A DNA stretch of 64,000 bases, from the NCBI GenBank assembly GCA_001179505.1, contig CDMY01000482.1, positions 4,103 to 68,102 on the forward strand. Reading direction: 5' to 3'. The notes under the pieces are model-generated. The model was given only the letters and a program-made list of their open reading frames with translations. It was not told where the DNA came from and did no database searches. This DNA comes from Vitrella brassicaformis CCMP3155 (Eukaryota > Protista > Chromerida). This document shows positions 1-64,000 of this stretch, piece by piece; position 1 is the first letter of the stretch, and every line of letters begins with the position of its first letter. A program made the translations under genes and the position numbers.

Positions 1-1560
1 CCGGCATCGCTCCCCAATACGGCCACCATCTACACAAACATCCGCAAGGCCGTCACGCTGCAATTCGGTGCTGGTGCGTGCCATCTGACGAAGCGGCTGG
101 CCATCGGCATTGCGTGCGGCACAATCAGTGAAGGTGCGGCGCGCAGTCTCATCGAGCAGGGGGCCAACATCAAGGGCGGCATCCAGGAGTGGCATGGGGG
201 CGACATCAGCCTGGTGCAACTGGTGGTCGCATACCATTACGGCTCATCGGCTGGCAACCTGCTCCGGGCACTTCTCGACGCCGGGGCGCCGATCGACGGG
301 AGCACCGATGACGCGAAGCATAGGAGTTTGCTGATTGCAATCAGTCGAAGGCGGTGGGCGCTGCTGGAGATCCTGCTCAAGCCGCAATACAAGGCGGCCG
401 TCAACGGCATGCAGCTGCTGTCGGAGCTGGGCGTAGAGGGCAAAGAGGAGAAGGGCCTGTCGCCGGCTGCCCACCTGCACATCGTCAAGAAGATCGCCGA
501 GCTCGACCCCTCTGTCCTCACAGAAGTGGACGGCAACGGCAAGCAGCCCATCCACCGCTACTGCCAGCGCCCCCTCACCAGCGCCAAGTACCAGCAGCAG
601 CTCATCGACTACTTTGTCGAGGTGTGCGGGCGCGACATCGTCAACGCAACAGACAGTGACGGCAGGGGGCCGCTGTGGGACGCCTATTTCTCGACGCACC
701 TCAGCCGCACAAAGACCATCCAACGCCTGTACCACTTCGGTGCAGCAGGGCACATCAACACGCCCAACAGGAGCGGGCGCACTCTGCTGTGGGACCTGGC
801 GCGGGAGATGACTCACGACGACGAATACGAGCCTTCGGATGTGCGGGTCGAGCCTGATCTGCTGGACTTGCTCACGCACGGTGCCTCGCTGACGGCTGCC
901 GGCGTGACCCCACAGAGGGCTATCAGAGAGGCCAAGGATGAGGAGTATGAGAGGGAGCACGGCCGCCGCGGCGAGAGGATGAGGGACTACGACGGCTGGT
1001 ACAGCGACTCTGAGGACGACTATTGGGACGAGGCAGACTGGCCCCTTAGGAGGATCGTGAAGGCATACGGCACACTGCTGAACCGCAAGATCCCTCGCCG
1101 GGCCATCCGGGCCATCAACACCGCTCTGCAGCCCAGCCGCTCCATCACGGCCTCGCTAGCCCGACCCATCCGCATCAGCGAGACGACACACGTCGCTCTC
1201 CCTCCCGAGATCCAGACGACGATCGCCTCCCTGCTGACCCCCTCCCCCTCCCTCTCCATCGGGGAGAACCCAGTCGGCACACGCATCAACCACGCCATGC
1301 AGCGGTACGTGACGGCCGCCAGCCGCACTATCTTCCAGCAGGGCAACGTCCATGTGCTGCGGGGTGTGGCGGGAGCGCCGGGGCAGCCGCCCCAGCCACC
1401 ACTGCGCCCCTTCGTCACTGGGGCAGACCGCCGGATGGGCATCTGCGAGGTGATCTTTCGAGCGGTGCGATCCGAGGCGCAGCGGTGGGGCATCAAGCTG
1501 ACACTCAAGCACGAGATGGGCAATGACGAGAGCATCCTCAACACCATGCGGGTGGCGTGA
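1..1560 (+). CDS. Ankyrin-repeat-like family protein with a C-terminal F-box/SOCS-like motif (copy A, 5' end outside window)
   Basis: Frame 1 is open from base 1 (PASLPNTATIYTN...) to TGA at 1560. Ankyrin-like segments (LLRALLDAGAPID, TEVDGNGKQPIH, DSDGRGPLW, LLTHGASL) and LPPEIQTTIASLL. Colinear with the paralogs at 39540-41717 and 53051-55261. Confidence 0.8.
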   Translation, partial: PASLPNTATIYTNIRKAVTLQFGAGACHLTKRLAIGIACGTISEGAARSLIEQGANIKGGIQEWHGGDISLVQLVVAYHYGSSAGNLLRALLDAGAPIDGSTDDAKHRSLLIAISRRRWALLEILLKPQYKAAVNGMQLLSELGVEGKEEKGLSPAAHLHIVKKIAELDPSVLTEVDGNGKQPIHRYCQRPLTSAKYQQQLIDYFVEVCGRDIVNATDSDGRGPLWDAYFSTHLSRTKTIQRLYHFGAAGHINTPNRSGRTLLWDLAREMTHDDEYEPSDVRVEPDLLDLLTHGASLTAAGVTPQRAIREAKDEEYEREHGRRGERMRDYDGWYSDSEDDYWDEADWPLRRIVKAYGTLLNRKIPRRAIRAINTALQPSRSITASLARPIRISETTHVALPPEIQTTIASLLTPSPSLSIGENPVGTRINHAMQRYVTAASRTIFQQGNVHVLRGVAGAPGQPPQPPLRPFVTGADRRMGICEVIFRAVRSEAQRWGIKLTLKHEMGNDESILNTMRVA

Positions 1561-1829
1561 CGTAGTGGCTGTTCGAGAAGGAGCGGGACATCGGATTAGC
1601 ATATGGGGGGAGGGCTACGGTAGAGGGAGAGGAGGGAGCGGGGCAGTGAAGTAGCAGATGGGACCCAGGCGATGGGTCGATGGCTGCTGCTCACTCAGCC
1701 AGTGATGGTAGCGAGGCGTCCCGTGAGCCGGACACACTTAGACAGCTGACAGGACGGACATATCAGAACTTTGCAGCTTCGTCGTGCCGTGCCATGTCGT
1801 GCAGTCAACGGCACCTTCTCCGGTAGACA

Positions 1830-1876
1830 GCCCATTTATAGGTGAAGACTTCGATATGAACGCCCATTTATAGGTG
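1830..1876. repeat. 15-bp direct repeat GCCCATTTATAGGTG, two copies
   Basis: Exact copies at 1830-1844 and 1862-1876, separated by 17 bp, between two convergent genes. Confidence 0.9.
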
Positions 1877-1918
1877 CTGACTGATGCAATCAATTCATCC
1901 ATCCAGTCGCCCTCTCTT

Positions 1919-3761
1919 TCACTCTGTCGGTGGCTTTGGTCTGCCCTCCCTCTGCCTCACCCACCTTTCCACATCCATCGACGGGTCAAACCCACCCAAA
2001 GGAGACGCCACCACTGCCCAATCAGGCGTCCGCCGCCAGTACACCTCAGGACAGCACGACACACTCTCTACTACACCACCCCCACTACCCTCACCCCGGC
2101 CCCCCATGAGGTCATGGAACCTCTCAAAGTCTATCCATGTATGCCACTCCCCCGTCACATCGTCCCGCAATCGGTGGCTGGCGATCAGCACCGAGTTGGA
2201 GTGGGCATGCTCACACGCCAATGAGTAGGATGCGGCCGCCGACACCGCACCCGCATGACCAGCTTCTGCTCCATCACCACTCGGTTCGTTGCTCAGGGCC
2301 TCGACGAGCTGCTGGGCGAATGCCTTGGTTTCCCACTGCTGCGGCACATTCGTCATCCGCAGCTGCATTTGCCTCGACGCGCCAGGGAAGGTCATGCCTT
2401 TCACCTCAACCAAGTCGGGCCGGCCGCGATGAATCAAATCAGCATAGCCCTGCACCTCGGTGTCGTTCCACTCCTTGACGACGGTCAGCCGAAACACTGT
2501 CCTCTCCCGCCGCTCTCGAAGCGCGTCAACCGAGTCGAGCAGACGGCCCCACGCATCCTTGAACAAAGGCCGGTCTATCTTCACGAGGGCGTCCTCTGAC
2601 GGGGCATCGACCGATAGATAGAGCTGCGTGACGGGCGACAGGGTGCGAATCAGCTCGGGATGCTGGCCGTTGGTCACGAGAAAGGTCGAGATGCGGCGCT
2701 CGTGGAGCATGGCGGTGAGCTGGTTGATGTGGGGGTACATGATTGGCTCGCCGACCAAAGACAGGGCGCAATGCTGAGGGCTCAGGGCCTCTTGTAGCCG
2801 CTCTGGTGTGACGCCCGGCGCAGAGGCCATTTGCTGGACCATCCTCTTGTGTGCCGCAACAGCATGCTCGATGATCATCTCTGGCGGATCAGCAGTCCAC
2901 CGGAAGCCTTTGCTCACGGGGTGGGTGTGGTGGCGCCTGACGTCAGCAACGCAGTAGCACAGAATACACAGCACAGCATCCCACAATGAATGCAAGAGAT
3001 CCGGTCAGGTCGGCTCACCAGCAGAAGACACATCGATTCGCACACGCGAGGGATGTGGTGGTCTCCATGCACCTGGTGAACAAGGAGCTGCAGAGAAATG
3101 ATTCATACCTTCTACCTACCGCACCTGTGCGACTCGATGCCGTAGAAGGTGTGCTTATAGCATCCGCCCCGCCCTTTCATTTGGCTCTTTGTCCACCGAC
3201 ACATCTATGTCACCACACAAGAACACACACACACACACACTGCAGTCAGTAGTGTGTCATTCATATCGCCCCGGCGCAGCCGACCTTGACGGCGCTGTGA
3301 GTGCCGACCAGCTGATAGCCCTGCTGAGAGAGATTCTGCCTCAGCAACGGGTTGAGCATCTCAGGCCGCTGGTTCCCTGCAGATGGCGATGAGCCGTATC
3401 CTTCATTCGCCTTGAGCGAAGCTGTGATGCTGAAGCGCCTTGATGATTGGAGAAAGATCTTTCCAGATCTCAACCTGCATGGGGTGGGATGTGCGACCTT
3501 CATCCTTGCGACCTTCGTCCCTGTCGTGCTTTAGTCCAACTCCCCGCAGCGATTTCACGAAACGCGAGCTGGGAGGCGATTCCGTGCCGGCTTTCGCCTG
3601 TTCTCTGGGGCTGTCTGCCGCCGTGTGCGTCTACTCGAAGCGTCCCTACAAGGTGGCAGCGTCTTGCAGAAATCCCATGAGTCCTTGTCCAGATCGAAGA
3701 GGAGAGTGTGTTCATGAGCCGTGAGGACAAACGCCGGGCAAGAAGTGTCCTCTCGCTTCAT
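1919..3761 (-). CDS. TYW1: tRNA wybutosine-synthesizing radical SAM enzyme (4-demethylwyosine synthase), multi-exon; start codon uncertain
   Basis: Spliced exons read QQGYQLVGTHSAVK|MCRWTKSQMKGRGGCYKHTFYGIESHR|CMETTTSLACANRCVFCW|RHHTHPV...HCALSLVGEPIMYP...FLVTNGQHP...QLYLSVDA...RTVFRLT...EVKG...ACEHAHSN. These carry the CxxxCxxC radical SAM motif and typical TYW1 motifs. GT-AG junctions at about 2937-3018, 3073-3124 and 3205-3284. Confidence 0.93.
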
Positions 3762-3995
3762 TCACAGGCAGGCTATGCTCCCACCCCACACAACAAACAG
3801 AAACACGCAGGCAGCTGCACACCGCTCAACACCCATACGCCGCACACTCCACCCATACGCCCAGCAAGTGTTGGGAACAGTGAGGATACATGAGGACTAC
3901 AGAGAGAGCCCCACCACAGCCGCCTTATCTGAAGACGGCCCGGCCCGCCCACTACATCAATCACACAACGACACGTGGGACACCAGCATGCCTGA

Positions 3996-6568
3996 CTAGG
4001 CCACCTGCAGCTGCTTCTGCGATGGGGTGCCAGTGGGCTGCTGGTCCCTCGCCATCTCAGTGCTGTCATTCGGCTCTCCATTTGGCGCTCCCGCGCCGTC
4101 ATTTGACAACATGGCCTCGTCCCATTCCATCCGCCTCCGAATGCGGCCAAACATGAAGTGCTGAAACAGACAAAGCCAGACACACACATGACAATTAATA
4201 GCATGTTGACACTGCCGTCTAATCTGTAGTGTGTGTACCTCAGTGCTCCATCCCTCCCGCTGCAGGCAGCTCAGGAGTGTGGGGAAAGTCTTGTCGGCCA
4301 CAGATTGCGCCAGCTTGATCAGGGGCAGCAGCGCCTTGACAGAGTGGGTCGACTGCCGCATTCGGGCACACTCGATGCGCCAGGCAATCGGGCGGGGCAG
4401 CAGCTGCTGCCACAGGGCCGGCGGCTGTGGGCTTGGGCTTGACGTGCTGCTGAGGAAGGCCTGGAGGTACTGGCGGGCGAGCAGGCTCTTCAAAATGTCC
4501 ATTCCCTTCGCCTGTGTGTGCAGCACCACCGTCGCCTCGCTCGGCTCGGGCAGCAGCAGGTACTTCTCATCACGGAAGATCCGCACAAGGGATCGCAGCT
4601 CGTCAGGTGTGACGCAGCTCTGCCTGATGGTCTTGAACAGGTGGGGGCCGCCTCGTGCAGGCATCACCACGCGCTCGGTGCAAGCGACGTGCTGCGGGGT
4701 GGGGATGGCCAGTTGGTCGGTGGCCAGAGAAGTGGCCGAGGCGATGGTCAGCGCCGAGGAGAGCTTGTTGGTGGGGCCGCGGTCGAACCCCCGCTCGTTG
4801 AAAGACTCCACGGCAGCTGTGGCGTCGCTGCTGGTGCTGTTGGTGGTCTCGGTGGGTGACGATGCCCCACTCATGTTGTCAGGGATGAGTGGCGGGACGG
4901 CCGCGAGTGTCTCGTCCACAAACTGTGAGATGACCATGTTGGCCCGCTCATGGTTGAGCCACCGAAACACCACACTGCGGATCTCCCGATAGATGGCGTA
5001 CATGTCGATAGTCGACAGGATGATGTAGGCCAGGCCGATGGAGGCCTGCCCCGTGCCGATCATGCGCGACAGAGTGATGCCGAAGCACATCCCCAGGAGG
5101 TCCACGACGGCCACCTGGGCCTCGCCCTTGGCCGTGATGTCGCCGATGTTGCGGCTGCCGCCGGCGAACGAACTGTAGACGGCGTTGCGCGTGGCCGACG
5201 ACGTGAGCAGCGACATCTGCTTCATCGTGTTGGCCAGCGTGGCGAGCAGCAGGAATGACGTCGGGAACACGTACGTCGTCACCTCCAGACCGTTGCCCAT
5301 GGCGTACAGCAGCGAGCTCCGAAACCGCCACCGCTTCGCGTCCACATCGAAGGACCGGCCCATCTTGGACGCCCACAGGAAGCGCCCGATCTTGCCGAGG
5401 GCGTCCTTGAGCACCCACGAGACGGCAGCCGCCTGCCCGAGCCGCCTGGCCTTGATGCCGAGAGCCAGCAACAAGGCCTGTGTGCCGAAGACGTTGGCCG
5501 TTGCCGACACCAGCCGCTGGAAGGCTCGCCACCTGGTGTAGCCGTAGTAGTCGGGCGTGACGTTGTCGGGGACGAAGGCGCTCTTGAGGGTGTCCTTGAT
5601 CTTCCGCGGGATGTGCTTGGCGAGCGGCAGGTGCTCGCCATCGACCGACTGGGCGACCGATGAGATGAAGAATCGCTTGGTGTCCTGGTCCCAGATGATG
5701 CGCCGCCTCCCTGACCCGCTCGACTCGTAGATGGCGTCGGAGTCTACCGGGTCCCTGCCCAGCAGGTTGCAGGCCAGGTTGGTCAGGTGGTGGGAGGGGA
5801 GGGCGTCGGGGACCTCATCGGGCTCACCGTTGCCCGTCACGTCACCTGCAAACACGTACAGGCAGCCACCTCAACGATAGATACGATTGCATATTTCTTC
5901 CTGTGGCTCGGCTCACTTTCGCTGAATCCGTCCGCCACGTTGCCAAGGACTTCGAGCTCCTCTGGGGAGAAGTGTGCCGAGAACTTGGCCGTCTCGAAGC
6001 GCACCTTGATAGGCGTCTCTGCCGTCAGGTTGGGGTATTCCAGGACCTTCTCCACCCGCCCCACAAAGCCCTTTGGATTCAGCCCGCATGGCTGGAACTC
6101 CCGTTTGTGAAAAAAGCGCACGTGGCTGGCCGTCACGCGCACGATGTCGCCCACACGAGGGCATGGGGCCGGTGGCTCGGGGTCGCTGGGCACATCTGCG
6201 TCTGCGGCCGTGTCCTCGGCGGTCTGTGTGAGCTTCGTGAGCTGTGATGACGCCGCTGAAAAAGCGACCAGTCTGCTGCTTGACAGTCTGCTGCTTGAGC
6301 CAGATCGCCATGGAATGACCTGAACACGACATCAACTCAACACACAGTACAGGAGATGAGTGGCTGTCTGTGCGTGGCTGTGTGCATGATCTGCCTCGCT
6401 AACCGCTTTGGATCTGAGATCTTTGGTGAGTCTTGATGGGAGGAACTCGGGGCGGCTGGAGAGGCTCTGAAAGGCGCTGCAGAGGCGGAAGCAGATGTAG
6501 GTGAGCAGCAGGGATGGACCGCAGACACGCTGTGCCGTCGGAAACCTTCTCCGACGCCTCCGAGCCAT
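3996..6568 (-). CDS. RUS1/DUF647 (root UVB sensitive family) membrane protein with an N-terminal FTR variable-chain-like domain and a probable bipartite plastid presequence
   Basis: Exons 6568-6404, 6319-5917, 5845-4239 and 4160-3996 splice in frame at GT-AG sites. DUF647 motifs: VTPDYYGYTRWR, FGTQALLLALG, WVLKDALGKIG, FDVDAKRWRF, NIGDITAKGEAQ. Exon 2 has VGDIVRV...GFVGRVEKV...PIKVRFETAKFSAHFSPEELE. Confidence 0.85.
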
Positions 6569-6749
6569 CGTCGCTCTCAAAATGGCAACTGCAGAGGGCC
6601 CAGGCAGCTACGTGCACGCGCGAACTCCCACTGCAGCCGCCTTCACTTCAAGATCGCTACTGCAGTAAGCTCGCAGACCTCGGGATCTTCGCGTGCTCCC
6701 TGAAACCGCTGCTGCTCGGGATCTTCGCGTTTCCCTTGGGCTCTTTGCC

Positions 6750-8610
6750 ATGACGATATGGAGGAGTCAGCGAAACCTCTGTAAGGGCGTGAGGCTCCTT
6801 CAGCAAGATGTTCAAGAGCTGCTGGAAAAGCCACTGTGTCATTCTAAGGAGGAGGATGGAGATGAGGGCGAGGATGATGAGGAGCTGGAGAACATCGCGT
6901 TGTGGAGCGGCGGCCTGTGTCTGCCCTTTGATCCGGATGAGTATGTCGGGGCGGTGACCATCAAGACTGATCAAGGAGGATCTGGCGAGCGCTTCGTGGC
7001 AAGCAGGGATCTAGACGCTGGGACCCTTGTTCTCGCCGAATGCGCCATTGCAACAGGCGTCAAGGCCGTCAGCTTCTACCGCTCCCTGTACAACGACGCA
7101 TCGGCGAGCGAGGCCGACTTGCCGATGGGCATCGACACTGCTGGTGTGCTATCCGCTCTCGTGGATGTCATCCTCGTGGCGGCAGAGGAGTCGACAAAGG
7201 CTCTGAGGGATGTGTTTGGTAAGCTCAAGGGTCTGTACCCCCGGACCAAGAAGGAGCTGAAGCAGCTGGGCAAATGGGAGAGCGGCGAGACGCGGGGGAT
7301 ACTCGACAGGCATCTTGACAAGGAGCTGACCGATATGCTGCAGCGGATCCGTGGTCGTGTTGACATCGACGACCCTGCGAGAGAGAAGGAGCGGCTCAAG
7401 TGGGTGGTCAGCCTCAACGCTCTCGGCATGTACCAGCAGTCCGAGCAGTTCTGTTACAGCAAGGCAGGCTTCGACAAGATGGAAGCTGTCGGGTTGTTCT
7501 TCCTCGCATCCTTCTTCAATCACAGGTGACCCACACGACCAGCCACCCACCCAGAGCCGCCGGCACACGCACGTGTGTGTTGAGCGCCTTGTCTGTCTGT
7601 CTGTCTGTTTTCCTTCAGCTGCTCTCCCAATGTGTGTCGATACTCCATCAGCGAGTGGATGCTCTTCCACACAATCAAGCCTGTCAAGAAGGGCGAGCCC
7701 CTCACCATATCCTACGTCGAGGAGGAGCACCTCGAGGAGCCCCTGTGGCTGCGCCGTGCCGTCCTCGCCGAGAACGGATACCAGCGCTTCAAGTGCGTGT
7801 GCCCCAAGTGTGTGGAGCAGAGGGACGACCCGTCGCAGACAGAGGAGGGCTGTCCGGTCATGCAGCCCTTCCAGGATGGCTTTGACGAAGAGCTGCTCAA
7901 ACTGCCGCCAAATCAACGACTGCAACACATACAGGTGGACACACACACCATCCCACACACAGGAAAACACACTGACGCACAAATGCCATCTCGGTAATCT
8001 GCCGTGTCCTCAGGAGGTCAAGAGCGCAGTTGAAGAGGCCCTCCAGACCCGCCGTGTGCTGCTGTCCGACCGCATCCAGCTGAGTCTCATGGAGGGAGCG
8101 GCACACGCGCAGCTGAGGAACTTCGACGAGGCAGATCGGGCCTGGGGCAGAGCGTATGAGGTCGCCACTGAGGCCCTTCCTGACAATGACGAGCATCTAG
8201 TGGCCCTGTCGACCCTTCTCGCCTGCTGCGCTGCCTGCCTGCCGCCATCTGAGCAGAGCCACTTCATGCTGGAAACGTGGCTCGCCACAGCCGTCAGGTG
8301 AGTGAGTGGGCCGACACACATTTAGCATCAAGTGGGATACGAACGAAGCGTGTGTGTCTGTGAGTGTCTCTGCAGGATCCACAGTGTCTGTTTCGGCGGC
8401 GGCGTGCACCTGTACCGTCAGCGATATCGAGTCGAGCTGCAGCAGCTGGACAACTTTCCCCCCGACACCCATGACACCGTCCGAGAGGCCATCTCGAGTG
8501 TGTTGACGAGGCTGGAGTGCGCCGAGATGCGGCAGAGAGTGGTCGCCAGGAGGAAGCGAAAGATACTGCATCGGATGTTTGTGTGGACGAAGCGAAGGAG
8601 GCCTGCATGA
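6750..8610 (+). CDS. SMYD-like SET-domain lysine methyltransferase with a C-terminal helical/TPR-like region
   Basis: ASRDLDAGTLVLAE (SET-N), GLFFLASFFNH|SCSPN, KKGEPLTISYV and post-SET FKCVCPKC. About 4 exons. Confidence 0.87.
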
Positions 8611-9008
8611 ATGAGATTGTAGTGTGTCGTGTTGTGTGTTGGTGGTGATGCGATCGGTGATTTGCTGGGGTGGTGCACGACTGGTGAATGCCGTTGTGTT
8701 TATTTACGAGTGTGGAAGGAACGGCTGGTGTGCAAATTGCGGTTATTTAAGTACTCGGCGCCTCGCCGGCCACCAACAGAGTGTGACGATTGGTTGATCA
8801 TAGACAGACAGACAGACAGACATTCATCATTGGGCCGGCGTTGCCAGAAGTCCTCACATACAAAACACTCCATGAGACAGACAGACACGTGCGGCAATCA
8901 ATGGCCGAAAAGGGCCTCAGCCATCCATCCAGGCCACTCACTCATTCACTGCACACACCGCCACACTATATAGAGCTCCCTTTCCACACGCACAGCCGCC
9001 CCGCCCCC

Positions 9009-10287
9009 TCAGTGCATTCCCATCTCTTTCTGTTCCTTCTGTGAGTACTTGAGCGCCTGCCTCTTCCGCAGCTCCAAATAGCCGTCGAACGGCTGCAGCA
9101 GCGATGCGGTCTTGGGCAGCGATGACGACACCGGATACTTGGTCACATCGGGGTGTGACGGCGGCCACACGACGGGGAAGGCCTTACACGTCATCTCTCC
9201 CCCCTGGCACAACGCCACATCGAAGTTGGGATACCCTCTCGCCTCGCCAGCCGGCAAATCGAAACGGGCATCCTACGACAAACAGACAACGCAACACAAA
9301 CCGCCGCCACTGCAGAGCTCCCCCATCCATTTAATCATTGCCAGCCCGCCCACCCACCTCGCCCATCCAGCGTGTCGAGAAGGCCCTTCGCCGCAGCGTG
9401 TGGCTGGCGTTGGGCGGCGCCGAGTGCAGCATCTTGGCGTTGAACACCAGACAGTCACCCAGCTGCATGTCGTAGGAGAGGATGTCGTAGTCGCCTCGGT
9501 TGTTCTCGATGTCGGGCACTCTTGGCAGCAAGCCGTTCTCCATGCCGGGGTAGACCTGCCCATCTGCAAAGCGAAAAGGGGCGAATGCTTTGCCCCACTT
9601 GTGGCTGCCCCTGACGAACTCCAGACACGTCGACTGCGGCACTGGGTCCAGAGGCAGCCTGCCGGACAGCATACACGATGAAACAGAGAGCGGCCGCGAT
9701 TCCTGCGCCCACCCACCATATTGAGCAGATCTGGTCGCCGTGAACTGCCCAATATGGCAGATCCTGATGCCACACGGTCCGCTGCGCGGTATTGGGCTCC
9801 TTGACGAAGAGGAAATCGCTGCAACCAACCAGAATGAGAGCCGGTTGAGATGTGCAGTGCACGTCAGTCATGTCGTTTAATGCACTCACTAGAAGAAGTT
9901 GCAGCGGTCGGCCCTCATGACCTGCGCCGCGATGAATGCAGCCGGCGAAGCCAACACAAAATGCTGGAAGGCTGGATACTTGCGCGAGCAGTCCATCTCA
10001 CCGCAGAACCGACCTGAAAGGCAGAAAGAAAGAAGAAGAGCATGTGTGGGCCCTGACCTCTCTCCGAAACGGCAGCTCTCGCACTCACCCGCCTCGCCCT
10101 TGGGCGTGTAGACCTCCAGATCCTCATTGCGCTCGTCTCTCAGGACCTCGTCAACAGCTGTCTGGAGGTGCTCAATCCATTCCGTGCTGAACAATTGCCG
10201 CAGACACGCCACGCCATCCCTCTGGTACTCGGCAATAGCGTCGGGCGGCACGACAGGTGGATCTGCTGAGCCCTGCGGAATGGTCAT
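9009..10287 (-). CDS. Phytanoyl-CoA dioxygenase (PhyH) family Fe(II)/2-oxoglutarate dioxygenase
   Basis: YQRDGVACLRQLF, LFVKEP...WHQDLPYW (HxD), LEFVRGSHKW, GDCLVFNAKMLHSA (distal His), RRRAFSTRW. About 5 exons. Confidence 0.9.
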
Positions 10288-10694
10288 GATGCAGATGTAA
10301 AAAAGGCTGAAATTCAGGCTTGCTCTTGACCGGCGAGATTCTCGAGAGAAAGGAGACGAAGCGCGCATTTCTTTGGAGACAGACAGTTAATTTTTCAATT
10401 CCTCATCCATTTCCTCAGCTGCGTCCGTCTGTGTGTCTGTCACTTGCTGTGGTTCGGGTGAATGAAAGCTGAGCGCCTCTGCATCCTTCCCTCTCTCTCT
10501 GCTCAATGTCTGTCTGGTATGAGTGCGGCGTGATTGATATGGCGATGCATCCCATTCCCCACGGGCCCGGCAGTGACCACTGAGGACCGTTGGGCGACAT
10601 TCAGGAGTGCATTGCCGCCTCCCATCTGCCTCACTCGCACCGCCACCACCACTTTCACCCCCTTTGCCACGGTAGAGCAGCCCGCGAGCCCGGC

Positions 10695-13600
10695 ATGGGG
10701 CTCCACTGCGTCCTCGTCTGTGGGTCATCCGATGCCGAGCGGGTGCGGGGGGTTCGGAACGGGTTGCGGCGTCTGAAGAGAGACGGGGATGCGGCGCTCA
10801 AGAGGAAGGACCCCACCCAGGCCATCACTGCCTACTCACGAGTCATTGAAAAGGTCAGTCAGTTGACGACACGTATGTACGGTAGAGGGAGGGGTGTATG
10901 AGAGAGTCAAATTAATGTGGTTAACTTGTCGTGGGTCCGGTCCATGTGCGTTTAATTTGTGCAGATGCGTTGCAGTCAGGGTGACTGCGGATTGGGCAAG
11001 GAGGAATTCGAATGCCAGGCGGTCTACGTCGACAGGTAAGCACATACATACAGCCCAGCCAGTGCGGCTGGCTCCGCGATGTGTGTGACTCACACAGATC
11101 AGATCATGGGGGGTGCGTGTGTCACACAGGGCGTTGGCGCACCACAGGAACGGCGAGTACGACAAGGCGATTGCGGACGCCAACGAGGGCCTGCAGCTCA
11201 ACCCCAACTTCGCAAGGGGATTGAATACACACACTTCACACTACACACACATTGGTGCTCATGGAGGTGTGTGTCTGTGACTGTCGTGTGTGTGGTCTAG
11301 CTGTCTTTCAGGCGCATTTGCGTTTGGCGTTGGCTTACGAGGCAATGGGATGGCCTGACGTGGCCTACAAGCACCTGCCCAAGGTGTGCGAGATGGACCC
11401 CACGCGCAGAAGCAAGTAGGTGACATGATGACTGACACTGGGCAGGGGAAAGCGTGTTGTCTGTCTACTCTGATCATCTGTCTCTCCATGGCACTGTACA
11501 GGCACCAGGAGGACTTGGATCGGCTACTGCGTCACAAGCACTACTTGTCGCCCCTCGCCGCCCAGCTCCCCGCCCTCACAAACACCCACCCACACCAGTC
11601 CCCCCCACACCGGCAGGACGACACACAGACAAAGCACGCCCAGCTTCACGGTCACCAGCAGCAGCCAGAGCGTGACCCCCGGATCATGGAGCTGGAAAGA
11701 CAAGTCGCGTGAGAAACTGACACACATGAGCACAGGAACGAATTCATATGCCATCCATTTTGCGTATGTATCTGTGTGTTTGTGTTTGGTCCATGCCATG
11801 CAGCCACCTCAAGAGGACCAACTCCGCGCTGCAGCAGTCGATGTCGCGCGTCCGCATCGCCACACGCAACACAACGACGTAAGTCAACAACACGTCGAAG
11901 GGGCAAGGCACACACGATCATGTTGGCCGCACCGCGCACGCACTCACACGCACAAACGCACTGTAACGCAACGCACACAAAGGTCAGTAAGGTGCTCTCT
12001 CTCTCTCTGTGGTGTGGTGTGCGTTTGAGTGAGTGCAGCGGCAAGAGCAGTCCGTTCGTGGCGCTTGCGGCCTATGAAGACGCGGAGAGGGAGGCGCAGC
12101 GACTTCGCGAGGAGAAGCATGACACCAAGGACGCACTCCGGTGGGTACAGTGCAGTACACACGGCTTCGTTAGATATCTGTCTGTTTGTCTGTCTGTGCT
12201 GTTGTGTGTGTTGCGACAATGACGACTCGAGCAGGCGAGAGCAGCGAGCGGCTGCGGGAGTGCACCGAGCTTCTTGAAAGGCAATACAAGTATGTACGAA
12301 TCCATCCATCCATCCATTCATCCATCCATCCACACACACACACACACATGCATGTGTGTGCGCCTGCTTTCTGCTTTCTGCAGGCGCGCCGAGAAGCTCA
12401 GGAAGCGGCGCGACGAGCTCAAGAAGAAGCTCGACGAGGTCAAGAAGAAGCTCGACGAGGTCAAGAAGAAGCTCGACGAGGCCAAGTCGGAGGGCGAGCG
12501 GGAGAAGAAGAAGTCGGCCATCTACCTCACCAACCTCGCCAAGTCAGTCAGTTGATCAGTGATTGCACAGCACTGCACAGCACACAGACAGACACAGACA
12601 GAGAGACAGAGGTCCTGTCGATGCGATGCAATGCAATCCCATGTGTATGTATGTATGCTATTTATGTGTGCCATTCCTTGCTCGCTTCTTTGCTTGCTTG
12701 CTCGCTTGCTTGCTGCAGGCTGGATGTCAGGCACACCAACGTCCTGGCCGACCGTCAGGTGCAGTTCAAGTGTCTGCGGAAGAACAAGATGCTCCGCAGC
12801 GTCCAGGTGAGTAAGTGAGTGGGTGGCTGGCTGGCTTGGTTGGGTCAAGACAGACTCATATGTATATACTTGCTGACTCTATGCAACGCACACACCTGAC
12901 TGACTGACTGAGCTCTCTTGTCTTGTCGATCGATGTCATGTCCGTCAGACGCTGGTCGCGTCCAAGGCTCAGCTACAGCAGGATCTGGCCGACGAGAAGG
13001 CCATCCACGAGGACCTCTACGCCGCCGTCCGCCAGCAGTACTCGGCCTACGTCAAGGACGCCGAGAAGGAAATATGGCGCACCCGCGACGCATTGATGGC
13101 CACCGAAGAGTACCAGAGGCTCATGGTACGTGCAAAGTGCAGCCGCTGTGCAGATAACGAACGGAGAGAGGCTGTGCTGTGCTGTGCTGTGCTGTGCTAT
13201 GGTGCGGTGTGGTGCTGTGTGGTGTGTGTGGCGGCAGGCGGGCCTCGAGAAGAATGAGGACGGCCCAGAGTTTGTCGACTATCATGAGATGGTCCTGGCG
13301 CACCTGCTGAGCGTCTCGGGCGGCAGCCGTGTGCAGCTCGGTGTCGAGATCGAGGCAGAGCGCTTCAAGCGGGAAATGGCCGAGTGAGTGAGTGAGTCAG
13401 GGAGACAACAACCACACACCAAGACACGTAGGCATCGCATTTATTGGTTGTGGTGTGCTGTGTGTGGCCGTACGTGTCAGGCTTGAGGGCCGTGTGTATC
13501 GTGACGCCTTGTACTCCAAGGGTGTCGAGCTGTCTGCCGAAGCCGAGGCCAAGCTGCGTCAGGTCGAGGAGAGCGTCCTCGACGTCACGTGGGGCGCCGA

Positions 13601-13802
13601 GACTATCATCGACTATCTGATCATCGAGACAGTGGTACATCGTAGACGGTACACAGGGGTTCGTTATCTGTCTATGTCGTCTGTCTCCCTTCATTGTCTC
13701 TCTGTCGTCTCTCTCGTCCGTCTGCCACCGAACACTGCAGGTGCCGACTTGTTGAACAAAAAGCTGAAGAAGAGAAAGTGCTCGCTTCATCTCGACACAT
13801 AA
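10695..13802 (+). CDS. TPR-repeat plus coiled-coil protein, multi-exon; start uncertain
   Basis: TPR-like exons GDAALKRKDPTQAITAYSRVIE, ALAHHRNGEYDKAIADANEGLQLNPNFAKG and LRLALAYEAMG, followed by heptad-rich exons. Last exon GADLLNKKLKKRKCSLHLDT* ends at 13802. Confidence 0.7.
12412..12486 (+). repeat. 21-bp coding tandem repeat (about 3.5 units) encoding KKKLDEV heptads
   Basis: AAGAAGAAGCTCGACGAGGTC repeated in tandem inside a coiled-coil exon. Confidence 0.95.
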
Positions 13803-14552
13803 ATCTTGGACGAGACCCCCTTTGAGTCTCCGCTTCCATCGCCGTCCCCTTCGCCTATCCACACGCCCCCACTGCCACCGCTCACAGGGGCAGCAGCGAG
13901 CCGTTGGACGATCTGCTGCTCCCTGCTCCCCGCTCACCTTCTCACCAGGAGGCCGTCGTCTTCCAGACACCACACACATCGTTGTTGTGTGCTGTGCTTG
14001 GTGGCAGGGACGGTCCTCCTGTCGGATGCGTTCGGATGCTCTGGAGAGGCTGTTGGCCATCAGGCCATGCATGGCTGCCTACATTTTATATTCTATGCGT
14101 GTGTTTTCTTTAATGCTCTCCTGCCAGAGACATTGGGGTGTGTGGGGGTGACATGAATGCGCTGATCGACCCTAGCCAAAGACGTTCGTGTGCGTACGAT
14201 TCAACTCCATGGATGGACCATCAATCAACAATTCAAGACCATGCACAAGTACTCTTTAGACACATAATGCGCCGATCGATGCCCATCGTCGCGTGGATGG
14301 ATGGAGAAATATGCATCACAGACGGGGTGTGTGTGTGTGTGTGTGTATATCAAGTGAATGAATGGACCTCTATCTGTCTCCATGCTCGAACGATTTCGGT
14401 GCCATGCATGTAGCGTACGTATCCCGAGAGGCACTCTCTCCGTCCGTCCATTCACTTGTGCGAGTCAGACAGTCAGTCAGTCAGTCACATCCATCGGCAC
14501 GCCATCGCAACACGCACTCCGGTTGGCATGGTTGGACGCGTCTGAAGGTCAT

Positions 14553-14670
14553 GCCGTCTCTGCCCCGTCATGCCATCTCTGCCCCGTATCGGGCATTCTG
14601 CCTATGCCTGCTCGTGCCGTCTCTGCCCCATGTCGGGCATTCTGCCTATGCCTGCTCGGGCCGTCCCGGG
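14553..14670. repeat. Imperfect tandem repeat built from GCCGTCTCTGCCCC and TCGGGCATTCTGCCTATGCCTGCTCG units
   Basis: Two near-exact copies of TCGGGCATTCTGCCTATGCCTGCTCG and three TCTCTGCCCC-containing units are visible. Confidence 0.85.
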
Positions 14671-14794
14671 CAGAAATGTGCGGCGACGGATCCTCCGAGA
14701 GAAGCGGCGAGGCGAGGGAGGACTGGGATTCGCTATATGCCAAGCTGGACCGACTCTCACTGCTGCTGCTATTGCTGGACGAGACTGAGGAGTC

Positions 14795-15698
14795 TTGGGA
14801 GGGGCGAGTTGGGATGCTTTGGCGCGTGTGGGTGATGCAGTGGGTGTCTGGAAGGACGAGGCGGAGGGGCTGGCGCCTGCCGATATCGGCTGGCCGCTCA
14901 ATTGCTCCTTTTCGAAACCTGACAAGAGAGAGAACAAAACTTTGTGGGTTTTTGCCTTTGCTGAGGGCATCGCATCGACGGGCCAGACGTCTGCTTACGT
15001 ATCAAGAGGTTCTTCAGTTGGTCCGGTGTCGTCTGACTTGCGACGTACAGGGCGTCAGAGCACAACTGGGACATCTGCAATGCAATCAGCACAGACAGCA
15101 ACAGAGAGCGCCGCATTGCATTGCAGCCATCATAAGTAACCAATACGTCTTGTTTGATCGCTTGCAATGCCATCCCGTGTCAGTGCGTGTTGAATGTTCT
15201 TACCTCCATGTCACACTGGCTCCGAGTGGAGAAGTCTGCTCTTCTCGAGCGATCCCATGGCTGGAATAGGGGAGATACTGTCTCTTTTGTGAGGCAATCG
15301 GGTGGTGAATCACTGATGCACACAGGGAAGGCCGCGCGCACAAGAGACGCCGAGATGCCTTGGGCAATTTGGCCTTGGGGGCGTGGGGGCGTCTCCGGGG
15401 GCGCGTCGCGACTTTTTTGTGATCTGCTTGTCCTTAGGCATTGTTTGAAGGAGAGCACGGACAACCGGCACGGCCAGCAGTGAGCCGCAGCCACCAACCC
15501 CCCTGCTTCGCCCTTCCAGACGCCACACGCATCGCCAAGTCGCCCATCAGCACACCAGTTCACACACCCCCCAAGACACACTCCGCTCCCAACCCAACAG
15601 TCAGACGTCCGCATGGGCGTGACTGAGGTAGCCGCACCGACACTTCTGCGCGAGTTTCTGCACTTTGCACTGAGACGGGGCAACCAGCGATGAAACAC
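14795..15698. pseudogene. Two convergent, mutually homologous short coding-like fragments (GDAxGVWKxEAxGL motif); gene or relic
   Basis: Plus-strand VGDAVGVWKDEAEGLAPADIGWP (about 14828-14900) and minus-strand LGDACGVWKGEAGGLVAAAHCWP (about 15540-15470). I could not build a complete gene model. Confidence 0.35.
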
Positions 15699-16572
15699 AG
15701 CGCTTCATGAAGGACCTGGCCGAGTGAGCTCGAGCTCCTGACACACGCAGAGACTCGCACATTGACCAATACACGAGTTGCATTGTGGTGTGGTCTGGTG
15801 TGGTGTGGTGGTATCTGTGGTGGCAGGTTGGAGTTAGGCGTGTACCGCGAAGTCTTGCAGAGCCACAAGGTGGGTGAGTGAGGTGCTCCAAGTGCAACCC
15901 ATTATAGCCAAAGGCGAGTGGATGTGTCTCAGGCGGGTGACGAGTACCACAACTGTCTGTCCTTCTCTGAGGAGGCGAGGGAGAAACTCGATGCGCTGCA
16001 GGAGAACATCTACGGTGTCGGCCAGACCGCCACGGCCGCACAAGTGCAGCTGGCAGCCAAGGACAACACTATATGTGAGTAACCCACTGTCTGGCGTGCA
16101 TGTGATGTCCGGTGCTGTTTGTGTATATTCAGCGGCCCTTGGGCAGGAGGCGAACAAAGGAGGTGACAAGCGGGTGCTCGTAAGGAGGGCGCAGCCACCC
16201 GCCCTTCATCAGCAAGAGCAGATGGGAGACCCTGCCTTGATTTTTTATGCGAGCTCCTGCCGAGACATGGATGGACTGCAATGGATGACTTGAATAAGTA
16301 AATGGATGGCGTTGACAGCTTGGCCTTCTGTGTGCATGGATGCGGTGCAATCACAGTGTGGAGTGGACGTGCAGGGGTGGGTGGGTGGGTTGATGAATGA
16401 TTCAACTAGGGATGGCCATCCATCAACAAGGTGGGCAAGTCCACCCCATCACATACATACACACATACACAACATACATACAACACAGTACCTTATACAC
16501 ATGTATTCTGCTGATGCACATCGCGTGTATGGATAAATGGATGGAGGCACATGCATCGAATCACCCGCCCGC

Positions 16573-19500
16573 CTAGCCCTCCACCTCTCGCATGAGTCTC
16601 TCTACCTCGCCCTCCACCCGCAGTCTCTGCCAGAACACCCCCTCCAGCACCAACAACCCTCCATCCTCTCTCTTCGCCTTGACCACATGCCGCAGCCGAC
16701 CCTCCACACACATGTGCGCCACAGGGGCGGGCGGCACCCGCACAAACTCCCGCAAATGCGATACCGCCCCGCTTCCAGTGTCCCTGCTGTATGCCTCGTG
16801 GCGATTGCCGTGCCCCGCTGCCAGGGCGTCGTAGATGGCCACCTCACCACCCATGGCAATGGTGTCCTTGGCCGCATCCAGCAGACACGTCGACAAAGAG
16901 GGGCTCTCACCCTGTGGCTGCCGTTTCTGCTGATGGCTGCTCCCCGACCCACCGGCAGCAGCAGCGGTCTTGCTGCTGGTGTTGCTGCTGGTGTCGGTCG
17001 TCTTGTGTCTTTTCACGGCCGGTGCAGGCGGGTCGGGAGGCGGCGGGGGCGCGTAGGTCAGCAGCGTCAATACGGCATCGTTGTGGAGGAGCAGGGGCAG
17101 GGTGACGCCTGATGCACTGTCCTCGAATATGCCGAGAAGGGTGAGTGCGGGGCATGGGGACACCTGCATGTTGGTCGTTGTGGTGCAGCCACCACTGCAC
17201 GAGTAGGGGAGGGGCTGCTGGGTGGTGAGGAGCCTCGCGCCGCACAGGGGACACACCGCACTAACCCTGAGAGACGACATACGCCACAACACGAGTCACA
17301 CATCTCTCTCCTACCTCGTGTCATGTTCTTCTTTCGGACCTACCTGACGGTTAGTGTGGCGATGAGCGACCCGACGAACAGGCGCACCTCACTCTCATTG
17401 AGCGGACAGCGCGCCAGCGTCTGAGGTGCCGTCAGACCCGCCAAAGGCACACCGCCCGACAGCTTGGCCATCTCCCACACGCACCAAAGCCTCCCTTGCT
17501 CCTCGCTTGTCAGCACGGCCTTCTCGCCCCCACACACTAGCTGACCCGCAGCACCCCCGCCCGCATGCTTTCTGGCTATGAGGCCCGTTGGGGCCATGAC
17601 GTATCGATGGCGGTAGTAGCCGGGGTCGACTCGAAACACCGACGGACATGCGGCTGTCGCGTCCGCACCCGCATCATCTGGCTCCGTCCACCCCCGGGCA
17701 ATCGCCTCAGTTCGTGAGGAGACCCCCAGTGCGGTGTGCCACACACACGGCGGCTTGTATGAGAGGCCACTGGCAGCGCGGGGTGAGTAAGTGATGCGGC
17801 CGACCAGGTTGAGATGCCGCTTGTAGTCGTCTTCTCTCATCCCCCCTTGTCGCTGCAGCCAGTCGACCACGAAGCCGGGCAGGTCGCGCGTGAAGGACGA
17901 TGCAGGGGGGGCGGAAGGGGCCTCGGGGTTGGGCAGAGTGTAGAAGCGGATCTTGGGGGTAGGGGCGTGCTGTTGCCTTGTGGGGGTAGTGGTGGTGATG
18001 TGGCGCCAGGCAGCGAGGGAACGGAAGTCCCATATCTGCCCCGGCTGGATGAGGGAGAAGCGACCGAAGTGCGCCGATGGCACCCAGACGTCCAGCCAGC
18101 CGACCCCCAGCACCGATCGGCTCTCAGGGAACGCAACCCTGCCAACAGACAGACAGGAGGAGGATCCACGCCACGATGAGCAACAACGCAGACACACTGG
18201 CCGATTTGGTTCTGTGTGAAAGGTCACCTGATGATGAGACAGGGGGTCGATGTGGCTGCGTCCAGTCCATCCTCATTCTCATCGGCGAGCCGCACCACCA
18301 TGACATCGACCACCATACACCCCTCCAAGCTCACCTCGGTGAACCGACCCGTGGGCACCCTCTCCACCACCTCATGCACAGCAGACACGCTCCCCACCAC
18401 CAGCGGCGCGTAGCCGTCCAGATACTCGCGCGCCGCCATGTCCGCCAGCCGGTAGAGCAGGGATCTCGTGAAGGTGCCATTGTAGCGGTTGTCTCCACTG
18501 CCGATTGTGAGCTGTAGATGCGGCGTGCAGAGCAATGGACACTGCGGCTGGTTGCTGGTGGGGGGCAGGGGGATGGGCAGCGGGACCATGAAGGCGCCAT
18601 TCATGGGGATGTCGGGCAGCATGGTGCTGAGGTGCAGCTGCATCGAGATGCGGGATGGGGAGAGAGAGGGTGAGGGTGAGGGTTGCTCGTTGTCGGTCCA
18701 TGCGAGCACACAGAAGCACGGCGGCTGTGTGGCCCAATAGATGTGCACGGGCACATCCGTCGCCTCCCGGCCGCTCCACACATGACCCTGCCCCCTCTCC
18801 ACATCAGCACTGGTCAGCCGCTGGAACACGATGACAGTCCGGCCGTCCCCCTCTCCGTGCGCCTCATCCGCCCAGCACTCCTTGTGCGTCACGAACAGCA
18901 GAACTCCGCGCATCTCCGTGTCTGGCAGCTCGAGACTCTCCTTGCCGGCTGCCATGAACGTGACGGCATCTGGTTGCGCGACCAGTCCGAGAACGCCGCT
19001 GAGGGGCCACCATGTGCCGCTCTTGTGCGTGACGGCGGGGCTGGTGGGTGGGCGGGGAGGGGCCGGGACTGCCATGACGACGCTGCACTTGTCCAGCTGA
19101 ATGGCCACGGGGGGCGGCCATGTGGATCCTGGCTGCTGGTCGCCCGGTGCTGACTTCTCTCTGCCAGCACCGACAGCGGCAGCGGCAGCAGCCGCCCCGG
19201 TCTCCGTCTGCTCATCTTCCTGCAGAGCGGACTCCCCTCCGACCTTCACGCCGCCTGCCAAGGGATCTCGTCGCATACGCCGGATCCCCGACTGACCCCA
19301 GGGGACCAGTGGCGGCCTGCCATCGAAGAACAGATCCACCACGTTAACACCAGAACCACCATCAGAGAGGACCAGGGGCGTCGTCATCGAGCTGTCGCTG
19401 AGGAAAGTGACCTTGCCGCTGAGACCGCCACGCCAGTCGTGCTGGACCACTAGCACACTCTCGGGCGCGCCGTCCCGGCCATCTCCTTTCTCGGTGATCC

Positions 19501-22084
19501 GCACTTGCCGGTCTTGCGCTGGCTGCATGACGCCACCGACGCCGCGCATGCCGTCGACAAAACACAGGGCCATGCTCTTGCGCTCCATGGTGACGGCCGC
19601 TGACCGCTGCAAATGAATGGACTGCCGGGGGAGGGGCCTGTCCATGAACAGGGGGCCGTCGGAGGCTGGGTCATGCCGTGTCACGGTGATGAACATGCCC
19701 GATGGCTGTCGGTGCTCTGGTGGAGGGGTGGGTGGCTGTGAGGGGGGGCTGGGGAGCTTGAGAGTGAGGTGTGAGTTGGGGGCCATCTTGACGAGCAAGG
19801 AGTCGCTGACGTCGGCGAGGCACGGCCACCGGTACGGCACGGCGTGGGTGAGGGGCGGAGATGAGGATGGTGCGACCACTTCAACATCCATGTCCCCTGC
19901 TGCCGCCTTGACGCGCCCATGGGCCTCCCTCAGGCTCTCCATGCACACGGGCGCCGCCCCGGCATCCTCATGCAGGCTCCCAAGCGCCTCGACAACCGCC
20001 CCCGCCCTCCCCCTCTGCCTCAGTGCCATCACCAGCCGAGCGATCGAGCTGACCAGCACATCTATCTCGGTCATCAGGGGCATCTCCCAGATGTCCGATC
20101 CAAGCATGGGGCAGCACGGGTCCGCGGGGCACTGGTGCGTCAGCATGGACCGGTGAGAGAAGGGCGGGGGCGGGCTGAGGCAAGAGTTGACGATGCGGTC
20201 GACCAGGGGCTTGGCGAGATCGGCTGGTGTGGCGCCCATGGCGCGAATAAAGCGGGGCGGGAGTTTGCGTGTCCAGTCGAGTGCGAGGGAGAAGTGCAGC
20301 CAGCAGATGTTGGATGGGCAGGGGGGCGGCTCGTCGTGGCTGGTGGAGCCCGGAGTGTGGGGCAGCAGCTGGAAGCAGAGGGCTGCCTCCCCGCCGGCCG
20401 GCGCTTCTGTCGTCCGATCGGTGTGGTCGACGAGCAGCGTGCTGAGCGGGCAGAGGGCCACCGCATACTCCACCCGACTAGAACGGCCTGTGTGAAAGGA
20501 TAGCAGTCGGGCACCATGCTGTGTTCAAAGATGAGAGCTCTCCTCTCTCTGTGTTGACTCACCTGGCATCGCTTTGGTGATGAGGTGAGCGCCGTGGACG
20601 GTGAGTTTGGTTCCCCTCTTGAGGATGGTGCCGTGCAGCGTCTCGGATGCCCCCCACTGGTGCAGGAACAGTCGCATCCCGCCTGCCAACATATAGGCGC
20701 CCCATCCAAGGTAGCCATCGACAACCACGCCGCTGCACGAGTGCAGCTCGCTCGGCGGCAGAGCGACAGGTCCATCCCCCTCCATGATACACTCCCCCTC
20801 CCCCTCCCCCCCTTCGTTCTGCGGCTGCGCAGGAGCACCGGGCCACTGTGAGAACGCCATCATGATGCCCATCGATAGCGTCATGTGCGGCACGGAACCC
20901 ACAAAGGCTCTCGCGGCGTTCATGGGCGTGGCCGCTGCACCCAAAGACGACTGAAATATCGACGCATTCGGCGCTCCAGAAGCCGCGGGGAGCGGAGAGA
21001 GCACATCGACGATTGGCGGGGGGTTGCGGAGTCCGTCATCCGTGGAATCGATGTCGGCATTCTCGGCAAGGCGATAGCAAGTGGTGTGGGGGGTCGAGTG
21101 GTAGATGGAGTAACGGTGGCCGTCGTCCCCCTGGTCGAGCGTCATCATCTTGGGCACCAGATGGGTCGTGGCATAGCGGCCGCTCCCGGGTGTCAGCACA
21201 TACCGCCACTGCAGGCTCCGAGTGCCCAGAAACAGCACCGTCGCGCGACTCGACACGTCATCAGGGCCGCGGGGGTGCCGCAGACGCACACAGACGACGT
21301 ATGAGAGCCGCTCGCCGTCCGTCTTGTCAATGGACGTCTTGAGCTTCAGCACAGGGCCCACACTGATGACCTCCCCACACAGACTGGCACTGGCCGCCTC
21401 GCCGGCTGACAAGGGCGGGAGGGGTGTGTCTGGCAGACACACGAGCGGAAGACACTGGGATGCGTCGAGATGCAGGAAGCCCTCAGCACGCCCCTCGGTC
21501 ACCTTCCGCAATGCCCGCCGCACCACTGATCTCGCCACCCGCTTGGTGTAGCTCTGCAGTGGGTGATAGACGGCCGCCCCCACAGGCACCAGAATGGGCA
21601 CACCGAACAGAGAGCGGTCAAAACGCCCAGCGATCTCCACAATGAAGGACTGTGGCGTAAGCTCCGCCTTGCCGTCTATGCCGTCGTCACTGCCATGGTA
21701 ATCCACCGTGAAGACAGCTCTCGCTGGCCCCTCTGATGCCCTTCCGCCAGATGATGTGGATCTCATTGTGGCGGACGTCTCGATGCTCAGAGTGCCCACG
21801 AGGAAGCATCGCTCGTCGAAGTTCGTTTGCGGCTCTTGCCTCGGTGTGAGATCCAGGGCATCGGTCGCTGTCAGGAGGGCCGGTTTGACAAGCCCCGGCA
21901 TGCGCCTGCACTTGCGGCATCTATCCTTGAAGATGGCCGAGGCCGTGTTGTTCCACGAGTGCTCGCGGGAAGCCAGGGCACCCCTGAGACCGCTGAGGAA
22001 GGCCTTTTCCTGGTCGGATATGCAGAAGGTCCTGTCAGGATCATCTGAGATCAGTGGCGGGATGGCCTGTGTTTCATCCTCCAT
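16573..22084 (-). CDS. CTC1: Candidate CST complex subunit CTC1 (multi-OB-fold ssDNA/telomere protein), 4 coding exons, roughly 1750 aa
   Basis: Exons 22084-20563, 20487-about 18230, about 18140-17345 and about 17270-16573 join in frame. Segments resemble human CTC1 as recalled by eye: GEVISVGPVL...VLFLG...QWRYVLTPG...YATTHL; SCSGVV...GAYMLAGGMRLFL...LKRGTKLTVHGAHLI; LDVWV...LIQPGQIWDFRSL; CPLC...C...C then LLGIFEDSASG...LHNDAVLTLL. No database search was run. Confidence 0.72.
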
Positions 22085-22499
22085 CGACTCTCAAAACCTG
22101 AAGGAAGAAAACACGAGGATTCAGGCCAGATTCTGATGATTGCGAGTCTTACCTGCGATGCAAGCATGGCATCAGCCACTGGGTGCTGTCGGTCTCTTTG
22201 ATGAGGACACACAACAAAGATGAGTCCATTGGTGTGTGCAAGTGTCGTTATTCTCTCTGCACTCACCCTCTCGTCCCTTTGGTGGCAGCGGCGATGCGAT
22301 GGCGAAGAAGTTGGGCTTCTGATCCTAATTCAAGCATGGTATCACAACGAGATCTATCATCTGCTCCTTTTCCATCTTTGCGAGCTGATCGAACTGATGA
22401 GATTTCGGCGACAATTGCACGCATCAGGTACGCCAGAAGCTCAGATTGTACCGATACGGCTGCAGAATACATTGCTTCTCTCGCTGTGTGTCTTCCAGG

Positions 22500-23861
22500 A
22501 TGTGGACCCCTCGCCCTCCCGGGGTGCATTCTCGGCCTCACCAGGCCAATACCGCCCCACCACCTGCCGGCGCACGCACCCGTCTTCCCTCCAGCAGCAG
22601 CAGCAACCCTCCCCCTGACCAGATCCGCACCTTCAAGACCATCATCTCGCAGCACCCAGGCTCAATCAGCGTCAAGACCCTTCGCCACTCCCCGCCCATC
22701 CACACCTGCCAGGAGCTCATCCACTTCTGCCACGGCAACCCCCTCGTCCTCATGTACACCCTCGAGATCGACTATGCGGTGGCCACTGCACTGGTCGACC
22801 AGTGCTTCGCCGCCATCACCCCGGCGCCCTCTCGCCTCGGCGACCTGTGGTTGGACGCCCGGTCGCTGCCGACAGGACTGCCCACCATCGACAGGGGGCT
22901 GCAGGGTGGTTTGGCGGCCGGGCAGGTGTTCGAGTTCGCCGGTCCAGCTGGCGTGGGCAAGACGCAGGTGTGCTTCTCGCTCGCCCAGTCGGCACTGATG
23001 CAGCAGGAGACTGGAGGGGGAGGGGGAGGGAGCGTCATGTGGATTGACACCGAGGGCGCGTTCAGCCCAGAGCGGCTGGGTGAGGTGCTCATGAGCCGGG
23101 TGGATGGTGGGGCCACGATGTCGGCCGACAGAGGAGATGACGATGATATGGACATGGATCCCATTGAGCATCCGGCGGTGCGGGAGGCGTTAGGTCGCGT
23201 GCACGTCATGGAGTGCCACTCCCTCACCGACATCGACAAGGACCTCGCACCCCTACTCGCCAATGACACACCAACAGTACCTCCGCACACCGCCAGCAGC
23301 AGCAGCGGCAAGACCAACTGGAAGCTGGTCATCGTCGACTCGGTGACGGCCGCCGCCAAGCGCACCATGACCACCACCACCACCACTGCGCCTCAGCAGT
23401 CGGCCCCCGTATCAGCCATGGGCGCGCGTCAGATGCAGCTCAACTCCCTGGCTGAGAAGCTCAAGGTCATCGCCAACAAGCACGGCATCCCCGTGGTGGT
23501 GACCAACCAGGTGGCCGGCAGGGGCGGATGGGACGAGGCAGGCGACGCCGCACTGGGGCCGCTCTGGCACCATGCCGTCAACTGCAGATTCCTGCTCACA
23601 TACAGCGTGGAGCAGCGGCCGGGTGATGATGACGAGCAGCAGAAGGAGGGGCAGGATGGCGACCAGTCGCAGCCAATGCTGGTGGGTGGTGCTGGGGTTG
23701 GTCGGGCGGGAGTGAGTAGTGTGAAGCTGACGGCTCAGCTGCCGGCGTGGCAGCTGGAGATGGGCGAGCGTGAGCTGATAGTGCAGAAGAGCCCGGTGTG
23801 TGGGCCCGTGAGGGTCAAGTACACCATCCACAGCGGGGGGGTGGCGGAGGTCAGAGAGTGA
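22500..23861 (+). CDS. RAD51B: RAD51 paralog, RAD51B-like RecA-family ATPase, single coding exon
   Basis: LPTGLPTIDRGLQGGL, Walker A GPAGVGKT, WIDTEGAFSPERL, Walker B LVIVDS, IPVVVTNQV, AALGPLWHHAVNCRFLL, RELIVQKSP. The N-terminal TCQELI...PLVLM segment also resembles RAD51B. Confidence 0.88.
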   Translation: MWTPRPPGVHSRPHQANTAPPPAGARTRLPSSSSSNPPPDQIRTFKTIISQHPGSISVKTLRHSPPIHTCQELIHFCHGNPLVLMYTLEIDYAVATALVDQCFAAITPAPSRLGDLWLDARSLPTGLPTIDRGLQGGLAAGQVFEFAGPAGVGKTQVCFSLAQSALMQQETGGGGGGSVMWIDTEGAFSPERLGEVLMSRVDGGATMSADRGDDDDMDMDPIEHPAVREALGRVHVMECHSLTDIDKDLAPLLANDTPTVPPHTASSSSGKTNWKLVIVDSVTAAAKRTMTTTTTTAPQQSAPVSAMGARQMQLNSLAEKLKVIANKHGIPVVVTNQVAGRGGWDEAGDAALGPLWHHAVNCRFLLTYSVEQRPGDDDEQQKEGQDGDQSQPMLVGGAGVGRAGVSSVKLTAQLPAWQLEMGERELIVQKSPVCGPVRVKYTIHSGGVAEVRE

Positions 23862-24982
23862 GGGGGCAAAGGGGGACGGACAGGCGGATGGATAGCTCTC
23901 TTGGATGGACACCTGTGTGCCTTCCTTCATGTATCGCGAACGAATTAATTGTTGATATGTAATGTATTGCACTCGTCTTCTCCTCATGTTGAGAAGATGG
24001 CTTTCTCGCACTCACCGGACCTTGAGCCATTCAAATGTGTGCATCTCAATGCCCCCATGTCCAAGGCTCGCAAGGAAGCCAGTCTTCTCAACACGACCGA
24101 GGGCCACCACACACACACACACATGCATCAATGACTTGCGTGACAGTAATCACACCACGTGGGTCGGCAGGTAGGGATGGATGCCTCTGTCTCGCTCCCC
24201 CATACCACACAACAGCGAGGGAGAGAATACAATACAGACCACGAATATACCCAAGAGAGAGAGTTCGAGCCCGCTTGTGTCGGGATGCTGGCTTTGTGTG
24301 TTTCCCCAGCGTGCCGCCGACGTCCATGACATCTCTCATATCAGAAAGGTGCCATGGGCGTGCGACGAGACTGAGCAACACCCAAAGCCATCTTCGACAA
24401 GGACGGCACCGACAAGAGGGCCGGCCGCATCGACAGAACCAAGCGAGAGCTAAGCACGTGCCATGACGGACAGCAAGGGAAATGACACAACCGATAAAAA
24501 ACACACTTGGCAGGGGAAAATGGGCCATCAAACGACTCGCTGTCTGTCTGTCCGTCTGTCTGGATCTGATTCTGTCCGTTCGCCCGTCCCGTCCCGTGAC
24601 GTTCGTGACAGCTCCACTTGAACGAGCGAGCGTCACGAACATCACGCGCGACACCACGAACATACAAAATCAGATAGTGGACAAGCGAAAATTCCATTGT
24701 GCATCGTTGGTAACATGACATCCTCTATCCCTGTGCCAACGACAAGCGCAGCAAGTGCTTGCTGCGACTCATCGTTGCTGCAGGGCGGGAGAATGCGAAG
24801 CTGCCAACATGCACCTCTGCACAGAACACGAGAGAGGGGAAAAAGACGCACACATACCGATAAAGGACCGAAAAACACCCACGTAGCAAAAGGGCCTCCC
24901 TCTAGTGTAGGCTGTCAGGCCAGGCCAGCGCGCATCTAAGTACGACAGGTACGCTACATCGCTTTGCTGCCGGATCGCTCGG

Positions 24983-26679
24983 TCAGTATTTGGGCAGGAA
25001 GGGGTTCTCGTCTCCCGGCTTCATCCGCGCAAACGTGTGGTTGACAGCACGGTGGTAACTCTCATCTGCAGCAGTGCACAATGCATCCACCACACACACG
25101 GGATGCACACGCGCCTCTGGCATGTTGTGTGTGTGCGTGCGTGTGTGTGTGTGTGTGTCTGACCTGCTCTCATGGCCAGGATGACGTCTTTGATGGTTGC
25201 ATTCTCGGCCAGACACCAGTAGTCGCGAGCCGCAGGCGGCACAGACATGGATGCCAGCTCGGGCAGCTTGCCGCTGTCCAGCTTATGACACACACACACA
25301 CACACACACACACAGTGGACACAGCTACTTGTGCCTGTGTAGCCCAGGCGGTGGTTTGGTCCGATCTCTCTCACCTCGTTGAGGAGTGTGGTGTAGGTCT
25401 GCACGGCCTCCTCATTCAGATAGCCGGCCAGCCTGCACGACGACACGCAAAATCAACACACCACGACACACAGATAGCTGTCGAACATGTGTGCGCCTGC
25501 GCGCCTGCCTGCCTGTCTACCTGTGGGAGTATCTGGGCGAGATGAGGTACGACACCCCGTAGCCAACGATGCTCACAAACTGACAGAAACAACACAGCAC
25601 AGCACACGCAAGCCTTGCAGATGGATGAGGGCCGAGCCCGCGCCCGCGGTCCCTGTGTGTCCGTCCGCACCTGTGCCGCCAGTATGTTGATGCGCGTCAG
25701 TACCGATGGGTGCTTGAGGTCCAGCACAAACATCAGGTGCATCCGCTCGTTCTCAGACTCTGAGCCAACACACACACACGCACAAACACACACGCCCACC
25801 GCCCAAATGAGGCTGCATTCAATTGCTGAATAGCCGACTGACCTTCGAGCAGTGTGTGGATCCAGCCCTGGTCCGACTCGAACTTCCGCAGGCACTGCAG
25901 GTGCCTACTCATGGCGCCGATGATGCCTGGCACAGCAGATATGCTCTCCAGCACCAGCATGCGACGGAGCCACCCGGAGGACTTGAGCGTGACGAACGAA
26001 TAACCTACCACCACAACACACGGCCACGTTCAGCCTGCAGTGAGTGTCACGGGCAGTGCATACCGACCGGTGGTGGTGTTGTACAGCGCCCTCAGAGACA
26101 GCGCAGTCCAGCTGGCCAGGTGCTCCGAAAACCCCTCAGGCGGATGATGCGCCAACCTGAGCAACACGCATTGGATGCATCATCAGACAACTCTCCCAAG
26201 CTATCGTGAATGTGCTGCGCTCTTACGTGACGTTCTCGACGTCGGCATCGCTCCAGATCTGCCAGAACGGCAACAGACACACAAACAGCACGTCACTGAA
26301 AACGCTACGACACGTGTGCAGCTCCCTCCCTCCCTCCTACTGGGTGGTGCATGCGGTATTCTGACGGGTGCGGCACCCACTGGTCGCTGGACATGACGCC
26401 CTCCGTCTTCATCCGCAGCCTGAAGTGCCGCGTGTCGCCGCCCTGGGCAGCGGTGTAGCCGAACGGGAACTCAGAGAACACGCTCTTCGCTGGCTTGGCT
26501 CCCTCGGCCTCATCGGCCTTCTTGTCCGTCTGTGATGTGGTTGACAGGTGCCGCCTGACGAGCAGAGGGTGGAAGGCGGTGCAGCGAAGCGGTGAGCGGT
26601 AGAAGGTCGCCGGGAGTGCGGCCGACAGAGCTTTTGGCACGGCGGCGAGGCAAGGGGAGGGCCTTGTGAGCAACGACAT
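24983..26679 (-). CDS. AOX: Mitochondrial alternative oxidase, divergent; about 8 exons, with an N-terminal mitochondrial presequence-like region
   Basis: RRMLVLESISAVPG, GWIHTLLE|ESENERMHL, YLISPRYSHR|LAGYLNEEAVQTY, VPPAARDYW, RA|DESYHRAVNH. The N-terminus is Arg/Ser/Ala-rich (MSLLTRPSPCLAAVPKALS...RRHLST). Confidence 0.93.
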
Positions 26680-26918
26680 CTTCGACGAGACCACCAGGAG
26701 CAGAGATCTTCGACGGAGCGCTGTCCCAAGACGACCCGTAGGGTATATGGGGTTCAGGCTACTCCTGATGAATGAACATTGCAAATGACCAGCAATCTAT
26801 CTCCCAGCATCAGAACACAGCGCGTCGCCAAGCTTGACATCGCAGCGGTTTCAGGGACTTGACATTGATGCTGCGAGATCAGCTCGCAGGCGTGCGAGCT
26901 TCCTTTCATGAGAGTGAG

Positions 26919-29900
26919 ATGATGAAGACGAAGATGACGACGATGCGTCAGCAGCAGCCCTTTCCACGGCCGCATTCGCCGGAGCTGCCAAGGAAGCCAC
27001 GGCGTCGGAGACGGCGCAACTTCAACGTGGACAGCGGCGATGAAGGCGATTGCGGCGTCGTGGAAAGGAGCTGCCCATTTCGCTGCAGCAGAGCAGGCAG
27101 TCGGCCGGTGCACGTGGGATTCCCGCGTGCACCTGTCGGCTTCTGCTTCTGCAATTGCTTCAGCGGCGCGAGTCGACGCCGAGCGGATAAGGACCGTTCC
27201 GCACACCCCGGGCCCCCCCCTCACCCCCCTCCCCCGCTACAGCCACACCCGGCGTTCCCCCCACCCCCACCACATCCATATTTCTTCCCGCCCTTCCCGC
27301 CCCTCTTCACGCCAGAGGGCATGTATCTGCCGCCGCATCACCTGATGATGCAACCGCCGCCGGTGCCAATGGCAGCAGCCAACTCAATGGGCGCGGGTGC
27401 GCATCCGATGCCCATGTCAGCCGAGGAGGTGATGCGGGCGCACGAGGGCCACGTGAACATGGGGAGGGAGGTCGGGCCGTCCAAGGTGTCGGGTGGTGTG
27501 AGGCCACGGCTGCCCACGATCGTCTCACCGAGGAGCCGCGAGAAGAGGACACCGTCTGCATCGGCCACGGATGGCACACAGATCGCCTACGGCAAGACCA
27601 ATCAGCATGGTAAGCAATGGGAAGCGATCGAAAAGCAGTCAACTCAACTCATCTCTCATGTGTCATGGTTTGCCCTCAGGTTCGTTCTCTGCAGCAGCAG
27701 CTGCTGCGTCTAGCAGTGATCCAGCCCCACCCCTCCCCGTCCCCCTCCCCCGTCCACATCCCTCCCACCTTTATCCCATCCCCACCAGTGGCAACGCGGC
27801 CGACCCAATGGCCATCCCGGCCCTCCCCCACGTACTGCAGCCACAGCAGCCCGCCATGTCAACCTCCCAAGACACCACCAACACCACAGCGGCCATGGGC
27901 ATGGCCCTGCTGCACCACCGATGGGCACAGCAGAACAACGCCTTCCTGCGTGACAAGTTCGGTCACCCGGAAGAGATCCTCCGCTTCTCCGCCGACCAGA
28001 ACGCCTTTGTTCTGGCCCTTGGCGGCCTCCCGGCGGCCGACGGCCAGCTGTTCTTCACCGCGGCTCCGGGGGGTGACAGCGCCGCGACAGAGGCCGGCCT
28101 GACTGCCGCTCTCAACGAGGCCCTCATGTATGCCGAGGAGCACCTGCGTCAGGCGCAGGACGACAGGCACGGCAGGCAGCCAGCCGAGGAGACCCAGCAG
28201 CAGCAGCAGGAGGAGCAGATTGCTGATAGCACGACAGACGTGCCACAGCGCACGAGCGACGACTCAACAGGTACACGTGTGCATACCCACACACGTGGAG
28301 GACTCCTTTCCCGAGCCATATGCACGTACTCTTTCCTTCTCTCTTCAGACATGTCGCCATCTCCCGACTGGCCCCCACGTGCACCGCACCAGGCTGACCT
28401 GCTCCCGGCCACTGCCCCAGCGCCGCCCACTCACACCCAGCCGGCCGTCATCATGCCCCCCCTCGATGCGTCTAGATACCTGGACCCAGGTGACGTCATC
28501 AATGTCGACCACTGGACGAGATTCGAGTGCCGCAGGCTGCTATGCAGCGGTCGGGGGGAGTATTCGATATGGGTGGGGCTGCTCAAGAAGGCAGAGGCCG
28601 ACGCACACGAGGCTGTGTGCAAGTACATTACGGAGGACCAACGGAGGGAGGGGGCGAAGCGGGCAAGGGAGCTCAGCGCCACACTCAGGCAGGAGGCGGC
28701 CAGGCTGCGCGAGGTCAACACCGCCATCGAGACCACAGCGGGGGGCGCGCCGCGGCAGTGCCAGCTGGCCACCCTGGCGTCGCCCACCCCGACGGGCACT
28801 ACCAGTATTTCGCCTCAGCTGCTGGCGGTGGTGGAGGATCTTGAAGCACTCCGGCCAGTCGTGAGCCGAGAAGGCGAGACGCTCTCGGGGACGGGAACAT
28901 GTATCATCATGTCTCAGGCCGGCGAAGGTGAGCACAACACGATCAACCGATACACACACGGGCGTCGCGATTGCGCATCAGCCGACGTCGCTCTCTTTTT
29001 GTGTCATGCAGGTGTATCTCTGGGCGAATTTTGCGAGAGCGTGAGCCTTGTCCCGCCCCTCCTCAAGATGACAATAGCGGTCAACCTCGTCCAGTCTGTC
29101 CTTGTTCTGCACGAGGCCCAAATCTGCCACAATGACTTCCATCCCGACAATGTGGTGCTCCTAGACAAGACGACGGGCGAGGTTGCGATCATCGATTACG
29201 AGAGCAGCCGCAACATAGGAGCTGGCGACTCGCGGCCTCTCACCACACGCCCCGCTGCCCCATGCACGACCCTCCACAATCTCCTGGCCATCCTGCAGCG
29301 GCGGGCACTGAAGAACGAGACCATCGGCTATGAGTCGGACATGGTATCGGTCATGTGCTCGCTGCTGCTGCTGGTGGTCGATGGCCACCAGTTTGGCCAC
29401 ACAGCTCTACCGGAGGGCGCGCGAGGCGATGCGTGAGGTGGTGGCCATGTGTGAGCAGGCCGCGGGGGAGGGGCGCCATCTGCCGGTGGACTTGCTGGCC
29501 GACGAGTATGTGGGGGCTGTAGAGAAGACCTACCAGGACGCCATCAGCACCATCGACCGTGACGACAAACTGATGGACACCATTCGGCCGCTGTCCATGA
29601 TGACAGTCGAGCTGTATAAAAAGGTATGCGAGGCGCATGCCAGGGGTGGCTCAGTGGAGCAGATGAGGGAGATGATGGAGAAGTACTGCATAGAAATGAA
29701 ATCAGTTTAGTGACGGGTGGGTCTGTGAGTCCACACTCACACAATGTCGTTATCTCTCGCTCTGTGTGCAGAGATGCGCCGCATCGTGACTGAGTGCCCG
29801 CCCACAGAGGCGCCAGTGCCGGCAGCAGCAGGTGACAATGACACGTACAGGTAACGGACCATACATGTGCCACTGTGCGTGTGCACACTTTTGTCCAGAT

Positions 29901-30005
29901 CGGTCCGGCGAGTCGCTGTCGCCATTCGACCTAGGCTCGCCATTCAGCATGCCGTTCGGCACACCTTTCGACACGGACGGCCCGGCTGTCATCATCATGT
30001 CGTGA
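26919..30005 (+). CDS. Atypical protein kinase-like protein with a long Pro/Gln-rich N-terminus; 3' exon structure uncertain
   Basis: Gly-loop-like GRGEYS, AVCKY, catalytic loop HNDFHPDN and IDYE (DFG-like). ORFs 26859-27713, 27571-29436 and 29330-29710, with probable last exons to about 30005. Confidence 0.7.
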
Positions 30006-30127
30006 GAGGGGCTGCCGCCTCACTCACGACACCATGGTGATCCAGCCATGGACAGAGGCTGACGAGGCGGCAGGCGGCCAATTTCGATGCTGACGAGTGG
30101 CTCGGTGCAGGGCAGCCGAGTGGTGGT

Positions 30128-32083
30128 GTGAATGAACATGAAGAGGTGTGTGAGGGCCCGGTTGACTATGAAGACGGCTGTGATTCGGATGACGGCATTG
30201 TGAATATGATGGTGGTGAGAACGGCTGAGGAAGAGCGTCTGAGGAGAGTTGTGCGTGCTGGGGTCTATGGGCGGATGGCTGTGCTGCTGGGCCCTCTTGC
30301 CTACGCGGAGGGGCCGCATAAGGGGCAGGCCTCTCGGGACTCATTTTCCCCTAGGTGTGTGTGTGAGTGTGAGAGTGTGTGTGGGTGTGGGTGTGTGGGT
30401 GATGGTCTGTCCGGTCGACGTTTCTTTTCTGTTTGGACGTCTGGTGTAGAATATCTCGCAAACATGCAGAGAGGAATGAATTCATTCATACACAACCTAC
30501 ATGGCCTTGTTTTGTGTGCAGGCGGCTGCATGTGCTGGAGGGTGTAACGCTGGATGACCCGCCGTTCGCCTCAGCCGCCCACTCATCAACGGTTGAGGAC
30601 CAGACCAGTGATGGCGGCGTCTTCGGGGGCCCGTTCACCGTGATAGTTGCCAGATGCCGCCACCACACTCGCTGACGAAATAGGTAAGGGAGACACTAAC
30701 AACCACGCTGCTTTGCATGGAACGCCTTACGGATCATGTGGCGTCTGTCCTTTGCAGCTCTGGTTGAGACCCACACGAACGACCTGCTAGACCCTCCGTC
30801 CATCATCTTGCCCTCCCCCTCCCCAGCGCTCGCTCGTCAGCCAAATGACTACTTCTGCGGCTCTGGCGGGCGCCATCCCTGCTGCTGCAGAGCTGCACGT
30901 GGCCTGTGGAGCGGTGCTGGGACGCTCCGTCAATGCGCCGGTCACTGGCGTCCAACCAGCGGCGTGTGAGTCTGCCGGTGCGCGTGAGCCTACAGCGGCC
31001 AGCATGACAGACGACGACAAGAAGAACAGCTGCCGCGAATCCCTCTTTGGGTGCGGCACGTGGCAGCGGAAGGGACCGGTTTATTCTCGCGAGACTACCG
31101 GGACGACGAGCAGCCGACGAGCCAAAGTCGCCTGTGTACGTCCCAGCGGTCGCCGGTCGCTCATGGGGCTTACAGTCCATGACAGTCAACGACGTCATGA
31201 CGGCCTGCCTCGTCGGCGCATACACTTGATATGCACAGCATCAACAACAGCAGCAGCAGGACAACAGCAACCACTCCGAGCAGCTATCTCGCCACCGACA
31301 CACCCGTCACCACGCCCACACTCATGGACGGCGACTTCCGCAGTGGCTCGGTCGCTGACTCGACAGGTACAGGGGAGACCCTGGACGTCGCACGCCTGCC
31401 CTCGCTCCCCATACCGCTCACGGCCGCCTCTCCCAAGTCCACCAATGAGGCGTCATCGAGTCTCAATGCTCCTCATGGCCTTTCCCCCGCTGAGCCACCC
31501 AAGGGCCGTCGTGGCGCCGTTCTACAGCACGAAGGATGCACGACACCCGTGGCCGCCTCACACACGCGCAACGACACCATGCACACGAGCCGGTCGCTGC
31601 CAAGCCCTGCGGTCGGCGCTCTTCGCCCCCTGCCCGGCGAGTCGGCCCAGCTTCCTGTCGTCACTGCGAAGCTGCCTGAGCCCCGAGCGGACGCCCCTCC
31701 AGCGGTCGCCACACCAACATGGCACCACCGATGGCATCACCAATCGCGGCCTCTCCCTCTGCCTGCCGCTGTTCTTCCCCTCCATGAGCAACGAGTCGGT
31801 CTCCACACAGACGGGCGACAGCGACGCATTGAGCCCCGAGGGACGGTCGAGGTTCGCCCGCAGCACCAACCCCAAGCCCGTCCGGCTGCAAGACGAGATG
31901 CGCCTGCTGGTGGCCATGAACAAGCGCAAGGCGGGGCAGACAGCCGAGGGGCTGCAAAACGTCTATGGAGCGGCCGTGTTGCCCTTCCCCACGTGTGTGG
32001 AGTCGTCTTCGGTCGACCGGCTGTGTCGCGTGGCGGCACAGACAGAGAGATGCAAGGAGGGGTCGGCCACGCCGGGGAGATGA
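30128..32083 (+). CDS. Hypothetical low-complexity protein(s); model not resolved
   Basis: Overlapping Ser/Thr/Pro-rich ORFs (30128-30547, 30845-32083, 31231-32148) with splice-like sites. No recognisable domain. Confidence 0.3.
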
Positions 32084-32569
32084 CATGTTTCTCAGGATCG
32101 GGGTGGGATGAGTCACTGTGCGTGCAGATGCGTACATACGTCGACTGACTCATACATGCATTCCGCTGTGCATGTCCAAATGACTTGCGTGTGCGTTCTC
32201 CATTTGTCAGCAGCAGATACAGGTAAGTACTTACTGGCGATGAGATGCAGTACTACTAGGTAGGTGAGATGATTGTGCACTTACAATCACCTACCTGAAC
32301 TCACATGTAGGCAGTCTGGTAGGCAGACAGGTTTTCTCTTTCTCTATCGCCATCCACACCTGGCAGGCATCCATCCATCCATCCATCTGCTTCGTACGAT
32401 TAGCTGGGACACTGCAGTGACGGCTCGCCGTTCGGATTGAATTTGTCCCTGCTGTACTAGCTACCTGCTGTACTTGCTGGCCCGCATGCCAAGTACAGCT
32501 GTGCTGGCATGCACATCTGCTTCATTTTGAGTACGATCATATCTGCGGGGGGGGGGGGGGGGGAGGGGG

Positions 32570-32869
32570 NNNNNNNNNNNNNNNNNNNNNNNNNNNNNNN
32601 NNNNNNNNNNNNNNNNNNNNNNNNNNNNNNNNNNNNNNNNNNNNNNNNNNNNNNNNNNNNNNNNNNNNNNNNNNNNNNNNNNNNNNNNNNNNNNNNNNNN
32701 NNNNNNNNNNNNNNNNNNNNNNNNNNNNNNNNNNNNNNNNNNNNNNNNNNNNNNNNNNNNNNNNNNNNNNNNNNNNNNNNNNNNNNNNNNNNNNNNNNNN
32801 NNNNNNNNNNNNNNNNNNNNNNNNNNNNNNNNNNNNNNNNNNNNNNNNNNNNNNNNNNNNNNNNNNNNN
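32570..32869. other. Assembly gap (300 N) flanked by poly-G
   Basis: Run of N, preceded by a G-run from about 32547 and followed by GGGGG. Confidence 1.
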
Positions 32870-33232
32870 GGGGGCCAGTCTCTCAACGGCTGAGGCTACG
32901 TTGCTGATGGTGAATGTTTGTTTGTGCGTGGGGTTGATAATATCAACGTTTGAGCGTCCGGTGTTTGATCCTCATACCCCCCAGCCGCATCTTGGCACTC
33001 TCACTCACTACTCATGGACGGCCGCAATCTTGAACCCGATCAGCAATGATCAATCGGCAAGCAAAATTGTGTTGCCATTGGATGTGTGAAGCAAACTCAG
33101 AGATAGGGCTGATCGTGTAAGAGGGTTCTCTTGTTTTCATGAGTCTGTCGCTTATTTTGTTTTTGTATCCGTCTGGTGAAATAAAAGAATACGCTTGCTT
33201 AGAAAAACTCCTGTCTGATGAGTCCTGTCTGG

Positions 33233-34983
33233 TCAGATAGAGGCGATCTGAACAGATAGATTCAGTGTGTCGGTAAGCGCTTTCACCTGAGCGGCACTGA
33301 TCGGGAACACAGCTAATCAACACAAGACAGAGAGGGAGAGACACACACACACAACACAAGACAGCGCAGCACCTCAATCAGTGTGTGGTTCCCTCCCTGA
33401 CTCACTCTGTTGCTGTTGGATGGCGTGTTTGCCCTCGTTGATGAGGTCGGTGGTCTGCTTGTGGGCAGACGCCTTGTCGACGAGCTCCCCTTCCTCGGCC
33501 TCCTCCGCACTGCCCTCCTCGGCAATCAACTCGTCCGCCAACGCCCCACCTCACAGACACATATCGACCCCACACCATGTGCTTATCGTGTGTCCGTGTG
33601 ATGGATGGCATTTGATGTGATACCTTCCTGTGCGGCCCGTTCGGCTTTGATGGCGAGTTTTGCCTTCTTGTGGGTAATGTCCCGCTCGACAACCGCCTTT
33701 CGCTTGTCGTGGGCCGCACTCTCCAACGACGCCACACTCACAGCCAAACCTGTAGACACACACAGCACAGACATCCCTCTCTCTCTCTGTCTCTCTGCCT
33801 GCGTCTCTGGCTGGCTGACCGTCGACTCGGCTGGCCATCTTGTCGACGTCACCCTCGAGCGCTGCGATCTGCGTGTCGAGAGATGCGGGCGGGGCCGACT
33901 TGCTGGGGCGGCGCGAGGCCTCGGGAGGGATCAGCTGGGTGAAGCGGTGAGTGGGGGCCGACTGGGGGGCGGCTGGGTGTGTGCTGGCGTGAGTCACCAA
34001 CATGTCCTCCTCGGCTATCACGTTGCCAATGCGCGTGTCGAGCTCGCGAAGACGCCCACGCAGCTCACCCACACGAGACACGCTGACAGACAGGACATCA
34101 TATCATCACACACAGGAGGAGTGCACGTTAGGGCTCATGCCAGGTGTGGGTGGGTGTGTGGGTGGCTTACAGGTGGTCGGCCGACAGGCGAGCAGGCGCA
34201 CTCTGATCCATAGATCCATGGAGAGAGGGATTGACATTTACACAGTTCATAGACACATATCAGAGGTGTGTGTGTGTGTGTTGTGGTTGCGGCTGGCTTA
34301 CGTCGAGTGTGTCGATTTCCTTGGCGATTTGTTTCATCTCTGTGTGGATTTGGTGTCTCTTCTCGGCGAGTTCCGCCCTGACGGCTGCCACCTCCCTCTC
34401 TGTCTCGACGGCCTCCTTGCGCAGCTTGAGCTGACCCTCCAGCTTTGCACTCTCACGAGTGCCCTCGGCCGCCGCCAACTCGCGCTGATCCACCGACACA
34501 ATCATCGCACACAGACACACAGAGAGGGATTGGCTGCAGAAGTATATGGAGTGGCGCACTTACGTTGAGGAGTTCCTTTTGTTGGTTGACGGCGGTCTCC
34601 TGTTGGATGACGTCCGTGTCGGCCGCCACACCCACACGCTCGCCAGACACACGAGCCTGATCAGACAAACACACACAACACTGATTCATGTGTGTGTGTG
34701 TGTGTTGATGTGTGTGCCTGGAGCTGTTTGAGTTGGACGTGCATGGCCTCCTCGTCGGCGACCACCTGCACCGACTTGGCCACCAGACTGACCAGCGCGG
34801 CCTGCTGCTCGCGGATCTCGTTGGCGTCGAACAGCTCGCCGCTCTCCATGGCTTTGCCCAGCTCGTGGGCGCTGATCGAGGCCGACCGCAGCAGCCGACT
34901 CGACGCCAGCAGACCTGCACTCTCAAGCTCGCTCGACGCCCGCAACAAGTCACGAGACACCTCGTGCTGTCCAATGAAACGAT

Positions 34984-35015
<32 letters not shown>

Positions 35016-35240
35016 GTCGGTGTGTGTGTTGTGCCCTCATTGTCTCTGTCTGTCTCTCTCACTGCTCACTTGAATCTCTCCGGCCTTTCTGGGTTTGCCT
35101 TGCGCGACGAGCGAGTCGACGGCCGACTGGACGAGCGAGGCGGACTGTCGGTGGTAGGCGGCGGCCGTGACGTGGTCGCCAAGGTGAGAGGCGTGTGTGG
35201 CCTTGATGGACAGGGAAATGGCGTCGAGGGCGAGTGTGAC
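33233..35240 (-). CDS. Hypothetical multi-exon coiled-coil protein; 5' end unresolved, may be continuous with the gene at 35413-37665
   Basis: Exons such as REQQAALVSLVAKSVQVVADEEAMHVQLKQLQ, KLEGQLKLRKEAVETEREVAAVRAELAEK, RLRELDTRIGNVIAEE and a last exon AAQVKALTDTLNLSVQIASI*. Separated by microsatellite-rich GT-AG introns. Confidence 0.55.
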
Positions 35241-35412
35241 TATTGATGTGCCAGATTGCAGACTGTGTGCTGTGCGTGTGCGTGTGTGACTATTGATGCG
35301 TTGATGTCAGTTGATGCATTGACGCGAATGCATTCGATCCATTGTCATCCATTCATAGTCGATATTCAAGAAGCTGACACGGCAGGTTTTCAAGGAGAGG
35401 CAACGATGTGGC

Positions 35413-37094
35413 TCAGCCGTCTTTGTGTGGCTTGTCAAAACGTGACTTCTTCGCGGCAGCTGCTTCGGCAGGCCCCTGATCGAACCGCGACCGCTTTGGA
35501 CGGGCGTGGGTGGGGGTGCCAGCTGTAGCGGGGATGGCTGGAGCTGAGGCAGCCAGAGAGGCGTTCTTCTGCTCGATGTCCTCGCGCGTCGTTCCCAGCT
35601 CAGTCAGGGAGGGCGAGCTCCAACTCACCCCCTTCCACTGACTTGTCCTGCAGCACCGAGTTGACAGTGACGAAGGCGCTGTGCACAAGCTGCCTCAGCC
35701 GCGACTCGTCATCCCTCTCTGATCAGACAAGCTATTTATAAGAAACCACACTGTCTCACGGCCGGGGACTCACCTCTCTTGGCGATGGTCTGTCGGATTC
35801 GCTGGATTTGATCGAGAGAGGGGATGTGCAGACCACAGTGCTGGGCGAACAGCAGACACAGGGTCTCCTCCTCAACATCGCCGAGCATCTGGGACAGACA
35901 CAGACCCGGTGCGGCTGACAGCCTTGCTGAGGGTGGGTGCGCTCTGTTCATATTCTTACGTCGATTTTGATGTCGCCGTGTTTGAGGGCAGCTTGGACGG
36001 CCAAACCGACAGCGGCTGAGACCATCTGCCACGTCAGAAGGGGTTCAGATATATCATCCACATCATAAGAGCAGCTTACAGCCTTCTACTACCGGTTGAT
36101 TAGCGAGAGATTGGATTTTCTTCTTCTTCTTCTGGTTGAATGTCTCGGTGAACCAGCTCTCCTTGACGTGGGGACACTGCAACACGGCACCACATTGCAT
36201 ACGCCCGTATGATGAAGTGCTCCGTGTACTGACCTCCTCAAGGACTGCATCTAGCAGCGGAACCGACAGCAACGGGCACCTGAAGTCCACACCCGACCAG
36301 ACCTCTAGAACTCCCATGTCACGGATGCCCGACACGTCAAGGTCAAGGGCTGCAATGGGCTGCATGAACACACACGCCCTTGTGTGTGTGTGTGTGTGTG
36401 TCATGGTGGCAAGCCTCTAGCATTCGCTTCACCACATCTGTCGCCATTGAGCGCCTTCTTGGCGGCTTCGGTCGGCGTCCCCTGGCCTGACACGCCGTAC
36501 ATCCACACACCAGATCAGGAAGGAAGATAGTCAGCAGGTCATGATTTGTGCGTGTGCGTGCCGTACATGTGTTGTCTGTCTGTTTCTGTGTGGGTGTCGG
36601 TTTGTGTGTGTGTGCATCTGTTGCTGACCGAATGCAATGTGGTGCCGGCGTATCTGGATGCTGACATCACCACTGTGTGCATCTGGATGAGCCGCCTTAT
36701 CTCCAGCGCGGTGAGGTGCCTCCGATACTGATTGTAAAGGATGCGATCGGCCCCTGCGAGCACGGCGTTGACCCAAAGATACTGCCGATATGGCGTAGGA
36801 AGATATCTGAATACAGACGCACGGACAAACAGCTATCGGTCGGTACATACCATTTGTTTGTTTGTGTGTGCATAGATCTACTGGCGGGCATCGGCAAGGT
36901 CAATGCCATGCAGATTGGCTGCCCACTAAAGGAGACGCAGACAGGAGTGACTCTGTGCGTGTGTTGGTGGGTGGTTACCTCTGTTCGGTCTCGCCGTTGC
37001 AGAAACTGATCAAAGGCCTGACGTCCCGCCTCTGACATCGACACGCACATAATTCGCCTGTCTGTCTGTCTGTCCGTCCGTCTGTCCGTCCGTC

Positions 37095-37125
<31 letters not shown>

Positions 37126-37665
37126 CTGTCTGTCCGTCCGTCTGTCTGTCTGTCTGTCTGCCGACATCTTGCTGTGCATGTGTGTGTGTGTGTGTCCTCA
37201 CGCCACAGTTCGTTGTTTGGTATAAGTCGGAAGATTAGCGTAGCTGAGATCAAAGCAGCCAGACGCAACAGGTTGTGTTGTGTTGTGTTGTGTGTCTCGT
37301 ACCATCGACAGTGAAGAGACCCGGCCGCCTGTCACCAAAGCGAAACGCTGAATGAAGAACATTCACACAAGATCCTTCATGCGGCACAGCGATTTGTGAA
37401 GTCGACTCACTTAGTTCGAACACCATCGTTTCGTATCCGACGAACGGAGGCACATGAGGTAAGGCTGCACACCAACATCGCGCACACACATTGATAGCCC
37501 TGCACACACATCGATAGTACCCTCCACGTTGTAGAGGCCATTGCTGTACAGTTGAGCAGGTGTGTCATCATCGAGTGGGAAATATCTCAAGCCTTGAGCA
37601 TGGCCGGCAAAGAGTACGATCAAGGCGGAGATAAGGACATTGATCTTCATGCTTCGCCCTGTCAT
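35413..37665 (-). CDS. Hypothetical multi-exon protein(s): hydrophobic N-terminus and a C-terminal KRSRFD/KKSRFD segment; may be two genes
   Basis: The first exons splice in frame: MKINVLISALIVLFAGHAQGLRYFP...LYNVE|ALPHVPPFVGYETMVFEL|TFRFGDRRPGLFTVD|ATLIFRLIPNNELW|...YLWVNAVLAGADRILYNQY. Later joins are uncertain. Confidence 0.45.
37058..37160. repeat. Compound (TGTC)/(CGTC) tetranucleotide microsatellite, intronic
   Basis: About 25 tetramer units. Shorter (CA)n, (GT)n, (GACA)n, (CATC)n and (GGTGT)n tracts occur in most introns of the window. Confidence 0.95.
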
Positions 37666-38206
37666 GCTGAAGCATGCTTCGCCTGTCTCGGCCGAGAGGT
37701 TGCCGAGTCGGCCCGGCAAGCAAAGCAAACTGTGTACACGTGTATGCATGTACGTATACGTGTACAAGTCGATCAGTCACACGCACACCCAGCTAGTTCC
37801 CCGTCTGTGTTGTGGCCATCGGTGCTGCGGCCGCTGCTGCTCCTAGACGTACACTGGTCATCTCTTGTGCTCAAGCGTACAGACCTGAAATGACGCCACA
37901 CACACACACACACACACGTCGCTTGCGCTCCCTCCTGATAGTGGAGTGCATCTAGCCATACGACCCGTCGCCGCTCCTGTCACACACAGCCATACACATC
38001 ACAGCCTTCCTACGCTCTCTCTTTTTCTCTCCCTGTGGTGCGATAACACACAAAAATAACACGCTTTCTCTCTTATATATCGCACAAGAGACAGAGACAC
38101 AGCGATTGACACAATGCGCGAATGATGCCACAGGCTCCGTGAGAAAGAGAGAATGGCTGGGCACGTTTTTGATCACATGAGTCGTCATTGCTACAATAAG
38201 GCCTTC

Positions 38207-39001
38207 ACACCTATATATAGGTGCCGTTAATTGTACGGCAAGGCAAGGCTAAGCCACACAGTCCTAACAGTCCTGATCAAGTGTCTTCATCGCTGCGGCC
38301 CACATGACTATCCAGCCGCCATCGCACGCACGCCAGCCCTCCCCTCGGCATGGCCAGAGAGATCAGACACATCTTCCCTTCCCGCCAGTCTGCATCCCAC
38401 CCATCTCGGCCGTCTCGTCCCATAGCACGGCAGGCAGAGCCAAGTTACGCCACCCGCATGGTCCTGATGATGTGCTCGTCGTTCTCGGTCCCGTGCTTGA
38501 GCGTCAGGTTGATGCCCCACCGCAGCGTTTCCATCCGAACGACACGAAAGATCACCTCGCAGATGCCCATGCGGCGGCCCGTCTCCCCGCCGATGGCGAA
38601 GGGGCGCAGCGGTGGCTGGCCCGGCCCGCCCACCACATGGACGTTGCCGTGCTGGATGATGCTGTGGCCGGCGGCCGTCACGTACTGCTGCATGGCGTGG
38701 TTGATGCGTGTGCCGAATGGGTTCTCGCCGATGGAGACGGAGGGGGAGGGGGTCAGCAGGGAGGCGATCGTCGTCTGGATCTCGGGAGGAAGAGCGACGT
38801 GTGTCGTCTCGCTGATGGGGATGGGTCGGGATAGCGAGGCCACAATGGAGCGGCTGGGCTGCAGAGCGGTGTTGATGGCACGGATGGACCGGCGAGGGAT
38901 CTTGCGGTTCAGCAGCGTGCCGTATGCCTTCACGATCCTCCTCAGGGGCCAGTCTGCCTTGTCCACCTCCTCATCGCTGTCCCAATCGCAGTCGCTGTCC
39001 C
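38207..39001. repeat. Near-identical direct duplicate of 39302-40096 (offset 1095 bp) across an assembly gap
   Basis: The sequences match by eye apart from about 5 substitutions clustered near 38472-38489 vs 39567-39584. Confidence 0.9.
38445..39001 (-). CDS. 3' fragment of an ankyrin-like family gene (copy B'), truncated by the gap
   Basis: DSDCDWDSDEEVDKADWPLRRIVKAYG...HGTENDEHIIRTMRVA*. Either a real tandem paralog or an assembly duplicate of copy B. Confidence 0.6.
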
Positions 39002-39301
39002 NNNNNNNNNNNNNNNNNNNNNNNNNNNNNNNNNNNNNNNNNNNNNNNNNNNNNNNNNNNNNNNNNNNNNNNNNNNNNNNNNNNNNNNNNNNNNNNNNNN
39101 NNNNNNNNNNNNNNNNNNNNNNNNNNNNNNNNNNNNNNNNNNNNNNNNNNNNNNNNNNNNNNNNNNNNNNNNNNNNNNNNNNNNNNNNNNNNNNNNNNNN
39201 NNNNNNNNNNNNNNNNNNNNNNNNNNNNNNNNNNNNNNNNNNNNNNNNNNNNNNNNNNNNNNNNNNNNNNNNNNNNNNNNNNNNNNNNNNNNNNNNNNNN
39301 N
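39002..39301. other. Assembly gap (300 N)
   Basis: Run of N. Confidence 1.
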
Positions 39302-39539
39302 ACACCTATATATAGGTGCCGTTAATTGTACGGCAAGGCAAGGCTAAGCCACACAGTCCTAACAGTCCTGATCAAGTGTCTTCATCGCTGCGGCCCACAT
39401 GACTATCCAGCCGCCATCGCACGCACGCCAGCCCTCCCCTCGGCATGGCCAGAGAGATCAGACACATCTTCCCTTCCCGCCAGTCTGCATCCCACCCATC
39501 TCGGCCGTCTCGTCCCATAGCACGGCAGGCAGAGCCAAG

Positions 39540-41717
39540 TTACGCCACCCGCATGGTCCTGATGATCTGCTCGTCATTGTCCATCCCGTGCTTGAGCGTC
39601 AGGTTGATGCCCCACCGCAGCGTTTCCATCCGAACGACACGAAAGATCACCTCGCAGATGCCCATGCGGCGGCCCGTCTCCCCGCCGATGGCGAAGGGGC
39701 GCAGCGGTGGCTGGCCCGGCCCGCCCACCACATGGACGTTGCCGTGCTGGATGATGCTGTGGCCGGCGGCCGTCACGTACTGCTGCATGGCGTGGTTGAT
39801 GCGTGTGCCGAATGGGTTCTCGCCGATGGAGACGGAGGGGGAGGGGGTCAGCAGGGAGGCGATCGTCGTCTGGATCTCGGGAGGAAGAGCGACGTGTGTC
39901 GTCTCGCTGATGGGGATGGGTCGGGATAGCGAGGCCACAATGGAGCGGCTGGGCTGCAGAGCGGTGTTGATGGCACGGATGGACCGGCGAGGGATCTTGC
40001 GGTTCAGCAGCGTGCCGTATGCCTTCACGATCCTCCTCAGGGGCCAGTCTGCCTTGTCCACCTCCTCATCGCTGTCCCAATCGCAGTCGCTGTCCCAGAG
40101 CCTTTCGTCCATCCCCCTTTCTCTCTGACGCCGGCGCTCAACCCCGGCCTCTCTGATGGCCCTCTGTGGGGTCACGCCGGCAGCCGTCAGCGAGGCACCG
40201 TGCGTGAGCAAGTCCAGCAGATCCGGCTCGACCCGCACGGCATCCGAAGGCTCGAGCTCTCGTTCGGTCATCTCACGCGCCAGGTCCCACAGCAGAGTAC
40301 ACCCGCTCCAGCTGGACGTGTTGATGTGCTTCGCTGCACCGAAGTGGTAGAGGCGTTGGATGGTCTCTTTGCGGCCCGCGCGGCTGAGGTGGCCAACCGA
40401 GAAATGCGAGTCCCACAGCGGCCGCCTGCCGTCACTGTCTGTTGCGCTGACGATGTCGCGCCCGCATACCTTGACAAAGTATTCGATGAGCCGCTGCTGG
40501 CACTTGGGGTCGGTGAGGGGGTGCTTGCAGTAGCGGTGGATGGGCTGCTTGCCGTTGCCGTCCACTTCTGTGAGGACAGAGCGGTCGCGATTGGCGATCT
40601 TCTTGACGATGTGCAGGTGGGCAGCCGGCGACAGCTCTTGCCGATTGCCGAATGTGGCCATGCGCAACCGCATTGACGGGACGGACGTGGCCAGCTCCGA
40701 CAGCAGCTGCATGCCGTTGACAGCCGCCTTGTACTGCGGCTCGAGGAGCATCTCCAGCAGGGCCCACCGCCCCTCTCTGATTGCAATCCGCAAACTCCTG
40801 TGCTTCGCGTCGTCGGTGCTCACGTCGATCGGCGCCCCGGCGTCGAGGAGTGCCCGGAGCACCTTGTCAGCCGATGAGCCGTAATGGTCTGCGACCACCA
40901 GCCCCACCAGGCTGATGTCGCCTCCATCGGCCTCCTTGACGCCGCCCCTGATGTTGGCCCCCTGCTCGATGAGGCCGCCCGCCGTATGTTCACTGACTGT
41001 GCCACACGCAATGCCGATGGCCAGCCGCTTCGTCAGATGGCACACACCAGCATCGAACTGCAGCGTGACGACCTTGCGGAAGTTTGTGTCGATGGTGGCC
41101 GTATTGGGGAGCGATGCAGGGAGGGCGTCTGGGTCTGGCAAGGCTGTGAATGGCGGCGGGGGCTGGGAGCTGCCGAAGAGGGCCGAAGGGGTGAAGGCAT
41201 GCTCAAAGTCCTGCACACACGCACAAGCAGACGATGCACGCGACTCCATGTCTCATGTCTTCACGTAGCGCACCCGCTGCGTTGGCGTCACGGAGACCAA
41301 GTTGCCCATGAAGCCCCAACAGCGACTATAGTTGCGCATGAAGGTACCGAAAATGTCCATGACGGTGAGTAGGATGGCCGAGTGACGTGCTGAGTGGCGG
41401 CTGGGGATGGAGCGAAGTCTGCGGCCGGTGGAGCGTCCGCTCACGCCCTCGCCCTCCTTCAGCTGCTCGCGGCGCTTGACTTGGCCATGGGGGTCGGTCA
41501 CGACGTATTGGTACTGATGCTCGCCCGGCGGGATGGCCGCACAGACGCGCCAGGCGTCACATGTGGGAGACGGAGGGGCCATGCGGTGCGCATTGCCACC
41601 GACCAGCAACGAAACTGATATATTCACAAGACGCGCACATCCCATTACTCTGCATAGATCTGACTCTTTTCGTTCTCCGCGTGAACTCCCTCGTACCAGA
41701 CTCGCCATCGTTGACAT
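39540..41717 (-). CDS. CBM20/48-like + ankyrin-like + F-box-like family protein (copy B)
   Basis: Upstream exon (ORF 41253-41717) DAWRVCAAIPPGEHQYQYVVTDPHG splices (CGG|GTGCGC...GTGCAG|GAC) to the long exon ending TAA at 39540. Confidence 0.8.
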
Positions 41718-41748
41718 CCTCCGGGGAGGCCACCAGCCTGAAGACTAC

Positions 41749-42146
41749 AGGGACGGGTGCGTCTGCATGCCGGAGGGGAGACCGACACGGTGGTCCAGCA
41801 GCCGGCTCCCTGTCACCTCGACGATGTAGCGGACGTCCGCTACATCGTCACATCATCAGAGCTTGTGGGGGCTGTGGGCTAAGCTCGCAGCCTTACATGA
41901 ACGGAAGTTGTGACGTCAGGATCTGTTGCCCATGAGAGGGATCCCCCATGAGAGGGACGGGTGCGTCTGCATGCCGGAGGGGAGACCGACACGGTGGTCC
42001 AGCAGCCGGCTCCCTGTCACCTCGACGATGTAGCGGACGTCCGCTACATCGTCACATCATCAGAGCTTGTGGGGGCTGTGGGCTAAGCTCGCAGCCTTAC
42101 ATGAACGGAAGTTGTGACGTCAGGATCTGTTGCCCATGAGAGGGAT
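41749..42146. repeat. Tandem duplication (period 204 bp, about 194 bp identical); each unit holds a 30-bp perfect palindrome
   Basis: Units start AGGGACGGGTGC at 41749 and 41953. Palindrome GACGATGTAGCGGACGTCCGCTACATCGTC at 41820-41849 and 42024-42053. Confidence 0.95.
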
Positions 42147-42184
42147 GTTCGTTCTTTTGTGAACCTCCATCATTGGCCGGCCCG

Positions 42185-45100
42185 ATGCGCAACTATCAGG
42201 GTGTGTTGATCAAGACCGGCAAGGTGTCGTGTACGCCGTGTGTGCGGCCCTACGCCATCACGGAGGAGCAGGGGGTGCACTACCTCATCTACCCCTCCAA
42301 GCAAGTCTTCAGGCGCAGAGAGGTATGGGTGCATGCGTGTCACACACTGACTCACACACTCACTGCGGTGGTTTCTGTGGTTTTCTTTGTGCTTGCTGCA
42401 GCAAAAGATCCCTCTGGTGCGGTTTACCTGCGAAGAGCCGAGGGCAGCCACAGATGAGGAGGTCAAGGCCGTAAAAACATCAGGTTCAACGACCGCCGCC
42501 CTCGCCCATAACACACAAGACACACAAAACACACCTGTGCACGCCTCTGTGTGTCACACAGGTGCGCTTCGTCAGTTCCGAAGGGCGTCGACTTTGCCGT
42601 CAGGCCGGCGAAAATCGCTAGAAATGCCTCCTGACCCCGGTTTCTGCTTCCAAATAAACGTGAAGCTGAGGCTCAAGGAGCATGGCAACGTCATCACCAA
42701 AAAACTCGCCATCTTCGTCGTGTAGGCCGCCACACACACTGGATGAACGGACGGATGAATGTGTTATGACAGGGGGAGGCAGTTGAATGTCCGACTTTGT
42801 GTGTTGTGTGTATAGGCCTGAGGAGAACAATTTCACTGCTATGTACACCAAGATACGGAAGATCTCCCAAACTGCAAGTGAGGTCGATTCGATACTCACA
42901 AGCTCCTATCACCAAGTTCCTGATCCGCTGTCTATCTCTTTTTCCATACGCAGCTGCGGCGCCACCTGTGATGGGCGCGGTGGGATAGACCAGCCAATGA
43001 TATCAGAAAGCGGAAGCTGCCATTGTTCATGTCTCCTGCCTCCCTCCCTCTGTCTGCCGCAATGTGCTCAGAATCTCGCCCTCACGGCAATGTATTCGGG
43101 CATCGACTCAGACGAAGAACAGTAGGCACCCCTTGAACCCGTCTACAAGCACCACGTGTGATCTGCGCTCTCTGTGTCCAATCCTCCATGTCTCCCATCA
43201 TCAGCCACGGTGCCGACAGGAGCTCTTTCAAGTCTCTCGGAGTGGAGTCGCCCCGGACCAACCAGCTGGGAGTATCAATGGCCACAGAGACATCAGCACA
43301 CGAAGGCGGGACGGTGAGTCCAGCTGACTCATGTCATGCAGATGTCTGAAATGCACCAACATGCACCGTCTGGTGTCATCCATGTGTGCAGGCAAGCGTC
43401 GAAAGAGGGGACACTGGGGAGAAGGAGGCAGCGGCTACAGCGGACCAGGCAAGGCGGACTGGACTTGCTGTTCGAGGAATGGCCTGTCTGCCTGAATGAG
43501 ACGTATCCGTGTGTGTGTGCATGCATGTAGGAAAGGGAGAATGCCGAGATAGAGGAGGCCATCAAGCGGTCACTGGAAGAGAACCAAGCCACAAAACACC
43601 AGCATCAACTGGTGAAATACACAACGAATTATGTGGACTGCGGCACAGATAGACACCGCCTTGCTGTCTGTCAGGATACCACCCCCACGACCGATCAGGC
43701 TATGATAGCCGTCACCGAGCCCCCTCCCACCGAAGGGGAACCAGACAACCACGCCGCCACCACCACACGACACCGATCCGAGAGCACCGACAATGCGGCA
43801 GAACAGTCACCAGAGGGGCCACACGCACGGTCGCTGCCCCCGCCCGCCCTCAAGCCCGACTCGCTGCCCACCACGCCGCAAGACTCAGAGAGAGAGCCGG
43901 GAGGAAGGGAGGCCGAGACGGCAGAGGAGGTTGTTGTTGTCGCGGAGGAAGATGTGGACAGGGAGCGGTGAGACAATATGAGGGGATAAGAGAATACTGC
44001 AGTGTGTGTATTCCGTTGCGTGTGTGGCGTTCAGGGGTGATGAGGGGAGAGAAGAGGCGCCTGAGGACTCACATGAGAGGGAGAGGGAGAGGGAGCCGGA
44101 GAGTGTCGAGCATAGGGCAGGGAGAGGGGAGGTCCCAGCATTCACCGTCGACACTTCCATGCCAGTGGCATGCACCGGCAACCTCCGTGTCAAGTAATGT
44201 CATGCAATCGGGGGAAAGACTCCGTCCAGTGCTGATTGGTACTTGGCTGATCTCCTCTGTCTGTCTGTCTGCCTGGCAGGTGCCGTTACTGTCGCGGCCT
44301 GAGGTGTGCTGACATGGCCATACTCAAAGGCAAAAGCTCCTCAGACCCATACGCCGTCGTCCACTTCCCGGTCAGTCATCATGACTGACCCGTACTCTCG
44401 ACCACAAAAGACACAGCACTCACATCGGTTCCTGCCTTGTCCATTCTGCAGGTGGGGCCTGGTTTGATAGAGAAGTGGACAACGAGCGTGGTGAGGAAGA
44501 ACGTCGACCCTGACTTGGAAGAGGAGGCCGTCTACCGCGTCCAGTGGGAGGCGGGCGATCCCTCACCACCGAGCGAGCTGCTGGTGGAGGTGTTTGACTC
44601 TGACTTCGGCAAGAGCGACGACTTCCTCGGCCAGGTCTTCGTGCCGCTGCTGTGGACATCGCCCGGCCTGCACAGGCACTACGACCTGCCACTCTTGTCA
44701 GACACGTCCAAAAACCGACATGAAGCCAAGGTACCTTTTGTGTCACTTACCCACGAGGACACACGGTCTGTCTGCCTTCATCGTCATATCAGGGGTCCAT
44801 TTCCCTCGACATCGAGTGGACGCCAGACGCCCCGCCACCACTACCACCACCAACACCACCACCAGCACCAGCACCAGCAGAAGCAGAGGCCACAGCAGAG
44901 AGAGAGGAGGGCGTGGGGGCCAGCGTCCCCCCTGCCGCTGCTGCAGCAGCGGCCGTCAAGGAGGTCCGCACCGTCCTCAGAGGGGGGTCCCTCAGCCATC
45001 TCAGAGGCGCCGGCGGGCCACAGACAGACGCACACCCAGAGCCGCTGACCTCCGTCCCGCCCGAAGCCAACGAGCTGATCAGCCGCGAGGCCGTCGGTGC

Positions 45101-47304
45101 GGGCCGCACCGTCACGGGCGTGTCGCGGGCCCTCGCGGACGGAGGCACAGACGCCGACTCACTCATCGAAGAGGAAGACAACGAAGAGCAGGAGGAGGGA
45201 CCAGTGCCCGCAGCGCGGCCAGAAAAGTCGTCATGGGTCTCCCGTGTGCTGTCGTGCGTGTGTGGGAGGCGGAGAAGGCGTCGGCCGTTCCGGAGTCCGA
45301 GTCAGATGGACGATGAGGACGAGGACATGCCTGACGTGGTGCCGTTTCCGTGGAATATTGGGAAGGAGGTTGAGATGTGGGCGGGGTATGGTGTGCCGCT
45401 GGATTGGGATGAGAGGCAGCGGCTGCTGAGGGAAGACAGAGACGACATCGAGCCTTTCAAAGACGTGTAAGCGAGAGAGACATGTGCACGCGAAAGCTAT
45501 TCCCATGAGAAATTGATTCTTGTCTCTCTGTCCCTGTCTCTCTGTCCCTCTCTATGTCAGTGCGCAGCTGCAGGCAACGAAGGTTTTGCACAAGTATGCC
45601 CTGGCCTTCGCCGTCCTGCTGCTGCTGTGTCTCTGCGGCCGGCTGTTCCCCTTCCTCATCCTGCCCCTGGCGGCCGCACTCCTGTGCTGCGTCATGCTCG
45701 TCTACCATGGCAGCCCCTCTGACACCCCTGCACCCGCACCAATCGCACAGGAGCATCGCAAGCTCACCTTGGGCCACGACATACCGGGATCGCCGCGGTC
45801 AAGGAAGGTCAGCACGTGTGTGTGGCTGGGTGGGGTGCTGCAGTCCAACCTGGATCGAACATCTACATCTGTCTGTGTGTGCGTGATGTGATGTGATGTG
45901 GTGTTTGAAAGGCGTTCGCGGAGCCGATATTCTATCCGGCTGAGATCGCAAGGTTCCCTCACTACACACAGGTGGAGTTCCTCAACAGGTAAGTAAAAGC
46001 ATCTTGGGCGGGGCGACGCCTGCGACCCTCGCTGTATGCAGGCTTCTGGCTGCCCTGTGGCCGAGCATGGTGGTGCAGCTTGACAGCATCATCTCAACGT
46101 CGCTCCCCAAATGGCTCGCCCCAAAGTGCGTGGCGAGCGAAACAAACGCCGCGTATCCGCCTTTCTCTCTCACCCCTCCAATGTGTGTGTGTCGTGTGCG
46201 CAGGATAGCGACCCTGGGATCGCGCCCGCCGCTGCTGGTGTCTGTCAACGCCTACAAGGGTGTTCCGTGCATGATAGACGTCGACCTGAGGTGGACGTCG
46301 GGCATCACTCTTGACCTGCCACCTCTGGGCGGCCTCGATAACGTGACGGTGGAGATGCTGCTGAGGATCGGGCTGTCCCACTGGGTGGAAGTGGTACGTG
46401 CACATCTTGCGGTCTCATACGTTCGTCCACCAATGCATCTCGGAATTGTTCCTTGGGTCTGTCGTTCTGTGTGTCTGTGCGTATGTGTGTGCCTATGTCA
46501 GCCGTCGTGGGTTGGGCAGGTATCCGTCTGTCTCCTTCGCGTACCCACCATCACCCTCCATGTGAGCAGACAGACAGACAGACAGACAGCAAGACAGACC
46601 ACCAATTAGTGTAGGGATTTCCCCCATGCATGGGCATTCCTCTCTGACTCCACCGTCAGCTGAAGGGCCTGCTCTGTGCCGTGCACCCGATGCTCGTCTG
46701 GCCGGTGCAGCTGGTGCTGCCGCGGGTCCTTATGTGGCTGCTGGGGTGGCCAGCCAGGTTCGACATTCCCCTGATGCCCTCGGATGAGCTGCAGCACCAC
46801 TCGGCCAAGGGGCTGCTGCAGGTGCACGTCCGTCAGGGGCAGCAGCTGCGGGCGAGCGACATATCCCTGTGGGGCAAGGCATCGTCGGACCCTTATGTGC
46901 TGGTGCGGGTGTCGGAGGAGGCCAAGTCGTGGAGAACCAAATCTGTCAGCCGATCGCTCAACCCGCAATTCAACGAAGTGGGCGTTACTTATACTGACAG
47001 AACACAGCACAAAGCAAAGAGATGGCCTGCCGCGACGCGATGGGTCTCTCTCTCTGTCTGTATGTCCTTATGTCAGATTTTCCACATTCCTTTGACCAAC
47101 CCCACGGCGCGTCTGCTGTATTTCCACGTCTACGACAAGGACAAGGTGGGCTCTGACGACCTCCTGGGCTTCGCGCGGGTGCCTGTCAAGGAGATAGTCG
47201 AGAAGGGCACCTGGGACGGCAGGCTCGAACTCGCACCGCCAGAGTTCTGCAGGCACGCCACATCGACGCGAAGCACGGCACACCAACCATGGTCGCTCTC
47301 TCCC

Positions 47305-47339
<35 letters not shown>

Positions 47340-48644
47340 TGTGTGCCTTTTGCAGCACTGAGGAGAGCCGCAACCCCAACACGAGGGGCGAGGTGATGCT
47401 GGAGGCCCTGCGGTCGTTCAACGAGGAGGACAGGTCGCCCACAGCACCATCGCCTGCAGCCAGAAGCGACACCGGCACCGACCACCGACTCAGACATGGA
47501 GTCAAGACGTCAGCCACCACATAAAGATCAGGCCTCAGTGGATGCATCAGGGGACTAGAGACACGTACGTAATGTAGCGTCTGATGTGGTGTGGTGTGGT
47601 GTGGTGTCATGTTTAGTCAGCTGAAGAGCGTGTGGGCCAAGGCGGGGAAGCGGCCCCCCTCCGCGGGCAAACTCTATGTCCGCCTCTCATGGCTGCCGCA
47701 AGCACCATGTAGGCGCACAGAACAGACACACACACAAACACTCCATCAGATGTCTGTCTGTCTGTCTGTCACTCCGTGTCTCCTCACTCACGTCATTTCA
47801 GCAGCAAGGATCACCGAGGCTGCCCGTGTTTCGATCTTCGGAGGGGTGCTGACAGCCATGCCATCTCCAACCAAACCCACACACACATCATGAGTGATGT
47901 CTCCGTGTGGGATGTGTGTGTGTGCAGGTGCCTCCCGAGCTGGACATCGACCACGAAGGCATCATCTCCCCCCAGCCGACCGACGCCGAGACACGCAAGT
48001 CCCGCTCATTCCCGGAGCTGCAGACGCTCGAGTCCTTTTTGCACGACGCATTGGGGGGCGGTCTGCTGTCCGTCACCCTCATCCGGGCCACCAACCTGCG
48101 GGCGGCCGACTTCAACGGCTTCTCTGACCCCTATGCACTGCTGACCATACTCAACGCGGGATGCGACGTCAAAGTGCAGCGAAGCAAGGTGGGAGGGAGA
48201 GACGGGGGATGCGCCCTCCGGTGAATGGGGAAATAAGTCCCTGTCTGTCTGTCTGTCTGTCTATCTGATTTGGGTGGGTGGGTGTTTGGATGCGCTGCAG
48301 ACGATCAAGAGGAATCTGAATCCCGTGTGGCGGGAGGAATTCCTTTTCGACGTCCGCACAGTCGACGACGCCAGGCTGAAGGTAAGTAGGCAACGCAGTC
48401 ACCTTGATATGTCAGTCATCTCGTTGTGTTGTGTGAGCCTGTCTGGTCGTGTGGTGTGGTGTGGTGTGCACTGCAGGTGGTGGTCAAGGACAGGGATGTT
48501 ATCGGCAAAGACGACTTCCTGGGCCAGGTGGAGGTACCCGTGCGTGAGCTGCTGGACGGCCACCACCAGGGAGACATCAGATTGGAGGAGACCAAGGGCG
48601 TCCCATCCACCCTGCAGCTGGAGGCCCACCTCACGCGCACCTAA
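42185..48644 (+). CDS. Extended-synaptotagmin/tricalbin-like protein: N-terminal domain, UIM-like motif, C2, TM hairpin, SMP-like domain, C2, C2 (many exons)
   Basis: C2 motifs SSDPYAVV...EVFDSDFGKSDDFLGQV; SSDPYVLV...SLNPQFNE...VYDKDKVGSDDLLG; FSDPYALL...LNPVWREEF...DRDVIGKDDFLGQV. Hydrophobic ALAFAVLLLLCLCGRLFPFLILPLAAALLCCVMLV. SMP start RFPHYTQVEFLNR|LLAALWP. Joins at about 43968 and 45466 are in frame. Confidence 0.85.
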
Positions 48645-49381
48645 GTGACCAATTGCTGTGGTGTGTTTGGAGGGTGGGACGGCTGTCTGTCTGGAATGAT
48701 GTGGTGTCTTTGGAGGGAGGGAGGGAGGGGGGGGATGGTGTGGGTATTTGTGCGCTGCTCTCTGCTGGTCTCTCGCGTCGTGGGTGCGTGTTCACACACA
48801 CAAACTTTTTCTGATTTGATCTGGCCAGCCACCCAGCTGTGCTCAAACTTTCTTCTGTGTCCATGTGTGCGTCTTTACGCTGGAATGCGTTGAATAAACT
48901 CGGAAGGGAAGAAGCCCCCCACTGTCCCCGCGATGTGCATTAGTTTGATGGATGGATGGATGGATGACAGGGGCGTCACTGGTGACCGACTGACGGCCCC
49001 TCCCTCCCTCCCTCCCTCCGTCTGTGTGTGTGTGTGTGTGTGTCACTCATACTTAAGGAAAGTCATACCGACGCAGAAACACCAGCCTGCGCCACGCTAC
49101 CCGACAGCACTCGTCACATATCCCATGACACCACACCAGATGGATGCATGCTGGCTCTGATCCTGTCTTGGGTATCCCTCTGTCTTTCTGTCTGTCTGTC
49201 TGTCTGTCTCTCTTGCTACAGTAAGCACGGCACTAGCAGCACACCCCCATGGCATACACACACGGTCACATACGTCCCATCCCCAGCCCGTAAACAGCGC
49301 ATCAGCACTTCTTCCTCCCTCCCTCCCTCCCTCCCTCTTTTCCTCCCTCATCAACTAAACCCACTACCTACCGCTCATGGA

Positions 49382-52300
49382 TCAGGGATCTAGCCGCCGA
49401 TAGGCCCACCCATCAGTGGCCTTGCCGTCGTCCTTGCCAATGCCTGTGCCCCTGCCCCTGCCCCTCCCCCCGCTCTCCGCATCCGTGGGCGCCGAGGGCT
49501 GTGGCGAGGGCGTTTGGTCGCTCTCGTCGGTGAACAGCAGCGCCCCCTCCGGGCACTCCACACCCGGAGGGCCCTCGTCCACGCCGCCCCTGCTGCTCGA
49601 CACCCCACCTAGCGATGAGAGGTCGTCATGCGTCACGTTGCCACCGCGCTTCCTCCCGGGGCTGGCGCCCGCGCGGGCCCTGCGCGTGAGGAAGCCCAGC
49701 CATCGTTGCGGGTCGGTGGAGTTCTCCGGGTAAGGCCCCTCCGGGTTCTTGACCAGCTGTCCGCGTGAGGGCTTCTGGCCGGGGATGGGCGGCAGCGGCG
49801 GGGGGTAGTACCCTTTGCCAGTGCTCGTGGGCTCACCGCCCACCGTCGTCACAATGCGCCGCTGCTGGGAGAGGCCGGGCGATCGCAACATATGGAACGT
49901 CGGCCCCTCGACGGCGCTGGGCGGCTGCGTGCTGACGCCATGGCGGTAAGGCCCTGTGTCGCTGGGGTGGCGCTTGGAGGAGGGCGTGCCGCCGCCGACG
50001 TGGAGGGCATATGCGTTCCAGCTGCCGCCTCGTGTGTATGCGGGGCTGCGGCCGCTGACGGATGTGCCTGCGGGGGTGCGGTCGGCTTCGGCGCCCGATG
50101 TGCGGGACGGCGTGGGGGTCTCGTCCTTGGAGGTCCGCAACGGACGGGCCTCCTTCTCTCTAGGTGGGAAACGCAGCTGAACAAGGACAGACACACACAC
50201 ACACACGCACACACACACAGAGACAGAGGGAGAGAGAGTCGAGCGACAGAAAGGGTCGCTGCGTGCTTGTGGGATGGGGGCGGGGCGTACCAGAGCTGCC
50301 TTTCGGCTGCTGTCGAACTCGTCGAGGATTTCCTCCTGGATCAGCTCCTCGATGACATCCTCGAGGGTGACAATCCCGATGAACGTGGCGTTGCGGTCCA
50401 CTGCGCGGTGGTTGGCCTGACAAACAGACAGACAGACAGACAGGGGGCACCCCACGGTCATCTGGGGGACTGTGGTGTGTCTGTCTATTGTGGATAGGCG
50501 GCTGGCGCACCGCACGCACCAGTGCACTGGCGTATTCCTCGACCAGCTCGGTGACGATGGCTATGTGCGATCGACCCTGACACACAACACATGACAACAC
50601 ATGACAACACACCACACACAGGACGGTCCGTCCGTCGGTCAGTGTGTCTGTCTTGCTGCGTGTAGTTTGTCAGCCTTAGTTACGCATTGGAACTCGTTGA
50701 GCATGTCGTAGAGGGATGCCTGCGGTGACGCCACCAGGGGGGCGTGGCACACAAACTCCGACACCAGACGCCCTGGATGAATCGATAGAATGACACACAG
50801 ACACGCACACACACGCGATACACGAAACAGGGCCAGCTGCCTGTGGATCGGATGCAATCAGTCAGTGTCGCCTCTCCCCCTGTGACGTGACGTGACGAAC
50901 CTTCCTTTGGGTCCACTGTGATGAGGCTCTTGACCAGCAGGATGCCCTGCACGTTGTTGCGCGTCCTGCACTCACCCACACGCATGTCCTGTGTGCTGTG
51001 CTGTGTGTACCGGTCGCTCTCTGAGCTCACTCGCTGTATACGAGCACTCTGGAGTGTCCCCTCTCCAACAACTCGGTCAAAACGGCAGGCGTCAGCCGGG
51101 TCTTCATCTCCTGCACGCATCACATCACATCACACACGAACAGCAGCCAGCCCCCTCCCTGTTGGTGTCCTGTCCACTCCACGTGTCTGTCGACTGACTG
51201 GCTGACTGACCAGCATGTAGATGTCTTCAAACGGCACCATCACCTCAACCACAGTCTTTGCTGCCAGATCCAGCGCACCTGCACACACAAGGTAAGGTAT
51301 ACTATACATCGCTGGCTGACCCATGTCATGAGTGGGGCTTGGCTTGGCTTGCGAGGGATTCATGGGGTGGGGACTGACCTTCAATGACGATCACTTCGTC
51401 ACGCCCGAGTACGTCGTCCATCATGATCTGGTCTGCAGTGCACAGAAAAGCCACAACCATTTCTGCCAGGATTGTGGCGTTTGATGTGTGTCTGCGCGCG
51501 TTGCGTTTGTCACCTCTGATGTCCTCCGGCGCCTGTGCGTGCGGGTCTGACTGCTTCCTCTGTGTCCCGCGGTTGTCAAGACCATGCATCCTGACACACA
51601 CACACACACACACACACACACAACACAGCGTCTTTCACCCGCCCAGCCATCCCCCCGCCCAGCCACCCACCTGATGAGGGCTTTGAGATGGGACCGTGCG
51701 TAGAATCCTTCCTCCTCTGAGTGGTCGCCCAGCAGAGTGTCGAGCAGCCGTGCGATGGGCCAGGATATGCACCAGAAGATCACCAGCATCGTCTTGACGA
51801 TCGGTGCCGTGTAGTAGGCGATTGCCAGCTGGCTGGGGCCGGTGCACAGGGCCTGGGGCAGCACCTACTCACACACACACACGAGGTAGGTGGGTGGGTG
51901 GGTGGGAATGTATGGTGAGCGGAGCGAGCCAGATGGATGGATGCCAAACTCAACTCACCTCTCCGAAGATGAGAATGGCCGTGACGGAGAGCACGACGGC
52001 CATCCAGCTTGGCACCAACGCATCGAGGAACAAGGGCAAAGCCTGCACAGATGCACCGACACACAGACAGACACACAGACAGACAGACAGACAGACAGAC
52101 AGGCAGGCAGACAGACAGGTAGGCAATTGACACATCTGTTCTCTCTCGTGTGTGTTCCTTCCGTGGGTCTCACCTCCATGCAGGTCGCGTTGGCAAGTAG
52201 GAGCGTCACCAGCACTGCACCGCACCGCCACATACGCAATCAGAGAGAGATACACACTCAAACAAACGCGCCGAGAAGGATGTGATGTGATGTGTGCCTC

Positions 52301-52887
52301 TCACGCACACAAGTGGTGGTGGTGGATCAGGGACAAGACCTTCTCAGCCCTGCAGCCAGGCAGGCACAAAACACCCACTCACGGTCCGTGTGGTGTGGAA
52401 GGAACAGGCCCGGCTCTTCTGTCTGTCTGTCTGTCTGTTGCCGCTCTGTCTGTCCTTCCCTCCCACACAGAACTGACCTCAGTTGTTCCACTTCTGTGCC
52501 CTCGGTCGACAGGATGCGCAGCCTCACGGGGTCGAGTGACATCAGCCCGGTGGTCAGACCCGACATCAGACCCGCAAACGCAACCAGCCCCACACAGATC
52601 GCCTGCAACACACAACACAGACACACACACGCGACAGGAAGCCAACAGGCATCACAACGACAACACCGAAGCCAAGCCATCTGTTGGTCACTCACGACGT
52701 AGATCCAGAACCAGCTGCTGTAGATGCTCAGTTTCTCCTGTAGCGCCGCTGTCGACCGTGCAAACAGCCCCGAAAGATACGAGAAGGACCCCTCTGAGTG
52801 GTCGTCGTCGTCGTGCGATGCCGCCAAGGTCCCCAACAGCGCCACCAGGAGGCAGAGGCCGAGCCTGGTGGAGGCATACAGGCGCAT
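49382..52887 (-). CDS. CNNM/DUF21-CBS metal transporter family protein (MAM3-like) with a signal peptide and a disordered C-terminus
   Basis: FAGLMSGLTTGLMSLD, LLVTLLLANATCME|ALPLFLD, LIFGE|VLPQALC, ALDLAAKTVVEVMVP, GHSRV, GILLVKSL, LNEFQ|GRSHIAIV, GIVTLEDVIEELIQEEILDE. Confidence 0.93.
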
Positions 52888-53050
52888 GGCAGACCGGGCC
52901 GCCATCAAGCGATGATATCGGGCGCGTGCTTCGGTTGCTCGCAAACTGTTTTAGGGAGCACCCTAGGCTGCCTGACTGCATGTAGCAGGTCCGGGGCTCT
53001 GGTGATGATGATGATGATGATTCGTCGATGAAGGGGAGAAATGCAAAGAT

Positions 53051-55261
53051 ATGACGGATAACCGACCGCTCGCCGTCCGGCTGCTGCAGACGCACACCGT
53101 CCCTGTAGTCTTCAAACTGGTGGCTTCCCCGGAAGATGTCAAGGATGGCGAGTCTGGTACAAGGAAGGGCAGGCGGAGAACGAAAAGAGTCAGATCCCTG
53201 CAGAGAAATGGGTGCGGCTTGTGAATGTATCAGTTTCTTTGCTGGTCGGTGGCAAGACTCATCGCATGGCCCCTCCGTCGCCCACGTGTGACGCCTGGCG
53301 CGTCTGTGTGGCCATCCCGCCGGGCGACCATCGGTACCAATACGTCGTGACCGACCGTCATGGCCTAGTCAAGCGCTACGAGCAGCAGATGAAAAAGGCG
53401 CGTATCATCATCGAGCGCTCCATCTCCAGCGAGCACTCAGACATCCTACTCACCGTCATGGACACTTTCGGTAGCTGCATGTGCCACTGGGCCTCCGTGA
53501 CGCCAACGCAGCAGGTGCGAAACGTGAAACACGGGAGCTGGATTTGCGTGCATCGTCTGCTTGTGCGATGTGCAGGAGTCTGAGGTTTCCTTCACATGTT
53601 CCTTCACCCCGTCGGCCCTCTTCGGCAGCTCCCAGCCCCCGCCGCCATTCACAGCCCTGCCAGACCCAGACGCCCTCCCTGCATCGCTCCCCAATGCGGC
53701 CACCATCCACACAAACTTCCGCAATGCCGTCACGCTGCAGTTCGGTGCTGGTGCGTGCCATCTGACGAAGCGGCTGGCCATCGGCATTGCTTGCGGCACA
53801 ATCAATGAAGGTGCAGCGCGCAGTCTCATCGAGCAGGGGGCCAACATCAAGGGCGGCGTCAAGGAGTCGCATGGAGGCGACCTCAGCCTGGTGGGGCTGG
53901 TGGTCGCATACCACACCGGCTCATCGGCTGGCAAGGTGCTCCGGGCACTCCTCGACGCCGGGGCGCAGATCGACGAGAGCCCCGACGACGCGGAGCACAG
54001 GAGTTTGCGGGTCGCAATCAGAGAGGGGCGGTGGGCGCTGCTGGAGATCCTGCTCGAGCCGCAGTACAAGGCGGCCGTCAACGGCATGCAGCTGCTGTCG
54101 GAGCTGGGCGTAGAGGGCAAAGGTGGCAGAGAGAAGGGCCTGCCGCCGGCTGCCCATCTGCGCATCGTCAAGAAGATCGCCGAGCGCGACCCCTCTGTCC
54201 TCACAGAAGTGGACAGCAACGGCAAGCAGCCCATCCACCGCTACTGTGAGCACCCCCTCACCAGCGCCAAGTGCCAGCAGCGGCTCATCGACTACTTTGT
54301 CAAGGTGTGTGGGCATGACATCGTCAACGCACCAGACAGTGACGGCAGGCGGCCGCTGTGGGCCGCGTATTTCTCGACGCACCTCAGCCGCACGGGCCGC
54401 AAAGAGACCATCCACCGCCTCTACCACTTCGGTGCAGCGAAGCACATCAACACGCCCGACAGCAGCCAGCGCACTCTGCTGTGGGACCTGGCGCGTGAGA
54501 TGACTGACGACGAAGAATATGAGCCTTCGGATGCCGTGCGGGTCGAGCCCGATCTCCTCGACTTGCTCACGCACGGTGCCTCGCTGACGGCTGCCGGCGT
54601 GACCCCACAGAGAGCCATCAGAGAGGCCAAGGATGAGCAGCGGCGTCAGCAGCGTGAGACCTGCGACCGCTGCGAGAGTTTGGAGGGAAGGCTCTTTGAC
54701 TTGGGCTACGAGTACTGGGACAGCGATGACGAGGAGGAGGTGGACGACGCAGACTGGCCCATGAGGAGGATCGTGAAGGCATACGGCACGCTGCTGAACC
54801 GCAAGATCCCTCGCCGGTCCATCCGTGCCATCAACACCGCTCTGCAGCCCAGCCGCTCCATTGTGGCCTCGCTAGCCCAACCCATACCCATCAGCGAGAC
54901 GACACACGTCACGCTGCCTCCCGAGATTCAGACGACGATCGCCTCCCTGCTGACCCCCTCCCCCTCCCTCCCCATCGGCGAGAACCCATTCGGCACACGC
55001 ATCAACCGGGCCATGCAACAATACGTGACGGCCGCCAGCCGCAGCATCATCCAGCACGGCAACGTCCATGTGGTGGGCGGGCCGGGCCAGCCACCGCTGC
55101 GCCCCTTCGCCATCGGCGGGGAGACGGGCCGCCGCATGGGCATCTGCGAGGTGATCTTTCGTGTCGTTCGGATGGAAACGCTGCGGTGGGGCATCAACCT
55201 GACGCTCAAGCACGGGATGGACAATGACGAGCAGATCATCAGGACCATGCGGGTGGCGTAA
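53051..55261 (+). CDS. CBM20/48-like + ankyrin-like + F-box-like family protein (copy C); first exon tentative
   Basis: Putative exons 53051-53156, 53204-53514 (DAWRVCVAIPPGDHRYQYVVTDRHG) and 53576-55261. The phase-0 intron 53515-53575 is mirrored in copy B. Confidence 0.8.
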
Positions 55262-55874
55262 CTTGGCTCTGCCTGCCGTGCTATGGGACGAGACGGCCGG
55301 GATGGGTGGGATGCATAGGGTGGGATGCACACGGTGTAGTGGCGGGAAGGGAAGATGTGTCTGATCTCTGTGGCCATGCCGATCGGAGGGTTGGCGGGCG
55401 AGCGATGGCGGTTGGATAGTCATGTGAGCCGCAGCGACGAAGACAGTTGATGGGGACTGTTAGGACTGTGTGGCTTAGCCTTGCCTTGCCGTGCAATTGA
55501 CGGCACCTAGATAAAGGAGTGAACGTCCTATTGTAGACCACCAGGCAGCTCAAGTTGGAGTATCAGCAGTAGCTCGGGGTAGCGAGTAGGAATGTGAGGA
55601 AGCCGGAAGAAGCATTCAGTGACGACGGAGGTCTCATGGACACGCAAGCTTGGGCTGGAACTCATGTCTCGTGGATCTCGCCCGTATAACTCAGTCTCCG
55701 CTCTAACTTCTCATCACCGGCAGGAACCTTCAATGAGCTTAGCTTACTACGATACGATGTGCACCGCATTAGCTGAATGGATCTGATCTCCACATGTGAG
55801 ATCTTTGAGTCCGTTGCTACCTCTTCATTCACCTCCCTCCGCATCTGCCGGCCTGGCGACGCGAGGGCGCTGCG

Positions 55875-56997
55875 ATGCTTCGGCTGATCTTCTCTGTTGT
55901 TGTCCTCCCTGTGTGGTCATGGCTGGTCATCGAGAGCGGCGTGTTGGCCTACAGAATGGAGCCAGACGGTGAGTGAGTCACGCGTGCTCACGAGAGAGGG
56001 AGAGCGAGGGCAGAGAAGCAGGGTCACACACACGCAAACCAAGCGCCCCTTCTGTGTGTTGGGCTCTGTGTGAGTGATGGCGCTCTGTGTGTGTCATGCA
56101 GATGGCGAGTGCATTCGGAACGGCCGGAGGTCAGCTGCGTGCGCGGCGGCGAACAACGTCACAGTGGCCCCGCCGCCCGGCGCCTCGTGCTATGAGTGGA
56201 ACTACGACTACATGGGCAACAACCTGACCGATCCCGTCACCGTCAGCACCATCGGCATGGTCGACCAGATCAGCGAGGCGCCCAACGCCACACTCGACAT
56301 CAACGCCCTCGGCCACATGGTGGCGCGCCCATAGTAAGCACGTTCGCACAGGCATACCGAAACCTTTTCGTGAGTGAGTGATTGCATCAATCGCACCTAC
56401 GACACGACCTGTCTGTGTCTGTGTGTGTCACGTGTGGCTGACTGGCTGGCAGCGACTGCCAGCGCGGATGTCAGAGTTATGATGGTTGCGAGGCGTGGAC
56501 CTTCTCGAAGGTGGAGGGGTGTTACCTCAAGTCGTCGGCAGCGGGGCGGCGGTATGTGCCGGAGGACAACAGCGAGACCACCAGCAACTGGTATGTGAGC
56601 GGCGCCAAGTACTCGACTGACTGCGACGGTACACTCACTGCAGACAGACAGACATGATGACATACATCTCCGCGAGCTCATTATCTGCTGCCTGCCTGGG
56701 TGGGTGTCTGTCTGTCTGTCTGCCTGTCTGTCTGTCTGTCTGCCTGTCTGTCTGTTCCTTTGTTTGACGCATATCTAAAGGTGGTCTCGTGAGTCCTTGC
56801 TACGAGTATAACGTGAGTCCTCTCTGCCATCCCCCACCCGTCACTCTCTCATTTGGTGTGTCTTGTCGTGTGGTGTGCTATGCGTGTGACTGACTGTGTT
56901 TGCAGGTGGCGTGCATCCTGAGCGCCCCCCGGTCCCACTTCCCTGACGGCCGGGAGTCGACCACCATCCACGAGTGCCACGAGGTAGGCACCACACA

Positions 56998-57033
<36 letters not shown>

Positions 57034-59756
57034 TGAGATGTGCGCTGGTGGCGTGTGTGTGGCTGCCTGCAGATGTGCAAAGGGGTGCCCGGCTGTCTCG
57101 CCTTCGCCTGGCACGACCGGTACCCCCGCAAGGGCAAGGTGCTCAGGGGCGTGTGCTTCCTATGCGGCAACAAAGACAGGTAGGTCTGGTCCACACAAAG
57201 CAAGCAAGAATCATGAATTCCATCCGCTTTGTCCTCTCCCCTTTTGGTGTCTGCTCTGCATCTCCAGGAAGATGTGCTCGCCAGGCGCGGTGATGGGGTG
57301 GGTTGAGGGCCGCGACTGCGGGCCAGCGGAGGGCACGACCTTTCCCCCAGCCCCCACGCCGCCGCTCGACACAGACGGCCTGCACCTCATGGCCGCTGAT
57401 CCATCTCTCTATTACGGCCTGCCGATCGGCGAGAACGCCCGAGCACTCGGCAAGGGCGGAACACAAGAGGAGAAGGCGTTCTTGAGAGGCGACCTTGGGG
57501 CACCGCCGTATCTGACGGAGCCGCTGCGTTATGCGGTGCGGGCGAATGACCTGGCCCGTGTGGAGCTCAAGAACTGCGGCTGCTTCCATCTGGGCGTGCA
57601 GCCGGACCCTCAGACGTCGCAAATCGTCCAGAATCTAGCACTGTGAGCGCTCGTCCACGATTCATCGCACCCCAACCACACACACACAGAGTGTCTGTCG
57701 GTGCTAAGTGAGTGCTCGTGTCTGTCTGCCATGTGTGTGTGTGTGTGGTGAAGGTTGGTGTACCCCCCCGAGCAGTGCCAGCTCCTTTGCCAGCAGGATC
57801 CCGACTGCGAGGCCTTCTCGTCCACCTTCTATAAGTGCCTCTTGTGGAGGGACGTCACGCAGTGGAACCTCGACCAAATCGAAGCTGTGATCATTTCGGG
57901 GCCCAAGTGGTGCCCGGAGGAGCTAATCGGTACGCAGAGAGATGTGTGTGTGTGTGCGCGTGTGTGCGTGTGTGAGTGTGTGTGTGTGCGTGTGGGCGTT
58001 GGTTGCAATGCAGCTCAGGGGTACGTGTGCAGCCTAGACCACTACCGGGCGAGGTTTACCTCCTGGGCGCTTTTCTTGCTGCACATTCCCGACATCACCG
58101 ACATGCCTTTCGGAGAGAGCTGCCCCGTCCAGGTAGACTAGACAACACGCAAAAACCAACACACAGATGACTGTCTGTCTGTCTGTCTGTGTCACCAGGT
58201 GAATCCTAGTGTGTTGATAGTGCTGCTGGTGGCGGGTGTGGTGGTGCTCATGGCGTTCCTGTCGGCTTGGTACATGAAGAGGCAGCACCGGCGGACGGTC
58301 ATATGGCGCGTCGTGACGGCAGTGCTGGCCGCCCTCGGAACGATTCTACACGGTCAGCTCAGCTCAGCTCAACGGCCGCATCAATCAACGTTCGGTCTTT
58401 GTTTCGATGGGTATGTTGTGTTGATGGCTGTCTGTGTGTCTGTGTGTCTCTGTGTCTGTGTGTGTGTGTGTGTGCAGTGGCGTTTGTGGTGTCGTTGTTT
58501 CGTCTGTCGGGCAACGGGTGGCTCTTTTGGTTTGGGTGCGGACACTTCCTCTTCATGATCCTCTTCGATGAAATCACTGTCGTCCTCTACAACCTGAGAT
58601 GGGTATAGCACCAACTCCCCCACACCCACACCCACGCCCATGATCCATTCTCTCTCTCTCTCTCCCTCTCTCTCTCTCCCTGTCTACGTGTGTGTGATCC
58701 CCCCATTGGATCAATCAGGTCATGAGCCAGCCCTCCTACCGGACCTGGTTCGACTCCACCCCCCGCTCTCTCAACGCCACGAAACACACCACCAACAGCG
58801 GCACCACCACCCCGTTCACCAACATTTTTGACCAGCTGAGCAGCAGCCAGACCCAAAGCCAAAGCGAGCGGAGAGAGTGGAAGCTGAAAAAGTCCGTCAC
58901 CTTCGAGGCCGTCCACCAGTCACCGCCGCCACCATCACCGCCTGTGCAGGAGGGCAACAGCAGCAACATCGTGCCAGACACCGACGACGACCTGGTGTCC
59001 TACTGCCCGTCGTTCAATGTCAGCGAGCTGTCCGACGAGGCCGTGTTCGGCCCCTTCCAGCACGAGCAGGCCCCACAGCTGCTCGACAGCACACAAGACA
59101 ATACAGAGGACACCCAGCCCTCGACCACCAGCAGCTGTGGATCCACAGCTGTCAGACTGACCGACAGCTGCCCGGTTGTCGATGTCAAGTTCTTCGCAGC
59201 CGAATCCACCGAGTGCGGCTCTGCCCAACACACCGACATGACCGAGTTGAAGGTGGCGATGGCAGAGCGAGGCGCCACAGAGGAGTGGGACGACGAGAGG
59301 GCCTTTGGCGGCAGCGGCCCGGGGCTGGTGGTGGTGCTCTTTGCGAGTTTTTTCTCAATCGGCGTTCTGCATCTGTGCTGGAGCCACCTGGTCCCCAAGA
59401 AGCCGTTCTTCGCTATCCCAGTGGCTTCCGACCAGTTCGCTTCGCTGGAGCTGCTCTCGCTGGTGGGGTATGTGCCCATGCTGACCTTACAAGTGAGTCA
59501 GCAGAGACTACAACACAACCACAGCACACCTTGTTTGTCGTCGTGTGTCCTTCATTATCCCCCGTGTGTGTGGTGTGTGTGTGGTTTGTCTGTCTGTCAG
59601 CTTCTGGCGGTGTTTATGAGTGGCGGGGACGGAGTGCTGGCCGATGTGATGCCGGCGGTGACTTTGACGGCTGCTCTGCTGTCGGCGATAAGCATAGCGG
59701 GGGTCGTGGTGCGGTTCGTGTGGTGGCGACTCAGGAAGGGAGATATGAGCAGATAG
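55875..59756 (+). CDS. Signal peptide + three PAN/Apple-like domains + multi-pass (about 6 TM) membrane protein
   Basis: MLRLIFSVVVLPVWSWLVIESGVLA; CYEWNYDYMGNNL...DCQRGCQSYDGCEAWTF...CYLKS...VSGAK; CYEYN...ECHE|MCKGVPGCLAFAW...CFL; CFHLG...QCQLLCQQDPDCEAFS...CLL...ISGPKWC. About six hydrophobic segments follow, with a long Ser/Thr/acidic loop. Confidence 0.85.
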
Positions 59757-61747
59757 AAAAGGCCGACGAGAGAGGAGACAGCCAGAGAGAGAGGGAGGGA
59801 TAGTCTCTCTGGTGTGGTGCTACGGTGTGGTTCGACTCGACGTGGCTTCGGTTTGTATGGGTCGGTGCGGTCGGTGCTGCAGTGGGTCTGTCTGTCTGTC
59901 TGTGAGTGAGTGTGTCGTGTCTATTGTCGTTTTTTCTTCATCCGTGAGGATTTCCTTCATGTGGGCGACCGACGCGTGGTCAGGTCGGACGGGCGGCGCG
60001 CGGGTCGCGTTTTTGTCATCTATCTATCGGGTGGGGTGCTGCCTCCCCTGCACGGTGTGTTTGTGGCGGGCAGTGAGCAGCGATAGCGTGTGGGACGTGT
60101 GCAGACCTGCACACCCAACGCCTACCGGCAGGCCAGCCATTGTGTGTGTGCTGCATACATACATACGTCAGTCATATGCATCGCATCCACCGTCCTTCAT
60201 GCTGGTTGGTGCGTCGGAGAGTGTGCGTGTGCACGTGTGTGTGGAGTGCTGGTGGCGTGAGGATGGTGAGGGGGAGGATGTGTGGTGTCGTCTCTTATGT
60301 AAGAGTAGGTGGCCACCCACCATGTGTCTGTCCTTCGTACGATCGTGCAGCGGCTGTTGTCGTCTTGTTGTGATTTACGCGTGTGAAGAGCTAGAGAAGT
60401 ATGCGTGTGGCAGACAGAGGGGGAGAGAGAGAGAGAGAGTGCGAGCTCGGTCTTTATAAGTGTCTTCCTACCATCCCTATCTCGGTCGTGATTGGCGTCA
60501 GATTCGTGTGTGTGTGTGTGTGCGGATTCGTGACTGCTCTTTGTGGGCGGCGTGTGCCTGTGTTATTTCAAGCCTGTACGTGGGACATTTTTCCTCCCAC
60601 ACACACGCATGTGTCGACCGACAGATGTGTGTGGTGTGGGTTCATCCGTTCAGTCAGCCAGCCTGTCGTCTGAGACAAGTCAGGTCACTCGCCCTTTCGT
60701 TGTGTGATGCAGTTGGTGATGAGGAACGAACGAACGAGTGGGCTGCATGTTTGGCTGCCTCTGGTGATCCTTCTGACTGGAGAGAGAAGCAGAGTCAATC
60801 TATGGGCCTGAGGGAGCGAGGGAGGGAGGGTGTGTGGCTACAGCCAACACACTGCATGCCTTGGCGGAGAGCGAGTCTCACTGTATGGATCCGCGGATGG
60901 TGTGGGTGTAGCATGGTGTGGTGTGATGTCGCCGTCAGTCAGTCAGTGAGCGAGCCAGACGGGCTTTTTTGGCTGGCATGTGGCGAAGCCCGGACAGACA
61001 GACAGAGGTGAGGATTGGATTGGGGTGCATGTGGACAAATGGCGGGCTGGTGGGGGGGGGAGTGACGGGTCGCGAGAGCGAGTGGACGAGAAACAAGGCT
61101 GGGCAGAACTCCACGCTCGTGACGGTCGTCTGTTCCTGCTGAGACCATGCTGGCGATCTCCGCCCTCACCAGCAAGGTCTCGACGGGGCTGACTACACTA
61201 CCACAGAGCGTGGAATTTGGGGCACGGCTGCTGACTGTCTGGAACACGACTACTGGATCGTCGATGAGTCATACATACCAGCCCCTTCACTCACTAAAAA
61301 GAACGATCACCGTATTCACTCACTGGACATCGCCAGTCTGGTCCGGTCTGGTCCAGTGTGTCGCGATGGATGTTGGTATGCACAGCTGTCTGCAGAGAGA
61401 GGTACAATTGATTAACCCATCAGTAGTAGTAGTAATAGAGTAGCAGCAGTAGGCCACACACCACACCACCTCACATCACTGCCGCAGCATGTCATGCACG
61501 ACGCTATGCACAACAAGACGGCAGCCGTCCATCCATCCACACGTCTACCTGTGCTGTACCCTCAGACAGACAGGCAGGCAGGCCAGTACACGGCAGGAAA
61601 CAGAAAGCACAAAGCAGATTGCGTCACGAAGCAGATTGCACCCACAAATTACATGTATGTACTGTGCACGTGTAATGCCCATATCAACCTCTGCCCCCCC
61701 CTTCCCTTGCTCCGCCGGCATTCCCACCGGCACCACAGTGTGCCTCC

Positions 61748-62578
61748 TCACACGTTCAGAGCGTTCGGTGCGGCATTCCCCTGGGGTGTCTGCGGCCGAC
61801 TGCCAGCGGCACTCGCCACGTCACGAGCAGGCTCATGCTCAGGCTCTCCTGTCGCGGCCGAGAGGCTGCGGACGAGGGATCCCTGTCGCGAAAACGCACA
61901 GACTGCCCACAGCTGGGACGGCCACCGCTCTGGCTGAGATCCAACGGGTGATGCGGGTGCTGCCGGCGGCTCTGTTACCGGGGCTGCTGCTGGCTGCTGC
62001 CTTCGGTCTCGGTGGGCGTTGGCGTCGTGACGAGACTTAGTCGACAACCAGCAGGAGAAAACAAAGAAGCCCACGAAGACGACAGCGCTGCACACGCCCA
62101 CCGCCAGGATTGTCGTGTCGGCCGTGCCTTCGCCGGTGCCGTCGATCGGGGCAGACGACTTGTCGAGTCGCTCAGAAGCTACACTACCATTCTCGACTCC
62201 ATCAGTGCGCTCGTTAGCGTAGATTCTGACGAACTGGTATTGGCGGTGGTTCAGATCGCCGGAGGAGCTGCCCCCATAGAGGAGGCTGCGACCCGGGAGG
62301 GACCTGTCGTTGGCATCATACTGCTGCTCGTTAACGGAGGGAGACCGCAACGCACGCCGGAACTGCACACACACACACACACACACACTCGGGGAGGGAT
62401 TTGTCGTGGCCTGTTCGTCAGTGTAGGCAGGTTACTTGCTTACCGACGAGGCGTTGGGGTGTGAGGGGCTGCCAGTCAGGCTGGAGGCGGCACATAGACA
62501 GGGGCACATACCACCAGTGATAACGGCGACCCACACGACGGCCATTTTCTTGAAGGCACTGGCTCCTTCTGCTGCCAT
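61748..62578 (-). CDS. Small type I membrane protein (signal-like N-terminus, Ser/Gly-rich ectodomain, one TM, disordered tail), copy 1
   Basis: Exon 1 MAAEGASAFKKMAVVWVAVITGGMCPCLCAASS...NASS|GTAAGC splices in phase 0 to FRRALRS...; TM ILAVGVCSAVVFVGFFVFSCWL. The 3' end may continue if GTGTGA is a splice donor. Confidence 0.65.
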
Positions 62579-63348
62579 CTTTTGTAACGTGACTGAATGA
62601 TATCAGTGTGCTGTTGCTGCGTCGTGCGTGTCCACCGTGACCGGGCGGTCTCCTCCCGCCTCTCCCTCTCCTCTCCATTCTCTCGAGAGAATCGGAGAGA
62701 TGTCCTCTGTCAAGATTGTCGGGCGAAGGAGGATTCCCTTCCAGGCGCCAAAGGGAGCTGCCCTCGAGGCCTTCCTGCCACCCCAGCGCCCTTCTTCCCC
62801 GCCACACGAATGCGAGCTTTGGACGGATCGAGTGAGGATCGAATTACCGTTTTTCTCAGAGTTGGCAAATTCGTTTTGCGATTTTGTCTGCCAGACGTTG
62901 TGAGCACTCGTCCATACGCCATTTGCGAAAGAATCGGAGAGAAGCGCGGAGTTTGCCATTTGGAGAGGAGTTAGGGCAGTGAAATTCCGTTTTTGCACCG
63001 CTTGTTGATGCTGCATTGCTGTGTTGATCATCTAATTGGTAAAGTGATGGGTAAAGGTCGGTCACGGTGGCACACACTGGCCATAGCCAGGCTTGTGCGG
63101 TCTGTATGTACACAAGAAGACGGCGGCCGTCCATCTACGCGTCTACATGTCCTGTACAGGTACTCAGGCAGACAGGCAGCTCAGTGTAAGCAGGCACACG
63201 AAGGAAAGCACAAAGCAGATTGCGCCACGAAGCAGATTGCACCCACAAATTACATGTATGTACTGTACACGTGTAATGCCCATATCAACCTCTGCCCCCC
63301 CCTTCCCTTGCTCCGCCGGCATTCCCACCGGCACCACAGTGTGCCTCC

Positions 63349-64000
63349 TCACACGTTCAGAGCGTTCGGTGCGGCATTCCCCTGGGGTGTCTGCGGCCGA
63401 CTGCCAGCGGCACTCGCCACGTCACGAGCAGGCTCACGCTCAGGCTCTCCTGTCGCGGCCGAGAGGCTGCGGACGAGCGATCCCTGTCGCGAAAACGCAC
63501 AGACCGCCCACAGCTGGGACGGCTCCCGCTCTGGCTGAGATCCAACGGGTGATGGGGGTGCTGCCGGCGGCTCTGATACCGGGGCTGCTGCTGGCTGCTG
63601 CCTTCGGTCTCGGCGGGCGTTGGCCTCGGCAACTATTTGACGAGACTTAGTCGACAACCAGCAGGCGCAAACAAAGAAACCCACGAAGACGACAGCGCTG
63701 GACACGGCAGCTACCAGGATGGTATTTCCCGCCTGGCCTTCGTCGATGCCATTCGGGGCAGACGGCTTGTCGCGCTGCCTAGTGCGTCTCGTGGTATAGC
63801 TTCTGAGGGACTGGTATCGGGGGTGGTTCAGATCGCCGGAGGAGCTGCCCCCATAGAGGAGGCTGCGACCCGACTGGAGGCTGAGGGATCTGTCGTTGGC
63901 ATCATACTGCTGCTCGTCAACGGAGGGAGACCGCAACGCACGCCGGACCTGTGCACACACACACACACACACTCAGGGAGGGATTTGTCGTGGCCTGTTC
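63349..64000 (-). CDS. Small type I membrane protein, copy 2 (first exon outside window)
   Basis: VRRALRSPSVDEQQYD...TM ILVAAVSSAVVFVGFFVCACWL...NAAPNALNV*. Paralog of 61748-62578. Confidence 0.65.

What the first reader, a model, noticed from the sequence alone, without database searches (positions are those of the whole stretch)
16573..22084. Probable unrecognised CTC1 (CST telomere/replication complex) in an apicomplexan-related lineage
Seen: four exons give a protein of about 1750 aa, with ordered segments matching human CTC1 as I recall it. (a) GEVISVGPVL..VLFLGTRSLQWRYVLTPGSGRYATTHL vs VWHRALRPGTAYVLTEL. (b) SCSGVV..GAYML..LKRGTKLTVHGAHLI..VALCPLSTLL vs SYSGAVT..GLYELDG..MRPGVCLQLQDVHLL..LAPCLRG. 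(c) LDVWVPSAHF..LIQPGQIWDFRSL vs LDVYIEDPHL..LLPGARVHFSQL. (d) A Cys-rich ribbon, then IFEDSASG..LHNDAVLTLL vs LLVEDGTAEA..RNHHVAAALGL. Established: CTC1/Cdc13 diverges fast and is often missed; in Tetrahymena the CST-like complex is p75-p45-p19. Inference: a full-length, vertebrate/plant-like CTC1 that would bridge CST evolution in alveolates and help find apicomplexan orthologs.
Basis: partly seen in the sequence, partly recalled or inferred. Interest (0 to 1): 0.8.

Follow-up and report, generated by a model that had tools for sequence, protein, structure and literature searches.

The report
Possible CTC1 telomere protein in Vitrella
A real four-exon gene of the alga Vitrella brassicaformis encodes a 1756-residue protein with no detectable sequence relatives; a protein-language-model search places it nearest CTC1, the large subunit of the CST telomere-replication complex, but no alignment or structure test could confirm this here.

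Summary
The gene is real. Four minus-strand exons (22084-16573) with GT-AG introns of 75, 89 and 77 nt give 1756 aa. This is identical to the public model CEM16740.1 / A0A0G4FQL4, an "uncharacterized protein" of Vitrella brassicaformis CCMP3155.

Every sequence method came back empty:
- Pfam found nothing, including no hit to the CTC1 family PF15489.
- phmmer against PDB sequences found nothing.
- Three word searches found nothing but the protein itself.
- An exhaustive phmmer of residues 509-1260 against 1.84 billion cluster representatives found no real relative.
- A metagenome scan found nothing.

Its motif (c) region aligns just as well to photosystem I PsaB (E about 0.5). The human side of the motifs could not be checked.

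AlphaFold2 without an alignment failed (mean pLDDT 33 and 32), so the tandem-OB test is open.

The positive evidence is thin:
- In the ESM-Atlas feature search the three best cluster sets are all "CST complex subunit CTC1" (0.94, 0.93, 0.92), followed by other OB-fold telomere and repair proteins.
- The protein's only Cys4 ribbon lies in the C-terminal beta-rich domain, as in CTC1 OB-G.
- A weakly predicted three-helix stretch lies at residues 643-703.

My reading is a probable (about 0.55) highly diverged full-length CTC1, not proven. This scan had not noted it before.

The parts
20563..22084 (-). Exon 1. Starts at ATG 22084 and covers residues 1-507 plus the first base of codon 508. Holds reader motifs (a) and most of (b).
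   Evidence: identical to P0001
20488..20562 (-). Intron 1, 75 nt, GT-AG
18228..20487 (-). Exon 2, residues 508-1261 with both end codons split. No real relative among 1.84 billion cluster representatives.
19901..20083 (-). Residues 643-703. Three consecutive predicted helices (643-664, 669-682, 687-703), a candidate counterpart of the CTC1 three-helix bundle. Confidence is low (pLDDT 51-59).
   Evidence: literature
18139..18227 (-). Intron 2, 89 nt, GT-AG
17344..18138 (-). Exon 3, residues 1261-1526 with both end codons split. Holds reader motif (c).
17267..17343 (-). Intron 3, 77 nt, GT-AG. It cuts the C-terminal beta-rich domain just before the Cys4 motif.
16573..17266 (-). Exon 4, residues 1526-1756 plus the stop codon. 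Holds reader motif (d), a hydrophobic-poor insert of about 45 residues (1605-1649) and a C-terminal predicted helix.
17185..17253 (-). Cys4 ribbon candidate C1531-x2-C1534-x14-C1549-x3-C1553, the only such motif in the protein.
   Evidence: The motif falls in the last 300 aa in 1% of shuffles.

Best explanation
The gene most likely encodes a highly diverged, full-length CTC1-type large subunit of a CST (CTC1-STN1-TEN1) complex in Vitrella brassicaformis. The mechanism below is inferred by analogy with human and Tetrahymena CST and is not shown here. A chain of OB folds would bind single-stranded G-rich DNA at telomeres (TTTAGGG-type in the relative Chromera) and at stalled forks. The C-terminal OB with its Cys4 zinc ribbon would anchor the DNA and dock STN1-TEN1. 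The complex would recruit DNA polymerase alpha-primase for C-strand fill-in and limit telomerase. What is shown: the gene and its 1756-aa product are real; the product has no relative detectable by sequence; a protein-language-model search places it nearest CTC1 families. What is inferred: the OB-fold array, the partners and the function.
For: -: the ESM-Atlas feature search with the whole protein gave CTC1 clusters as the top three sets. Scores were 0.94, 0.93 and 0.92 with 194, 188 and 188 shared features. The clusters come from Mucoromycota, Chordata and one unlabelled set, with lengths of 1261-1463 aa. Seven of the ten best hits with a family share a family or clan. The remaining hits are OB-fold telomere or repair proteins (CDC24-OB, SHLD2, SPIDR, POT1).
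- the single CxxC-x14-CxxxC motif lies 225 residues from the C-terminus, between predicted strands. This happens in about 1% of shuffles. It matches the Cys4 zinc ribbon reported in CTC1 OB-G.
- three helices are predicted at 643-703, after the N-terminal third. One search places a three-helix bundle between OB-C and OB-D in human CTC1.
- the low-confidence secondary structure of 238-296 is a run of strands. That of 1203-1275 and 1512-1735 is strands with one or two helices, and the protein ends in a helix.
- full-length Ctc1 is already inferred for the last eukaryotic common ancestor, so a chromerid copy is expected.
- chromerids have canonical telomeres.
Against: - There is no sequence or profile similarity to CTC1. 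Pfam PF15489 and PF15491 gave nothing at E up to 10, and PDB sequences gave nothing.
- There are no homologues at all, not even in Chromera, so orthology cannot be traced.
- Both structure models are unusable (pLDDT 32.9 and 32.3) and their fold searches returned noise. The OB array is therefore unproven.
- Feature-search scores of 0.90-0.94 occur for 4-10% of shuffled proteins by the tool's own note. The gap between CTC1 (0.94) and POT1 or SPIDR (0.90) is small.
- Exon pieces 1 and 3 queried alone gave no CTC1 lead.
- The zinc ribbon is shared with RPA70 and Teb1 and, from general knowledge, with other RPA-like proteins, so it is not specific to CTC1.
- STN1 and TEN1 of Vitrella were not examined.
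Confidence: 0.55

Rival explanations
1. It is another multi-OB-fold single-stranded-DNA-binding protein of genome maintenance, not orthologous to CTC1. It could be a lineage-specific RPA1-, POT1-, SHLD2- or Cdc24-like scaffold. It would bind ssDNA through OB folds and a zinc-ribbon OB but act outside a CST complex.
For: One search also lists CDC24-OB (0.92), SHLD2-containing (0.90), SPIDR (0.90) and POT1 (0.90) clusters close behind CTC1. The Cys4 ribbon is common to RPA70 and Teb1. Earlier notes on this genome report several unusual OB-fold fusions, RPA1-PARP and POT1-like plus nuclease, so the lineage does reshuffle OB proteins.
Against: CTC1 clusters hold the top three places and have lengths closest to this protein. 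No Pfam RPA, POT1, SHLD2 or CDC24 family matches any part. The protein has beta-rich blocks along 1756 aa. From general knowledge, RPA70 and POT1 are only about 600-700 aa.
Confidence: 0.2
2. It is a fast-evolving, lineage-restricted protein with no relation to OB-fold families. On this view the language-model neighbours reflect general features (large, poorly conserved, beta-rich blocks with low-complexity linkers) and the Cys4 motif is coincidental or belongs to another small zinc module.
For: No relative in about 15 billion proteins. No family, PDB or fold match. Feature scores near 0.9 arise by chance in 4-10% of shuffled proteins. Some Cys4 motif appears somewhere in 6.5% of shuffles.
Against: For a chance hit to fall three times on the one family proposed beforehand, out of roughly 20,000 families, is very unlikely. 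194 shared features is in the range that 9 in 10 true family members reach, against 1-2 in 10 chance hits or distant relatives. The Cys4 motif sits exactly where CTC1 and RPA70 carry theirs.
Confidence: 0.2

Closest known systems
CTC1 (human, plant and early-diverging fungal type; Pfam PF15489), large subunit of CST
   Same: Size class: 1756 aa against cluster lengths of 1261-1463 aa. It is the nearest neighbour in language-model feature space. A Cys4 ribbon lies in the C-terminal domain. There is a helical stretch of about 60 residues after the N-terminal third. The protein evolves fast and conserves little sequence.
   Different: No detectable sequence or profile similarity. About 500 residues longer, with low-complexity inserts. 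The seven OB folds, STN1 binding and ssDNA binding are all untested.
Tetrahymena Ctc1 (p75) of the telomerase-bound CST-like p75-p45-p19 complex
   Same: It is the only CTC1-type protein of an alveolate named in the papers read here. It shares the C-terminal RPA70-like OB trio that is conserved in all Ctc1 orthologues.
   Different: p75 has only the three OB folds equivalent to OB-E/F/G. The Vitrella protein has about 1100 further residues upstream, so if it is CTC1 it is the long form.
RPA70 / Teb1 (OB-C with zinc ribbon)
   Same: A Cys4 ribbon inserted early in the last OB-like domain, and a C-terminal predicted helix.
   Different: No Pfam hit to the RPA families (Rep_fac-A_C, REPA_OB_2 and others) in any part. 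From general knowledge RPA70 is about 600-700 aa, so this protein is nearly three times as long. RPA clusters are absent from the listed feature-search hits.

Membership tests
CTC1 (CST large subunit) | Significant sequence or profile match to the CTC1 family (Pfam PF15489/PF15491) or to solved CTC1 chains. This is sufficient but not necessary: 18% of the best Atlas CTC1 cluster and the whole third cluster lack the Pfam hit. | tested here: not met
   hmmscan at E up to 10 on the whole protein and 14 sub-ranges found no CTC1 hit. phmmer against PDB sequences found no CTC1 hit.
CTC1 (CST large subunit) | Seven tandem OB folds (A-G) | tested here: inconclusive
   AlphaFold2 without an alignment gave mean pLDDT 32.9 (residues 1150-1756) and 32.3 (residues 1-1200). 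Foldseek on these models returned noise. Only strand-rich blocks of low confidence are seen.
CTC1 (CST large subunit) | Three-helix bundle joining OB-A/B/C to OB-D-G (Lim et al.; ARODL) | tested here: inconclusive
   Three helices are predicted at 643-664, 669-682 and 687-703. This is the best-scoring part of the model but reaches only pLDDT 51-59.
CTC1 (CST large subunit) | Cys4 zinc ribbon inside the C-terminal OB (OB-G) | tested here: met
   C1531, C1534, C1549 and C1553 form the only such motif. It falls in the last 300 aa in 1% of shuffles. This is met at motif level only. Metal binding and the fold are untested, and the feature is shared with RPA70 and Teb1.
CTC1 (CST large subunit) | Forms a trimer with STN1 and TEN1, and those genes are present in the genome | not testable with these tools
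   Only this 64-kb window of the genome was readable. No note in the scan mentions STN1 or TEN1.
CTC1 (CST large subunit) | Binds G-rich ssDNA and stimulates polymerase alpha-primase | not testable with these tools
   Biochemical property.
RPA70 (replication protein A large subunit) | Profile match to the RPA70 OB families and a length of about 600-700 aa (length from general knowledge) | tested here: not met
   No Pfam RPA family in any part. The protein is 1756 aa. The short-range word search (328-1045 aa candidates) found nothing.

The most novel reading that the evidence does not exclude
Vitrella keeps a full-length, seven-OB CTC1 with the N-terminal OB-A to OB-D module and the three-helix bundle. 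[quoted passage not shown] It would mark the three-OB Tetrahymena p75 as a secondary reduction. It would also give the first seed for finding the still unidentified CST large subunit of apicomplexan parasites.
Probability: 0.5. Interest if true: 0.55.

Novelty: new member of a known kind. Interest (0 to 1): 0.4.

Why it matters
None of the papers found here names a CTC1, STN1 or TEN1 of an apicomplexan or chromerid. The only alveolate example they describe is the truncated Tetrahymena p75.

A 2022 structural paper treated the four N-terminal OB folds of CTC1 as a metazoan expansion. A 2023 review argues from predicted structures in early-diverging fungi and Dictyostelium that they are ancestral. 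A long CTC1 in a chromerid would add an independent supergroup to the ancestral view and give a starting point for profile or structure searches in Plasmodium and Toxoplasma.

If the reading is wrong, the gene is one more lineage-restricted orphan and of little general interest.

Tried and rejected
Searches that found nothing:
- Pfam on the four exon pieces, the whole protein, three junction-spanning parts and ten domain-sized parts. Only sub-threshold chance hits appeared: OprB, DUF7877, FlgK_2nd, CooT.
- phmmer against PDB sequences with exon 3, exon 4, the whole protein, residues 1495-1600 and residues 1170-1320. The only hits were chance ones: a Mycobacterium hypothetical protein, mL40 and PsaB.
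- Word-index homologue searches with exon 2, with P0001 region 1160-1756, and with P0001:1160-1756 region 1-440 for shorter candidates. Each returned only the protein itself or nothing.
- Exhaustive phmmer of exon 2. It found the protein itself plus P0002. P0002 is a tandem-repeat "UNVERIFIED_CONTAM" product from a sturgeon assembly and is not a relative.
- A metagenome scan.
- The Atlas feature search with exon 1 and exon 3 alone gave no usable hit. These pieces cut domains at exon borders.

Structure:
- Two AlphaFold2 runs, both unusable.
- Foldseek against PDB on both models, as a one-sided check, returned noise.

Reads:
That used its only call.
- RNA support for the splice sites was therefore not obtained. 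No run listed is on record as RNA.

Left out:
No CTC1 sequence was available by reference, and I did not type sequences from memory.

Rejected readings:
- RPA70 proper, on size and the absence of profile hits.
- A gene-prediction artefact, on codon-position GC, clean splice sites and identity with the public model.
Full report
**1. What is in the sequence**

On the minus strand, four long open frames follow one another. Reading the junctions gives these exons:
- exon 1: 22084-20563
- exon 2: 20487-18228
- exon 3: 18138-17344
- exon 4: 17266-16573

They are separated by GT-AG introns of 75, 89 and 77 nt, and the frame is kept across every junction. The spliced product is 1756 aa. An in-frame stop lies just upstream of the ATG at 22084.

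GC content at codon position 3 is 0.74-0.79 in each exon. It is about 0.52 at position 2 and 0.51-0.55 in the introns, which is the signature of real coding sequence.

The exhaustive protein search returned a 1756-aa database protein, P0001, that matches exon 2 at 100% identity over residues 509-1260. P0001 is identical to my spliced model. It is CEM16740.1 / UniProt A0A0G4FQL4, an "uncharacterized protein" of Vitrella brassicaformis CCMP3155.

**2. Do the motif matches to human CTC1 hold?**

I could not check the human strings. What could be tested was negative:
- The Pfam CTC1 models do not hit the whole protein, the exon pieces, the junction-spanning parts or ten domain-sized parts at E up to 10.
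- phmmer against all PDB chain sequences finds nothing for the whole protein at E up to 10. The PDB should include the human CTC1 and Tetrahymena Ctc1 structures described.
- The sub-ranges give only chance hits.
- The stretch carrying motif (c) aligns to cyanobacterial and plant PsaB over 64 residues with E about 0.5.

**3. Relatives**

There are none detectable. The searches were:
- word search with exon 2
- word search with the C-terminal 597 residues among long candidates
- word search with the C-terminal part among candidates of 328-1045 aa
- exhaustive phmmer of residues 509-1260 against 1.84 billion cluster representatives
- a JGI metagenome scan

All gave only the protein itself. The single extra hit, P0002, is a 53-residue tandem repeat from a sturgeon assembly flagged as contamination.

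Residues 1-508 were searched only by Pfam, by phmmer of the whole protein against PDB and by the Atlas feature search. They were not put through a homologue search.

The lack of a Chromera counterpart fits either very fast evolution, as is usual for CTC1, or a lineage-restricted gene.

**4. Structure**

With no alignment to feed it, AlphaFold2 failed. Mean pLDDT was 32.9 for residues 1150-1756 and 32.3 for residues 1-1200. Foldseek against PDB on both models, run only as a one-sided check, returned noise. The decisive "tandem OB folds or not" test is therefore open.

These models give only weak hints:
- The one region above pLDDT 50 includes three consecutive helices at 643-664, 669-682 and 687-703.
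- Residues 238-296 are drawn as a run of strands. Residues 1203-1275 and 1512-1735 are drawn as strands with one or two helices, and the protein ends in a helix.

**5. The positive lead**

The ESM-Atlas feature search with the whole protein gave "CST complex subunit CTC1" as its three best cluster sets:

| Score | Shared features (of 256) | Cluster length | Taxa | PF15489 in cluster |
|---|---|---|---|---|
| 0.94 | 194 | 1355 aa | Mucoromycota | 82% |
| 0.93 | 188 | 1261 aa | Chordata | 100% |
| 0.92 | 188 | 1463 aa | unlabelled | none common |

The next hits were CDC24-OB of plants (0.92), a CTC1/SHLD2 cluster (0.90), SPIDR (0.90) and POT1 (0.90).

By the tool's own calibration:
- First hits of 0.9 or more occur for 4-10% of shuffled proteins.
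- 170 or more shared features are reached by 9 in 10 true family members, against 1-2 in 10 chance hits or distant relatives.
- Seven of the ten best hits with a family share a family or clan.

I treat this as a real but unconfirmed lead. It says "OB-fold telomere or repair protein, CTC1 first".

The exon 1 and exon 3 pieces alone gave nothing. The exon borders cut three putative domains, which may explain that.

**6. Architecture against the literature**

Human CTC1 has seven OB folds, a three-helix bundle between OB-C and OB-D, and a Cys4 zinc ribbon in OB-G like those of RPA70 and Teb1 OB-C (Lim et al., bioRxiv 10.1101/815886). The C-terminal half is conserved in all Ctc1 orthologues. Tetrahymena Ctc1 has only OB-E/F/G. 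Full-length Ctc1 is predicted in early-diverging fungi and Dictyostelium, so the ancestor of eukaryotes probably had it (Cai and de Lange 2023, PMC10499019).

In the Vitrella protein:
- The only CxxC...CxxxC motif is C1531, C1534, C1549, C1553 (window 17185-17253).
- It lies 225 residues from the C-terminus, directly after the exon 3/4 junction, between predicted strands.
- In shuffles, such a motif appears anywhere in 6.5% of trials and in the last 300 residues in 1%.
- The helical stretch at 643-703 lies after the N-terminal third, about where a bundle following three OB folds would be.

Both features fit CTC1. The ribbon fits RPA70-like proteins equally well.

**7. Context**

The gene lies head to head with a Rad51-family gene (Pfam Rad51, E 3e-20). 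The ATG of the candidate at 22084 and the Rad51 reading frames from about 22200 are only a few hundred bases apart. This may reflect shared regulation of DNA-metabolism genes, but it is weak evidence. Chromera has Arabidopsis-type TTTAGGG telomeres (PMC3622300), so a C-strand fill-in machine is expected in chromerids.

**8. Verdict**

- My probabilities: about 0.55 a diverged full-length CTC1; about 0.2 another multi-OB ssDNA-binding protein; about 0.2 an unrelated lineage-restricted protein.
- If it is CTC1, it is a new member of a known family. Its value would be evolutionary and practical: it would place the long form in Myzozoa and give a seed for the missing apicomplexan CST.

Those places were sent to no search tool afterwards, and no RNA evidence was obtained. 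No run is recorded as RNA.

Noticed in passing
window 22446-23861 (+), with possible upstream exons from about 22200: A Rad51-family gene (Pfam PF08423, E 3.3e-20; Walker A GPAGVGKT) lies head to head with the candidate gene, a few hundred bases from its ATG. It is probably a RAD51 paralogue sharing a bidirectional promoter region.
   Followed up: partly
They lie downstream of the gene's stop codon.
   Followed up: no
P0002 (MGH0153934.1, Acipenser sinensis, UNVERIFIED_CONTAM): The only other hit of the exhaustive search is a 579-aa product made of eleven copies of a 53-residue repeat. Its E-value of 4.6e-4 comes from one weak match counted eleven times. It is an artefact, not a relative.
   Followed up: yes
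P0001 residues 1248-1311 (window about 17988-18268, spanning intron 2): This stretch aligns over 64 residues with photosystem I PsaB (E about 0.5), sharing GWLD and I-PG motifs. It is a chance resemblance, and a useful yardstick for motif-level matches in this protein.
   Followed up: yes
window 16400-22300: Seven public sequencing runs from four studies hold the stretch, five of them at half or more of its sampled words, under three coded organism labels. None is recorded as RNA, so expression remains undocumented here.
   Followed up: no
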